Shown here in pieces: positions 1 through 64,000 of a stretch of 64,000 nt of DNA. Both the position numbers and the translations under genes were made by a program. The number at the start of each line of letters is the position of its first letter. Positions within the stretch are counted from its first letter, which is position 1. This stretch comes from a virus. The stretch is from the IMG/VR virus record IMGVR_UViG_3300045988_134824, positions 72,744 to 136,743 of that record. One strand, written 5' to 3'. The notes under the pieces are model-generated. The model made no database searches and was not told the origin of the DNA. It was given only the letters and a program-made list of their open reading frames with translations.

Positions 1-235
1 AATAACTATACAAGTGCATATAATAGTATAACATACAATTATACACGACATACACCTATGACATAACATATAGATATACTACATATACATAACATTATAT
101 AATAGTACACCTACGGCATAGACAATCATTATATACCAAACTATATCACATATACTCATATATTATATTAATAATACTGTTATATACGTATTCCTTCTAT
201 ATAATACAAATGATCCTTGCATACGTTCATTCTAA
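1..235. repeat. G-depleted AT-rich low-complexity tract (degenerate ACATA/TATAC words), non-coding
   Basis: Almost no G on + strand, reiterated acata/catata/tatac words, no ORF; lies beside repressor gene. Confidence 0.4.
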
Positions 236-290
236 AGCATTTAAACGACTGTATAAGTACTTATAGGTGCATACGGCAGAGTAAACAGCA

Positions 291-545
291 TTATTGATCT
301 TTGCTGGTATTGTCTGTATTATCTTTCTTATTTAAAGATACAGATAGATTACAATCTAAAGCATTTAAAAGCATAAAAAAAGTGTCTAGCGTCATGTTTT
401 TACTCCTACCGTTTAACAGATTGCTTATAGTTTGTTTAGATAGTCCAGTACGGGCAACTATGTCTTTTTGCTTTAACTTATTATCTAACATATAGTGCTT
501 TATTTGTAAGATAAGATCATCTTGATTTTTTACAATATTATACAT
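291..545 (-). CDS. XRE-family HTH transcriptional regulator (CI/Cro-like repressor)
   Basis: 84 aa; DIVARTGLSKQTISNLLNGRS HTH_XRE-like motif; AGGAG RBS upstream on minus strand; divergent from tandem promoters. Confidence 0.6.
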   Translation of the reverse strand: MYNIVKNQDDLILQIKHYMLDNKLKQKDIVARTGLSKQTISNLLNGRSKNMTLDTFFMLLNALDCNLSVSLNKKDNTDNTSKDQ

Positions 546-578
546 ATAAAATTACTCCTAAATTTATTTAAAAAAGTA

Positions 579-607
579 TTGACATAGCAATACTAGTATT
601 GTATAAT
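579..607 (+). promoter_or_regulatory. sigma-70-like promoter P1: TTGACA-17-TATAAT with embedded 14-bp perfect palindrome CAATACTAGTATTG (588-601), candidate operator
   Basis: Consensus hexamers with 17-nt spacer read directly; palindrome sits in the spacer. Confidence 0.55.
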
Positions 608-705
608 TATAACTGTCAAAAGGATAAGACATACAAGTCCAATCCGATTGGTATTATTATATCACGATTTACTCAAAAAAGTAAATCAAAAAATTGAAAA
701 AAGTA

Positions 706-735
706 TCGACATAACAATACTAGTCATGGTATAAT
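706..735 (+). promoter_or_regulatory. Second tandem promoter P2 (TCGACA-18-TATAAT), near-duplicate of P1 with imperfect palindrome CAATACTAGTCATG
   Basis: ~40-nt block aaaaagtat[t/c]gacata[g/a]caatactagt repeated 127 nt apart. Confidence 0.45.
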
Positions 736-779
736 AAAGACAAGTTAAGAGAGAGATAAAAAACAAAAGTCATCTTGAT

Positions 780-1480
780 TGATCGACTAAGTTTTAAAAT
801 CTCAATTAACTTAATACCAGTTAAGATGCTGGTTACAAAAATTAAATAAAAAAAGATGATAAAGGCGTTCAGCCTTAATCAAAAAAGGCTTTCTGCCCAT
901 ATCATCTTTGGGATTTCGGTATCCCTGAACCTAGACAATTCTAGGATACCATATCTTTTCTAAAAAGTCAATTCAGACTTTTTAAATCCCTATTTAAAAC
1001 GGTTAAACACAACCGAATAAAAGAAGAAAAGAATACTTCTATAAAAACTCATGGTAACGCCATAACCCATGTAAAAAAGATGATAGGGTAGAGTGTCGCC
1101 CGATGCAATAAGTGACATTAAGGTTATTTAGCTAATAACCCATTAGTTAGTATGTATGGCTAATGTCGGGAGACACCAGCAACGCAGAACACTATACATT
1201 ACATTGAACGGTATAACTTAAGTGTGTTTTATAAACACTCTGAAAAATCTTTTTTGAATTAAAACATCAAAACCCAAAGATTAACAATGATTCAACCAGT
1301 TATAAAGCTGGTTAAGATTTCATAATTCTTTTATAGGTCGATGATGGGGTACAAATTAACGCCTTGCATGGTATGCACTCGAAAGACAAGCCACTGTCCA
1401 TGACACTGTTATTTGTATCCATTCATGAACTTATAAAAAATCCAGCCTTGAAAAGCTGGTCGTAGTGTTAGGAGGTAAAC
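780..1480 (+). other. ~700-nt non-coding, hairpin-rich leader between switch region and first early gene; candidate structured RNA
   Basis: No ORF >60 aa. Nested stems include aaagatgata...tatcatcttt (853-910), gggat..atccc, cctaga..tctagg, gtgtcgcccga...tcgggagacac (1093-1168) enclosing ggttatt..aataacc. Recurrent ccagNNN..NNNctgg and catgg..ccatg hairpins. Confidence 0.3.
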
Positions 1481-1484
1481 AACT

Positions 1485-1670
1485 ATGAAAAGAATGAAGT
1501 ACTATATTGACTATGTCGATAAAAAAACAAATATGGAACATTCAACTAGTTTTGAAACAAAAATTGAATGTTGGGCTTTTATTCGAAAGAATGAAAAGGA
1601 TATTCATTTAACTAAAAAACCATATACGAGTGATTTTCTTGATTGGTTTTTTAGTGAAGGAATAGCGTAA
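1485..1670 (+). CDS. hypothetical small protein (61 aa)
   Basis: ORF with GGAGG RBS (taggaggtaaacaactATG). Confidence 0.45.
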   Translation: MKRMKYYIDYVDKKTNMEHSTSFETKIECWAFIRKNEKDIHLTKKPYTSDFLDWFFSEGIA

Positions 1671-1778
1671 ACCATAAAGGCACGATCTAAAAAAGATTGT
1701 GTCTTTTTTATTGTAACTATTTAAAATCCCGCTTTTATAGAAATGTAAGTCGGGTATTTCAAGAAAGAAGGTATTATC

Positions 1779-2327
1779 ATGAACACGAACACAAATAAAG
1801 ATGGTTTTACAGCATGGGTTACAAACTTAGGGAAATACAATGAAGGAGAAATCATTGATAAAGCTGTAAATTTCCCACTTGCTGATGAAGATGAAATCAA
1901 GAACATCTTAAAAGAAATCGGTATCAATGCAAAATATGAAGAATACTTTGTTGCTGATTATGATGCAGAGTTTGATACAACGGACTTAGGAGAATACACA
2001 CCACTTTCAAGACTCCAGGAAATTGGAGAACGGTATTCAGAACTTTCAGATGAAGAAAGAACGGTATTTAATGAAATTAGTTCAGAAACATCAACTTTAG
2101 ATGAAGCCTTTGACATTGTAGAAGATGGCAATTATATCATTTATTCAGATTGTGACAGCATGAAAGACGTTGCTTATCGTTATGTTGATGATACTGGACT
2201 ACTCGAAAACATTTCAACGAGTGTATCAAATTATTTTGATTATGAAAAATACGGTCGTGAAATGGATATTCGTGGTTGGTATGTTGATTCTAAAGCATTT
2301 AACGGCTACATTTCAATTTTAAATTAA
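1779..2327 (+). CDS. ardA: ArdA-family antirestriction protein
   Basis: 182 aa; NLGKYNEGEI, IIYSDCDSMKDVAYRYVDDTGLL and NYFDYEKYGREMDIRGWYV blocks match the ArdA family signature; acidic protein. Confidence 0.8.
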   Translation: MNTNTNKDGFTAWVTNLGKYNEGEIIDKAVNFPLADEDEIKNILKEIGINAKYEEYFVADYDAEFDTTDLGEYTPLSRLQEIGERYSELSDEERTVFNEISSETSTLDEAFDIVEDGNYIIYSDCDSMKDVAYRYVDDTGLLENISTSVSNYFDYEKYGREMDIRGWYVDSKAFNGYISILN

Positions 2328-2338
2328 GGAGGTATATT

Positions 2339-2851
2339 ATGTACTATTATGATTTAGATGGAATTCAGACAGAAATCAAAAAACAGATCGAAAGAACAAA
2401 GTGCTTAATTGAAAAATGGGAGAAAGTTACATATCCAACCAAAAAAGATGGTGCACCATTCAAAAATATGTCAAAGAATTTTGACGGAGCTACATATACG
2501 GCAAAAGATAATAGTGCAGAATTATCAATCTGTGGATGGTCTGAGTTCAGCGGTTATGAACACGACTCTATTTTTTGCCACGAAACAAAATACGAGAATA
2601 GGCAATATATACCTATTCTTTATGACGTAAATCAGATTAAAGAAAAGATCAATAATAGGATTGACGATTTAAAAGACAATCTTGTTTCATTAGAAAAACA
2701 GTTAGAAGTATCTAAAAAAGCATATACAGAATTCCAGGAAGTATATGAAAATATGAGAAATCAGCTAAAAAAATTAAGTGGTTGTGAAAATGAAAAGTAT
2801 GAAAATACTTTGTTCCATGCAATCTATGGAACTATTGTTAAGCCATATTAG
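2339..2851 (+). CDS. hypothetical protein (170 aa)
   Basis: ORF with RBS aaggaggtatattATG; coiled-coil-like C-terminus. Confidence 0.5.
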   Translation: MYYYDLDGIQTEIKKQIERTKCLIEKWEKVTYPTKKDGAPFKNMSKNFDGATYTAKDNSAELSICGWSEFSGYEHDSIFCHETKYENRQYIPILYDVNQIKEKINNRIDDLKDNLVSLEKQLEVSKKAYTEFQEVYENMRNQLKKLSGCENEKYENTLFHAIYGTIVKPY

Positions 2852-2875
2852 AGAAATAAAAGGAGTGTTTGAATT

Positions 2876-3238
2876 ATGGAACAATATTTATATGCTGATG
2901 AATATGATGACAATGAGATTAAAATTCTAACAGTTGTCCAACTGTTAGAATTTTTTAATAAATCGGATGATAAAAAGAACGGTTCAAGTTTAGATGATTA
3001 TATTAAAGACAATATAAGAATGGATCTTATTGAACCGTTTTGTCCACATAAAGAAGCAGAAACGGTTGTTTGTGATTTACAGCCATTAGCAAAACAGTAT
3101 ATCTTGCAAGAAGCTGAGAAGGTTTTTAATGGTATGCCGTGGGTAGATACTCAAGAAGAACTGGATAATGTATATCATGAGAAAATCAAGAACTTATATG
3201 ATACGGTTGATTTTTCAGAGTTTGTGGCGTATTTATAG
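2876..3238 (+). CDS. hypothetical acidic protein (120 aa)
   Basis: ORF with RBS. Confidence 0.5.
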   Translation: MEQYLYADEYDDNEIKILTVVQLLEFFNKSDDKKNGSSLDDYIKDNIRMDLIEPFCPHKEAETVVCDLQPLAKQYILQEAEKVFNGMPWVDTQEELDNVYHEKIKNLYDTVDFSEFVAYL

Positions 3239-3331
3239 ATTGAATATTATAGACAAGTCAAAACACGACTTGTCTATTTTGTTGAACCTATAAAGCAATA
3301 AAGTCCCGTAAAGGGCAGAAAGAAGGATATT

Positions 3332-3583
3332 ATGACAAAATATAGAGTGATTTTCGGTTACTTTAGCGAACTTGTAGAAGTTGAAGAACCTACAACGGAT
3401 TATGGTGCAATCCTAGATCTTGCGATCGATCAACTAGAATCTGATGGAAATATGGGTGTATTTATTACAGATGAAGATATAGAACGTGATGGGATCACTG
3501 ATGATGCATATATCACTGGTGGAAATCACGGACTCAACTTATATCATGGTGGTAACTTCATGATAGAAAGAGTTGACGAGTAA
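3332..3583 (+). CDS. hypothetical protein (83 aa)
   Basis: ORF with RBS agaaggatattATG. Confidence 0.45.
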   Translation: MTKYRVIFGYFSELVEVEEPTTDYGAILDLAIDQLESDGNMGVFITDEDIERDGITDDAYITGGNHGLNLYHGGNFMIERVDE

Positions 3584-3604
3584 AGAAAGAAGGAAGGAAG
3601 AACA

Positions 3605-3796
3605 ATGGAAAAAACACAATTACATAAACCAACTATAACAGATATAGCCGTTGCGATTGTAGGAATTGCAATGGCTATTATTACATTTATCAAGATCCCG
3701 CAAGCTTTTATATTAGAAGCGTTGTTGGTAATGATTACCGCTGTCTATATGCTTGCTTGCGTTGGATTTTTTGATGATGATACAGATACAGAATAA
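3605..3796 (+). CDS. small membrane protein (63 aa, 2 predicted TM helices)
   Basis: hydrophobic stretches IAVAIVGIAMAIITFI and LLVMITAVYMLACVGFF. Confidence 0.45.
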   Translation: MEKTQLHKPTITDIAVAIVGIAMAIITFIKIPQAFILEALLVMITAVYMLACVGFFDDDTDTE

Positions 3797-3808
3797 GAAA
3801 GAAGGTAA

Positions 3809-4210
3809 ATGATTATGAATTTTGAAAAATATAGAGAACTTGACACAATTAAATTACATGGGATTTCTGCTGACATATTTCAAGAGAATGAACACGGAGA
3901 ACTTATTGATCCTTTACGTGGAAAAGATGCAGACTGGTTAACGGGAAAATCCACATTGGCAAAAGCGGAAAATTTCAATTTTGAACAATTTGTTCTTAAT
4001 GAAATCAATCAGCATTTTATTAACAATTTAGAAGCAAAAGATATTTGTATTTGTGGTAGTTGCTTTTCTTTTTGGAAACAAGAAGATGATGATGGTTTAG
4101 AAGATGATAATGGAAAATATTTTGTATCCTATGCCGTTAGTATCACAATTAATGGAAAATACATAGATGAAGAAGATTTATACGAACTATTTCCGAATTT
4201 TGAATATTAG
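3809..4210 (+). CDS. hypothetical protein (133 aa)
   Basis: ORF with RBS. Confidence 0.45.
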   Translation: MIMNFEKYRELDTIKLHGISADIFQENEHGELIDPLRGKDADWLTGKSTLAKAENFNFEQFVLNEINQHFINNLEAKDICICGSCFSFWKQEDDDGLEDDNGKYFVSYAVSITINGKYIDEEDLYELFPNFEY

Positions 4211-4838
4211 GAAAGAAGGTAAACACACAATGAGAACAAAACAGAACAAAACAATCAAGATCCTATTAGCCGTAGCACTCATATTTACGGCTTTTTTAAT
4301 CTTTGGAAATACTGTACACGCAAAGACAAAAAGAAGCACGTACAGAACGATAAACGGTATTTATAACAGTGACGGCACAATAGATACGGCAGATGGTTAT
4401 TGTTGGAAAGTTCGCAAGGAATCGTATGCCTATCCAGGGACTACACTCGCAACTATAAAATTTAACACACACGGCACTAGAAACAAGCTCGATGATTCTA
4501 TTGTAAAGATCACGGCAAAGAACAGAAATATTCAGCTTGTAAACGATTATATACGACATGAGTACGATCTAAATGCCTATAAGGTAAAGTATATCAGCAC
4601 TGGAAAATTAACCGATAGAATGATCCGTGAACGTGCTACACGACATACTATTTACGTGGAAATTATTAAAAGTGTTTCTGCCGGTGGTAGACATGGAACG
4701 TATGGAAAAAACTATTACCTTGCGTATAACAAACGTGTAAGAAAAGGAAAGCACGTGACAAGTTATTGTGTATGGAATCCTTGCAACGCCTATTGTGATG
4801 ATGTAGAAGCCGTGGCAGATAATGAAAAAATCAGATAG
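4167..4838 (+). CDS. secreted Cys-containing protein with N-terminal signal peptide (likely true start ATG ~4230)
   Basis: MRTKQNKTIKILLAVALIFTAFLIFGNTVHA signal-peptide-like N-terminus; RBS gaaagaaggtaaacacacaATG. Confidence 0.5.
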   Translation: MKKIYTNYFRILNIRKEGKHTMRTKQNKTIKILLAVALIFTAFLIFGNTVHAKTKRSTYRTINGIYNSDGTIDTADGYCWKVRKESYAYPGTTLATIKFNTHGTRNKLDDSIVKITAKNRNIQLVNDYIRHEYDLNAYKVKYISTGKLTDRMIRERATRHTIYVEIIKSVSAGGRHGTYGKNYYLAYNKRVRKGKHVTSYCVWNPCNAYCDDVEAVADNEKIR

Positions 4839-5139
4839 AAAGAAGGTTAGAACTATGAGAAAAGAAAATACAATGTACACTGGATTTTATGATATTCCTT
4901 GTCTTACTGGAAGAAAGAGTTTTTACGGTAAAGCAAAAGAAAGAGTTATCGACAATGGTTACGAGCTTAAATCATATGAAACTATTGTCTGTAAGTTAGT
5001 CAATGGAAAACTTATCCGATTGTGGAACGATTACAGCCCAACAACTATGAACCATGTAAACGGCTTCTTAGTGTTCCACGGTATGGAAAAGATCAAGAAA
5101 GCTGATTGGATGGCAATGGAAGTTAAGGAAGGAGCGTAA
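4822..5139 (+). CDS. hypothetical protein (likely start ~4856)
   Basis: ORF; RBS gaaagaaggttagaactATG. Confidence 0.45.
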   Translation: MKKSDRKKVRTMRKENTMYTGFYDIPCLTGRKSFYGKAKERVIDNGYELKSYETIVCKLVNGKLIRLWNDYSPTTMNHVNGFLVFHGMEKIKKADWMAMEVKEGA

Positions 5140-5143
5140 AACT

Positions 5144-5377
5144 ATGACAACGATTACTATATACAGAAACAAAAGGAACAAAAATAAATATATAGAAGTC
5201 CATAATGATGGACACTATCATAACTCAGTAAAACAGTTTATGCAATGGAAGAAAGATCACAATGGAAATCAGCTTGCCAAACCGATTAGAAATGAAATGG
5301 GTGATCGAGTGTTACATAGATGGAAAAAAGCAAACCTGATGACGTTACTGGAAGATTATGAACTGATTACAGCATAG
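5144..5377 (+). CDS. hypothetical basic protein (77 aa)
   Basis: ORF. Confidence 0.4.
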   Translation: MTTITIYRNKRNKNKYIEVHNDGHYHNSVKQFMQWKKDHNGNQLAKPIRNEMGDRVLHRWKKANLMTLLEDYELITA

Positions 5378-5391
5378 GAGGATGGAAGATT

Positions 5392-5703
5392 ATGAAAGAT
5401 GTAACAATGATTATTGAATCAGAAACAGTTGATAAATTTTTTGAAATCTTTTCTGATAGTTGGGATGATACTTTTGCTGGTTGTCTATTAGACAATCATT
5501 TTTTTGACATTGGAAAGAACAATTATAAGATAGGTAGGAAAAAGATTAGATCCTACGTTGTTATACGTGAAAAATACTTGAACGAATGGAGTAGTTGTTA
5601 CGAACTGTACATGACAGACAGTGAAAAGAAGTATAGAGAACTGTTGGGTATGTACTATAAGGATCGTGAAGAGTATGAAAAAGAAGAACTAAAAACGGCA
5701 TAG
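5392..5703 (+). CDS. hypothetical protein (103 aa)
   Basis: ORF with AGGAGG RBS. Confidence 0.45.
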   Translation: MKDVTMIIESETVDKFFEIFSDSWDDTFAGCLLDNHFFDIGKNNYKIGRKKIRSYVVIREKYLNEWSSCYELYMTDSEKKYRELLGMYYKDREEYEKEELKTA

Positions 5704-5710
5704 GAAGAAG

Positions 5711-6058
5711 GTGGAAATCATGAAAGAAAGAGAATTAAGAACAGCAAAGAAGTTTAACATTTTAGATAAATGTAAATCGTTGGAAAGAGAGCTTCTGCAA
5801 ATTAATAGAGTTGAAGCGATAGAATTTGATCTTAATGGATTTTACAGTGATATATATCAAGTAATTATCTTAGCAAGATATGATATTCCAATAACTTTAG
5901 AAAACTACTTTGAAACACGGAAGGAAGTTGTGAAAAATATCATCAAGGTTGCTGGAAATTATGGATTAACAAGAACAGAAGATCGTATTGAGGACTATGG
6001 AACGACATTTTATTTTGTATTTCGTTGTTCTAAAGAATGGAAAAATAAAGAAAACTAA
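5711..6058 (+). CDS. hypothetical protein (ATG likely at 5720)
   Basis: ORF; stereotyped RBS aaggtggaaatcATG. Confidence 0.45.
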   Translation: MEIMKERELRTAKKFNILDKCKSLERELLQINRVEAIEFDLNGFYSDIYQVIILARYDIPITLENYFETRKEVVKNIIKVAGNYGLTRTEDRIEDYGTTFYFVFRCSKEWKNKEN

Positions 6059-6071
6059 AAGGTAAAGGAAG

Positions 6072-6353
6072 GTGTATAGAATGGAAATTTTAAAGATGAC
6101 AAGAACAAACATGGTAGTGATTCAGACAGTAGAAAAGGAACAACAAAACACTTTTGATATTGGAAAAATCAAAGTCGCAGCCTTGCCACCGATCGCAAAG
6201 AAAGATCTTATCGCAGAACTTAAAAGCAAAGGCTTCTGCGATGGAATGATCCATACGGCTATGCAATGTAGGTTGGAAGATCTGAACGGCTACGTGAACG
6301 TGTGGAAGTATGTAGCGTATATCTTAGCGGTAGAATTGATGGAAAGATTATAA
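6072..6353 (+). CDS. hypothetical protein (93 aa)
   Basis: ORF with RBS. Confidence 0.45.
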   Translation: MYRMEILKMTRTNMVVIQTVEKEQQNTFDIGKIKVAALPPIAKKDLIAELKSKGFCDGMIHTAMQCRLEDLNGYVNVWKYVAYILAVELMERL

Positions 6354-6506
6354 AAGGGAGCTGGAAATATGGAAACTTCTTTTAAATTTGTAGATAGTGT
6401 AGGCAATATTTATTGGTATAAATTTAATTCAGTTGACGAAGCTCGTCATTTTGCATATGTTCATGGCTTATGTTTCTTAGGTAGTTAGCAATGGCATAGA
6501 AGGAAG

Positions 6507-6692
6507 GTGGAAATTATGATAACAAGAAATACATATCCCGATGGTAGAACGGAAATTTTCTGTAACACGCCTGATGAGTATAACGACTTATGCTGTGAGT
6601 ACGATCTTGAAGATTGCGGTAACAGTGGAAAATACGTTGGATTTAGTTGGTCGCACGATGATAAGAACAATGTAGATGTCTATTATAAGTAG
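6507..6692 (+). CDS. hypothetical Cys-containing small protein
   Basis: ORF; RBS aaggtggaaattATG. Confidence 0.4.
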   Translation: MEIMITRNTYPDGRTEIFCNTPDEYNDLCCEYDLEDCGNSGKYVGFSWSHDDKNNVDVYYK

Positions 6693-6699
6693 AAAGTAG

Positions 6700-6963
6700 G
6701 TGGAAAGAATGAGTCGCAGAACGACAATGACAGCATTAGCGTGCCACGTAGAACGAAAGTATAATACTTTATACTTCACAGAAAATCCTCCGAACGCTGG
6801 AATTGATGATAGCTTGCATGGATATAGATATTTCTTATTATATAAGAATACGTTCGGAATTTTTCGGAAATATAGAACGCAAGAAGAAGCAATTAACGGC
6901 ATGACGGAAATTTTAAGAGAAGATCCAACTAATCTATTCAATTTCTCTATGTGTCGTGCATAG
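6700..6963 (+). CDS. hypothetical protein (87 aa)
   Basis: ORF; RBS aggtggaaagaATG. Confidence 0.4.
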   Translation: MERMSRRTTMTALACHVERKYNTLYFTENPPNAGIDDSLHGYRYFLLYKNTFGIFRKYRTQEEAINGMTEILREDPTNLFNFSMCRA

Positions 6964-7151
6964 CTTATTACATAGCCAATTAAAGGCTTTTACTGTCTGT
7001 AATGAAGCAGACTACACCTTAACGGAAATACTGGACTATTGAAGCTAATAGTTACTTTAAATGAACGGAATGACTGTACTACTGATTGCTAGTAGTGACG
7101 TATTGGAACGGAAAAACGGTGGCGTATGGTAGATAAAAGAGTGCTTTTATC

Positions 7152-7206
7152 GGTGGGTTCAATGCCCACCTCGTTACTTCACACGATTGAAATTATCGTG
7201 TATAAT
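7152..7206 (+). promoter_or_regulatory. GC hairpin (ggtgggttcaatgcccacc) followed by promoter TTCACA-17-TATAAT whose spacer carries palindrome CACGATTGAAATTATCGTG
   Basis: Read directly at 7152-7170 (hairpin) and 7178-7206 (promoter/operator). Confidence 0.45.
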
Positions 7207-7260
7207 ATAAGAGAACAGTTAATATTTTAAAGTCCTAAATAGGCAGAAAGGCTGGAAATT

Positions 7261-7980
7261 ATGTACGAATTTAAAGAAATGATCTTGCCAGAACATTTTA
7301 ACCATGCTTCATACGCTGGATTTTGCGTGAAGCCTGGAATGTTTTATGGAGTAGAAAAAGAAAGTGGAAAATTAGTTGCTACAACGGGCTGGAATATAAA
7401 TGGATCAACAAACATTTACATACAGCATGAACCAAAATCAAAATGGAATAACGACTTATGGGAAGATCTTTATGATGATTATGGAAAACCTTTGATCACA
7501 ATTGAAAAAAATGACTTGCAACGAATTAGTGACAAGGTAAAAGAATTCCAGAGAACAGCAATGGATTTTGAAACGTGGGCAAATGTAAACGGATATACCG
7601 ACGAATACTATGAAGATCTCACTAGAGAAGAAATGGATCAGATAGAATCAGCTTATGAATGGTATTACTTTATGGAATATCCAGAATTTGTGATCCAGCT
7701 TTTAAAAGAACTCTGGGCTATGGAAAAAAATGTTGAAATTTTAATGGAAGATGGCTGTACTAGAAAAGAAGCAGAAAAGCATTTAAACAATGGCACAGTT
7801 GTTTATACATTAGAAGATTTTACAGAAAATTTTGAATTTATGAAAAATTTTCATGAAGATGCAGATGAAATTGAAGCTGATAAGAAAATTAAGAAGATGT
7901 TGGAAACAAAAATTCCAATGGATGGGTATAGTTTTGTAAAGTACGATGGAAGAGAATGGTTAATTAGTTATTGTTTATAG
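7261..7980 (+). CDS. hypothetical protein (239 aa)
   Basis: ORF; RBS aaggctggaaattATG. Confidence 0.5.
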   Translation: MYEFKEMILPEHFNHASYAGFCVKPGMFYGVEKESGKLVATTGWNINGSTNIYIQHEPKSKWNNDLWEDLYDDYGKPLITIEKNDLQRISDKVKEFQRTAMDFETWANVNGYTDEYYEDLTREEMDQIESAYEWYYFMEYPEFVIQLLKELWAMEKNVEILMEDGCTRKEAEKHLNNGTVVYTLEDFTENFEFMKNFHEDADEIEADKKIKKMLETKIPMDGYSFVKYDGREWLISYCL

Positions 7981-7986
7981 AATAAG

Positions 7987-8331
7987 GTGGTGGAAATTAT
8001 GAAATCATATAAAGAGTACGAAAGAGAGTTTATTGGAGATAGTGATATTGCGGCTTTAATTTTTGTAGGCACAACAAAAGACGGATTGAAGGCGAATATC
8101 TTAAATTTTGGTTGTGATGGAAGATATAATGCTTATATTGTGGATGAGAATGCAAAGATCGGAGATCACTATACCTTAGAGATGGAATTTGAAACATCAT
8201 CAGGATTCAGGGCATGGCTCAAAATCTATGACGATATAGGATTGATGGCAGATTATAAGGCAGACAAAATTAGAGTATATCGTGCTGGAGATTTTGGTTA
8301 CATTATTCAGCTTATCGGGGAAAAAGAATAA
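7987..8331 (+). CDS. hypothetical protein (114 aa)
   Basis: ORF; RBS ggtggtggaaattATG. Confidence 0.45.
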   Translation: MVEIMKSYKEYEREFIGDSDIAALIFVGTTKDGLKANILNFGCDGRYNAYIVDENAKIGDHYTLEMEFETSSGFRAWLKIYDDIGLMADYKADKIRVYRAGDFGYIIQLIGEKE

Positions 8332-8376
8332 CGGAAAATTTAATACAAGAACAAAGTAATCTAGGAAGATGCAGAA

Positions 8377-8709
8377 ATGTATCTTCCTTTTTTAATGGAA
8401 AGAAATGAGGTAAGAACGATATTAGAAATGAGTAGAAAAGATTTTGAAGAGAAAAGTTTTAAAGAAGTAATGGAAATGGCAATGGATAATTGCCCGATAT
8501 GTACAGAAGATGATTTGAGGTTGTATGTAATCGAAAGTGTTAATGATGAAAGTTATTATCTTGCGTCACATATCCTTGATGTGTTGTTAGCAGGATATTT
8601 GACAGAATTTTATGATTATGATCGTACAATGGGTACATTAGATACGCCAGAACCAATTAGAACAAAAGAAGATCTTATTGAGTATGGTGATATAGAGTTG
8701 ATTGATTAA
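8377..8709 (+). CDS. hypothetical acidic protein, paralog of next gene
   Basis: C-terminal EPIRTKEDLIEYGDIELID resembles next ORF QPLSQKEDLVKAGYLELVG; similar upstream gaggtaaga(a/g)cg. Confidence 0.45.
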   Translation: MYLPFLMERNEVRTILEMSRKDFEEKSFKEVMEMAMDNCPICTEDDLRLYVIESVNDESYYLASHILDVLLAGYLTEFYDYDRTMGTLDTPEPIRTKEDLIEYGDIELID

Positions 8710-8729
8710 AGGAAACGAGGTAAGAGCGA

Positions 8730-9017
8730 ATGAAAGTTAGTAAAGAAGAGTACGAAAGATTAGATTTTGAAGATTTTGTGGAAAAATTAAAACCACAATG
8801 CAGTACATTGTGTAGCTTAGAAGATATGAAGAACGCTTGCGTTGATGCAGTTAACGTGATGGAAGTTAGCCTTGCAATTCATATACTGGAACCGATTGAA
8901 GAGTACGGAGTGTGGTATTACGACTATGATCGAGAAAAGGGTATGCAGTATGTACCGCAACCACTATCACAAAAAGAAGATCTTGTGAAAGCTGGATACT
9001 TAGAACTGGTCGGATAA
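8730..9017 (+). CDS. hypothetical acidic protein, paralog of previous gene
   Basis: see above. Confidence 0.45.
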   Translation: MKVSKEEYERLDFEDFVEKLKPQCSTLCSLEDMKNACVDAVNVMEVSLAIHILEPIEEYGVWYYDYDREKGMQYVPQPLSQKEDLVKAGYLELVG

Positions 9018-9059
9018 TAAAATGCAGATTTAATTACTTTAAAATAATTAAAAAAGTGA

Positions 9060-9088
9060 TTGACGAGTAATTGAAAAAGTGATATTAT
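9060..9088 (+). promoter_or_regulatory. promoter TTGACG-17-TATTAT
   Basis: hexamers and spacing read directly. Confidence 0.5.
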
Positions 9089-9101
9089 ATCATTGTAAGG
9101 A

Positions 9102-9293
9102 GTGAGAGAAATGGCAAGAAAACCAATGTCGATCCAAATCGAAGAAACCTTACAAGAAAGTTTTAAGCTAAAATGCAAGTGTAATTCATTAAAATATAGT
9201 GATGTTGCAGAAGCATTATTGCAGTCGTATGTTGATGGAAAAATTGACGTTCGAGTAGAAATGAAATACACTGTAACGCCTAAAACCTTGTAA
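9102..9293 (+). CDS. ribbon-helix-helix (Arc/CopG-like) DNA-binding protein (ATG likely 9111)
   Basis: KPMSIQIEETLQESFKLKC beta-strand then helix SDVAEALLQSYV pattern typical of RHH regulators. Confidence 0.45.
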   Translation: MREMARKPMSIQIEETLQESFKLKCKCNSLKYSDVAEALLQSYVDGKIDVRVEMKYTVTPKTL

Positions 9294-9302
9294 AACAAAA
9301 AA

Positions 9303-9326
9303 GGTGGTAAGCTGGAACTTACCACC
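9303..9326. terminator. GC-rich hairpin GGTGGTAAG-ctggaa-CTTACCACC; U-tract lies on the minus-strand side
   Basis: perfect 9-bp stem; flanked by aaaacaaaaaa upstream. Confidence 0.4.
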
Positions 9327-9590
9327 AAAGAATGTGTAAAATATCTTCCACGAATGGAAAGATATATACCCAATCCGAACAAATTGAGTATATATCAAAT
9401 TATCAATTCTTTCAAGTGGAAATATTCATTTTCACATATTCCAATTTGTTTTAATAGCACATTGAGAATTGAATATCTTGTATTTAGTAGGTACCTGAGA
9501 ACGGAAGCTACGAAAAGCCGAAACATCTAAAAGCTGTGAAGTATACAAGAGTGATGGAAATTATATTTTTACAGAAAGGACTTAGATAAG

Positions 9591-10307
9591 ATGGAAACAA
9601 ACAGTATTAAGATCGGAGAAAATGATTTACAAGTCAAAGAATGGAATGGGCAGAGAGTTGTTACATTCAAAGATATTGACAGAGTTCATCAAAGACCTGA
9701 CGGAACGGCACGAAAAAGATTTAATGATAATAAACAACACTTGTTGGAAAATGTTGATTATTTTAATCTTAAAAAATCAGAAGTTCTAATGTCCGAAAAA
9801 CGGACATTAGGATTTGATGTGCCAAATCGTGGACTTACTGTGTTGACAGAAAGCGGTTATCTGTTAATCGTGAAATCATTTACTGATGATCTTGCATGGG
9901 ATGTGCAACGGAAATTAGTTAATACATATTTTAAGTTCAAAGAAACAATGGAAAACTTACAACCTGTTGAGAATGGAATGGTTTTATCAACTGGAAAATT
10001 TGAAGAAGCTGTAGAAAGCATTGTATCTTGTGCAGACACATTTAAATCTATGATTGATTATTCAACGATCAATTATAAACAACAGCAGATTTTACTTAAG
10101 ACAGCCAGAATGAGAGTTGCGGATCTTTTAGGTGGTGCTAAATCACCTGAGTATAAGGAAAAGAGCCGAACATATTTTAAAAACTTATGGCAGAACTTTT
10201 GTTATAAGTTTGGATGTGGTTCTTATAAAGACCTTAATCCGCAATATATGGTTGGTGGAATTGCAGAGTTATGGATTTTACAATGGGAATATAAAGAACA
10301 TAAGTAG
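9591..10307 (+). CDS. phage antirepressor-like protein (KilA-N/ORF6N-type N-terminal domain)
   Basis: LQVKEWNGQRVVTFKDIDRVHQRPDGTARKRFNDNKQHLLENVDYF resembles ORF6N/Ant N-domain. Confidence 0.5.
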   Translation: METNSIKIGENDLQVKEWNGQRVVTFKDIDRVHQRPDGTARKRFNDNKQHLLENVDYFNLKKSEVLMSEKRTLGFDVPNRGLTVLTESGYLLIVKSFTDDLAWDVQRKLVNTYFKFKETMENLQPVENGMVLSTGKFEEAVESIVSCADTFKSMIDYSTINYKQQQILLKTARMRVADLLGGAKSPEYKEKSRTYFKNLWQNFCYKFGCGSYKDLNPQYMVGGIAELWILQWEYKEHK

Positions 10308-10410
10308 AATCGGAAACAATTAAATAAAAATACTTAGAAAGCGGTATCTATTATAGGTATCGCTTTTTGAGTTAAAAGAAAAGTTTTATCGCAGAATAGG
10401 AGCGGAAATT

Positions 10411-10605
10411 ATGAATACAGAAACAAAGCAGGAAATTATCGGAATTGTTATGTGTCACGGAGAGAATGATTATGGATACTGGGGAGGCTTTTCCTTGACA
10501 GAGGAAGAGGAAGAACAGATTTATGAGATCCTGATGCGACATGATACAGAAGGATGTTCTATTAGAGGGACAAGAAATGACATTGCAAACGAGATTAGAG
10601 AATAG
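10411..10605 (+). CDS. hypothetical small acidic protein
   Basis: ORF; RBS aggagcggaaattATG. Confidence 0.4.
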   Translation: MNTETKQEIIGIVMCHGENDYGYWGGFSLTEEEEEQIYEILMRHDTEGCSIRGTRNDIANEIRE

Positions 10606-10619
10606 GAGAGTGATTAGTT

Positions 10620-10850
10620 ATGGGAAACAATGAAGTAAAAAGAATCGCAAACATCTTATTCAATATGTCTTTAGACATGGGCTATGACACGTTTGTAGAT
10701 GATTATAAAGAAGATATGGAAATGTTGACTGAAAGCATTGGAAAATTATCTAAGGCAAATGATCCACTGTTTTATGTATTGCAGAATATTGCAGATAACA
10801 ACGCAGATATGGAAAATAGATTGGTCAATGCAGATGGATCTATTAATTAA
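10620..10850 (+). CDS. hypothetical protein (76 aa)
   Basis: ORF. Confidence 0.4.
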   Translation: MGNNEVKRIANILFNMSLDMGYDTFVDDYKEDMEMLTESIGKLSKANDPLFYVLQNIADNNADMENRLVNADGSIN

Positions 10851-10877
10851 TAGAATGTCAATTTTATCGTAGGAAGG

Positions 10878-11231
10878 ATGGAAATAATCATGAGAGTTTT
10901 AGTAGAATCAAATTATGGAACAACGACCAAACCAGATGGTCTTGGTGTAGTATGTAAATTGGTATGCAGCCCAGACTCAAAAAGAAATTTCTATTGGTAT
11001 GGAAATGATATGGAATTAAATAGTAGCTTAGGTCCCGACATCCGACAATGTGGAACACGAGAAGAATTGTTGGAAAAATTAAATAGACGAAAGAAAAATT
11101 ATGAAATACGATTACAAAATCTTTCTTCTGATTTATTTCTTAATCAAAAAGGCAAAGTGGTCTTTGAGAACTGTCTTAAGCAAGATATTCTTATGTATAA
11201 GACTTTTATTGAAGCACTAGAAAAACAATAG
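10878..11231 (+). CDS. hypothetical protein (ATG likely 10890)
   Basis: ORF; RBS ggaaggatggaaataatcATG. Confidence 0.45.
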   Translation: MEIIMRVLVESNYGTTTKPDGLGVVCKLVCSPDSKRNFYWYGNDMELNSSLGPDIRQCGTREELLEKLNRRKKNYEIRLQNLSSDLFLNQKGKVVFENCLKQDILMYKTFIEALEKQ

Positions 11232-11236
11232 GAAGG

Positions 11237-11443
11237 ATGGAAATTTACATGAAAAAATATATAATAGATGTTGTAGAAACATATAAGAGATCAGTTGAAA
11301 TTAAAGCAGAAACAGAGGATGAAGCAAGAAATATTGTAGCGGAAAAGATTAATACAGGAGATATTGATATTCCTTGTGATGGCGGTGGTTACGACTATGA
11401 GTACGAGTTATTTGCAAGTGAGGTAGAGGAAAGCGAAGTGTAA
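11237..11443 (+). CDS. hypothetical small acidic protein
   Basis: ORF; RBS ggaaggatggaaatttacATG. Confidence 0.4.
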   Translation: MEIYMKKYIIDVVETYKRSVEIKAETEDEARNIVAEKINTGDIDIPCDGGGYDYEYELFASEVEESEV

Positions 11444-11549
11444 TTTTTATGGACTGTTTACTACAGTCAGAGAAGATGATAATATATACATATTAGTTGA
11501 GATACAAGACAAACAAAAAACTTAAAGAACAGAGCAAAGGAGAGTAAAT

Positions 11550-11720
11550 TATGCCATTGGTTTTATTATTAATAATTATATTTATCGTTCCAGAGGACAC
11601 TTTGGAATATATGTTAGGAGCTATTTTAGGTGGTGGTTATGGAATTTTAATGGTTATAGCATTTGTTGCTATTCTGTATGGTATTTATAAGTTCTTTTCC
11701 GATCTTTGGAATGGAAGATA
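11550..11720 (+). CDS. small hydrophobic membrane peptide (56 aa), not in supplied ORF track
   Basis: ATG at 11550 with RBS aaggagagtaaattATG; MPLVLLLIIIFIVPE...MVIAFVAILYGIY two TM segments. Confidence 0.35.
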
Positions 11721-11755
11721 GAATGGAAAATATTATTTGATAAAGCAGATTATAT

Positions 11756-12295
11756 ATGGAAGGAGTTATGAATATGAATAAATTCAAGCATTATGGGAAA
11801 GATGTATGGGTTCAGACATTTACAGAAACAAACTGGGTAGATGGACTAAAGAAAAACGGATTAGAATATGTAGCACTTCCAGATCTTGAACATGAAGTAT
11901 ATAAATATGTTAAGAATGGAAAAGAGAGGTATGCTCTAATTCATTATCCTGATGTACCAGAGGAAGCTTTACAGGAAGTGTATATAATAGAAAAGATCCC
12001 TGATGATCTTAGTTGGGATAACATAATAGAAGATTACAGACAGCAGAGTAGAGGATATGAACCGATGAAACTGCCAACACGAGCAAGGCTATTGTACGAT
12101 AAAGCCGATCACATAGCATATGAATTGGAAAAAGAAGATCCAGATTTTGCTAAAAATTTTTGGCATAGACCTACAGGATATATTGATCCGAACCGATTTA
12201 AGTCGGCTCTTACTTTGCTTGGAACAAGTATCGAAGGGTTAATGGAAATGGAACATTCTGATACGCCAGAAATTGATGAACTAGAATTAGAATGA
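11756..12295 (+). CDS. hypothetical protein (179 aa)
   Basis: ORF. Confidence 0.45.
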   Translation: MEGVMNMNKFKHYGKDVWVQTFTETNWVDGLKKNGLEYVALPDLEHEVYKYVKNGKERYALIHYPDVPEEALQEVYIIEKIPDDLSWDNIIEDYRQQSRGYEPMKLPTRARLLYDKADHIAYELEKEDPDFAKNFWHRPTGYIDPNRFKSALTLLGTSIEGLMEMEHSDTPEIDELELE

Positions 12296-12316
12296 ATACA
12301 AATTAATATAGGTAAC

Positions 12317-12352
12317 TAGGACACTTATGGGAAATTCCAGAGTGTCTTTTTT
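12317..12352 (+). terminator. hairpin gacact..agtgtc followed by TTTTTT
   Basis: read directly after stop of previous gene. Confidence 0.35.
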
Positions 12353-12376
12353 AATACAAATTTTTACATAAGAAAG

Positions 12377-13741
12377 GTGGAATTAATTATGAATCTAAAC
12401 GAAATGGAAATCCCTTGCGATCCAATTTTGGATAAAGCAAAGAGGGATGAGTTAGTGCAGAACACAGAACTTTTAAAACAGGTTACAATCAAGCCGATCC
12501 CGTGGCTTCCTGGACGAGATTATATCACTACAGAACAGGTAGCACGATTCTTTGACGGGGATGTTGATGAAGTCAAGAGGTTGTGTACGAAGTATCGTAA
12601 AGAGTTTTTAGCAGATGGAATGGAAGTTAAGACAGTGCAGGAGATCATTGATGGTCAGAACGCAACAGCGGAAAAACAGAAGGGAAGAATCATGGTAACG
12701 TATCCGAACGGATTGAATATCTCATTCGGTTACAAGGGTGCTAAGGTGTTTACTCTTAAATGCTTGATCAGATTGTCTTTACTAATGGAAACTTCAAAAC
12801 TTGCCGAGAGCGTGAGGTATTATGTTTTCATTAATGATTATATCACGATAGAAGAGCAGAGAGAACAAGAGCAGGTAGAGGCAGGTGTGCAGCTTGTAGA
12901 CACAACGGAAATTTTAGGTAGAAGAATTGACTTATACAGAAGCATTGAAGATCCGTTATTCTTGGCAAGAGATGTTGCAGAATGGATTGATTATAGTAAA
13001 CGTCCTGATGGAAGTTATAAAACAGATATGATGTTACAGGTGATTGATTCAGAGGAAAAATATAAGACCAAAATCTTAACCGCCAATAATGTTGGCGGGT
13101 CAAATTTAGGTCAGATTGATTCTACGGGAAAGACTATTAATCCATTTTGGTTTCTGACAGAAGATGGACTCTATGAAGTGTGTATGCAGTCACGCAAGCC
13201 GATTGCAAAACAGATGAAGAAACAGATCAAAGAATACCTTAGAAACATCCGTAAGACAGGCGGTGCAGTTGACTTTGGAAAAGAATCACAGTTTATTGAA
13301 CACTATTTTCCATCATTCTCTGAAGATGTCAAGCTTGCAATGGTAACGGATCTGAGAACACAAAACAAGGAACTCAAAGAAGAAAATCAGAAGCTACAGA
13401 ATGATAATAAGCTATTAGCAGCGGAAATTTTGACGTGGGATGATCGCAATAAGATGAACGCTGGTATTAGGAAATTAGCTGCGGTTACAGGAACACAGTT
13501 CTCTGTTATGTGGAACGAGCTGTATAAGAACTTACAGTATAAATATCAGATTGATGTTAAGAAACGTGGCAAGAAACCATTTCTACAGTGGATTCAAGAA
13601 CATGAATGGGATAAGGTACTGAAAGTCTTTTGTGCAATGTGTGAAGCTAGAAACCTATCTCCAACAGATATGTTCCAACAGACGGCACCTGTGGAAAATT
13701 TATATGATAATGAAGATGAGGATGATGAAGTATGGAATTAG
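12377..13741 (+). CDS. Bro-N domain phage antirepressor-family protein
   Basis: FLARDVAEWIDYS...FLTEDGLYEVCMQSRKPIAKQMKKQI matches Bro-N signature; 454 aa. Confidence 0.55.
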   Translation: MELIMNLNEMEIPCDPILDKAKRDELVQNTELLKQVTIKPIPWLPGRDYITTEQVARFFDGDVDEVKRLCTKYRKEFLADGMEVKTVQEIIDGQNATAEKQKGRIMVTYPNGLNISFGYKGAKVFTLKCLIRLSLLMETSKLAESVRYYVFINDYITIEEQREQEQVEAGVQLVDTTEILGRRIDLYRSIEDPLFLARDVAEWIDYSKRPDGSYKTDMMLQVIDSEEKYKTKILTANNVGGSNLGQIDSTGKTINPFWFLTEDGLYEVCMQSRKPIAKQMKKQIKEYLRNIRKTGGAVDFGKESQFIEHYFPSFSEDVKLAMVTDLRTQNKELKEENQKLQNDNKLLAAEILTWDDRNKMNAGIRKLAAVTGTQFSVMWNELYKNLQYKYQIDVKKRGKKPFLQWIQEHEWDKVLKVFCAMCEARNLSPTDMFQQTAPVENLYDNEDEDDEVWN

Positions 13742-13977
13742 AACAGATTATTCATGTCTTTGAACAGTTCTGCGGAATATCTTTTGTGTTATATGTGATT
13801 GTTTTCCTAGCTTGGTTATCGCTAAGAAAAATTGATCGTGAACATAATAAGGTATATTTAAGCAAATATATAGACGTATTAGAGGAAATATTAGAAGCTA
13901 TTATGAAGCCTATGAAAGTAATTACGACATTATGGGTTATCGTAGCTTTCGGAATGCTTATTTATCAGCTGATTTAA
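13732..13977 (+). CDS. small two-TM membrane protein (81 aa)
   Basis: hydrophobic ISFVLYVIVFLAWLSL and VITTLWVIVAFGMLIY. Confidence 0.4.
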   Translation: MELEQIIHVFEQFCGISFVLYVIVFLAWLSLRKIDREHNKVYLSKYIDVLEEILEAIMKPMKVITTLWVIVAFGMLIYQLI

Positions 13978-13997
13978 TTCCATATAATAATTTTGGC

Positions 13998-14030
13998 AAA
14001 GAACCGAGTGGAAGGTTCTTTTTATTTTAC
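13998..14030 (+). terminator. rho-independent terminator (AAGAACC-gagtggaa-GGTTCTT + TTTTATTTT); second similar hairpin at 14045-14075
   Basis: stem-loop plus U-run read directly. Confidence 0.6.
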
Positions 14031-14299
14031 GGGAATATTTGACGAGAACCGATTTGGCAGGTCGGTTCTTTGTCAAATTTATTATACACAAACTAATGAT
14101 TCACTAAGCATATAATTGTTAATGGAAAGGGTGTTGATTACATAGAGAGCTAATAGGAATAGAATAGGTTTCGATTAGGATTGGCACACTAATAGTTGGA
14201 ATTAAATGTTGATTTTATTCCTATTGGTTTACGGAATACAGTTATACAAAAATAATGAGTGTAGAGAAAAATAAGACAGTTTAGAAAGGAAGATGAAGA

Positions 14300-15394
14300 A
14301 TGAACCTACAGTTAGTAAAAACGGAAAATTTTAATGATATAGCGTGTGATTTTTATAGTGCCGAGGACGATATTTGGATGACAAGAAAGCAGATCGGAGA
14401 GGCACTGGAATATGGAGATCCACAGAAAGCAATTGATAATTTGCACAATAGATATAGAGATAGACTGGATAAATATTCAGTTACCCTCAAACTGGGGGCT
14501 ACTGATAACAAGAAGTATGACACTACACTCTATAATGAACGTGGCGTGATGGAAATTTGTAGATGGAGCAGACAGCCAAAGGCAAACGCCTTCATGGATT
14601 GGGTTTGGGACGTGATTTCCTCTTATCGTCATGGAAATTTAAGAACAGGAACTCCCGTAACAACAGTGGAGCAATTTCTTACAGAACAGACAGAACTTAT
14701 GAGGCAGATGGAAAGAAACAATGAACGCCTATACAATGTTACTATCAAAGGTTTCAATCAGTTGGCAGACATTGTAAAAGAGATGAAAGCCGAACGGAAA
14801 GAATTATATAAGCAGATCGGTAAACCTACGAAAGATATTCCAGTAGTAGATATTGAAAGTGTTATTGCAGAATACAAACTTAACGAATGGAAATCCAACG
14901 TATATTCTATCATTAATGATATTCTAAAAGAATCTGACGAACTAGGAACCACTACTAGAGATATTCTTAGAGAGGCATACAGGTATCTTACTAACACATA
15001 TGGGATTGTGTGGGAACAGGATCGAAAAGAATACAAAGAGAAGTATAATATTGGAGAAAGAGGTAATGTCCCAACAATTGACCTTTGCTATGATAAATAC
15101 CCTGATCTGCTAGTTAATTCATTGGAAAAACTTCTGCGACAGTTCAGAAAAGAAAATGCACAGCCTGATTGGGAAGAAATGAAGATCAAGATTACCAATT
15201 ATGCTAATCATATTGGAAATAAGTCTAAAGGTGGAACGTCTGTTTATCGGAAAATCTACACTAAGATGACAGAGAATGGAGTTAACTGGGATGAATATGC
15301 TCATGGGTTGTCTAAATCTCAGCTTATTAAAACTAATGCAACTTTGTACAACAGATTTTACGAAGCAGCGGTGGAAATTATTTCAGAAGAATAG
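14300..15394 (+). CDS. Bro-N domain phage antirepressor-family protein (second paralog)
   Basis: N-terminal FNDIACDFYSAEDDIWMTRKQIGEALEYGDPQKAI...YNERGVMEICRWSRQPKANAFMDWVWDVI is a classic Bro-N pattern. Confidence 0.6.
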   Translation: MNLQLVKTENFNDIACDFYSAEDDIWMTRKQIGEALEYGDPQKAIDNLHNRYRDRLDKYSVTLKLGATDNKKYDTTLYNERGVMEICRWSRQPKANAFMDWVWDVISSYRHGNLRTGTPVTTVEQFLTEQTELMRQMERNNERLYNVTIKGFNQLADIVKEMKAERKELYKQIGKPTKDIPVVDIESVIAEYKLNEWKSNVYSIINDILKESDELGTTTRDILREAYRYLTNTYGIVWEQDRKEYKEKYNIGERGNVPTIDLCYDKYPDLLVNSLEKLLRQFRKENAQPDWEEMKIKITNYANHIGNKSKGGTSVYRKIYTKMTENGVNWDEYAHGLSKSQLIKTNATLYNRFYEAAVEIISEE

Positions 15395-15443
15395 AGAGGT
15401 GTGATATAATTATGACACAAAACGAAAAAGGAGTTGTCTCAAA

Positions 15444-15713
15444 ATGAATAAATTAGAAAAGAGAAAAGAAGAAGCTAAAGAATATAGGAAATTAGTTGAT
15501 AAATGTTTAGCTTTAATGGATAAATACGTGGGAATTACATTTGGTATTCCTGTATGGGTAGATCGTGGCTCTCATACACTAGAGTTTAAAAAGAATGGAA
15601 CTGATGAATGGAGACTCCTAACAAAAGAAGAAGTATCTAATATTATTGAAAAATATGAGGTATTAGATTCTGTAGCAACAAAAATTACAAAAGAAACCAA
15701 TATGGGATATTGA
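15444..15713 (+). CDS. hypothetical protein (89 aa)
   Basis: ORF. Confidence 0.4.
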   Translation: MNKLEKRKEEAKEYRKLVDKCLALMDKYVGITFGIPVWVDRGSHTLEFKKNGTDEWRLLTKEEVSNIIEKYEVLDSVATKITKETNMGY

Positions 15714-15751
15714 AATAAAACAAATATTCGATCAGAAGGAGTGATAGAAAA

Positions 15752-16108
15752 ATGAATATATTAACATTAAAAGGGAACGGAAAATCTAAATTTCTCAGTG
15801 ATTTTATTGATAGTTCTCGATCAGAAAAATGTTTTGTAATCATATTTGAAGATGAAAACATTTCTCGCAGTCTGTTTTCAAGATGTGATAATTTTATTTT
15901 AGATGATTCGCAGAGCATTAAAGAGGAAATGGAAAAATATTTAGGAATTGTTGAGAATTGGAGTGACAAACTGGAATATTTAATAATATATAGTATAGAT
16001 AAATCCGAAAAAGATATGATCAATTTGGATGTATATTATTTATTAAATCAGGTTAAAGATCAACCGTTCTTTAAAGAGCTAACTTGCATTGTAGCTTGTA
16101 AGGAATAA
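15752..16108 (+). CDS. hypothetical protein (118 aa)
   Basis: ORF with RBS. Confidence 0.4.
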   Translation: MNILTLKGNGKSKFLSDFIDSSRSEKCFVIIFEDENISRSLFSRCDNFILDDSQSIKEEMEKYLGIVENWSDKLEYLIIYSIDKSEKDMINLDVYYLLNQVKDQPFFKELTCIVACKE

Positions 16109-16123
16109 AGGAATTAAAAAGGA

Positions 16124-16627
16124 GTGATTAAAATGGAAAAATCTAAAGCATATACATCAGAAAAACCATATATGTGTGTTTACGAAACAAAAGAAGATGG
16201 TATTGGCTATGCGACATTTGATAATGAACAGAGTTTATTAGAATTGTTAAATGAGTGCAGAGAAAACGGAGATAAGATTTTAGATGCCTGCAAGGTTGAG
16301 GATCGTTATGAATTCAAAGATGGAAAATTTGAGTCTAAATATCAAAGAATGTATGGATATACAATTATCAAAGCGCTTAAAGATAAGAATAAGGAATTAG
16401 GTAATAAACTAAGAAAAGTAATTGATGAAAGGATCGCCATAGAAGAAAAACTAGCAGATACAAACATGCCGTATCAAAAATATATGTATTTATTGCGTGA
16501 TAAAGAGGATATTGAAAAAACAGAAGCAAAGTTAAGTCAAAGGAAACAAATCGTAAGAGATATGTTAGATGTCTGCTATGAAGCGGTATGGGAATGTGAC
16601 GATCGTATAGATAAAATGAAACTTTGA
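16124..16627 (+). CDS. hypothetical protein (ATG likely 16133)
   Basis: ORF. Confidence 0.45.
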   Translation: MIKMEKSKAYTSEKPYMCVYETKEDGIGYATFDNEQSLLELLNECRENGDKILDACKVEDRYEFKDGKFESKYQRMYGYTIIKALKDKNKELGNKLRKVIDERIAIEEKLADTNMPYQKYMYLLRDKEDIEKTEAKLSQRKQIVRDMLDVCYEAVWECDDRIDKMKL

Positions 16628-16647
16628 TAGAAAGGAAACGGAAATAA

Positions 16648-17376
16648 ATGGAAGAAAATATCAAAAAAGAAGGAGATTATGAAATCTCAGAAAATGCACT
16701 TGGAACATCATATAAACACCCATCATTTGGCATGTTGTCATTTAGGCGTACTCATGGTGGACACAGTAATTTGTTTGGTAGTAGTATTCAACATAATGAT
16801 ACCATCCACATGGTATTAAGAGAAGGAAAAGTTACTAGAGGATTAAATGAAGACTGGTATGTTGGTGGACATGAAATTATTGAAGTTGCAATGTCTCAGT
16901 CTCAATTTGCAGAAGTTATTACCTCAATGAATGTAGATGCTGGTGTACCTTGTACTATTAAATATATACAAGGCAAAGGACACATTGATGAAGCGGATTT
17001 TATTAATAAAAGACAGCAGATTACTAATGAATTTAAAGATTCTATGAATGATCATATGAACGACGCACAGGAATTTTATGATGAAGTAAAGGAGCTTTTT
17101 AGCACAAAGAAATCTATTAGTAAGGGTGACAAAGAAATGATTCTTAAAAAATTAGGAAGGATCACCAAATCAATGGAATCTGAATCAAAATTTATTTTCG
17201 ATCAGTTTCAAGAACAAATGGATAAAACAATTACAGAAGCTAAAGGCGAAATAGAAGCTTTTGCACAGAATAAAATTAATGCGATTGCTCAACAGGCTTT
17301 AGTAGAACAGAAAGAAGATATTCTCAAATTAGAGAACCCTGTTGATGTAAATCATATGGAGATTAATGAAGAATAA
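16648..17376 (+). CDS. hypothetical protein (242 aa)
   Basis: ORF. Confidence 0.45.
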   Translation: MEENIKKEGDYEISENALGTSYKHPSFGMLSFRRTHGGHSNLFGSSIQHNDTIHMVLREGKVTRGLNEDWYVGGHEIIEVAMSQSQFAEVITSMNVDAGVPCTIKYIQGKGHIDEADFINKRQQITNEFKDSMNDHMNDAQEFYDEVKELFSTKKSISKGDKEMILKKLGRITKSMESESKFIFDQFQEQMDKTITEAKGEIEAFAQNKINAIAQQALVEQKEDILKLENPVDVNHMEINEE

Positions 17377-17392
17377 AACGAAAATTTGATAG

Positions 17393-17779
17393 GTGGTGGT
17401 ACGAATGGTGGATTTGAATGATCACAAATGTACGTTTGAATATACAGATGATGAACTGTTGGAGCAGGGAAAGTTAGACATTCAGGTAAGATCACATGGA
17501 ATAAGAGACGATAGAACTTTTTTAGAACAATATATAGTCTTGGAAGAAATCGGCAAGCGATGGATTCGAGAACATGAAAATATGAAGAAAGAAAATATCG
17601 TGAGTAATCAGTTCAAAAGCTGGAGCGATGATAAGTTGTTGAAATTTTATAAGGAACGAAAAGAAATTTATAATGGAAATTTCCCTATCTCGTATATTAA
17701 TATGTTAGCGGAAATTTCTGATCGTTGGATTAAACAGAATGAAATTAAAGAGATAGAATTAGAAGAAGGTGCTAAATGA
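17393..17779 (+). CDS. hypothetical protein (ATG likely 17405)
   Basis: ORF. Confidence 0.45.
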   Translation: MVVRMVDLNDHKCTFEYTDDELLEQGKLDIQVRSHGIRDDRTFLEQYIVLEEIGKRWIREHENMKKENIVSNQFKSWSDDKLLKFYKERKEIYNGNFPISYINMLAEISDRWIKQNEIKEIELEEGAK

Positions 17780-18023
17780 GAAAACCAATAACAAAATGTC
17801 CGCACTGCGGAAGTGATCGTGGAATGGCTGTTAGGTTTAAAGCTACTGGAACCGATATATATATAGTTTTGATGGACATTTTCAAGATGAAGAAATTATT
17901 GAATGCTGTACATATAATAAATGTATGACATGCTGTGACTGTGGTAAACGTATAATGAGTTATGATGAATTTATGACACATTATGCAATTGATGAATTAA
18001 CAGGTAAGCATTTAAAACAGTGA
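17776..18023 (+). pseudogene. zinc-ribbon protein gene split by a frameshift at a (TA)5 run (17847-17857); not in ORF track
   Basis: Frame 1 from ATG 17776 gives MRKPITKCPHCGSDRGMAVRFKATGTDIYI.. Frame shift gives ..DGHFQDEEIIECCTYNKCMTCCDCGKRIMSYDEFMTHYAIDELTGKHLKQ* ending at 18023. Cys pairs on both sides. Confidence 0.35.
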
Positions 18024-18063
18024 AAGGAGAATTTTATCTCCACATATAGAGGGGAGCGATGCC

Positions 18064-18783
18064 ATGAGTAACACAGGATGGATTAAACTCCATCGGAAAA
18101 TTACAGATCATTGGCTATGGGAAGATAAACCATTTGCCAGAGGACAAGCAATGATTGACTTATTGATTCTCGCAGGTTATAATAATCAATCGAAATACGT
18201 TGATGGAAATTTAGAAACAGTTGGACGAGGATCGGTGGTTACTTCAATAAGAAGGCTATGTGATCGATGGGGTTGGAGTAATTCAAAAGTTGTCAAATTT
18301 TTAAAGATATTGGAAAACGACAGTATCATACATGTGAAAAGCGACACTAAAAAGACAGTCATAACAATAGTAAATTACAGTGTTTATCAAGGTTTTGTAG
18401 ATGAAAAAGCTACACAGAAACGACACCAAAACGACGCAGAAGCGACACATAAAAAGAAAGTAAAGAATAATAATAAATATAATAATAATATAAAGCGGTT
18501 CAGACCGCCTGATTACGAGCAAGTCTCCAGATATTGCCAGCAAAGAAACAATGGGATTGATCCAGAAGAGTTTGTGGATTATTACACAGCCAAAGATTGG
18601 ATGATGGGCAATAGTAAGATGCAAGACTGGAAGGCAGCAGTACGAAACTGGGAACGAAATCAGGCTAAGAAGAACGCTAAACAAAATCCAAAGGTAACGA
18701 ACCTTGCACACTTGGAATGTGATCATGATTATGATTTTGGTGCGTTGGAAAGACAGTTGTTTGAGAAGCAGATGACAGGATAA
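18064..18783 (+). CDS. phage replisome organizer / replication initiation protein (Phage_rep_org_N / DnaD-like)
   Basis: N-terminus GWIKLHRKITDHWLWEDKPFARGQAMIDLLILAGYNNQ...LCDRWGWSNSKVVKFLKILE closely resembles the phage replisome-organizer N-terminal family. Confidence 0.65.
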   Translation: MSNTGWIKLHRKITDHWLWEDKPFARGQAMIDLLILAGYNNQSKYVDGNLETVGRGSVVTSIRRLCDRWGWSNSKVVKFLKILENDSIIHVKSDTKKTVITIVNYSVYQGFVDEKATQKRHQNDAEATHKKKVKNNNKYNNNIKRFRPPDYEQVSRYCQQRNNGIDPEEFVDYYTAKDWMMGNSKMQDWKAAVRNWERNQAKKNAKQNPKVTNLAHLECDHDYDFGALERQLFEKQMTG

Positions 18784-18804
18784 GTTTGACGAAAGGATGG
18801 AAAA

Positions 18805-19269
18805 ATGTCAGAAAATATTTATATTCACTACGGAAGTGATAAGTTTGAGAAAGAGTTGTTTATGTCAATTGTGAACAGAAACATGATTAACAAACCATTT
18901 GGAGGTTTATGGGCATCGGATATAAAAGCGGATCAGCCGTGGGAGAAATGGTGTATTGATAATGATTTTAGAATTGATAAACTAGACAAAAACTTTAAAT
19001 TTACATTGGATGATTCGGCAAATATTGTTGAATGGACAGCGAAAGCCGATTTAAAGCAGGTTCCAACGCAAGATCTATCGGGATATCTCCCAGAATATTT
19101 ATTTGATACAATGGGCGTTGTGCCAGATTTTGAGAAGATGGTCGAAGATGGAGTTGATGCAATTAAGCTTAATTTATCCAAAGGTGATTATGAGTTATAT
19201 TATGAGTTTTACGGTTGGGATTGTGATAGTATTCTGATCATGAATCCTGATATTATTAGACCATTGTAG
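18805..19269 (+). CDS. hypothetical protein (154 aa)
   Basis: ORF with RBS. Confidence 0.45.
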   Translation: MSENIYIHYGSDKFEKELFMSIVNRNMINKPFGGLWASDIKADQPWEKWCIDNDFRIDKLDKNFKFTLDDSANIVEWTAKADLKQVPTQDLSGYLPEYLFDTMGVVPDFEKMVEDGVDAIKLNLSKGDYELYYEFYGWDCDSILIMNPDIIRPL

Positions 19270-19293
19270 AAATTGAATAACAGAATGAGATTG

Positions 19294-19320
19294 AGAAGCT
19301 TAGGGCTTCTTTTTATTTTG
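19294..19320 (+). terminator. rho-independent terminator (AGAAGC-ttagg-GCTTCT + TTTTATTTT)
   Basis: read directly. Confidence 0.6.
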
Positions 19321-19386
19321 CCTAAATTTAGAGAATAGGAGTAAGAATTATGGAATTAATCGAAGTAGAAATTAGACCAGAAGTAC

Positions 19387-19719
19387 GTGAACAGTGCAAT
19401 AATTAGAGAGGAGATTGGAACAATGAAATTATACGGAACAGTGAATACAGAGGTTGATGTGAGTAAATATAATATATTAATAGCTGCGGCTCAAATACTA
19501 TACGATGGACATCTATATGATAGTTGGGGAATTCATACAGAGTTATTGGAGTCAGATCATAGAGAAAATAACACTGGTAAAAGAGGATTATTTAAGGTTG
19601 AAGATATATCATATCATGGTTCCCCAGTATGGAAATATACATTAATTACTGATGATGAAAATGCAATAAATGATTTTCTGCTGGCACAGGAAATAGAAAA
19701 AGTAATTAAGAGAGTGTAA
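19387..19719 (+). CDS. hypothetical protein (110 aa)
   Basis: ORF. Confidence 0.4.
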   Translation: MNSAIIREEIGTMKLYGTVNTEVDVSKYNILIAAAQILYDGHLYDSWGIHTELLESDHRENNTGKRGLFKVEDISYHGSPVWKYTLITDDENAINDFLLAQEIEKVIKRV

Positions 19720-19745
19720 GAATAACTAAGAGAGGTGAGATTATC

Positions 19746-20696
19746 ATGGCAGCAACACAGTTTGAAGTTATTGAAACAGTAAATAATAATAACGCAGAAG
19801 AATCTGAAACAAAGATTAAAAGACGCAAGGACGGAAATCCTAAATGGACTCGATCTAATAAACAAAAAGGCGTATCATCTTTGGTTTATCCGATTAAAAA
19901 CAAAGAAAAATTTGCAGCCTTTAATGCATATTTTAGAGATCAGATTGATAAATCGTACACGGAGTACAAACGATATGTAGCTGCCAGAAATAATCTTCTG
20001 GTTGCAGTTGGAAACAATACAGCGTATCGTATTTCTGATATTGTTAGACTCAAATGGGGCGATTTATTAGACGATAAGACTCGTAAGCAGGAAAAGAAAA
20101 CAAAGAAATTCAGAACTGTATACTTTAACGATTTGGTAACTGAAGCAGTGGATATTTTCTTTGAAGCTGTTGCAGGAACTAAATATGATGTCAAGATTGA
20201 TGGCAAAGTGCCAATGGATAATTATGTTTTCGGAACATGTAAATCTGGATCAGGGCACATGACAGAAGCAAATGCTTTGGATTTTGTTAAAAAAGGTGCT
20301 AAAGCAGTTGGAATTGAGGACAATATTGGTACACATACACTACGAAAGAACTTTGTGTATTGGACACTTGTTGATCATAAAGATGATCAGAACGTATTGT
20401 ATACACTTATGAGATTATTGAATCATAGTAGCCCTGCAATGACGTTTTTATATGCTACAATTACAGAAGAGGAAACTCATGTGTTATTTGATGATATTGC
20501 TCAGACGTATAAGGATATTATCAGCGGAGCATTTAACGGATTAAAGGAAAATGTTATTAATGTGAGTTATGATAGAGTTATGGAGATTATCAAGTGTGCT
20601 TATGATACTGGCAAGGATGATGCAGATCAAGATGATAGAGTACATGAGGACAATATGCAGGCACTCAAAGAGCTGCTGGAAGGAGTTATTTTATGA
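19746..20696 (+). CDS. tyrosine site-specific recombinase (phage integrase family)
   Basis: catalytic-residue pattern: AYRISDIVRLKWGDL (Arg box I), HTLRKNFV (H-x-x-R), LNHSSPAMTFLYATI (His/Tyr box II). Confidence 0.6.
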   Translation: MAATQFEVIETVNNNNAEESETKIKRRKDGNPKWTRSNKQKGVSSLVYPIKNKEKFAAFNAYFRDQIDKSYTEYKRYVAARNNLLVAVGNNTAYRISDIVRLKWGDLLDDKTRKQEKKTKKFRTVYFNDLVTEAVDIFFEAVAGTKYDVKIDGKVPMDNYVFGTCKSGSGHMTEANALDFVKKGAKAVGIEDNIGTHTLRKNFVYWTLVDHKDDQNVLYTLMRLLNHSSPAMTFLYATITEEETHVLFDDIAQTYKDIISGAFNGLKENVINVSYDRVMEIIKCAYDTGKDDADQDDRVHEDNMQALKELLEGVIL

Positions 20697-21439
20697 TATT
20701 TGTAACAGGAGATACGCATGGTGATTGGATGACTCGATTAAACAGTCGTTCTTTTCCTGAAGGAGTAGAGTTAACTAAAGATGATTACGTGATCATCTGC
20801 GGAGATTTTGGGCTATGGCATGACACAAAAGAAGAACGATATAATCTGGAATGGTTAGATAACAAACCATTTACTACTTTGTTTGTATGTGGGAACCATG
20901 AGAATTATGATCGGCTGTACGAATATCCTGTAGAAGAATGGAATGGCGGAAAGGTTCATAAGATTCGTGATTCTATTTTTCATCTCATGCGAGGGCAGAT
21001 ATTTGATATCCAGGGAAAGAGATTCTTTACGTTTGGTGGAGCTAGTTCTCACGATGTTCAGGATGGGATTTTAGAGCAAGACGATCCAAGAATTAATGAG
21101 TGGTATCGTGATTATGACAAAATGTTTAGGATCAATCATACGTCATGGTGGAAAGAGGAGTTGCCTTCAGAAGAAGAAATGACAGAAGGTATGATGAATC
21201 TGAAGCAGAATGGATCGCAAGTGGATTATATAATTACACATAGTCCATACGCATCTGCATTACGTCAAATGGATCAAGGATCAGGAGTGTACAAAACAGA
21301 TATATTGACGGATTATTTGCAAGAGATTAAAGAATCTGTTGAATATAAAAAGTGGTTCTTTGGACATATGCATGTGAACCAGAACTTTCCAGAAGATAAT
21401 GCGATTGCAATTTATGAGCAGATTATTAGAATTTTATAG
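20693..21439 (+). CDS. calcineurin-like metallophosphoesterase (Ser/Thr phosphatase family)
   Basis: GDTHGD, ICGDFGLW, CGNHEN motifs in canonical order. Confidence 0.7.
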   Translation: MIFVTGDTHGDWMTRLNSRSFPEGVELTKDDYVIICGDFGLWHDTKEERYNLEWLDNKPFTTLFVCGNHENYDRLYEYPVEEWNGGKVHKIRDSIFHLMRGQIFDIQGKRFFTFGGASSHDVQDGILEQDDPRINEWYRDYDKMFRINHTSWWKEELPSEEEMTEGMMNLKQNGSQVDYIITHSPYASALRQMDQGSGVYKTDILTDYLQEIKESVEYKKWFFGHMHVNQNFPEDNAIAIYEQIIRIL

Positions 21440-21450
21440 GAGAATTTTGT

Positions 21451-21771
21451 ATGAAGATAAATACGATTAGACAAAATAAGGAAGAAAAGAAAGCAAACCA
21501 GAATCTTATGTGGATTTCAGCAGAGATTCCACCACTAAAACCAGATAACGCATCACGTTATATGAGATATAAAACATATCCTGTAATCGTGGATTACAAA
21601 TATAATGATGGATGTGTGGACGAAGTGCTTGATTTCTGTGACTATGATTTTGAAGAAAAGAAATGGAAACTGGATAATCCTCATCAAGTTAGACAGTATT
21701 TCCCACTTCCAAGTAAGCACAAAGTAAAGTGTTCGAACAAAAAGAGAACATCTGTTCGAAAAATATCTTGA
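21451..21771 (+). CDS. hypothetical basic protein (106 aa)
   Basis: ORF. Confidence 0.4.
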   Translation: MKINTIRQNKEEKKANQNLMWISAEIPPLKPDNASRYMRYKTYPVIVDYKYNDGCVDEVLDFCDYDFEEKKWKLDNPHQVRQYFPLPSKHKVKCSNKKRTSVRKIS

Positions 21772-21881
21772 TTTTGTTCTATGGTAGCATTATAATAAGA
21801 AATGTAGAGATTCTTTGTTCACAACAAAAATTAACTTTCTTTCTTGCACCTATTGACAGGGTGCAAAAAGTATGGTATATT
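21768..21881 (+). promoter_or_regulatory. two promoters: TTGATT-17-TATAAT (21768-21796) and TTGACA-17-TATATT (21853-21881); the latter sits in inverted repeat TTGCACC-N9-GGTGCAA (21844-21866)
   Basis: hexamers, spacers and palindrome read directly. Confidence 0.5.
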
Positions 21882-21931
21882 TAATTCATGAAAACAAAAA
21901 ATGCAACTGGGGAAAGTTGAGGGACGTAAAA

Positions 21932-22381
21932 ATGAACGGATATACTAACAAAGAAAGAAAAGGAAACGATAACAGAAAAAGAAAAGAATATGTATATGGC
22001 AAATATCAAAATCCTCAAGTTTGGGGAATATATTTTGCAGATTTGCCGAAAATTGAAGGTAGTCATATCTTGCATGGGAAAAGACCAGTCATCGTATATT
22101 CTAATAATATTTGTAATAATACGAGCACAGAGATTAACGTGTATCCAATTACAAAAAAATTAAGGAACTGGATACCGACACATGTGACCATTTATCCAAA
22201 TACCAGTAATGGATTAAAAATGGTATCACAGGTGTATTTAGAGCAAGGAAGAACAATTCCAAAGAATAATCTTTTAGAGTATTGGGGAAGAATATCTGAT
22301 CTATCTTTAATGTTAAAAATAGGACATGGCATTTTAATACAAAACGGCATGTTATCGTACATGAATGCAATGGCATCCTAG
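21932..22381 (+). CDS. MazF/PemK-family endoribonuclease toxin-like protein with basic N-terminal extension (track ORF begins 21872; ATG 21932 has a better RBS)
   Basis: GKRPVIVYSNN...VYPITKK...THVTIYPNTSNGLKMVSQVYLEQGRTIPKNNLLEYWGRIS matches PemK/MazF fold signature. Confidence 0.6.
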   Translation: MNGYTNKERKGNDNRKRKEYVYGKYQNPQVWGIYFADLPKIEGSHILHGKRPVIVYSNNICNNTSTEINVYPITKKLRNWIPTHVTIYPNTSNGLKMVSQVYLEQGRTIPKNNLLEYWGRISDLSLMLKIGHGILIQNGMLSYMNAMAS

Positions 22382-22383
22382 AA

Positions 22384-23412
22384 ATGGAGAATATTATGAA
22401 TAATAAAGAATTGATACAAAATTATATAGATTCTCACGTATCAGAATCACGTCGCCCAACATGGAATTGGTTGTTAGATTCTGATATTGCGGACGACAAT
22501 GAATCTGGGTTAACGTATGCACCAGGTACAATCCAAGAGGCTATATTATCAGATACTAGAGGTAAAAAAACCAAAAGTATGAATTCTATTAAAAAAAGAT
22601 ATGACCAGCTCGTTAAACTATATACTTATGCATATGAACAAAATTACATTAAATATAATCCATTTGTTAATGATAAATTTATAAACTTGCAATTAGCAGT
22701 TGATATATATTTTTCAAATAGAGTTAATGTTAATTATGTTACACCAGATAAAATAAATGCGTTTATTTCGAATCTGATGTCGTGCAATGCATCAGCCGAT
22801 ACCAAATTGAATACTAGATTTCATATTGTGAGTTTATATAATGGGATAAATGGAAAGGAGTTAAGAAATCTAAAATTCTCAGATATTAATCAAAATGATT
22901 TAACAATTTTTGGGAAACCAGTCTCCAAAGATTTTATCGAGACATTGAATGAATATAAATTGAAAATGGGAGATACGAATATATATGATGATTTTGTATT
23001 AATACCACGAAAAAAATGTAATAATATAGAAGAATATCAAGCAGAGCAAAAGAGGATATATAATAATGTGCAGTCTCAATTAGAATTAACTGGTAACACT
23101 TTATCTTATGAGAAATTGACAACCATTGATGTTATTAATTCTGGTTTTATACAATATTTAAAATCTAAAATGGATATCAAGGCAATTGCAGATTTATATT
23201 ATATTAAATCAAAAGAAGGAATCGCACGATCTATAATCGCACGTCAATTTAGTGAAATTGCAATTGAATTTTATTATAATTATTATATATCATATAGATT
23301 AAAAAAGAAACAATTTAGTGATCGTCAAACTGTAATTGGTAAAACTATTGGTTATTTATATAAAGATGAGGACTATAAGAATTATCGTGTACATCAAATT
23401 ATGACAGAATAA
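22384..23412 (+). CDS. hypothetical N/K/Y-rich protein; weak resemblance to integrase N-terminal SAM-like domain, no catalytic motifs seen
   Basis: KRYDQLVKLYTYAYEQNYIKYNPF; strongly AT-skewed composition. Confidence 0.4.
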   Translation: MENIMNNKELIQNYIDSHVSESRRPTWNWLLDSDIADDNESGLTYAPGTIQEAILSDTRGKKTKSMNSIKKRYDQLVKLYTYAYEQNYIKYNPFVNDKFINLQLAVDIYFSNRVNVNYVTPDKINAFISNLMSCNASADTKLNTRFHIVSLYNGINGKELRNLKFSDINQNDLTIFGKPVSKDFIETLNEYKLKMGDTNIYDDFVLIPRKKCNNIEEYQAEQKRIYNNVQSQLELTGNTLSYEKLTTIDVINSGFIQYLKSKMDIKAIADLYYIKSKEGIARSIIARQFSEIAIEFYYNYYISYRLKKKQFSDRQTVIGKTIGYLYKDEDYKNYRVHQIMTE

Positions 23413-23426
23413 AGGAAGGTATATGT

Positions 23427-23792
23427 ATGGACAATCAAATATTAAAAACATTGGTAGCGAATCAATCAAATCAAATGCATATTGATGTACTTGATTTACA
23501 CTCATCAGAAATGTCATCGTGGTTTCTGAGTGAATATAAGATTCGAGCAGATGATAGAAAGATGAAGATCTATGGCAAAGATAAAGATCTTTCATATCAT
23601 TGGATCGAATTTATTCAAGATGAGAATTTGTTCTCTCATATTAGGCAGGACGACATATTTGACATAATCAAATGCCTGCAATTTACATACAAAGAGAGAT
23701 ACAATGTTGGAATAAAAATACAGACAATAAAAAAGAAAGCAGAAGTCTTTGGTAAAACTTCTACTTTCACACAAACTAAAAATTTCAACTAA
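23427..23792 (+). CDS. hypothetical protein (121 aa)
   Basis: ORF with RBS. Confidence 0.4.
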   Translation: MDNQILKTLVANQSNQMHIDVLDLHSSEMSSWFLSEYKIRADDRKMKIYGKDKDLSYHWIEFIQDENLFSHIRQDDIFDIIKCLQFTYKERYNVGIKIQTIKKKAEVFGKTSTFTQTKNFN

Positions 23793-23867
23793 ACAAATCA
23801 TAGATAACAAAAAAAGATTTTTTGAATCTACCGTGTTGGCAGCACGATAGAAAATCGAATTAAGTAT

Positions 23868-23935
23868 TTAGAATTGTTTAATAGATAAGGATATTATTAT
23901 CCTTAAAATCATTATAACAATTCTAAACATGTTCG
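23868..23935. repeat. inverted repeat gaattgtt..aacaattc enclosing palindrome AAGGATA-ttatt-ATCCTTA
   Basis: read directly in intergenic region. Confidence 0.4.
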
Positions 23936-23985
23936 TCAACATGAAAATTTTTCCAAAAAACTACAATTAAATACAGGAGTGATGT

Positions 23986-24636
23986 ATGAAATACATAATT
24001 ACGAATGAAGAGTTCTATGTGAAAAGAGATCATGCAAGAAATAAATACGTTCGTGATAATCGTAAGTCTGAAGCTACTCAATTTACCTCCAAGCAAGCAA
24101 AGCACATTTTAGGTTTGAAGCATAAATATACGTGGATGAAAGACGGATTTCATGCCAGAGAAATTGAGCTAGGTAAAGTTGGAAAACCTATGGAATCTAG
24201 TGAAATAATGCGTAAAGGTAATGGAAATTGCTTTATGGATTGGGAATGTGATAATACATTGATCGACAATATAGAGACTGAAGAAAGAGCTATAGTAGGA
24301 CTTCTAGCATATGACTCAGATCAATTAGGAGAAAAGAAGTTTGAATTAGAGCAGGCATTATCATATGCCGATTCTGCCAGAAGTGATATTCTTCATGCGA
24401 TTGAGTTTAAAAAGATTGATGCTGCGAAACGTGCAGTGATTGTTGGGTATCTTAAAACCTTACAAGAATTGCATAGAAAAATCAAGAATTGTATTCGATA
24501 CATAGAAGTGATGCAGAATTGCATGGATAATCAGAAAGATATATGTACTTTGAAGAAAGAATTAAAAGATGCAGAACATAAGTCGTATGTCGGCAGGACA
24601 AAGTATTATGAGCTTATCCAGAATATAATTGGGTAG
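23986..24636 (+). CDS. hypothetical protein (216 aa)
   Basis: ORF with RBS caggagtgatgtATG. Confidence 0.45.
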   Translation: MKYIITNEEFYVKRDHARNKYVRDNRKSEATQFTSKQAKHILGLKHKYTWMKDGFHAREIELGKVGKPMESSEIMRKGNGNCFMDWECDNTLIDNIETEERAIVGLLAYDSDQLGEKKFELEQALSYADSARSDILHAIEFKKIDAAKRAVIVGYLKTLQELHRKIKNCIRYIEVMQNCMDNQKDICTLKKELKDAEHKSYVGRTKYYELIQNIIG

Positions 24637-24719
24637 AGTTTCTTCCTTATTATATGTAATGACTCGCACAGGCATTTGTGCAAAATTAAAATGTAAAATT
24701 ATAACTTAGGAGGTATTTA

Positions 24720-25544
24720 ATGACAGAAGAAAAGAATGGTGTAAATGAAGCATTGAATACGTTAGTGTTTAATAATGATGAGTTTGGAAATATCCGCACA
24801 GTGATTTTAGATAATAATCCGTGGTTTGTAGGGAAAGACGTAGCCAGTTGCCTTGGGTATGTAGATACGGTAAATGCATTAAAGAAACATATTGATGCCG
24901 AAGATAAGCGATTATTTCTAAGGTGTCAAATCGCCACCTTAGAAAATGTACCAAACAGAGGACTTACATTTATTAATGAATCTGGTCTATATGCTTTAAT
25001 TTTTGGAAGCAAGCTTGATAGTGCGAAAGAATTTAAACATTGGGTAACATCCGAAGTTCTTCCACAGATCCGTAAGACAGGTGGTTATATCCCAATTGAT
25101 AAAGAAGATGATGATTTAACTATCATGGCGAAAGCATTGAATATTATGCAAAACACTTTGGTACAAAAGGATGAACTATTAGCCCAGAAAGAAGAAGTTA
25201 TCAATCAGCAGAAACCACTTGTTGATTTTGCCAATACAGTCAGTGCCACAGAAACAATGGTTGACATGAAAACAATGGCAAAGCTTCTTGAGAAAGAAAA
25301 TCAAGATATTCATATGGGCAGAAACAAATTATTTGCGTGGTTAAGAAAAGAAGGGTATCTCATGTCAGATAATACCCCATATGAAAGATATGTTAAGCAG
25401 GGCATTTTCAAATTAACAGAAAGTGAAGTTGAAACTAAGAATGGAAACAAGTTGATCACCAAAACATATGTGACTGGCAAAGGGCAATTATACTTGGCAA
25501 AGAAATTAGCACAATACTTTGCCTCACAGAGTGCATCAGCTTAG
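24720..25544 (+). CDS. phage antirepressor, Bro-N N-terminal domain plus KilA-C (ANT) C-terminal domain
   Basis: N: NPWFVGKDVASCLGY...NESGLYALIFGSKLDSAKEFKHWVTSEVLPQIRKTG. C: TMAKLL...GRNKLFAWLRKEGYLM...VTGKGQLYLAKKL. Confidence 0.65.
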   Translation: MTEEKNGVNEALNTLVFNNDEFGNIRTVILDNNPWFVGKDVASCLGYVDTVNALKKHIDAEDKRLFLRCQIATLENVPNRGLTFINESGLYALIFGSKLDSAKEFKHWVTSEVLPQIRKTGGYIPIDKEDDDLTIMAKALNIMQNTLVQKDELLAQKEEVINQQKPLVDFANTVSATETMVDMKTMAKLLEKENQDIHMGRNKLFAWLRKEGYLMSDNTPYERYVKQGIFKLTESEVETKNGNKLITKTYVTGKGQLYLAKKLAQYFASQSASA

Positions 25545-25558
25545 AGAGGAGACAAAGA

Positions 25559-26848
25559 ATGGAAGAAAATAAAACGGGCGTTTGGATGCAGACTAAAGGC
25601 AGACACAGGAAGAGACTTGATAGTGATGATGAAATTCGTTTGAACATTGGAGATTATATACAAGTATTTTCCGATGTTAATAATGTACTTTTCAAGGTAG
25701 TAAGTGTCGAATATAACAGAAGTAGAGGATCGGGCTTTCAAAAACTTTTGCCTGTATGTAGTGTATTTGGGGAAGATGATAAAGCCATTGATCCAACAGC
25801 TACAGGGTTACATCGTTTAATATATACGAAAATAGATAGTAATAATAAGATGTGGTTTGATGGTGATTTATATAGGTATATTAATTGTGTTGCTCGAACT
25901 TCAGATGAACTACAGGTTGTGCTTATTCGTGGAACAATGAACGAGGATCTTGAGATTCATACAGGTGCGATTTTAGCTGACGAAATAAAAATTGGAACAT
26001 TAGCCCCACCACCACTTTCAGAAAGAAGAGTGTCTACTCTGCCACACTATCAGCAAAAACCAATTACTGCAACGTCAGAAGCAGAAAAGAATTGGTGGAA
26101 AGAATGTTGTGGAGGATCCGAAACTGAACGTGGATTACGAGCAGACGCACCAACACATATTGATTGGAATGGTGAAATGAGTGCAACTTTAACATTTGCG
26201 TCAGAAAAATTGGATGAAATCATGAGTGAACTTACAGGAAACGAAGAGGAGAAAGATATGAATACGAAGAATTTAAAAGAAATGATCAAAAAACCAATCT
26301 ATGTTGATAAGGAAATTACAATAAAAGAACCGATGTTAGATGGTAATGGTAAACAGATTGAAAAAGATGGTAAACCAGTGTTTAAAATTAAACATTATCA
26401 TGGAATGGTTAAAGTATTATGGAATTGCGGAGCAGAAACTGTTGCGTATGTAGAAGGAAATGATGTGTATGACAGAGAAAATGGCTTCAAAACCTGTGTA
26501 TTAAAATACCTTTGCGGCAACGCAGGTGCTCATGATGCAGTTGACTTCTGGACAAACAAATATGTGAAATATCCAAGCAGCTGCATTGAAGTGACAGAAA
26601 ACTTATGTAAATTAGAAAAAATTCTTGAGAAGGATGAATATAGAAAAGATGATCAGAAAGGTTTGCCTCATGCGAAGTTCTTTAGGGAAATCAAAGATGA
26701 AATGTTGTTTGACACATATGATGACGAAAGTCTTAAAAATATTAATGAATTCAAGAAACTTGCAAAAAAATATTTTCCAAAGCTTAAAGGTAAAGAAATT
26801 TACATTAATGACAACAAACAGGATGAAAAATTCGTAGCAATTAAATAA
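25559..26848 (+). CDS. hypothetical protein (429 aa)
   Basis: ORF with RBS. Confidence 0.5.
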   Translation: MEENKTGVWMQTKGRHRKRLDSDDEIRLNIGDYIQVFSDVNNVLFKVVSVEYNRSRGSGFQKLLPVCSVFGEDDKAIDPTATGLHRLIYTKIDSNNKMWFDGDLYRYINCVARTSDELQVVLIRGTMNEDLEIHTGAILADEIKIGTLAPPPLSERRVSTLPHYQQKPITATSEAEKNWWKECCGGSETERGLRADAPTHIDWNGEMSATLTFASEKLDEIMSELTGNEEEKDMNTKNLKEMIKKPIYVDKEITIKEPMLDGNGKQIEKDGKPVFKIKHYHGMVKVLWNCGAETVAYVEGNDVYDRENGFKTCVLKYLCGNAGAHDAVDFWTNKYVKYPSSCIEVTENLCKLEKILEKDEYRKDDQKGLPHAKFFREIKDEMLFDTYDDESLKNINEFKKLAKKYFPKLKGKEIYINDNKQDEKFVAIK

Positions 26849-26869
26849 TACATAAAAAGGAGATAAATT

Positions 26870-28939
26870 ATGTGCACACCAATGAATGAAAACTGGAGCA
26901 ATTTTTTAAACAAATTATCAGAGCGTTTAAATAAAATGCTCGACTATGTGGAGAAAAACAACTCTACATTGTATGAAACTGATATTGATAAAGATGTGCT
27001 GTGGGAAGTATATCTGAGCAGTTTTCCTGAAGGAACTAATAAGATGTATCGCAAGCGAAGAGAATATGACTGTGGTCATTGCCGAAACTTTATTAAAACA
27101 ATCGGTGGAGCTGTGGCAATTGTTGACGGCAAGATTCATACGATCTGGGAGATTGATACCGATGATGTAGTATTTCAGCCAGTAGTTGATGCTTTACGGA
27201 CATACGTAGAATCAAAGCCAATTAAAGATATTTGGAGACATTTTACAAATACAGTTGGAGTAAAAAGTACAAATGAGTATACAGAAGATAAGCAGATTAT
27301 CAAATGGACTCATATGTATACACCGATTCCAGAGAGATTACTAGAAAGAAAATCCGATATTCCTACAGCAAAAGCAAAAGTTAGAGATCGAAAGAATGTG
27401 TTCAAAAGATCGCTTGATGAAATCACAGAAGAAGCTGTTGATACAGTATTAGAACTGATTGCTTCAAATACTCTTTATAGAGGACAGGAATGGGAAAGAG
27501 TATTAAAAGATTTTAGAAAATATCAGCGAGAATACAACGGTTTGTCAGATGAAGAAAAAGATACATACACATGGACAAAAGCCATGACGATCGGAGATGT
27601 AATTGGTCGTATTAGAAACCATAGTATCGGTACATTACTTGTGAATATCAGCGAAGGTATGGATTTAGATAATGCAGTAAAAGCTTATGAAAATGTTGTA
27701 GCTCCTGCGAATTACAAACGACCAAAGGCAATTTTTACGAAGAAAATGCTTGAGGATGCAAAGAAAACTGTAACCGATTTAGGATATATGGATTCATTGC
27801 AGCGTAGATTTGCAAGACTTGACGATATTACGGTAAACAATATTCTGTTTTGTAATCGTGATGCAGCACCACGTATCCAGGGCGGCTTAGATATTTTTGA
27901 TGAGATGAGTAAGGAAGTCGCTGTAAATCCTAAGAAATTCTCTAAAGTAGAAGAGATCAGTGCAGAGAAATTTGTATCAGATGTTCTTCCAACCGCAAAA
28001 GAATTAGAAGTCTTGTTTGAAAATCGACATAAGAAGAACATGGTTTCACTGATCGCACCTGTAAACAAAGATGCCAAGAACATGATGAAGTGGAGCAATC
28101 CTTTCAGTTGGGCATATTCAGGAAATATGACAGATAGCGAGATGAAAGAACGAGTTAAGAACGCAGGCGGAGCAGTTGATGGTGTCTTAAGATTTTCAAT
28201 CCAGTGGAACGCAGGAAAAGATTGGAACAGAGATGACTTTGACGCACATTGTAAAACACCTTGTCAGCATATTTTCTTTAGTCATATGTTTGATTCTGGA
28301 ACACGAGGCAGACTTGATGTTGATGTGATTAATCCAGTAAAGGGGAAACCTGCTGTAGAAAATATTACATGGGCGGATAAATCCAAGATGGTTGATGGAG
28401 ATTATGAATTTTTCGTACACAATTATTGCCATAGCAACGGTACATCAGGATTTACAGCAGAGATTGAATTTGATGGTCAGATTTATGAATTTGAATACGA
28501 TCAGCCTTTGCGACAGGGACAAAACGTGCCAGTGGCTACAGTTACATTAAAAGATGGAGTATTCACAATCAAAGAGAAACTTCCATCTACAACATCTTCA
28601 AGAGAAATCTGGGGTGTCAATACAAATCAGTTTGTGCCAGTAACAGTAATGTGTTATTCGCCTAACTATTGGGATGAACAGACAGGTATTGGACACAAAC
28701 ATTATCTGTTCATGTTAAACGGATGTGTAAATGAAGATACTCCAAATGGATTCTTCAATGAGTTCTTGAAACAGGAATTAGTACAGCACAAGAGAGTATT
28801 CGAGGCTTTAGGAAGTAAGATGCATGTCGCAGATGATCAAAACCAGTTATCAGGAATTGGTTTTAGTTCTACAAAACGAGATGATGTGATCGTCAAAGTC
28901 AAGGGCGCTACTGAAAGAGTTCTTAAAATTAAATTTTAA
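26870..28939 (+). CDS. large hypothetical protein (689 aa)
   Basis: long ORF with RBS aaggagataaattATG; no family recognised. Confidence 0.5.
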   Translation: MCTPMNENWSNFLNKLSERLNKMLDYVEKNNSTLYETDIDKDVLWEVYLSSFPEGTNKMYRKRREYDCGHCRNFIKTIGGAVAIVDGKIHTIWEIDTDDVVFQPVVDALRTYVESKPIKDIWRHFTNTVGVKSTNEYTEDKQIIKWTHMYTPIPERLLERKSDIPTAKAKVRDRKNVFKRSLDEITEEAVDTVLELIASNTLYRGQEWERVLKDFRKYQREYNGLSDEEKDTYTWTKAMTIGDVIGRIRNHSIGTLLVNISEGMDLDNAVKAYENVVAPANYKRPKAIFTKKMLEDAKKTVTDLGYMDSLQRRFARLDDITVNNILFCNRDAAPRIQGGLDIFDEMSKEVAVNPKKFSKVEEISAEKFVSDVLPTAKELEVLFENRHKKNMVSLIAPVNKDAKNMMKWSNPFSWAYSGNMTDSEMKERVKNAGGAVDGVLRFSIQWNAGKDWNRDDFDAHCKTPCQHIFFSHMFDSGTRGRLDVDVINPVKGKPAVENITWADKSKMVDGDYEFFVHNYCHSNGTSGFTAEIEFDGQIYEFEYDQPLRQGQNVPVATVTLKDGVFTIKEKLPSTTSSREIWGVNTNQFVPVTVMCYSPNYWDEQTGIGHKHYLFMLNGCVNEDTPNGFFNEFLKQELVQHKRVFEALGSKMHVADDQNQLSGIGFSSTKRDDVIVKVKGATERVLKIKF

Positions 28940-28959
28940 TATAAAAAGGAGATTGAATT

Positions 28960-29349
28960 ATGACAACAGAAAATTTATTCGAAATGGCAACAAGAAGTAA
29001 ATTGAGATTCCCATCAACAAAGGGCGAATTATCCGTAGAAGATTTATGGGATTTATCTGATAAAGATTTAGACGTGGTTTATAAAAATCTGAAAGATCAG
29101 GAAGTTAAATCTTCAGAAGAAAGTCTGTTGGATGATGCAAATGTTGATCCAAAGTTAACAGCTGCGATTGGTATTGTGAAGTATATCTTTATAACAAAAC
29201 GTAATGAGAGACTTGCTGAGAAGGAACGTATTAATAAGAAACTGACACAGAGAAAATATATTGATGCTCTTTCCAAGAAACAGGATGAGGCTATTGAGAA
29301 GATGTCAGAAGCAGAATTACGTGCGATGATTGATTCTTTAGAAGATTAA
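28960..29349 (+). CDS. hypothetical coiled-coil protein (129 aa)
   Basis: ORF. Confidence 0.45.
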   Translation: MTTENLFEMATRSKLRFPSTKGELSVEDLWDLSDKDLDVVYKNLKDQEVKSSEESLLDDANVDPKLTAAIGIVKYIFITKRNERLAEKERINKKLTQRKYIDALSKKQDEAIEKMSEAELRAMIDSLED

Positions 29350-29406
29350 GATGATATACCTGCTCGTCATATTTGACGGGTGGGTGCCTAAAGAAAGGAG
29401 ACTGGA

Positions 29407-29874
29407 ATGATTTATAAATTAGAATTAGGCAACTGGTCGGAAGATGGGCATAAAATATCAGAAAGTTTTTTATTTGATTGTAACTATGATATTCATAAAA
29501 TTCGACAAGCGTATAAAGACAGCTGTAAAAAGCTAGGAGTAGGTTTTAATTGTAATGAAGATTATACGGGGCTAGGTCTTGGTTGTAGAAGTGAGAGACT
29601 GATTTGGACAGAGTATCAAGAATCAGAAATTAGCGAAACAGCATTTGAAATTTTAAATAATTCTGGGTGTTTTAAAGAGGTTGATTTCTATAAAGAAGAT
29701 GGCGTGTATTATATCGAAGAAAGGAAAGACTGTGCAAAACTTATTATGAATTTTATCGCATTGTCTATGCCTAAAGATTTTCGATATAAGCTTGTCAAAG
29801 AGCGAAAAGTTGAATCGATTAATAGTTGGAATCATGAACTGAGACAGCACTTTGGGTATGGATTATTTGATTAA
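29407..29874 (+). CDS. hypothetical protein (155 aa)
   Basis: ORF. Confidence 0.45.
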   Translation: MIYKLELGNWSEDGHKISESFLFDCNYDIHKIRQAYKDSCKKLGVGFNCNEDYTGLGLGCRSERLIWTEYQESEISETAFEILNNSGCFKEVDFYKEDGVYYIEERKDCAKLIMNFIALSMPKDFRYKLVKERKVESINSWNHELRQHFGYGLFD

Positions 29875-29904
29875 TAAAACAGTAATTTAAAGGAAGGAGA
29901 GAAA

Positions 29905-37760: not shown

Positions 37761-39368
37761 ATGGCAGCTAAGGATAACACAATGGTAATTACTAGAAAGA
37801 TTGCTTTGATTCCTGTCGTAAGTGAGCGAAAAGAATGGAAGAAAAGAATTAATGCTTTCTTAGAAAAAGATTTTCCAAGGAAAATTGAAGCAAAGAAGAA
37901 GCAGATTAAGAATACAAGCAAGCCAGAAAATAAAGATGGGTACAAGCTGCAACTCGCAGAATTAGAAAAACAATACGAAGATTTTAAAGAAAATAGAATC
38001 GAAGAATATACTCAGAAAATGGTTAACGATTATACATATGGTCTTGTGAGAGATGCAATGGAGAGTGAAGCAAGACGAAAGAATTACATTTTGTCTTACA
38101 TATACACAAAAATGGTACAGGATGGAGTTGGATATATGCCAACATTGAAAGATAAATATACATGGATTAAAGAAAATATTAATGTCGCATATAGACGAAA
38201 AGGAAGTAATAAAGGGAGTATCTTTGATGACGTTGACATTGATAATCCATTAGGTGGATACGGAACATGCTTCTCTCAGATATTAACAAGTAAGATCAAA
38301 GATTTGGTTAAGCAGGGATTGTTAGACGGCAAAGTGTCAATTCCAAGTTTTAAAATTGACTCGCCATTTACAATTGCAAAAGCATATTTTGATCTATATC
38401 ACGAATACGAAGATATAGCAGAATTAAAGAAACGTATTTATGATTCAGATTGCAAACTGTATTGTGGATTAGGTAACAAAGGTATTCCGACCATTGCAAA
38501 TTTCAAAGTAAATATCGGACACAAAGGAAATAGAGACGAGTTAATTTCTACATTGTTAAGAATATTTACTGGAGAATACGAGATTTGTGGAAGTACAATG
38601 CAGATTTCTAAAACAAAAATTATTTTAAATTTATCAATTAGAATTCCTAAAACACAGCTTGAATTAGACGAGGACACTGTAGTTGGTGTCGATCTTGGGG
38701 TTGCAATTCCAGCGGTATGTTCTTTGAATAATAACAAATATAAGAGAGAGTATATTGGTAGTAGTGACGATTTTATTAGAATGAGAACGAAATTACAGCA
38801 CGAGAAACAGCAGTTACAGAAAGCATTAAAGATGTCAAAAGGTGGACATGGAAGAAAAAGAAAGTTGTTGGCATTAGAAAGATGTAAAAAGAAAGAACAT
38901 AACTTTGTTGAAACATACTGCCACAAAGTAAGCAAGAAAGTAGTTGATTTTGCGGTCAAGAATAAAGCGAAATATATCAATGTAGAAAATCTTTCGGGAT
39001 ATGATTCAAGTAAATTCATTTTAAGAAATTGGAGTTTTTACAAACTTCAGCAATACATAGAATATAAAGCTGCGAAATATGGTATTGAAGTTAGAAAAAT
39101 AAATCCATCATTCACATCTCAGGTATGTAGTTTCTGTGGACATTGGGAAGATGGGCAGAGGAAAGATCAAGCAACATTTGTTTGTGGTAATCCTAATTGT
39201 GAAAGCCATAAATTACATATGGTAAATGCAGACTATAATGCATCAAGAAATATTGCAATGTCAACATTATTTACGAGCGATAAATTCCAATTTTGTAAAA
39301 AGACGATGCAAAATGCGGCGGAGTATTACGGTATCCAACTAGATAATGAAGATCAATTAGCAGCGTAA
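37761..39368 (+). CDS. TnpB-like / Cas12-like (type V) RuvC nuclease, 535 aa
   Basis: RuvC-I VGVDLGVAIPAVCS (D ~38691). RuvC-II KYINVENLSG (E ~38984). Zn finger CSFCGH..CGNPNC. RuvC-III HMVNADYNASRNIA (D ~39231). Immediately followed by CRISPR-like arrays. Confidence 0.85.
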   Translation: MAAKDNTMVITRKIALIPVVSERKEWKKRINAFLEKDFPRKIEAKKKQIKNTSKPENKDGYKLQLAELEKQYEDFKENRIEEYTQKMVNDYTYGLVRDAMESEARRKNYILSYIYTKMVQDGVGYMPTLKDKYTWIKENINVAYRRKGSNKGSIFDDVDIDNPLGGYGTCFSQILTSKIKDLVKQGLLDGKVSIPSFKIDSPFTIAKAYFDLYHEYEDIAELKKRIYDSDCKLYCGLGNKGIPTIANFKVNIGHKGNRDELISTLLRIFTGEYEICGSTMQISKTKIILNLSIRIPKTQLELDEDTVVGVDLGVAIPAVCSLNNNKYKREYIGSSDDFIRMRTKLQHEKQQLQKALKMSKGGHGRKRKLLALERCKKKEHNFVETYCHKVSKKVVDFAVKNKAKYINVENLSGYDSSKFILRNWSFYKLQQYIEYKAAKYGIEVRKINPSFTSQVCSFCGHWEDGQRKDQATFVCGNPNCESHKLHMVNADYNASRNIAMSTLFTSDKFQFCKKTMQNAAEYYGIQLDNEDQLAA

Positions 39369-39530
39369 ATTATATGAAAATATATGGCATGTTTTGGAGG
39401 GAGTTCGATGCTCCCTCAGCCATAAAATAATATGACTATGCCAAGAGAGAGGAAAAAAATTCACTCACTAAAATTTGTGTAATTGAGCAAAACATAAAGT
39501 TTTGTATTACATACATAATTAAGATTTGAG
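39369..39530 (+). ncRNA. conserved unit U1 (leader / tracrRNA- or omega-RNA-like candidate) preceding array A; contains strong hairpin 39384-39424
   Basis: shares ordered blocks tatggcatgttttg(g)ag .. atgaYtatgccaaRag .. actcactaaaa .. atttgag with U2 and U3; ttgtgtaatt is complementary to repeat segment aattacaca. Confidence 0.4.
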
Positions 39531-39632
39531 GTTTGAGAACTATTGAAAATTACACAGATACAAAACATCCAGATAAATATTTTATTGACGTTGTCAGTTT
39601 GAGAACTATTGAAAATTACATAAAATGTATGG
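39531..39632 (+). CRISPR. mini-array A: 36-nt repeat gtttgagaactattgaaaattacacagatacaaaac (39531-39566), 30-nt spacer (39567-39596), distal repeat degenerate after nt 25 (39597-39632)
   Basis: read directly. Confidence 0.7.
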
Positions 39633-39770
39633 CATGTTTTGAGAAATTTTATATCCAATGTAAATTTTCTGATCATAAGAAATATGATTATGCCAAAAGT
39701 GAGATTTAAAAATAATACTCACTAAAACCTATGTGATAAAGTATCAAAATTGGACAAAGATGAAATTGAG
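39633..39770 (+). ncRNA. conserved unit U2 preceding array B
   Basis: contains stem AGTGAGA-tttaaaaataa-TACTCACT; segments acctatgt and gtatcaaa are complementary to the B repeat variant (acataggt, tttgatac). Confidence 0.4.
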
Positions 39771-39938
39771 GTTTGATACCTATTAAAAATTACATAGGTA
39801 CAAAACATGTTTTGATCTTCAGCACCTGATACAAAGTTTGATACCTATTAAAAATTACATAGGTACAAAACACAATCGGCATCCGATCTTTTCGCTGCCT
39901 GAGTTTGATACCTATTAAAAATTACACAAAGTGTGTGG
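39771..39938 (+). CRISPR. mini-array B: repeat gtttgatacctattaaaaattacataggtacaaaac x2 (39771-39806, 39836-39871), spacers 29 nt (39807-39835) and 31 nt (39872-39902), third repeat degenerate after nt 24 (39903-39938)
   Basis: read directly. Confidence 0.7.
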
Positions 39939-40037
39939 TGTGTTCTGGAGATTTTATCTCGTCTATCAAATAGGTAGATACGCCAAAAGTGAGACATGAA
40001 TGTACTCACTAAAATCTATGTTAGTTGAATATTTGAG
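39939..40037 (+). ncRNA. conserved unit U3 preceding array C
   Basis: stem AGTGAGA-catgaatg-TACTCACT has the same stem as U2 with a different loop; ends ..atttgag like U1/U2. Confidence 0.35.
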
Positions 40038-40139
40038 GTTTAAGACCTATCAAATTTAACACAGGTACAGAACTCTGACGTGCTTCATTTTATTCGATCG
40101 TGCGTAAAAGACCTATCAAATTTAACAAAATCAAAAGGA
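40038..40139 (+). CRISPR. mini-array C: repeat gtttaagacctatcaaatttaacacaggtacagaac (40038-40073), 30-nt spacer (40074-40103), degenerate terminal repeat gtaaaagacctatcaaatttaacaaaatc.. (40104-40139)
   Basis: read directly. Confidence 0.6.
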
Positions 40140-40152
40140 AATTAAACGAAAA

Positions 40153-40320
40153 ATGAAATCAAGACAGCAACGTGAACAGGAAATAAAACGATTCTTTGAT
40201 CGGCTGAGTCCCAGTGAATTGGACAGGCTGTTAGAAAGAAATGGAATTAATGATAAAGAGTCTGATGAGGCTCTTGCATATAGAATTATTAAAGAAGAAA
40301 TTGAGAAAGGAGAGATATAA
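40153..40320 (+). CDS. small charged protein (55 aa), not in ORF track
   Basis: ATG 40153; MKSRQQREQEIKRFFDRLSPSELDRLLERNGINDKESDEALAYRIIKEEIEKGEI. Confidence 0.3.
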   Translation: MKSRQQREQEIKRFFDRLSPSELDRLLERNGINDKESDEALAYRIIKEEIEKGEI

Positions 40321-40625
40321 TGAACAACTTCTTATATATTGAATCACGGGAAGAAGAGAATACATCCCTCGATTCTAAACGTGTTTTATTGAATGAAGAA
40401 AATTACAAACATATTATTTCATCATTAGATCATTATCCACCGACGGCAGACGAAGTTAAGAAAGCAATTTGTATTTTGACTGGACGATTGATCTACAGAA
40501 GCGTTTGGAATATGGAATCTGATATTGATAGTTTAAATATGAGTTTATCACCGCCAAAAGAAATGACGGTTGCAGAAATTGAAAAGGAACTTGGTTATAA
40601 AGTTAAGATTGTAAAGGAGAAATAA
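40320..40625 (+). CDS. hypothetical protein (101 aa)
   Basis: ORF with RBS. Confidence 0.45.
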   Translation: MNNFLYIESREEENTSLDSKRVLLNEENYKHIISSLDHYPPTADEVKKAICILTGRLIYRSVWNMESDIDSLNMSLSPPKEMTVAEIEKELGYKVKIVKEK

Positions 40626-40936
40626 TGCCAATGGCAAAAAAGAAACAAGGAATGTCGTTTGAAATGATGATGCAAAATATGGAAATTAATCCAAGGCAAT
40701 TGTATCGTCGTAGTTCGTGGAAGAAGACACGAACAACTTATGATTATGTGTTTATGATGTGCGAAGAAGAATTAAATGAGATTATTCCATTTGATAAAAA
40801 ATATAAAATGAAACCACTCTTATGTAGAGACCAAAATGGAGTTATAACATTGGGATGGTTGCCTACACAAGAGGATATTTTCGCAAATGATTGGGTTGAG
40901 CAAGGATGGGATTTTAACAGTAAAAGGAAGAGGTGA
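40625..40936 (+). CDS. hypothetical protein (103 aa)
   Basis: ORF. Confidence 0.45.
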   Translation: MPMAKKKQGMSFEMMMQNMEINPRQLYRRSSWKKTRTTYDYVFMMCEEELNEIIPFDKKYKMKPLLCRDQNGVITLGWLPTQEDIFANDWVEQGWDFNSKRKR

Positions 40937-40944
40937 ATAATTAA

Positions 40945-41244
40945 TTGAATTTTATAAAAGCAATGATCGCAATAAAAAAAGACAAAACTACTATAAGAAG
41001 AGGCATTTGGGGAAAGGAAAAGTATTTGAAAATTTATTCGTCAGAATTAACTAATGTTTATTTTGAGTGTAATGATATGGGTGAATATAAGCCAGATTCA
41101 ATTATTTTTTTATTTGATAAAGAAAACGCAGAAGTTTGGATACCTCTTGCGGAAGATGTATATGCAGATGACTGGGAAATATATGTTGAATCGGTTAAAA
41201 AGCCAAATCAATCAAAAGCAAAGGTGAAGGAGAAAGAAGAATGA
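40945..41244 (+). CDS. hypothetical protein (99 aa)
   Basis: ORF. Confidence 0.4.
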   Translation: MNFIKAMIAIKKDKTTIRRGIWGKEKYLKIYSSELTNVYFECNDMGEYKPDSIIFLFDKENAEVWIPLAEDVYADDWEIYVESVKKPNQSKAKVKEKEE

Positions 41245-41654
41245 AAGTGTTTTTAGGCGGAACATGCTCTGGATGGAAGTGGAGAGACCAGCTACAGAAG
41301 ATGTTGGATTGTGATTATTATAATCCAATCGTAAAAAATTGGAGTGAAGAAGACCGACTGCGGGAAGTCAAGGAAAGAGAAGAATCTGACTATGTTCTGT
41401 ATGGCATTACGAATGGTATTAAAGGAGTATACAGTATTGCAGAAGTAGTTGATGATTCTCATAAGCGACCAGATAAAGTGATCTTTCTTAATCTCTATCA
41501 GGAACAAAAGAATAAAGAATCTAAGCAGATGAGCCACAGTTTAAAAGCAGTCGAAAATTTATTGAAAGAAAATCGTATTAAAGTATATTCTGGCGTACAT
41601 GCTATGCAGGATGTTGCAGATTTTCTTAACTTAATGAATAAACGAAAGGGGTAA
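41241..41654 (+). CDS. nucleoside 2-deoxyribosyltransferase-like protein (paralog 1)
   Basis: MKVFLGGTCSGWKWRDQL N-terminal pattern and overall similarity to 45890 ORF. Confidence 0.4.
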   Translation: MKVFLGGTCSGWKWRDQLQKMLDCDYYNPIVKNWSEEDRLREVKEREESDYVLYGITNGIKGVYSIAEVVDDSHKRPDKVIFLNLYQEQKNKESKQMSHSLKAVENLLKENRIKVYSGVHAMQDVADFLNLMNKRKG

Positions 41655-41660
41655 AGAAGA

Positions 41661-42614
41661 ATGAAATGTTTTTATCATGTTGATCAGGACGGCATCGTAT
41701 CTGGTTTCTATGTCAGAAAAGCTTGCGAACAGCGAGGTTTAGAGTTTAAACCAGAAGACTTCCGAAAAATTAATTACGGCATGAAATTCCCGTTTCATGA
41801 CATTGAGCAGGATGAATTTGTGTTTATTGTAGACTACAGTATTGAGCCAGAAGAGATGTGGCAGTTGCTCAGTATTACAAAGAATGTATTTTGGATCGAC
41901 CATCATCAGTCTACGATTGAAGCGTATAAAGATTTCAAGTGTGATGTAAAAGGAATCAGAATTACTGGAGCGGGTATTTCAGGAGCGAATTTGACATGGT
42001 TATATTTTAAATATATGTGTGATGAAAATTGGGAGCAAATTGAGAGGACGGATGAGAAAAATGTAAAAAGATTACTCAATATATATAAATATAAAGCAGA
42101 TTATCCAAAACTGGCAGAATATACAGCCATGTGGGATACATTTTATTTTGGTGAAACGTCAAAACAATTCGTAAAAGCATTTCACTATGCATTTGAATCG
42201 TATGATTTTGATGCGTTAAGTCCATTGCTAAACACGTTAAATAAAGATCAAGGAATTTATGAAGCAGCAAAAATTATTGGTGATATGATAGCAGATGGCT
42301 TATCAATTATTGAGTATTTAGCAGCAAATGCAGAACAATATCTTAGAGCATATGGTTTTGAAACCATATTTGAGGGACATAAAGTCTATGCAATCAACCG
42401 AGCATTAATCAATTATGATTTCTTTGAATCTATTGATGCTTCTAAATATGATATGTTCATTGGTTTTTCGTTCAATGGAAGTATGTGGGAATATCAGTTG
42501 CGATCCGCAGAACAGGATAAAGTAAATGTGTATGAGCTTGCTGTGAAATATGGTGGCGGTGGTCATCCAAATGCAGCTGGGTTCAGAAGTGATAAGTATG
42601 TGTTAGGAGTGTGA
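41661..42614 (+). CDS. DHH-DHHA1 phosphoesterase (NrnA-like nanoRNase / pAp phosphatase family)
   Basis: motif I HVDQDGIVS, motif III WIDHHQS, DHHA1 GGGGHPNAAGF. Confidence 0.7.
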   Translation: MKCFYHVDQDGIVSGFYVRKACEQRGLEFKPEDFRKINYGMKFPFHDIEQDEFVFIVDYSIEPEEMWQLLSITKNVFWIDHHQSTIEAYKDFKCDVKGIRITGAGISGANLTWLYFKYMCDENWEQIERTDEKNVKRLLNIYKYKADYPKLAEYTAMWDTFYFGETSKQFVKAFHYAFESYDFDALSPLLNTLNKDQGIYEAAKIIGDMIADGLSIIEYLAANAEQYLRAYGFETIFEGHKVYAINRALINYDFFESIDASKYDMFIGFSFNGSMWEYQLRSAEQDKVNVYELAVKYGGGGHPNAAGFRSDKYVLGV

Positions 42615-42617
42615 TGT

Positions 42618-43403
42618 ATGTCAAGGAAAAATACAAGAGAATTTGAACTTGCTTTTAGTAAAAATAGAGACCCAGATTGGGAAGCCGATGTAGAGATTTA
42701 TGGAAAAAGGGTTTTAAAAACAGTACGTGGTATTTGTCTTGGTGATGAATGGACAGAAATTAATTCATTGAGAAACAAGGATCATATTGAGTTAGCGGAG
42801 ATGTTTTGTAATTTTGACGATCATAATCCACATTTTAATCTGAGCCCTCAATATGTTTTATTGGATAAGTTTTCTATAACATCTCCTGCGATATTGTGTA
42901 GTGATGAAATAGTTATGAAAAATGGCAAAGTTTTGAATGTTGATAATATATCAGCAAATCTATCAGGCAAAAATGAAGTATACAAGATTTATTCAAATAC
43001 AAAATATGATGATTATACATATTATGATGAATCAGAAAATTTAGTATTTGAATTAGCATCAAAAGATGTTGATAAGATAATCCGATTTATGAGAGATTTT
43101 ATGGATGAATTACGTGATGCTAAATTAACAAAGTATAGAAATAGTAATTTTTTATGGAGACTATTTAACACTCTTGATATGCCACATTTTAAACAAACAT
43201 ATTCCATGAATGATTTGAAAAAATATACAAACACATTTAGATCTGAGGTTTGTGGTCAACTAAAAGAAACTATTCCTAATTTTAAATATACTGGAGTTCC
43301 AATGGGCGGGTATATTGAAAGATATTTTGAATTAAGTTATGTAGAGGAAGTACAAAAATTCATTAAAGAACAGGAGGCAAAGAGATGTGAAGAAACTAAA
43401 TGA
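42618..43403 (+). CDS. hypothetical protein (261 aa)
   Basis: ORF. Confidence 0.45.
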   Translation: MSRKNTREFELAFSKNRDPDWEADVEIYGKRVLKTVRGICLGDEWTEINSLRNKDHIELAEMFCNFDDHNPHFNLSPQYVLLDKFSITSPAILCSDEIVMKNGKVLNVDNISANLSGKNEVYKIYSNTKYDDYTYYDESENLVFELASKDVDKIIRFMRDFMDELRDAKLTKYRNSNFLWRLFNTLDMPHFKQTYSMNDLKKYTNTFRSEVCGQLKETIPNFKYTGVPMGGYIERYFELSYVEEVQKFIKEQEAKRCEETK

Positions 43404-43920
43404 TGAACAGCGAAGGCTGATTGAAGATAATTACTCTTTGATTTGGCATTTACATGAAAAATATTTTACAAAGTTTACAGATTTTGATACATATATGGAT
43501 CTTGGTCGTATGGCAATTTGTAAAGCAGCATTAAAATGGGACGAGTCTAAAGGAACTTTTGGTACATATCTCTTCTTGGTATTACGTTCAGAAGTGAATC
43601 AATATTATACAAAATGGCACAGACTAACAGAAAAAATGAATAGGAATGCTGAATCGTTAGATACACCATTGGCAGGATACGAACCAGAAGATGATATTAC
43701 AATCGGAACAACACTGATGAGTAAAGATAATGTAGAGGATGAGGTGCTTACAAAGGTACATTTTCAAAATGAGTTTGATAAATTGGCACCGAGAAATAAA
43801 AAGATTATCACGTTAAAGCAGAAAGGTTTAACACAAAGACAAATTGCAAGTCAGCTTGGAATCACTCATCAGTGGGTTAGTCAAAATATTGTACAGTTTA
43901 AGAAAGCATTATGTGGATAA
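43387..43920 (+). CDS. sigma-70 family RNA polymerase sigma factor (regions 2 and 4)
   Basis: GTYLFLVLRSEVNQYY region-2-like; C-terminal LTQRQIASQLGITHQWVSQNIVQFKKAL region-4 HTH. Confidence 0.65.
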   Translation: MKKLNDEQRRLIEDNYSLIWHLHEKYFTKFTDFDTYMDLGRMAICKAALKWDESKGTFGTYLFLVLRSEVNQYYTKWHRLTEKMNRNAESLDTPLAGYEPEDDITIGTTLMSKDNVEDEVLTKVHFQNEFDKLAPRNKKIITLKQKGLTQRQIASQLGITHQWVSQNIVQFKKALCG

Positions 43921-43933
43921 AAGAGGTGAGATC

Positions 43934-44764
43934 ATGACAATTGAAGAAGTAAAAGATTACATAAACTCGTCTCCAGAGTATGACTTTTTACGAGATTATC
44001 CTCACAAAATCGCTTTTCTCACGCTAGGTGGAAGTTATGCCTACGGAACAAATACAGAGGATTCTGATATTGATTTACGTGGTGTTTTCCTTAGTGATAA
44101 AAGAGAGATTTTGTTGAATAATAGTATGAAATTAGTAGACACAAGGAAAGATACCGATACTACAATGTATGCATTGAAGAAATATGTTGGTCTATGCGCT
44201 AAAGGAAATCCTACGGCATTAGAGTTGTTGTATAATCGTCCAGAATGCTATTTATATGTATCCGATATTGGTATGGAGTTGATTAAAAATCGAGACATGT
44301 TTTTATCAAAGAAAATTTGGTATGCATTTAACGGATATTCACAGGCTTTAGAAGAACAAACAATCAGATTGTATGACGAAACTATCTTAACAGAAGATCA
44401 GATTAATTTAGCAAAGAAGAAGGTTTGTAAGGCGATGATGCATGTAATTAGAGTAATACACAATGGAACAGCGTTATTGAAAACATCTACAATGCAAACT
44501 TACAACTTCGAGCTTCTCAGGCAAAGTTTATTATTACTGAGAGACGGAGCTTATTGTAGTAGTATGGTGATCAAAGGAAGAGCGACTGATGATATAATCA
44601 AACGATTTGTTCCATCTAATGATTTTGGGGAGCTATTTGATTGCTTTTATCAAGCTTTTGAAAACGCATTTAAAACTACAACTTTACCAGATGAACCAGA
44701 CTGGGATCGTATTAATGATTTTCTGGCAACAACAAATGAACGAATTGTGAGAGGAATGGTGTAA
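43934..44764 (+). CDS. Pol-beta-superfamily nucleotidyltransferase (track ORF starts 43844; ATG 43934 preferred)
   Basis: GGSYAYGTNTEDSDIDLRGVF = G-S-x9-D-x-D nucleotidyltransferase active-site motif. Confidence 0.55.
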   Translation: MTIEEVKDYINSSPEYDFLRDYPHKIAFLTLGGSYAYGTNTEDSDIDLRGVFLSDKREILLNNSMKLVDTRKDTDTTMYALKKYVGLCAKGNPTALELLYNRPECYLYVSDIGMELIKNRDMFLSKKIWYAFNGYSQALEEQTIRLYDETILTEDQINLAKKKVCKAMMHVIRVIHNGTALLKTSTMQTYNFELLRQSLLLLRDGAYCSSMVIKGRATDDIIKRFVPSNDFGELFDCFYQAFENAFKTTTLPDEPDWDRINDFLATTNERIVRGMV

Positions 44765-44766
44765 AA

Positions 44767-45036
44767 ATGTATGTAAAGATTGGAGACGAAATTGCTTTTC
44801 ATCCTGGCGAATGCTTAGAAGAATTTGTTGAATCTTGCAGGATGACTCCTTATCAGCTTGCGAGTAAAATTGGCATAGATGTTGATTATGTGCAAGGGCT
44901 GATTGACGGATTACAAAGTGTTACAAAAGAATTTGCGAAAACAATGGCAGACCATTATGGGTTTGCTGATGATGGTCAGTTCTGGTTAAATTTGCAAGAA
45001 ACATTTGATAAGAAAGTAGATGATAGAGATGTTTGA
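44767..45036 (+). CDS. HigA-like XRE-HTH protein (antitoxin-like)
   Basis: HPGECLEEFVESCRMTPYQLASKIGIDVDYVQGLIDGLQSVTKEFAKTMADHYGFADDGQFWLNLQETFD matches HigA antidote family pattern. Confidence 0.55.
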   Translation: MYVKIGDEIAFHPGECLEEFVESCRMTPYQLASKIGIDVDYVQGLIDGLQSVTKEFAKTMADHYGFADDGQFWLNLQETFDKKVDDRDV

Positions 45037-45562
45037 ATTAATAAAACAACCACGTTCTGATAACGATAAATGTACTAAATATGATGTTGTGCTTGATAAA
45101 GATTATACTGTAGAAGAATTTATTGATGCGATTGCAGATGGAAGAAATGGAACGCATGGTCAAATCACAATAAAAAATGATAAAGAAGCCATTGAATCAT
45201 TTGTCTATAATATCGAGAGTATTGATTATAGACATTGTAAACTTCAAAATGCTGAAGAAAAAATTAAACAAGTATGGGCAGATGGTAGCTGGTTAAAAAT
45301 TAATTATACTATCTTACTTGAAAACAAACAGGAAACACAAAAAGGTGCGCTCAGATTTATTGTTAAGAAGCCAAATGGGGAAGAATCAGTGGTGGTTATT
45401 TTTAAGAACAAATCCGATGGCACATATTCATTTGTTAATTTGACAAAAGAGCATATTTGTTCATGTAAATTTAAAACAATTGAGGAAGCCATTCAGGATA
45501 TGAATGATCGCTTAAGAAAAGGATTGATTGAGTCCTATATTGTGAAAGGAGAAAGAAAATAA
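45020..45562 (+). CDS. hypothetical protein (180 aa)
   Basis: ORF. Confidence 0.45.
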   Translation: MIEMFELIKQPRSDNDKCTKYDVVLDKDYTVEEFIDAIADGRNGTHGQITIKNDKEAIESFVYNIESIDYRHCKLQNAEEKIKQVWADGSWLKINYTILLENKQETQKGALRFIVKKPNGEESVVVIFKNKSDGTYSFVNLTKEHICSCKFKTIEEAIQDMNDRLRKGLIESYIVKGERK

Positions 45563-45900
45563 TGGATATACATATTGGAGATTTTTGGCAGAACAAATGT
45601 AATCCAAAAGTAATTCAACATGTAGTTAATTTTTCATTTAGAATGGGTGGATTTCCAAGTAGTAAAGATATGCTACTGATCTGTGAAGAATTTCATTATA
45701 CAAAGATAGGTGAGGATTCTGCCTCTGTTAAAGAAGATTCCAGATTCTTCACACATATTACAGTGGATAATTTTAAAAAGATGAATCAATGTATTCTAAG
45801 TGCTGAGAGGATTATGAAAGATACTCAGGCATTTAAAACAGATAAAGATATTTTGGATTATTTAACAAAGAAAGTGGAGGAGAAATTAAATGCAAAATAA
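45562..45900 (+). CDS. hypothetical protein (112 aa)
   Basis: ORF. Confidence 0.4.
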   Translation: MDIHIGDFWQNKCNPKVIQHVVNFSFRMGGFPSSKDMLLICEEFHYTKIGEDSASVKEDSRFFTHITVDNFKKMNQCILSAERIMKDTQAFKTDKDILDYLTKKVEEKLNAK

Positions 45901-46363
45901 TGTATTTCAGATTTATCTTGCAGGCGGTATGCAGGATTTATCATTTGAAGAGCAGAATACTTGGAGAGAAAGAATTTGCAATCAAATTATTGCTATGCGT
46001 AGAATACTTAATGTTAATATGAAAGAAGTCAACATTATTAACCCCGTTGATTATTACAATTTTCAAACAGAGTTACATGATACAGAAAAAGAAGTAATGA
46101 GATTTGATACAAATTTTGTTAGAAATAGTGATCTTGTTGTGGTAAATGCGAATGATCCGAAGAGCATTGGTACATCTATGGAGATTGCAATTGCATATGA
46201 ACGTCATATTCCTGTACTGATTTTGAATACAGAAAAGAAAAGATTGCATGCTTGGTGGGTGCAAATGTCTGACAAGATATTTGACGATGAGAAAAAATTA
46301 TGTACATATATATATGACTTTTATCTCAGGATGAATCATAGTAGTATTCGAGCATGGGTGTAA
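45890..46363 (+). CDS. nucleoside 2-deoxyribosyltransferase-like protein (paralog 2)
   Basis: IYLAGG..QNTWRE...VVVNANDPKSIGTSMEIAIAYERHIPVLIL matches Nuc_deoxyrib_tr family core. Confidence 0.55.
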   Translation: MQNNVFQIYLAGGMQDLSFEEQNTWRERICNQIIAMRRILNVNMKEVNIINPVDYYNFQTELHDTEKEVMRFDTNFVRNSDLVVVNANDPKSIGTSMEIAIAYERHIPVLILNTEKKRLHAWWVQMSDKIFDDEKKLCTYIYDFYLRMNHSSIRAWV

Positions 46364-46524
46364 ATGCAATGATATAAAATAGGAATTTGAGGCAAAATGA
46401 AAGGAGTTGAATCACTATCACGGCAGAGAAACAAGGCAAGTTTATTATTTTCCATCTGGATGATGGTAAAACTTGTAAATATGATTTATCAAATGGTGAT
46501 TGCTATGGCAAAAGTGGTAAGAAA

Positions 46525-47559
46525 GTGAAAGCTTTAAATAATATTCTGTCTGGGCATTCGGCTGATGAATTGGATAAATTATTTGTGTCCGATCCACATT
46601 ATGCAGAGTTTTTAAAATATGTAAACTGGCGAAAAAATTGTGAAATGGGAAGAACTACATGGGGCTTCATTGATTATAATTTAGGAACATTGTTTAAATA
46701 TGCAAGTAAATATTCGGTATGTGAACAGTTCTTTGCTATAGGATTTACACATAAACAAGTCACAGAAGATTTTAAATATTCAATCAATGAAGTACCAAAA
46801 TGGTTAAGAAATTATTGTCTTGGTGTGAAGAATAGACGATTGTTAAGTAATGATTTTGTTGATTTTTATAAGATGTATCCAGATTATGTACAAAAGATTT
46901 TACAGACAGAGTATATGACATTAACTAAAGAATATTTAATAAATTTCTTCGAGGATAATCATAGATATCGTTTTACGAAAATTTTGGAGGCTTTAAATCA
47001 GGATTATGGCTATAATCTTGCAGATGTGTTTGTTTATATAGATAGAATAATTACATTTGAAGCTGCTACCAATAGTATAAATTGGTTACTCGGAGAATTG
47101 CGTGATTATGCCCGTATGATGGACACAATCAGTCATAAATTTGATAGATATCCAAGACATTTCAAAACAACAATGGATATTGTCACAAGAAATTACAAAA
47201 GATTGCAAAAAGAATTTTCGGAAGAAGTCTTTAAGAACCGTATTAACAAAGAATACGAATTTACATATAAAGGACTGAGATTCTTTTATCCAGATTCTAC
47301 TCAAGACATTAAAGACGAAGCGGTGCAGCAAAATAATTGTGTGGCAAGTTACATAGATCGAGTCATTGATGGCGAATGCCATATTATGTTCTTGAGAAGA
47401 GTAAAAGAACCAAACAAATCGTTAGTGACGATTGAAATACAAAATGGACGAATCGTACAAGCACTGCAAAGATTCAATGATCCTCTAACTGCCGATCAAC
47501 AAGAAGCGGTTGATGCATGGAATAAACATTTTAGTAAGAAAGGTAAGGTGGCAGCATGA
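46525..47559 (+). CDS. PcfJ-like domain protein; N-terminus may extend upstream (in-frame ..AEKQGKFIIFHLDDGKTCKYDLSNGDCYGKSGKK lacks ATG; possible frameshift near 46397-46420)
   Basis: C-terminal NNCVASYIDRVIDGECHIMFLRRVKEPNKSLVTIEIQNGRIVQALQRFN resembles PcfJ signature. Confidence 0.5.
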   Translation: MKALNNILSGHSADELDKLFVSDPHYAEFLKYVNWRKNCEMGRTTWGFIDYNLGTLFKYASKYSVCEQFFAIGFTHKQVTEDFKYSINEVPKWLRNYCLGVKNRRLLSNDFVDFYKMYPDYVQKILQTEYMTLTKEYLINFFEDNHRYRFTKILEALNQDYGYNLADVFVYIDRIITFEAATNSINWLLGELRDYARMMDTISHKFDRYPRHFKTTMDIVTRNYKRLQKEFSEEVFKNRINKEYEFTYKGLRFFYPDSTQDIKDEAVQQNNCVASYIDRVIDGECHIMFLRRVKEPNKSLVTIEIQNGRIVQALQRFNDPLTADQQEAVDAWNKHFSKKGKVAA

Positions 47560-48095
47560 TTAATATTAATGAATTGACAACAGATCATAAGATTAAATTA
47601 AAGAAACCAATGGGATGCTTCGATAATCTTGGCGAGGTATGTGAGATTGTTAAGATTGATACAGATGAAAATGTTATTAATTTTAGATTTGGTGTAGATG
47701 GAGTACATCTTGGCGTGATGTCAGGAGATGAATTGGAAAAATATTTTGATGTTATTGAACCAACTGTTATTCCTGATGATTATGAGTGGCATCCATATGG
47801 TTTTATTGAAGATAATCAGGTTATGTATCATGCTCTTAAGAATGGTAGTATTTCGATGGAGACTACATATGATGGAGATGGAACAATTTCTGTTGTGTAT
47901 GAGCACCCTGAAAATCCTTATCGGCAAATTAAAAATGGGCAAAGAGGTAGGTTTTATTGTGAAGATTTGAAAGTAGCATTTTTTAAATTAAAGAAAACAT
48001 ACTATGACAAATTATATGAAGATATACAAGAAGAAGTCATGTTGGATTTTGTTAAAAATAAAGACAAATTAGAGCCAGTTGAAGTCAATGAATAG
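47556..48095 (+). CDS. hypothetical protein (179 aa)
   Basis: ORF. Confidence 0.45.
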   Translation: MININELTTDHKIKLKKPMGCFDNLGEVCEIVKIDTDENVINFRFGVDGVHLGVMSGDELEKYFDVIEPTVIPDDYEWHPYGFIEDNQVMYHALKNGSISMETTYDGDGTISVVYEHPENPYRQIKNGQRGRFYCEDLKVAFFKLKKTYYDKLYEDIQEEVMLDFVKNKDKLEPVEVNE

Positions 48096-48104
48096 TAGGA
48101 TGCA

Positions 48105-48308
48105 ATGATAGATAATGTTAAATTAACAATCAGAATATTTTCAATTGCTGTGTGCGTATTGTTGTATGTAGCTGCCTGGGTTTGGTTCATAATTACTGCT
48201 CGTGATGACTCGGACAATTGGGGTTCACGTGTCCATGCGGTATTTCTTTTCTGGATTATGTTACATGTAGTATTCTTAATTGAGCTAATTCTATGGGCTT
48301 GGTGCTAG
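48105..48308 (+). CDS. small two-TM membrane protein
   Basis: hydrophobic. Confidence 0.4.
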   Translation: MIDNVKLTIRIFSIAVCVLLYVAAWVWFIITARDDSDNWGSRVHAVFLFWIMLHVVFLIELILWAWC

Positions 48309-48314
48309 AAAGAG

Positions 48315-48710
48315 GTGATAAAGATGGGCGATTTCAAAGTTGGAGACGAAGTGTATTTTGCTTGGTACGATGAACCATATACTGTTAAATCTGGAATTAT
48401 TACGGAGATTAAATGTCTTGGCGATCTAATATATATAATGATACAAGACAGTATAACGCATGGTTTATATATGGTTCTTTTAGAAGAGATATATCGCACT
48501 GAATCAGAAATAAAAGCGGTTCTAAAACGAGAGTTTTATGGCAAGGTGAATGAAGTCAAGAAAGATATTCATACCTTAGAAGACTTGCTGAAATTCATGT
48601 ACAATAATGATCTTACAATTGATGAAGATGATGGATATTGTGTTTGGGAAGAGCGTGTTGCAGTAAGAGAACTAGCGAAAGAAATTTGCGGTATTGAGCT
48701 AGGAGAGTGA
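48315..48710 (+). CDS. hypothetical protein, paralog of 49119 ORF
   Basis: TLEDLLKFMYNNDLTID vs TIGDLIIFMFNNGVGYD; its C-terminus ..KEICGIELGE is duplicated as a 13-codon remnant at 49084-49122. Confidence 0.45.
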   Translation: MIKMGDFKVGDEVYFAWYDEPYTVKSGIITEIKCLGDLIYIMIQDSITHGLYMVLLEEIYRTESEIKAVLKREFYGKVNEVKKDIHTLEDLLKFMYNNDLTIDEDDGYCVWEERVAVRELAKEICGIELGE

Positions 48711-48716
48711 TGAAAT

Positions 48717-49070
48717 ATGAATGAAAGTAAAGATTATAAAAATGAAAAATACTTGGTAGTAACTGTTGGCGATAACGATTTTTATGACGATATATATGGA
48801 GTTTGTAATTTGTTATATTATCATTTTCAAAGTAGAGAAGAGTATCCAGAATCGAAAGAGGACTTAGAACTATTGAAGCCAATTATTCAGAATCTAATAT
48901 ATCAGAGCACAGAATTACGCAGATATAATAATAAAGATTATCCGTCTAGCAAATTAGAATATTTTGTGCCCGACTTATGGTTTTCTGATAAATCTGGATT
49001 AAAATGGCTTGATGATACTGAGTTTGGTGTTATTCCAATGTTCAGTGGGTCAAAAGTTTTTATGAAATAA
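48717..49070 (+). CDS. hypothetical protein (117 aa)
   Basis: ORF. Confidence 0.4.
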   Translation: MNESKDYKNEKYLVVTVGDNDFYDDIYGVCNLLYYHFQSREEYPESKEDLELLKPIIQNLIYQSTELRRYNNKDYPSSKLEYFVPDLWFSDKSGLKWLDDTEFGVIPMFSGSKVFMK

Positions 49071-49118
49071 AAGGAGAAATATAATGAAGAAAGAAATTTG
49101 TGGGATTGAGTTAGGAGA

Positions 49119-49766
49119 GTGAAATTAGTGAAAGAATTAAAAATTGGAAATCATTTCTGGGGAATTCAACGAGGAAGTGATGAGACTGATAGGACAATTG
49201 TTAATGGTAAGATTATATCTATTAACAAGATAAGAAATCACGAAGGAAAACTTGTAAAGTATATTGAATTAGATAATGGGTTTACTTCTAGTTCTTCAGT
49301 AAATATTGATGATATTTATGAGAGTGGAGATGAAGCAATGAACGCTTATCATGAAGAAAATCGCCATATGATTGATAAATATAAATCGACCATTAATACC
49401 ATAGGTGATCTTATTATATTTATGTTTAATAATGGTGTGGGATATGATAAGTATTACGAAGATTATGAAGTTTATCAAACAGTTATAGAGAAAACAACAG
49501 AGTTATTAGGAGTTGAATTAAAGAGAAAACTTCCGTGTAATTATTGCCATAAAACATCTCTGTATAAAACATGTGAAAAGCCAGTCATAAAAGAGGCGCT
49601 AGGAGTAGAGTATACTTATCTTGAAAAATACGGTGTTTGTGAGAATTGTGGATGTGAAATTTGTGTCCCAGAATATTATGAAGAAAATGTTAAAAGGATG
49701 CGTCAGGCATATAGAGATGCAGAGAGTAAAAAGAAAGGAGACAAACAGAATGAAGAAAGAAAATAA
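49119..49766 (+). CDS. hypothetical protein with C-terminal Cys cluster (CNYCHK..CEKP..CENCGCEIC)
   Basis: ORF; paralog of 48315. Confidence 0.45.
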   Translation: MKLVKELKIGNHFWGIQRGSDETDRTIVNGKIISINKIRNHEGKLVKYIELDNGFTSSSSVNIDDIYESGDEAMNAYHEENRHMIDKYKSTINTIGDLIIFMFNNGVGYDKYYEDYEVYQTVIEKTTELLGVELKRKLPCNYCHKTSLYKTCEKPVIKEALGVEYTYLEKYGVCENCGCEICVPEYYEENVKRMRQAYRDAESKKKGDKQNEERK

Positions 49767-49977
49767 GCTACATACGTCTGAAGAAATTTTAAACGCATTA
49801 CATGTAATTCAGGGTACATGTGAGTATTATCTTGTAAACGGATATGAAAATTGTAGAAAATGTCCTCTATGTACAATAGTAGAAGATTCTCCGACGTGTA
49901 CAATTGCAGATTTAGAGCCTGATAATTGGAGTATTGCAGATGATCCAGATACTACGTGGCGAGCATTTGGGAAGTAG
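49753..49977 (+). CDS. small Cys-rich protein (track ORF 49621; ATG 49753 preferred)
   Basis: CEYYLVNGYENCRKCPLCTIVEDSPTC. Confidence 0.35.
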   Translation, partial: KKENKLHTSEEILNALHVIQGTCEYYLVNGYENCRKCPLCTIVEDSPTCTIADLEPDNWSIADDPDTTWRAFGK

Positions 49978-49990
49978 GAGATGAAGGTTT

Positions 49991-50227
49991 ATGAGTGAGA
50001 AAAATTATGGAGAGTATACGGAAGAAACAGTGGCTGTTGCACTAAAAATAATTCAAGATATTTGTACTCTTAGTAAAGATGATTTTGGTTGTAGCATTAA
50101 ATGCCCATTTTTAGAGCTACAGGATGGAGGAGCGAGACAAATATGTCCTATAATCCATAATTGTCCTGCTGACTGGAGATTAAACAAATTCCCACCTAAG
50201 CAATGGGAGCCTTTTTACAATGGATAA
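49991..50227 (+). CDS. small Cys-rich protein, paralog of previous
   Basis: CSIKCPFLELQDGGARQICPIIHNCPADW. Confidence 0.4.
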   Translation: MSEKNYGEYTEETVAVALKIIQDICTLSKDDFGCSIKCPFLELQDGGARQICPIIHNCPADWRLNKFPPKQWEPFYNG

Positions 50228-50257
50228 TTACATAAACACAAGTAAATAAAGGAGTAA

Positions 50258-50797
50258 ATGTCGTTGAAATTAAATGACGAACAGAGAAAATTAGTAGAAC
50301 AAAATCATAATTTGATTTACTCTGCTATGACAAAATGCGGTATCCGCAGACAAGATTTTGATGACTATTATGGATTCGCTGCTATTGGGTTGTGTAAGGC
50401 AACAATTGATTATGATGAATCCAAAGCTAAATCATTCTCTACATATGCATATAAATGTATGCAAAAAGAAATTATAGCATATACTCGATGGAGATTTGCA
50501 GATAAAAGAGATGAACGACTTACCTTATCGTACAATCAGTTAATGAATGATTTAGATGAAGACGAAAAAGAATATTCTTTTTTGTTAGCTGATAAAAAAA
50601 ATAATGAAAAAAAATTAATTTTCTTTTTGTGTTTTGATGAGCAAATGCGAATACTAAATAATAAGGACAGGTTAATTATTAATTTAAAGGCAAAAGGGTA
50701 TACGAACGAAGAAATAGGAAATACCCTTGGTGTTACATATCAAGCAATTCAATATCAATTGAAAAAAATTAAAAATAAATTAATCCCATCCTTATAA
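50258..50797 (+). CDS. sigma-70 family sigma factor (second paralog)
   Basis: N-terminus LNDEQRKLVEQNHNLIY parallels 43387 ORF (LNDEQRRLIEDNYSLIW); C-terminal GYTNEEIGNTLGVTYQAIQYQLKKI HTH. Confidence 0.6.
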   Translation: MSLKLNDEQRKLVEQNHNLIYSAMTKCGIRRQDFDDYYGFAAIGLCKATIDYDESKAKSFSTYAYKCMQKEIIAYTRWRFADKRDERLTLSYNQLMNDLDEDEKEYSFLLADKKNNEKKLIFFLCFDEQMRILNNKDRLIINLKAKGYTNEEIGNTLGVTYQAIQYQLKKIKNKLIPSL

Positions 50798-50803
50798 TTT
50801 CAA

Positions 50804-50832
50804 AAAAGCTTTTTGCTTTTATTATTTTTTTG
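50804..50832 (+). terminator. rho-independent terminator AAAAGC-tttt-GCTTTT followed by T-run
   Basis: read directly. Confidence 0.55.
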
Positions 50833-51004
50833 ACGCATTTGTTATAAACGTACTAGAACGATTATAGCAATATAAGCCGATCAGATAAAATTATTTTTTG
50901 TTCCTGTTAGCTTTGGCAGAGTTGACAGTGGATATAAATTGATGACTTATTTACAAACTAAAAACTAACTAAACAAATTTAATAACAGAAAGAGGTAAAT
51001 TCAT

Positions 51005-52117
51005 TTGGCAGAAAACACAAAATCTAAAAGACTTTTCAACTTACCAGAAACTAAAGGTACATTTCAGTTAGAAGGATTAATCACTGATTGTGCAAAAGAC
51101 GACTTTTATAAGGAAGGTAAAACGCAGAAAGGCAAAGATAAACGAACATTATCTTTCGGAGTTAAAGTAGAACCTGACGTAAAAGTTGGATGTAAAATTC
51201 AGGCATTTGAAAAACCTACAGTATGTTTTATCAAACGAGAGAAAGATGGTACATACAAAACTAAAAAAATTCCTTGGGCGGATCGTTTTAAATCGGCTGA
51301 AGAATTAGGACTTGGCGAAGGTTGGGCAATTATTGGTTCAAGAGCAGGTCTTGAAAAAGAGACCAATGATAAAGGACAGGTTGTTAATAAGAAAATTGTC
51401 TTAGATCCATTTGATTTAACAAAATATACTTCAGAACATATGGCAGACAACCAGAGTGTATTCATCAAAGGAGATATTGAATATGGAAGTTTTACTGGGG
51501 AAGACGGTACTAAACGTCAGTGGTCAAGAATGTCTCCAACACAGATTAGTTTAACAAGTAAAGAAATTGATCTTGATGATGAAGAACGTAAAGTAAGATC
51601 TGATTTCAAACAGACAATGGTATTCACAAATATCGAACAGGAAAAAGAAAATGATGTGCCAACAGGACGTTTTATCGTTTATGGAAAGATTATTGGTTAT
51701 TCATCTGTTGATGATGCTGAATTCTATATGACAAATAAGAAATTAGCAAAAACTTTTAAGAAGAATGTTAAGCCATATTCATCTATTGAAGTTTGGGGAC
51801 ATATTAAGACAGAAATTCAGACAGAAGAAGTTGAAGTAGAAGATGATGGATGGGGAGAAGCAGATCCTACAAAGAGAGTCGTAAATTCTGCAAGAAAAGA
51901 ACTTATTATCACTGGCGCAAGCAAAAATAGTATTGATTCAGAAACATACACCAGAGAAGCAATTGATACAGCGATTGAAGCTATTAAAAAGGCAGAAGCA
52001 GCAAGAAGTGATTTTGGTGAATCTGATGATAAACAGACAAGTGGTTTTTCTACAGATGATGAATGGGGATCTGGTTTTGATGATTCTTCAGATGATACTG
52101 AAGGCGATGTTTGGTAA
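51005..52117 (+). CDS. putative single-stranded DNA-binding protein (acidic C-terminal tail DDSSDDTEGDVW); TTG start
   Basis: position at head of replication/recombination module, Gly-rich linker and acidic tail typical of SSBs; family not certain. Confidence 0.35.
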   Translation: MAENTKSKRLFNLPETKGTFQLEGLITDCAKDDFYKEGKTQKGKDKRTLSFGVKVEPDVKVGCKIQAFEKPTVCFIKREKDGTYKTKKIPWADRFKSAEELGLGEGWAIIGSRAGLEKETNDKGQVVNKKIVLDPFDLTKYTSEHMADNQSVFIKGDIEYGSFTGEDGTKRQWSRMSPTQISLTSKEIDLDDEERKVRSDFKQTMVFTNIEQEKENDVPTGRFIVYGKIIGYSSVDDAEFYMTNKKLAKTFKKNVKPYSSIEVWGHIKTEIQTEEVEVEDDGWGEADPTKRVVNSARKELIITGASKNSIDSETYTREAIDTAIEAIKKAEAARSDFGESDDKQTSGFSTDDEWGSGFDDSSDDTEGDVW

Positions 52118-52182
52118 GAACAATTCTAAATCATTTCACAAATAAATAACAAAAATAATATATACATAAAGGAGTTTTACAT

Positions 52183-53370
52183 TTGGCAAAAGCAAGAAAA
52201 GCAGCAAAAACACAGAGTAAGTTGATGACTATTATTTATGGAGAATCTTTCACTGGTAAGAGTACACTGGCAATGCAGTTAGCATATTTTAAACGACCAG
52301 ATGGAAAGCCTTTCAGAATCTTATATTTAGACTCTGAATCAGGAAGTATTGATGATTATTTACCAGAATTAGAGGCAAATGGTGTAAATCTTGAAAATAT
52401 TTATATTGTATACACTCAGAGTTTAGGAGAAGTTAGATATTATATTGATACGGTTAAAACAAATAGCGACTTCTATGAGCTTAACGAAAAAGGAGAAGAA
52501 ACTGACGATGTAGTTTTAGATGCAGATGGTCTTCCATTTAGAGCTGATGCAATTGTCGTAGATGGATCAACAATCTTAAATCTGACCACAAAACAGGGGT
52601 TAATTGAGTTCTCTAAAAAAAGAAACCGTGTAAAAGCGGATGCTGCAAATATGACAGGCGAAGCTAGACTTGTCAAAATTGAAGGATCAGGTATGGAATT
52701 AAAAGATTACCAGACTGTAAACTTTAAAGGTCAGGATTTAATTCTTGATTTATTAGCTTCTGGGGTACATTGTGTTGTAACAGCAAGAGAAAAAGATGAG
52801 ACCGAATCTAAGATGATTGATGGTAAGAGAGAAACTGTTACTACAGGTCGCAAGATTATTGATGGGTTCAAGGGCATGGATTACAATGCAAAAACAGTAA
52901 TTCGTACATTCGTTGATGATGAAACTGACATGGTTTGTGCACAGATTGTGAAAGATAGAACACATACATATAAAAAGAATGAAATTGTTGAAGATCCGCA
53001 GATGTTAGCATGGCAGAAAGTTATTGACAATTCTGTTGGTAACAAAGAGTTTACACTTGGTAATGCCCTCACAAAAGCAGTTGATGTTGAACAGAAAATC
53101 TATAAGAGAGAAATTCTTGGAGAAGCAGGTAAGCCAGTTTCCGAAGAGGAAGCAGAAAAAGAAGAATCTGGTGTAACTAATGACGGAGTTTCCAATAATG
53201 AAGATTCTGTTGAGGCAGTTAGAAAGCGAATTATTAATATGATTAAACAGATGACACCTCCAGAGAAACAGGAGATGAAAGACAAGCTTGTGAAAGAAGG
53301 ATTACCTACTACAATTACACGAATTAAAGATCTTGGACAGTTGAAAAAGATTGAGGAAGTTTTATCATAA
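52183..53370 (+). CDS. Sak4-like / AAA_24 RecA-fold ATPase (phage ssDNA annealing / recombination)
   Basis: KLMTIIYGESFTGKSTLAMQLAYF..FRILYLDSESGS matches AAA_24 (Sak4) N-terminal signature. Confidence 0.6.
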   Translation: MAKARKAAKTQSKLMTIIYGESFTGKSTLAMQLAYFKRPDGKPFRILYLDSESGSIDDYLPELEANGVNLENIYIVYTQSLGEVRYYIDTVKTNSDFYELNEKGEETDDVVLDADGLPFRADAIVVDGSTILNLTTKQGLIEFSKKRNRVKADAANMTGEARLVKIEGSGMELKDYQTVNFKGQDLILDLLASGVHCVVTAREKDETESKMIDGKRETVTTGRKIIDGFKGMDYNAKTVIRTFVDDETDMVCAQIVKDRTHTYKKNEIVEDPQMLAWQKVIDNSVGNKEFTLGNALTKAVDVEQKIYKREILGEAGKPVSEEEAEKEESGVTNDGVSNNEDSVEAVRKRIINMIKQMTPPEKQEMKDKLVKEGLPTTITRIKDLGQLKKIEEVLS

Positions 53371-53419
53371 AAGGATTTATGTGGCAGCCCTTTTGGGCTG
53401 TCTGATCCTTAGATATTAA

Positions 53420-54133
53420 GTGAGGAGTAACTGTAGTATGGCAGATGTTTTAACAGTAAAATGTGCTTATTGTAAAGAAGTAATTGAACTTGATTTAGAT
53501 AAAGTACAAGAGATTGTTAAATATGACAATAGTTATTATCACAAAGAATGTTTCCGAAAAATGTGTGAAGCAAAATTATTATCCAAAAATACTAAACATG
53601 ATAAATGGTTATCTGCATTATCTAAGATTGACGAATATAATCAGAAAGCACGATTGTTACTTGAACCAAGATTATTAGAAGACAAAGTATATCGGTTTAT
53701 TCTTGATAATTATAATTACATTGGTTCTGTACCAGCATATGTTTTTACAAAATTGAAAAGTATTTACAAAGGTACATATCGTGGTTTGGCGAAACCAATT
53801 CCACCAAGTGACCTTTTAGATATGTGGAAGCGTCAAATGAAATATCTTAAGAAAAATCGAACATTTTTAATACAAAAAGGAACGATGGATAAAGATAACC
53901 CAACACACCAGGTTAATTATGATTTAGCGGTTTTAGTGGGAAAATATGATAGTTATTTACGATGGAAAGAGAAACAGAAATTAAATGAAGTAGACAAAAA
54001 GAATAATGAAAAATTTGCAAAATCTTTTGTTGAAACAAATAATATCACAACTCAGAAAACTGTAGTAACAGCCACGCAAGACGATAACATGGATGACATT
54101 TTAAGTGATATTTTTGGTGAGGGACTTGATTGA
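53420..54133 (+). CDS. hypothetical zinc-finger protein, possible helicase loader
   Basis: CAYCKE...YHKECFRKMCE; directly precedes helicase. Confidence 0.35.
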   Translation: MRSNCSMADVLTVKCAYCKEVIELDLDKVQEIVKYDNSYYHKECFRKMCEAKLLSKNTKHDKWLSALSKIDEYNQKARLLLEPRLLEDKVYRFILDNYNYIGSVPAYVFTKLKSIYKGTYRGLAKPIPPSDLLDMWKRQMKYLKKNRTFLIQKGTMDKDNPTHQVNYDLAVLVGKYDSYLRWKEKQKLNEVDKKNNEKFAKSFVETNNITTQKTVVTATQDDNMDDILSDIFGEGLD

Positions 54134-55683
54134 CAGAAGAAACAGTGGAACGTAAAAGTGTAACTAACATTCAGAGTGAAATGATGTTTATCGGTGCTTT
54201 GTATAAACAACCAGATTTATATGTTTCTTATGGTGGATATATGAGAAGCCAGTATGATTTCAGTGATGAGGCATGTAAATTCTTCTATGATATGTTTGAG
54301 ATTATGTACAAAACATTTACTCAGACGATTGAGGAAGATAAGGTAAATATGTTCATGAGTCAATCAGATGAAAGACTTAGGACATATAAAAGATACAAAG
54401 GGTGGAAAACAATTTCATCATGGATGCAGGTTGCAGATTGTGATGATTTTAAAAAATATTATAATCTCGTTAAGAAATACTCTCTTGTAAGAGAGTATGA
54501 CAGAAATGGATATCCTGTTCAAAGAATTTTAAACCATAGATTATTTGAAAAATGGGAAGCAAAAGATATTTATAGAGTGATTCGATCTCAGGCAGATAAA
54601 ATTAATACTGTTATTAGCGCAGGCGAAGATTCTGTCTTATTGAATAGTGGTGTTGAATCACAGGTTGAATCATTTTTATCAAAACCAGATTTAGGGATTC
54701 CGTTACCTTGGGGGATTCTCAATAAGATGTTCAGAGGGTGTCGACTTGGAAAGGTAATTTTTAATGGATTCTTAAGTAATGAAGGAAAATCAAGAAATAT
54801 GATGTTGTTGATCGCATATATCGTATTGGCAATGGATGAGAAATTTTTATTACTCAGTAACGAGATGGATGAAGACGATTTGCGAAATTGTTTAGTCGTT
54901 ACAGTGATCAACAACAAATGTTTTAAAGAGCTTCATGGGGTTGATATTGAAAAGCCAGAAGAAGAAATAGTTCTTGGTATTTACAGAGACAACAATGGTA
55001 ATGTGATTGAAAGAAAAACAAATGACAATGGTGACTTTATTGAAACAGAAGAGGAGTACAGACATAGAGTAGCTACGACGTCAGATGAGTTTCAAAAAGT
55101 TATGCAAGTTGCAAAATGGGTAGATCAGAAACGTCAAGGAAAATTATATTTCAAAGATGTTGGCTCTGATTACTCAGATTCGGCATTAGAGTTTGAATTT
55201 AGAAAACATCGTATGTTATATGATGTGAAATATTGTGGTTATGACACGTTAAAAGGTTATCGTATTGATGATTGGCAAACGGTGAAACAGACAGCCACAA
55301 AAATTAAAGAGCTTATGAAAGAGATCCATATGTTTTGTTTTTCTGTATTCCAGTTAACAGATGACACAGTGTATACAGATATATTCCAACTAAGTAGTAA
55401 TAATATTGCCAATGCAAAACAGATTAAGCACGTTGCTGACATCTTAATGCTTGGTAAAAGATTACATCCTGACGAATATTACAAATATCAGTATATATCA
55501 ATTAGTGATTGGGGAGAACCACAGGCGCACGATCTAAAAAAGGACAAGACATATTTCTGTATTAAGGTTGATAAAAACCGAGGCGGTAATAAGAATGTTA
55601 TTCCAATTTTTGAAATCAATTTGGATTTAAATACTTGGGACGAAATAGGATATGTTATAAAACGAGAGAAAAACGGAGCGTAG
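54130..55683 (+). CDS. DnaB-like replicative DNA helicase
   Basis: Walker A-like NGFLSNEGKSRNMMLL, RecA-fold C-terminal region, gene order helicase-primase. Confidence 0.55.
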   Translation: MTEETVERKSVTNIQSEMMFIGALYKQPDLYVSYGGYMRSQYDFSDEACKFFYDMFEIMYKTFTQTIEEDKVNMFMSQSDERLRTYKRYKGWKTISSWMQVADCDDFKKYYNLVKKYSLVREYDRNGYPVQRILNHRLFEKWEAKDIYRVIRSQADKINTVISAGEDSVLLNSGVESQVESFLSKPDLGIPLPWGILNKMFRGCRLGKVIFNGFLSNEGKSRNMMLLIAYIVLAMDEKFLLLSNEMDEDDLRNCLVVTVINNKCFKELHGVDIEKPEEEIVLGIYRDNNGNVIERKTNDNGDFIETEEEYRHRVATTSDEFQKVMQVAKWVDQKRQGKLYFKDVGSDYSDSALEFEFRKHRMLYDVKYCGYDTLKGYRIDDWQTVKQTATKIKELMKEIHMFCFSVFQLTDDTVYTDIFQLSSNNIANAKQIKHVADILMLGKRLHPDEYYKYQYISISDWGEPQAHDLKKDKTYFCIKVDKNRGGNKNVIPIFEINLDLNTWDEIGYVIKREKNGA

Positions 55684-55686
55684 GTT

Positions 55687-56715
55687 ATGGATGTAGCACA
55701 GCTAAAAGAATATATATACGACAATAATTATGTAGAAAATATTCTGAAAGATATAGGCTGTCATCATATTAAATATCATTCGTCTGGATATTGGAGCTGT
55801 GCAAATAAAGATGGGGATAATGAATCCGCAGTTATTACATATAACAACGAAAACCTAAATTGCACAAATTATACAAGAAAAATGACAGCAAAAGAAAGAC
55901 AGACGGATTTAATTGACTTGGTATGCTTTACAAAAAGTCTGTCTTTCCCAGACGGTTTAAAATATCTAGCCAATTTGATCGGCATAGATTATTATCATGA
56001 TTTTAATGAGCAACTGCCAGAAAGTTTGCAGATCACCCAATTGATTCATGATATGAAAGAACATATAGAAACTGAAGAAGATAAACCAGTCAAACCAATT
56101 TCAAAACGAATTCTTTCTTATTATAAGGACTATGTTAATGATCTGTTTTATGAAGATCATATTAGTTATTTAACGCAGAAGGAATTTAATATTGGCTATG
56201 ACGAAGATACAAATAGAATTACAATACCTATTTTTTCTGAAATTGGTGATTTGGTAGGTGTTAAAGGACGATTGTTTAAGAAAGAGTTAGATAAACATGA
56301 TTTGAAATATTTATATATTGAGCCATGCGCTAGACAAAGAATCTTATATGGATTAAATAAAACTCTACCTTATATAGAAAGGGTTGGAAGAGTATATGTT
56401 GCTGAAGCAGAAAAAGCTGTCATGCAGCTATGGTCATATGGATATCAAAATGTTGTGGCGACTGGCGGCAAGCAAGTTTCAAGACAGCAAATTGACATGT
56501 TAACAAGACTCGGAGTTGAAGTAGTATTTATTTTTGACAAAGATGTTGAGTTAGAAGAGATTCAAAAGCTTGGCGATCGTTTTATTGATGGAGTTCCGAT
56601 TTCATACATTATGGATAACTCAAAAGAAGGAATCCTTGATGAAAAAGAATCACCTACTGATGACCCTAAAAAATGGGAACTATTGTTAAATAACTATTTG
56701 TATACACTTAAATAA
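55687..56715 (+). CDS. DnaG-type DNA primase (zinc-binding N-terminus + TOPRIM)
   Basis: CHHIKYHSSGYWSC zinc motif; TOPRIM YVAEAEKAVMQLWSYGYQNVVATGG...FIFDKD. Confidence 0.65.
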   Translation: MDVAQLKEYIYDNNYVENILKDIGCHHIKYHSSGYWSCANKDGDNESAVITYNNENLNCTNYTRKMTAKERQTDLIDLVCFTKSLSFPDGLKYLANLIGIDYYHDFNEQLPESLQITQLIHDMKEHIETEEDKPVKPISKRILSYYKDYVNDLFYEDHISYLTQKEFNIGYDEDTNRITIPIFSEIGDLVGVKGRLFKKELDKHDLKYLYIEPCARQRILYGLNKTLPYIERVGRVYVAEAEKAVMQLWSYGYQNVVATGGKQVSRQQIDMLTRLGVEVVFIFDKDVELEEIQKLGDRFIDGVPISYIMDNSKEGILDEKESPTDDPKKWELLLNNYLYTLK

Positions 56716-56782
56716 GAACAGGCAGGTTATACATATAAAATACAAATTATATGAAGGTGGCACAAATGATACCTCTAATGTT

Positions 56783-58531
56783 GTGCCAGAAATTTTAAGA
56801 AATAGAGGGATTGATGATTATGAAACGTATTTGAACCTTGATGATAGCGTAATTCAAGATTATGCCGATTTAGAGGGTATCAAAAATGCAGTAAATACAA
56901 CGATTTTTGCACTTAAAAATGGACATAAAATCGGTATTTTAATTGACGAGGACGTAGACGGATTTTGCTCAGCTTCAATGGTATATATGTACTTAAATCG
57001 CATTAATAATGAACTTTATGACAGCAAGAGTAACATTTGTTACTTATTGCATAAAAAAGCAAAAGCTCACGGATTAAGTGAAGATATTACTATACCTGAA
57101 GACGTAAAACTTTTAATAATTCCAGATGCAGGCACCAACGATGTAACACAGTGTACTGAACTTGTAAGTCGTGGCGTACAGATTGTAATTCTTGATCACC
57201 ATGAAAAAGAAGAATCTGAAATTAAAATGCCAGAGGAAGTTGTAATTGTAAATAACCAGTGCAGTCCACACTATAAGAACAAAGACTTATGTGGGGCAGG
57301 CGTTGTTTATAGATTTTTGCAAGCAATGGATGACGAATTATGGATCAATTATGCTGATGATTATTTAGATTTATGTGCATTAGCGAATATCGGTGATGTC
57401 ATGGATATGAGATCATTTGAGACACGTCGTTTAGTGGATAAAGGGATTCAGAATCTTCAGAATAAATGCTTCAAAGCGCTGATCAATGCACAAGACTATT
57501 CAATGCACAGTATTGTTAATATCCATAATGTTCAGTGGTATATCGTTCCAATTATCAATGGTATGGTACGATTTGGTTCTTTGAAAGATAAAGAATTAGT
57601 TTTTAGAGCATTTATTGAAGACTATGAGGTATTTGACTATAAGAAAAGAGCAACAAAAAACAACCCTGCGGAAGTAATCAAAGAGAATATTTACGATCGT
57701 GCCGCTCGATTATGCAAAAATGCTAAAGGCAAACAGGATCGTCAAAAGAAAAAGATGGTTCCGATTATTATGAAAGAGGCAGAAAAAGATAAAGATAGTA
57801 AGATTACTATTCTTGATGTTACAGAAACATTAGATAGCAGTTTGACAGGATTGGTTGCCATTAAGATTGCTGAAGATATGAACAGACCATGTTTGTTATT
57901 ACGAAAACATATTAATCCAGAAACAGGATTAGTAGAAATGAGTGGTAGTGCAAGAAATGTAGACCATAGCCCGATTGATAGTTTGAAAGATGTGATATCC
58001 GAAACAAATTCATTTTTATGGGCAAAAGGTCACGCCAATGCATTTGGATGTTCGACAGATAATATCTCTGGAGCACTCACAGAATTAAACGACAAGCTGA
58101 AAGATATTAAATATGATTCAACTTATAGAGTTGATTTCATTGTAGATGCTTGTAGATTAGAGTTTGAACTACTACAGGAAATGTCTAAATTGGATGATAT
58201 TCGCGGGCAGGGCATTGATGATCCGATGATTGCTGTCGAGAATATCACATTAAATAAGGAAGAAATTAATGTTGTTGGTAAGAAAATGGATACAATGCAA
58301 TTCAAGATTAATGATATTCCATGCGTGATGTTTAGATGTAATGAAAAAAATAAGATTTATGATTGGATTATGAATGATTTTTCTGACGAAGGCACAGTTA
58401 CATTTGAATTAGTAGGAACTGCACAGACTAATATCTTTAACGGAATTAGACAATATCAAATTGCGGTTGATGATATTAATGTTCTGAGCATTACAACAGA
58501 TGAAGAATTAGACGAAGATATTTGGGATTGA
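56783..58531 (+). CDS. RecJ-like DHH-family single-strand DNA exonuclease (GTG start)
   Basis: DEDVDGFCS (motif I), IILDHHE (DHH), GHANAFG (DHHA1); 582 aa. Confidence 0.65.
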   Translation: MPEILRNRGIDDYETYLNLDDSVIQDYADLEGIKNAVNTTIFALKNGHKIGILIDEDVDGFCSASMVYMYLNRINNELYDSKSNICYLLHKKAKAHGLSEDITIPEDVKLLIIPDAGTNDVTQCTELVSRGVQIVILDHHEKEESEIKMPEEVVIVNNQCSPHYKNKDLCGAGVVYRFLQAMDDELWINYADDYLDLCALANIGDVMDMRSFETRRLVDKGIQNLQNKCFKALINAQDYSMHSIVNIHNVQWYIVPIINGMVRFGSLKDKELVFRAFIEDYEVFDYKKRATKNNPAEVIKENIYDRAARLCKNAKGKQDRQKKKMVPIIMKEAEKDKDSKITILDVTETLDSSLTGLVAIKIAEDMNRPCLLLRKHINPETGLVEMSGSARNVDHSPIDSLKDVISETNSFLWAKGHANAFGCSTDNISGALTELNDKLKDIKYDSTYRVDFIVDACRLEFELLQEMSKLDDIRGQGIDDPMIAVENITLNKEEINVVGKKMDTMQFKINDIPCVMFRCNEKNKIYDWIMNDFSDEGTVTFELVGTAQTNIFNGIRQYQIAVDDINVLSITTDEELDEDIWD

Positions 58532-58542
58532 GGTGAAAGTTA

Positions 58543-61500
58543 GTGAGCAGTTCATTACATACACATTCGCATTATTCATTGTTAGATGGATATGCATTAC
58601 CTGAAGAAAACTTACAAAGAGCAGAAGAGATAGGACTAAAAGCCCTGGCTATCACAGAACATGGCAATGAGTATAGTTGGTGCTATTATGATAAGCTTCA
58701 TGAGAAATATCCAAGTGTTAAATTGATTTTTGGAGTTGAATTTTATGAATGCTTTGATATGACAGAACAGAATAAGGATAGCAAATATTTCCATTTAATT
58801 GTATTGGCAAAGAATGAGAATGGTAGAAAAGCAATTAATCAATTGGTAACTGATTCAAATTTTCATGGATTTTACTACAAGCCACGAATTGATCTGAATG
58901 CGTTGAAACCATATGCTAAGGATCTGGTTGTGAGTAGTGCTTGTTTAGCATCTAAACTTGCCAGAGAGCCAGATTATCAGAAATGTGTTGAATATGTTCT
59001 TGAATACAAAGAGATTTTTCCACATTTTTATTTAGAAATGCAGTCACATTCACATCAGGATCAAATGGTATATAATCAGAAAATCTTACGGCTTTCAGTA
59101 GACACTAATACACCATACATTATCACAACTGATAGTCACGCTGCTAGAAAAGAAGATCTGTATTATCAGAACTGGCATGTAAAGCTTGCTCACGATACTG
59201 AAACCGCAGCAGAAATTTATGAAGGATGTTATTTACAATCTGACGATGAAATTCATGCAATTATGGATAACCAAATTGGAGAAGACGCAGTAACTAAAGG
59301 ACTTGAAGAAACTGATAGGATTGCAGATTTAATTGATGAAATTCACATGCCATTTCAGGCACCTCAGTTACCATCTTTCCCATTACCAGAAGGATTTGAA
59401 GATAATTATTCTTATTTAAAGTATCTGATTGATACAGGGTGGGTAAAACGAGGATTCGATAAATTACCAGAAGATGAGCAGAAACTCAGAAAAGAAAGAA
59501 TTGATTATGAGTTAGATATTATTCATTCAATGGGATTCGATGGATACTTCTTGATCGTTTGGGATTTTATCAATTTTGCAAGAGAAAATGGTATTCCAAT
59601 TGGTGCTGGTCGAGGTAGTTGTGCAGGTAGTTTGGTGTGTTACACGATTACAATTACAGACTTAGATCCTATCAAATATGGACTGATTTTTGAAAGATTT
59701 TTAAATCCAGAACGAATTTCAATGCCAGATACAGATACAGATGTTGGTACACGAGATGAGATTATCCAATATTTGATCGATAAGTATGGCGAAAACAGAG
59801 TATGCCAGATTATCAATTTCAGTTTTATTACTCCAATTGTGGCAATCAAAGATGTTGGCAAGGTTTTAGGGTTCAATTATCACGAGATGGACAAACTAAG
59901 TAAAAAATTTGTATATGACACGATTGAAGAATCTTTATGGAATAACAGAGATTTAGCAGAGAATCCAAGATATGAAGAGCTTTTTGACGTTGCATCTCAT
60001 CTTGCAGGTAGAGTAAAAACAGTATCTTCTCATGCAGGTGGTGTTGGAATTGTAGATACAGATATTAGCGATTATATGGCAATGAAACTTGGAACTGATG
60101 GAGAACACGTCATCCAAGTAGATAAACGTATCGTTGAAGAGATTGGGATTATTAAATTTGATATTTTGGGTGTTGCTACATTGAACACTGTAAAAGAAGC
60201 CGAAATTGACGCAGGGTTAACTGAGTTTGATGTAAATATTAACAATCCAAAGTTTGAAATGGATAAAGGATCATATGAATTATTGCGTAGTGCAATGACG
60301 AATGGTGTTTTCCAGGTCGAAAGTGCTGGTATGAAGGATTTGCTGGTTAGGTTACAAGTCTCAAACATGGAAGAGTTGGCAGCTGTATTAGCACTGTATA
60401 GACCAGATGCAATGGATGTCTTAGAAGAATTCATTGAGTATAAACATCATCCAGAGAAAATTGCATATATCCATCCAGATATGGAGCCAATCTTAAAGGA
60501 AACGTATGGATGTATGATTTATCAGGAGCAATTACTTGATATTGTTCGTAAATTTGGTGGTCGAAGTTATGGAGGAGCTGACTTATTCCGTAAGGCGATT
60601 GGTAAGAAGAATATTGAACTTGTAAAGTCTGAATCTAAAAAGCTTTATTACGAGATTATTGAGAATGGATACCCCGAAGAAATTGCAAAACAGATTAGCG
60701 AGACATTATCCCAAAAAGGGGGATACTTATTCAACAAAAGTCATGCGTACTCCTACGCTGTATTATGCTTACAAACAGCGTTTTTAAAGAAACATTATGC
60801 GTTGTGTTTTTTTAAGGCATTATTGAATCGCAATAAAGATAAGGCAGGAATGGTAAATAAATATATTCTTGATGCTAAGGCGTTTAAGATTCAAGTGTTA
60901 CCACCAAACTTAAACAAATCAATGATGAATTTCAGTATTGACGATGTGTATATATTGTTTGGATTATCGGCTATCAGTGGCATTGGAGAAAAAATTGCAA
61001 AGGTAATTCTTGAAGACCGTGATAAAAATGGTAAATTCATAGGATTTGAAAACTTTTGCGAACGTATTAATCCAAGTAAATCACAGGTTATTCAGTTGAT
61101 CAAAGCAGGTGCAATTCCAACAAAGAATAAGCGTAAAACTTTAATTCAGTATTTGAAATCTATGTATCAGCCAACAACATTCAAGCCAGTTGCAAAAGCA
61201 CCGAGTTACAAACAATTACTTATTAAATGGGATATTGACGCTGAAGATTACCGTATAGGTGAGAAGAAATATGATTACGACAAAGATGCAATATTGAAAG
61301 TTTATAACGATAAAAAGTATGAATTGTACAAAGATAAGGAAAAAGAACGATTTCAGAAATTTATCGCACAGAATCAAAAATATCTTGAGAATGAAGATTT
61401 TTGGGAATTTGAAGCATTGCAAATCTTTATCAACGATAACCCATTTGATCAGGCATACAAGTATATGTCAAAACAATTTCAAGATGTTGAAAATGGAGAT

Positions 61501-61776
61501 GATTGTACTGTGGTTGCAGTGATCGCTAAAGTTGATAAAAAGAAAGACAAAAATAAAAAGACATTTGCGTATGTGAATTTATATTCTAGTTTTGGATTGA
61601 CTGAGGCAATCGTCTGGCATTCGCAATTAAAAGAATATGAAGATATGATTACCAAAGGAAATCAGATTGCGATGTTATGCAGAAAAGATTCAGAAGAGAA
61701 GGTTATCGCAAAGAAAATTAAACCATATAAACAATGGCTAGAAGATATTAAGAAAGTGAAGGGGGTTGTCGCCTAA
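58543..61776 (+). CDS. DNA polymerase III alpha subunit (DnaE/PolC-type, N-terminal PHP domain), GTG start
   Basis: LHTHSHYSLLDGYALPEE PHP motif; central GSCAGSLVCYTITITDLDP..PDTDTDV polymerase core; 1077 aa. Confidence 0.85.
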   Translation: MSSSLHTHSHYSLLDGYALPEENLQRAEEIGLKALAITEHGNEYSWCYYDKLHEKYPSVKLIFGVEFYECFDMTEQNKDSKYFHLIVLAKNENGRKAINQLVTDSNFHGFYYKPRIDLNALKPYAKDLVVSSACLASKLAREPDYQKCVEYVLEYKEIFPHFYLEMQSHSHQDQMVYNQKILRLSVDTNTPYIITTDSHAARKEDLYYQNWHVKLAHDTETAAEIYEGCYLQSDDEIHAIMDNQIGEDAVTKGLEETDRIADLIDEIHMPFQAPQLPSFPLPEGFEDNYSYLKYLIDTGWVKRGFDKLPEDEQKLRKERIDYELDIIHSMGFDGYFLIVWDFINFARENGIPIGAGRGSCAGSLVCYTITITDLDPIKYGLIFERFLNPERISMPDTDTDVGTRDEIIQYLIDKYGENRVCQIINFSFITPIVAIKDVGKVLGFNYHEMDKLSKKFVYDTIEESLWNNRDLAENPRYEELFDVASHLAGRVKTVSSHAGGVGIVDTDISDYMAMKLGTDGEHVIQVDKRIVEEIGIIKFDILGVATLNTVKEAEIDAGLTEFDVNINNPKFEMDKGSYELLRSAMTNGVFQVESAGMKDLLVRLQVSNMEELAAVLALYRPDAMDVLEEFIEYKHHPEKIAYIHPDMEPILKETYGCMIYQEQLLDIVRKFGGRSYGGADLFRKAIGKKNIELVKSESKKLYYEIIENGYPEEIAKQISETLSQKGGYLFNKSHAYSYAVLCLQTAFLKKHYALCFFKALLNRNKDKAGMVNKYILDAKAFKIQVLPPNLNKSMMNFSIDDVYILFGLSAISGIGEKIAKVILEDRDKNGKFIGFENFCERINPSKSQVIQLIKAGAIPTKNKRKTLIQYLKSMYQPTTFKPVAKAPSYKQLLIKWDIDAEDYRIGEKKYDYDKDAILKVYNDKKYELYKDKEKERFQKFIAQNQKYLENEDFWEFEALQIFINDNPFDQAYKYMSKQFQDVENGDDCTVVAVIAKVDKKKDKNKKTFAYVNLYSSFGLTEAIVWHSQLKEYEDMITKGNQIAMLCRKDSEEKVIAKKIKPYKQWLEDIKKVKGVVA

Positions 61777-61777
61777 A

Positions 61778-64000
61778 GTGGTGGATAGTACAAAAGAATA
61801 TGAGTTTGAGATTGTCCCATTATATCAGATTTATTATAATGAAGAATCTTTATTTGGGATTTACACATTCTGTACAGCAGAAGATTTACCAGAATGTAAA
61901 CCATATAATAATAATGATTTTGATGACTTATCCGATAAAAAAATGAATAAATGTGGCAAATTGGTTGGTAATATGCAGGAGTTGTATTTAGGAACGAAAT
62001 ATAAGGTTAAAGCCAATATGACATATTCTAAGAAATACAATGAATACCAATATAAACCACTTTCTATAGTTGCTGAAGTTCCTAAAACTTTTGAAGCACA
62101 AAAGGTATTTTTAAAAACACAGACGAACGCAGTGATCGCAGATCAGTTAATTGCGAAATATCCTAATGTTGTTGAAGATGTAATGAATGGTCAGTTAGAG
62201 ATGATTGACCATTCAGAAATCAAAGGACTAGGAGATAAAACTTGGAAGAAGCTTAGAGATAAAATTATTAAAAACTATGTGATTTCTGATATTGTTGTAA
62301 TGTTGCAACCATATGGGGTTACGTTACCAACGATTGAAAGATTATTGAAATCCGAACCTAATCCAAGTGTTTTAAAAAAACAGATTGAACAAAATCCATA
62401 TATACTAACTAGGGTAAAGGGCATGGGCTTTAAACGAGTTGATGATATTGCGCTCAAATTAAAACCAGAATTGCGATGCTCAAATCAACGGTTAAACGCA
62501 TTTATTTCCTACGACTTGCATCAAGTTGGTGATAATGATGGACATACATATGTGTATATCAAAAATTTAAGAAGCAATATTAGTAATGCAGCGTCTGAAT
62601 GCTTACCTATATTTGACGAATGGTTTGATGAAGAATCAGATAAAAAATTACCAAATTATTTATATACATCTGGAGATAAAATTGGTCTGAAATCGTATTA
62701 TAAAATTGAAATGGATATTTACGAATTTATTAAAGATATGGAGAAATATTCATTTGGAAATACAACAGATTACGAACCAATAACAGATAGTGAGATTAGT
62801 CAGACGATTTCTGAAGTTGAAGATGAAGAAGGGTTTATGTTTTCAGAAGAACAAATTACAGGAGTTAACAAAGCATTAAATTGCCAAGTTGTGTTTATTT
62901 CTGGAGAAGCTGGAACTGGTAAAACAACAATTCTGAAACCAATTATTAAATGCTACCAAAAAAGAAATAATAGCATTGTTGCGTGTGCTTTATCTGCAAA
63001 AGCAGCCCAAAGAATTAAAGAAGCAACAGGCTTAGACTCACGGACTATTCATAGGTTACTTGTAGCAGAAGGTATTGATAGTTTTTGTTATAACCAAGAT
63101 AACCCATTACCTGCTGATGTAGTAATCATGGATGAAAGTAGCATGACAAATGCGAGCCTTTTCTATAATTTTTTATTGGCAATTCGACCAGGAACACGAT
63201 TAATTTTTTGTGGTGACTATATGCAGTTGCCACCGATTGGATTTGGTAATATTTTCTCGGATCTGTTGAAAAAGAAAGGTTTAAATAGTGTACAGCTTAC
63301 CAAACCGATGAGACAAGCAGAAAAATCTGGTATTTTAACGGATGCAAGAAAGATTCGCAGAGGGATTAATCCATTGGATAGCCCACAATTAAAAATTGTT
63401 CATGGTGAACTAAATGATATGTTTTATTTGTTCAGGAAGAATAGAGAATCATTGTTCAATATGGCAGTAAAGCAGTATATCAAATCTGTCAAAGAGGAAG
63501 GGCTTGACAATGTTGTGATTATTTCTCCACGAAGAAGTAATTGTACGAACAGCACAGATGAATTGAACAAAGCAGTACAGAAAGAATTATTTGCTAGTAG
63601 TAACAAACCATTTGTTGAATTCAAAGATCGTAAATACTATTTAGGAGATAAGGTATTACAGACTTCAAATGATTACGAGCGAGATGTATTCAATGGTGAT
63701 ATTGGATACATTACAGAGATTGACAAAGAAAAAGAAATATGTTTGGTGTCTATGAATGCAAATATTGAAGAAAAGCTGATTGAATATTCTTTCGCTCAGT
63801 TAGGACAACTGCAATTAGCATATGCATTAACCACGCATAAACTTCAAGGATCAGCTGCGCAAACTGTGATCGGTATTATTGACAATACACATTACAAATT
63901 GCTTGATAACTGTATGTTATATACAATGTTGACACGAGCTAAGAAAAGATTTGCACTCCTTGCAGAGCCAGAAGCGTTTAAGAGATGTATTATGACAAAT
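61778..64000 (+). CDS. RecD-like SF1 DNA helicase (partial, runs off window end; not in ORF track)
   Basis: helix-hairpin-helix (VKGMGFKRVDDIALKL), Walker A VFISGEAGTGKTT, DE in VVIMDESSM, C-terminal helicase motifs TTHKLQGS. Confidence 0.65.
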   Translation, partial: MVDSTKEYEFEIVPLYQIYYNEESLFGIYTFCTAEDLPECKPYNNNDFDDLSDKKMNKCGKLVGNMQELYLGTKYKVKANMTYSKKYNEYQYKPLSIVAEVPKTFEAQKVFLKTQTNAVIADQLIAKYPNVVEDVMNGQLEMIDHSEIKGLGDKTWKKLRDKIIKNYVISDIVVMLQPYGVTLPTIERLLKSEPNPSVLKKQIEQNPYILTRVKGMGFKRVDDIALKLKPELRCSNQRLNAFISYDLHQVGDNDGHTYVYIKNLRSNISNAASECLPIFDEWFDEESDKKLPNYLYTSGDKIGLKSYYKIEMDIYEFIKDMEKYSFGNTTDYEPITDSEISQTISEVEDEEGFMFSEEQITGVNKALNCQVVFISGEAGTGKTTILKPIIKCYQKRNNSIVACALSAKAAQRIKEATGLDSRTIHRLLVAEGIDSFCYNQDNPLPADVVIMDESSMTNASLFYNFLLAIRPGTRLIFCGDYMQLPPIGFGNIFSDLLKKKGLNSVQLTKPMRQAEKSGILTDARKIRRGINPLDSPQLKIVHGELNDMFYLFRKNRESLFNMAVKQYIKSVKEEGLDNVVIISPRRSNCTNSTDELNKAVQKELFASSNKPFVEFKDRKYYLGDKVLQTSNDYERDVFNGDIGYITEIDKEKEICLVSMNANIEEKLIEYSFAQLGQLQLAYALTTHKLQGSAAQTVIGIIDNTHYKLLDNCMLYTMLTRAKKRFALLAEPEAFKRCIMTN

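Follow-up and report, generated by a model that had tools for sequence, protein, structure and literature searches.

The window considered here, namely the whole 64-kb stretch of viral DNA that was analyzed, carries a gene for a DHH-DHHA1 phosphoesterase (hereafter the DHH gene and DHH protein) within a tightly packed string of co-directional genes. The features of this neighborhood are listed below in the order in which they lie.

40625-40936 and 40945-41244, plus strand: two tandem Tad2-like open reading frames (PF11195), upstream of the DHH gene
41241-41654, plus strand: nucleoside 2-deoxyribosyltransferase-like protein of 137 aa (PF15891, E = 3e-6, below the gathering score), directly upstream of the DHH gene
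41645-41651, plus strand: Shine-Dalgarno-like AAAGGGG, 9 nt before the ATG of the DHH gene, as read from the sequence
41661-42614, plus strand: DHH-DHHA1 phosphoesterase gene, an ATG-started open reading frame for 317 aa (37 kDa, pI 5.0)
42618-43403, plus strand: protein of 261 aa with no assigned function, after a gap of 4 nt downstream of the DHH gene
43387-43920, plus strand: phage sigma factor of 177 aa (Sigma70_r4 and r2; phrog_351, E = 1.5e-24), between the DHH gene and the RlaP gene
43934-44764, plus strand: RNA-repair nucleotidyltransferase of the RlaP family, with 276 aa if translation starts at the ATG (PF10127, E = 4.6e-21); the TTG-started open reading frame begins at 43844

The RlaP gene thus starts 1.3 kb downstream of the DHH gene with two genes between them. 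A promoter and terminator scan gave counts that were not above those of shuffled controls, and no operon boundaries were called for that reason.

The DHH protein is laid out as a DHH domain (approximately residues 1-195), a long linker helix (residues 199-231), and a minimal DHHA1 domain (residues 232-317), in which the following motifs can be placed.

41676-41693, plus strand: DHH motif I, HVDQDG (residues 6-11), with the metal ligands H6, D8, and D10
41826-41840, plus strand: DHH motif II, IVDYS, with D58
41898-41906, plus strand: DHH motif III, D80-H81-H82 (residues 80-82)
42132-42143, plus strand: DHH motif IV, WDTF, with D159
42495-42584, plus strand: DHHA1 substrate-binding elements, QLRS (R281) together with GGGGHPNAAGF
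42552-42584, plus strand: GGGGHPNAAGF itself (residues 298-308)

The HVDQDG, DHH, and GGGGHPNAAGF motifs, which the original prediction had described as intact, are all present, and their catalytic residues are strongly retained; in an alignment of 35 homologs with identity down to 40%, H6, D10, D58, D80, H81, H82, D159, and G298-H302 are invariant, and D8 and R281 are each conserved in at least 90% of the sequences. The AlphaFold model displays a confident two-lobed DHH fold (pLDDT 90.6), and the gene is under purifying selection, with dN/dS of 0.08-0.19 against relatives of 82-96% identity. Both Pfam domains score below gathering (DHH PF01368, 20.7 bits against 28.1; DHHA1 PF02272, 21.5 bits against 25.9), and the superfamily assignment therefore rests on the motifs and the fold rather than on Pfam. 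As judged from its sequence, the gene is confirmed as a real and intact stand-alone DHH-DHHA1 phosphoesterase, albeit a divergent one, and it is predicted to encode an active metal-dependent enzyme. The protein comprises the 317-aa core only, with no OB or other nucleic-acid-binding domain, and its C-terminus lies 15 residues past GGGGH without any C-terminal extension; unlike GdpP-type c-di-AMP phosphodiesterases, it has no transmembrane, PAS, or degenerate GGDEF modules ahead of DHH-DHHA1. It had also been claimed to be distinct from the RecJ-like exonuclease encoded further downstream, and the claim holds; that separate gene (56783-58531) combines DHH with RecJ_OB and lies next to primase and DnaE, and BLASTP between the two proteins returned nothing significant.

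The phrog_4771 profile, named DHH phosphoesterase, matches the protein over residues 3-312 (E = 1.2e-34, 121 bits). A word-indexed search recovered 448 homologs at E ≤ 1e-3, an exhaustive search recovered 2,116 clusters (50% identity) at E ≤ 1e-30, and relatives number at least 405 in IMG/VR compared with 38 in 185,579 species genomes; on this evidence of similarity, the protein is a member of a large and mostly viral clade (phrog_4771). Copies with 99% identity on IMG/VR viral contigs of approximately 140-167 kb support the phage origin of the gene and, together with the open reading frame, the motifs, and the fold, they bear out the earlier description of a phage-encoded, stand-alone, two-domain protein of 317 aa. 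The source is a gut phage of roughly 160 kb, and the subfamily derives from uncultivated gut phages whose hosts are probably Clostridia. No isolated relative is available, since a near-identity DNA search with positions 40000-46500 against the phages collection gave no match and an INPHARED tblastn search with the DHH protein gave six weak matches only, at 26-28% identity. Longer homologs carry unannotated extensions or a GIY-YIG/NUMOD homing endonuclease; such domain fusions were considered as a hint to function and rejected as uninformative.

The original prediction had named the protein NrnA-like, and this label holds for size and architecture only. NanoRNase A/Pde2/CnpB (NrnA, COG0618) is recognized by 5'→3' degradation of RNAs of 2-5 nt and by hydrolysis of pAp, being also a pAp 3'-phosphatase. 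It resembles the DHH protein in its two-domain architecture, its length of approximately 310-340 aa, and its GGGGH-containing DHHA1 segment, where the GGGGH motif aligns with the same motif in NrnA, TM1595, and Rv2837c. However, only approximately 30-130 residues of NrnA align with the DHH protein by sequence; the NCBIfam NrnA equivalog NF053633 has a cutoff of 350 bits, whereas its match to the DHH protein scores 15.8 bits (E = 0.0049) and covers residues 263-307 alone, and the PDB sequence matches to NrnA are confined to the GGGGH segment. The automatic JGI label points elsewhere as well, in that the identical protein, P0015, and P0071 are each named oligoribonuclease NrnB/cAMP/cGMP phosphodiesterase (DHH superfamily), COG2404.

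NrnB (COG2404; B. subtilis YngD and the H. pylori and Bacillus homologs) is similar to the DHH protein in being a stand-alone DHH plus DHHA1 enzyme with DHH and GGGH motifs, and a protein that bears the name NrnB in Bacillus phage AR9 matches the DHH protein in structure. In Myers et al. 2025 (PMC12709177), NrnB is defined by a COG2404 assignment, a DHH domain, and a GGGH motif, and the three characterized NrnB proteins degrade RNA from the 3' end without cleaving c-di-AMP. According to the same paper, the chain continues past DHHA1 in clade A for more than 100 aa, as a conserved, positively charged extension that allows activity on long RNA, and clades B and C, which are without it, prefer short RNA; by this description, the DHH protein shares with clades B and C the lack of a long extension and is set apart from clade A. 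A further difference is one of context, as the viral-dominated clade of the DHH protein has RlaP, CCA-adding enzyme, and Thg1 as linked partners, which go unmentioned for NrnB in the available text (PMC12709177).

Among other DHH families, the archaeal RecJ model NF053576 provides the best, albeit weak, NCBIfam match (E = 3.3e-5), its 22.9 bits falling short of the cutoff of 360. Archaeal RecJ-like nucleases (PF0399 DHH domain, 5yh1; M. thermautotrophicus RecJ-Cdc45, 7bhi; M. jannaschii RecJ2, 7ykv) are proteins of approximately 430-445 aa with extra domains, unlike the DHH protein, and the archaeal PAP phosphatase 8a8k has 317 aa; both groups are cellular with roles in replication/repair or sulfur metabolism, and the DHH protein has no sequence-level membership in them. 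Viral stand-alone DHH phosphohydrolases of phrog_4771, all uncharacterized, occur in Erwinia phage PhiEaH1, Pseudomonas phage PaBG, Ralstonia phage RP12, Klosneuvirus, and Marseillevirus; across the full length of the DHH protein, superposition on their BFVD models gives TM 0.65-0.72, but their identity to the window protein is a mere 16-20%.

The gene neighborhood was then compared within and across phage lineages. In the lineage of the window, 32 of 34 loci keep RlaP downstream of the DHH gene, at a distance of 1.9-2.3 kb. The Tad2-like pair, by contrast, is a variable accessory neighbor; it is restricted to this lineage, where 18 of 35 loci have it. In some close relatives, the 2-deoxyribosyltransferase-like gene does not lie between this pair and the DHH gene, and the offsets of the Tad2 pair differ among relatives.

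Across divergent lineages, whose DHH proteins share only approximately 40% identity, the DHH gene has a conserved linkage to RlaP and other RNA-repair enzymes. RlaP lies within 7 kb of DHH in at least nine lineages besides that of the window, and the order RlaP-(X)-CCA-adding enzyme-DHH is found in loci L002, L052, L053/54/57/59/74, L087, L089, L100, L125, and L127. Other arrangements include Thg1-RlaP-x-DHH (L124), RlaP-x-DHH close to a KTI12/AAA_33 kinase and Thg1 (L129), RlaP-DHH followed by a kinase, Metallophos, and T4-Rnl1 ligase unit (L085), RtcB-x-DHH (L056), and RlaP-X-CCA-RtcB with DHH further along (L126). Arrays of tRNA genes lie 2-9 kb from DHH in L050, L051, L063, L076-78, and L093, plus 19 of 20 loci of one lineage, and PTH2 also recurs near DHH together with Thg1-like enzymes, RtcB, Pnkp-type ligases, and tRNA arrays. 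Of 38 DHH clusters (70% identity), 18 have RlaP, CCA-adding enzyme, Thg1, RtcB, a Pnkp-type ligase, or tRNA genes no more than 7 kb away, those with none of these being mostly distant cellular homologs; related gut phages of roughly 150 kb supply many of the loci sampled, and these counts are therefore not phylogenetically independent.

The linkage was also approached from the opposite side, using 80 IMG/VR loci picked solely by the similarity of their CCA-adding enzyme (the best 80 of at least 548 matches, none of these 80 being on a contig of the window's own lineage). The DHH family is present in 47 of these 80 loci and RlaP lies upstream in 58; in all 47 occurrences, the DHH gene is directly downstream of the CCA-adding enzyme gene, with a gap of -16 to +118 nt and often with an overlap. 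In some of the loci without DHH, the slot after the CCA-adding enzyme is taken by a Metallophos protein or a Pnkp-ligase fusion. The 261-aa open reading frame of the window was considered as a hidden Thg1 or as a form of the conserved X protein and was rejected on both counts; it has no similarity to X and no Pfam, PHROG, NCBIfam, or PADLOC match, and it occurs in this phage lineage only, jackhmmer having recovered it from lineages 0 and 1 alone.

The gene context across related phages, with its RNA-repair partners, renders RNA-end processing likelier than the destruction of immune signals. At a probability of roughly one half, the DHH protein is an RNA-end-processing enzyme within a phage tRNA/RNA-repair (counter-defense) module and does not act primarily on signaling nucleotides. 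We infer that an RNA or tRNA end is the substrate, and we likewise infer the reaction polarity and the sequence of steps. In this scheme, host ribotoxins or immunity targeting tRNA tails would damage tRNAs, and the DHH enzyme would then trim or unblock the single-stranded 3' end by removing damaged, mis-added, or extra nucleotides in the 3'→5' direction, by removing a 3'-phosphate-type block, or by both, so as to yield a clean 3'-OH. RlaP, accepting 3'-OH ends only, would subsequently restore one or two nucleotides; the CCA tail would be rebuilt in related phages by the CCA-adding enzyme encoded next to DHH, 5' ends would be rebuilt there by Thg1-like enzymes, and breaks would be sealed by RtcB or Pnkp-type ligases.

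Published activities are in keeping with such a scheme. RlaP adds one or two NMPs to 3'-OH ends only, 3'-phosphorylated RNAs not being substrates (PMC12776372), and this requirement fits a repair role, as does the 3'-end degradation without c-di-AMP cleavage described for NrnB (PMC12709177). A host attack of the matching kind is that of Cas12a3, which cleaves the 3' tails of tRNAs as far as the discriminator base (PMC12851939). Known enzymes for RNA end healing or trimming (the Metallophos or HAD phosphatase of T4/Clostridium Pnkp; RNase T/PH with a CCA-adding enzyme) occupy a similar operon slot beside nucleotidyltransferases and ligases, although their calcineurin-like, HAD, DEDD, or PH folds are unrelated to the DHH fold. 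A separate Metallophos phosphoesterase gene adjoins DHH in several lineages; because of this frequent co-occurrence, DHH is not simply a replacement for Metallophos, the idea of a simple 3'-phosphatase substitute for Pnkp is weakened, and a pure 3'-phosphatase version of the repair reading is weaker than the trimming version. Speaking against the repair reading, the DHH gene adjoins no CCA-adding enzyme, Thg1, or ligase in the window, and none of these, nor any tRNA gene, was found in the 64 kb analyzed, the phage genome being larger by approximately 100 kb. The two genes that separate RlaP from DHH in the window and the lack of phylogenetic independence among the sampled loci also weigh against this reading, as does the general tendency of phage accessory and counter-defense genes to cluster; sponge-type anti-defense genes (Tad2-like in the window, Acb2/Tad1-hairpin in L125) border DHH too, and NAD-salvage, Macro, and SIR2 genes are likewise among its neighbors.

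A narrower and distinctly more tentative proposal is that the DHH clade is the missing trimming or unblocking nuclease of a phage pathway for tRNA 3'-tail repair, composed of RlaP, CCA-adding enzyme, and DHH, sometimes with a Thg1-like enzyme for the 5' end, and that it may counter host immunity which cuts, extends, or chemically blocks tRNA acceptor ends. Besides tail cleavage by Cas12a3, nucleotidyltransferase toxins of the MenT/AbiE type and 3'-pyrophosphorylation of the CapRel type are examples of attacks on tRNA acceptor ends.

Alternatively, the enzyme might be a general nanoRNase or pAp phosphatase that finishes RNA fragments of 2-5 nt or pAp, left over when phage or host breaks RNA down, and returns NMPs to phage synthesis with no specific repair role. 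The architecture and size match those of stand-alone nanoRNases, the automatic label on the identical protein is NrnB, nucleoside 2-deoxyribosyltransferase-like genes flank the region, and the protein is acidic; moreover, among NrnB proteins a missing C-terminal extension goes with a preference for short RNA, as in clades B and C (PMC12709177). The acidic pI of 5.0 and the lack of the extension described there for clade A are as compatible with action on short oligonucleotides as with action on tRNA tails. However, a general nanoRNase would leave unexplained both the near-obligate slot immediately behind the CCA-adding enzyme gene (47 of 47) and the recurrent linkage to RlaP, Thg1, RtcB, and ligases. 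Bacillota hosts normally possess nanoRNases of their own, which further argues against this alternative, and it is considered unlikely.

The role favored by the original prediction, namely degradation of host immune signals, fares less well. As a counter-defense phosphodiesterase, the protein would hydrolyze c-di-AMP, cA3/cA4/cA6, cGAMP-type CBASS signals, or linear products and thereby disarm CBASS, type III CRISPR, or related effectors. The idea is not new for phage DHH proteins; viral stand-alone members were predicted to be cyclic-nucleotide phosphodiesterases by Iyer et al. 2021, who proposed signal degradation because the DHH-DHHA1 superfamily includes GdpP, Pde2, CnpB, and the Sulfolobus cA4-degrading enzyme (PMC7824862). 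In the window, it rests on the two upstream Tad2-like genes, and elsewhere an Acb2/Tad1-hairpin gene lies directly downstream of DHH in L125. The context nevertheless speaks against it, as the Tad2-like neighbors are variable and restricted to their own lineage, and the partners that persist from one lineage to the next, often with overlapping genes, are RNA-repair enzymes. In addition, the NrnB/COG2404 proteins assayed in PMC12709177 leave c-di-AMP uncleaved, PADLOC gave no match for the DHH protein or most of its neighbors, and a literature search found no report of such an activity for phage DHH proteins. Signal degradation is thus improbable as the main role.

A maturation enzyme for the phage's own tRNAs, trimming 3' trailers before CCA addition and having no part in the repair of immune damage, would agree with the tRNA arrays found near DHH in several lineages and with the direct coupling to the CCA-adding enzyme gene; yet the window holds no tRNA gene, the RlaP-CCA-DHH loci L052-L057, L074, L087, L089, and L100 have none within 10 kb on either side, and RlaP, RtcB, Pnkp-type ligases, and PTH2 are repair or rescue enzymes rather than maturation enzymes, so that this role is very unlikely. 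Least probable of all is a minimal RecJ/GAN-like exonuclease for ssDNA (or RNA primers) in phage replication or recombination, a role suggested by the archaeal RecJ match, by the annotation of Brevundimonas jumbo-phage homologs as ssDNA exonuclease, and by the position of the gene just upstream of the replication module in L004 and L123, but opposed by the full RecJ with an OB domain that the phage already has beside primase and DnaE, by the lack of an OB or extra nucleic-acid-binding domain in the DHH protein, and by the fact that its linkage to RNA-repair genes is conserved and that to replication genes is not.

That phage DHH phosphoesterases destroy cyclic-nucleotide immune signals has so far been an untested assumption, and the neighborhoods described here point to RNA-end processing in tRNA-repair operons instead. 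If this reading is correct, a new fold joins the RNA-repair toolkit, with a candidate answer to the RlaP problem of how damaged ends are made fit for nucleotide addition and ligation, as well as a candidate phage countermeasure against the newly found immunity that attacks tRNA tails. Should the 3'-tail repair proposal also be correct, RNA-end proofreading would constitute a new enzymatic class of anti-defense, distinct from sponges and signal-degrading phosphodiesterases. The comparison also counsels caution against annotating viral DHH proteins as NrnA or cyclic-nucleotide phosphodiesterase by default.

The open reading frame that the original prediction placed at 41661-42614 was confirmed exactly (+ strand, ATG start, 317 aa), and the motifs it called intact (HVDQDG, DHH and GGGGHPNAAGF) are all found in the product. 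In an alignment of 35 homologues of at least 40% identity, the metal-binding and substrate-binding positions H6, D10, D58, D80, H81, H82, D159 and G298-H302 are invariant; the active site is intact, the protein has the DHH fold, and the gene is under purifying selection.

Features of the DHH gene and protein
9 nt 5' of the ATG, + strand: Shine-Dalgarno-like AAAGGGG, read from the sequence
aa 6-11: HVDQDG
D58: IVDYS
aa 80-82: DHH motif
D159: WDTF
aa 298-308: GGGGHPNAAGF

The window is phage DNA, since the gene recurs at 99% identity on IMG/VR viral contigs of ~140-167 kb and the other genes include phage sigma factors, DnaE, a primase-like Toprim protein and RecJ; DNA and tblastn searches of the phage collection found no close sequenced isolate. 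On one 99%-identical sister contig (L020, 10001-10954), the DHH gene has two in-frame stops, at the Q126 and E277 positions, which could reflect a pseudogene, sequencing error or recoding.

The label NrnA-like proved right in architecture and wrong in family, because of profile, structural and clade results. Against the NCBIfam NrnA equivalog the protein reaches 15.8 bits (cutoff 350), and PDB sequence searches, profile included, align the protein to NrnA-type proteins only in the GGGGH region. Pfam DHH and DHHA1 scores are both under gathering scores, phrog_4771 'DHH phosphoesterase' matches over the full length (E=1.2e-34), and JGI names the identical protein COG2404, 'NrnB/cAMP/cGMP phosphodiesterase'; judged by sequence, this is a divergent superfamily member. 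Structural matches were the P. furiosus PF0399 DHH domain (16.7), RecJ-Cdc45 of M. thermautotrophicus (16.0), M. jannaschii RecJ2 (15.1), archaeal PAP phosphatase (14.5), NrnA (11.9) and GdpP (9.0), and predicted viral DHH phosphohydrolases of jumbo phages and giant viruses align structurally along the entire protein (TM 0.65-0.72). The protein kind is itself already known and catalogued, and its clade (2,116 50%-identity clusters at E<=1e-30) is mainly viral, with at least 405 relatives in IMG/VR and only 38 among 185,579 species (one genome each), most of them in Clostridia (Lachnospiraceae, Clostridium, Ruminococcus) and the more remote ones in Methanobacterium.

The decisive evidence for function is gene context across relatives. 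About 120 DHH-family loci from IMG/VR, species genomes and metagenome assemblies were compared by ORF calling, HMMs for each neighbour family and mapping by DHH lineage, neighbour families being named by the Pfam annotations supplied with the loci. RlaP, an RNA-repair nucleotidyltransferase, is retained at 32 of the 34 sister loci of the window's lineage and lies within 7 kb of DHH in no fewer than nine additional lineages, among which the DHH proteins share only ~40-60% identity; gene orders vary between lineages and the partner genes are constant.

Gene orders at homologous loci (L handles)
RlaP-(conserved X)-CCA-adding enzyme-DHH: L002, L052-L059, L074, L087, L089, L100, L125, L127
Thg1-RlaP-x-DHH: L124
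RlaP-x-DHH with KTI12-type kinase, YqeY and Thg1: L129
RlaP-DHH-[kinase+Metallophos+Rnl1 ligase]: L085
RtcB-x-DHH: L056
RlaP-X-CCA-RtcB...DHH: L126

PTH2 and Metallophos genes recur near DHH, tRNA gene arrays lie at 2-9 kb, and RNA-repair partner or tRNA genes occur within 7 kb in 18 of 38 DHH clusters (70% identity), the clusters without an RNA-repair feature being mostly distant cellular homologues. Reciprocally, when IMG/VR loci were picked by the CCA-adding enzyme alone, the best 80 of at least 548 included 47 with a DHH gene, immediately 3' of the CCA-adding enzyme gene in 47/47 (gap -16 to +118 nt), and 58 with RlaP upstream; the 7-16-nt overlaps are of a kind common in translationally coupled genes. 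Where DHH is missing, its slot is sometimes taken by a Metallophos phosphoesterase or a Pnkp-type kinase-phosphatase-ligase. Common ancestry of gut phages inflates these linkage counts, yet the linkage survives several distinct gene orders, which argues for a functional tie between DHH and the RNA-repair genes. In the literature searched, one key survey apart, this steady, often translationally coupled link of the viral DHH clade to RlaP, CCA-adding enzyme and Thg1 is unreported.

Protein X (312-365 aa; L002 5701-6642, L087 7678-8634, L123 1352-2449, L126 423-1391, L127 4678-5616), which many phages and prophage-like regions encode between RlaP and the CCA-adding enzyme, has no Pfam match, is absent from the window, and is likely a further RNA-repair component. 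Directly 3' of the RlaP-DHH pair, L124 (9475-14837) and L129 (8270-12612) carry a full NAD-salvage set of isochorismatase/PncA-like, PRPP-synthase-like, NAMPT and NAD synthase genes, with NADAR and, just past the set, Thg1 in L129, and PTH2 and SIR2 in L124, an arrangement suggestive of one counter-defence island that acts on both NAD depletion and tRNA damage.

In the window, ~40.1-47.6 kb is one co-directional, tightly packed gene string (Pfam, PHROG and NCBIfam assignments); promoter and terminator scans gave counts no higher than shuffled controls.

Neighbouring genes in the window
31286-32746: SPFH/flotillin protein
40625-40936 and 40945-41244: two Tad2-like ORFs (PF11195, E=3.8e-8 and 1.3e-11)
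41241-41654: NDT-like (nucleoside 2-deoxyribosyltransferase-like) ORF, 137 aa, 5' of DHH
Directly 3' of DHH: lineage-specific 261-aa ORF
Between that ORF and RlaP: sigma factor
43934-44764: RlaP (PF10127, E=4.6e-21)
44767-45036: HigA-like antitoxin-type HTH protein, directly 3' of RlaP
Between the HigA-like ORF and NDT: two unannotated ORFs
45890-46363: NDT, 157 aa
46525-47559: PcfJ-like protein

The two NDT-like proteins flank the DHH-RlaP segment, YpsA-type SLOG proteins hold similar positions in L087 and L050, and nucleotide sensing, nucleotide sponging and base exchange are possible roles. A PcfJ-like protein also adjoins the module in Lachnospiraceae bacterium A4 (L087), and Band_7 proteins neighbour DHH in L004 and L123.

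RlaP extends RNA 3'-OH termini by one or two NMPs but does not accept 3'-phosphorylated ones, and the authors of that work left open how ends become compatible with the remaining repair pathway (PMC12776372); tRNA tails are rebuilt by CCA-adding enzymes and 5' ends by Thg1-like enzymes (PMC7824862). Characterised COG2404 NrnB enzymes digest RNA starting at the 3' end and leave c-di-AMP uncleaved (PMC12709177), and the host immune nuclease Cas12a3 cuts tRNA tails away as far as the discriminator base (PMC12851939). We infer an RNA-end substrate, a polarity and a reaction order, and give the reading a probability of roughly one half: the DHH protein would trim or unblock damaged tRNA/RNA 3' ends, which RlaP, or in other phages a CCA-adding enzyme, would then rebuild. 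Nucleolytic trimming is tentatively favoured over a pure 3'-phosphatase role because separate Metallophos phosphoesterases co-occur with DHH. The weak point is the window's own phage, in which no CCA-adding enzyme, Thg1, ligase or tRNA gene was found in 64 kb of a ~160-kb genome.

A general nanoRNase or pAp phosphatase would suit a short, acidic, extension-less protein and leaves the coupling to the CCA-adding enzyme unexplained, so that we consider it unlikely. Degradation of immune signals, somewhat less probable again, has precedent inside the superfamily and anecdotal neighbours, namely the Tad2-like genes, whose products may sponge up Thoeris or CBASS signals, and, in L125, an Acb2/Tad1-hairpin gene, but is not what the conserved context shows; the Tad2-like pair is confined to the window's own DHH lineage, where 18 of 35 loci have it, and the published cyclic-nucleotide role for phage DHH proteins was a prediction only, made in 2021 (PMC7824862). 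Maturation of phage tRNAs is improbable, fitting loci with many tRNA genes but not those devoid of them. A DNA exonuclease, the least probable, would match the structural neighbours but be superfluous because the phage encodes its own RecJ (56783-58531, DHH + RecJ_OB), to whose product BLASTP finds no significant similarity, in keeping with the predicted separateness.

Upstream, the stretch 37761-40140 encodes a 535-aa TnpB/Cas12f-like protein (PF07282, E=3.5e-19; OrfB_IS605) and, after it, contains three short repeat-spacer units resembling mini CRISPR arrays (repeats ~24-43 nt, ~66 nt apart), each preceded by a conserved 'ACTCACTAAAA' element.

Repeat-spacer units
39526/39592
39766/39831/39902
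40042/40108

The gene is mobile or variable, as only ~1/3 of sister phages have it, and the locus could represent either a compact Cas12-type system carried by the phage or a TnpB accompanied by omega-RNA copies.
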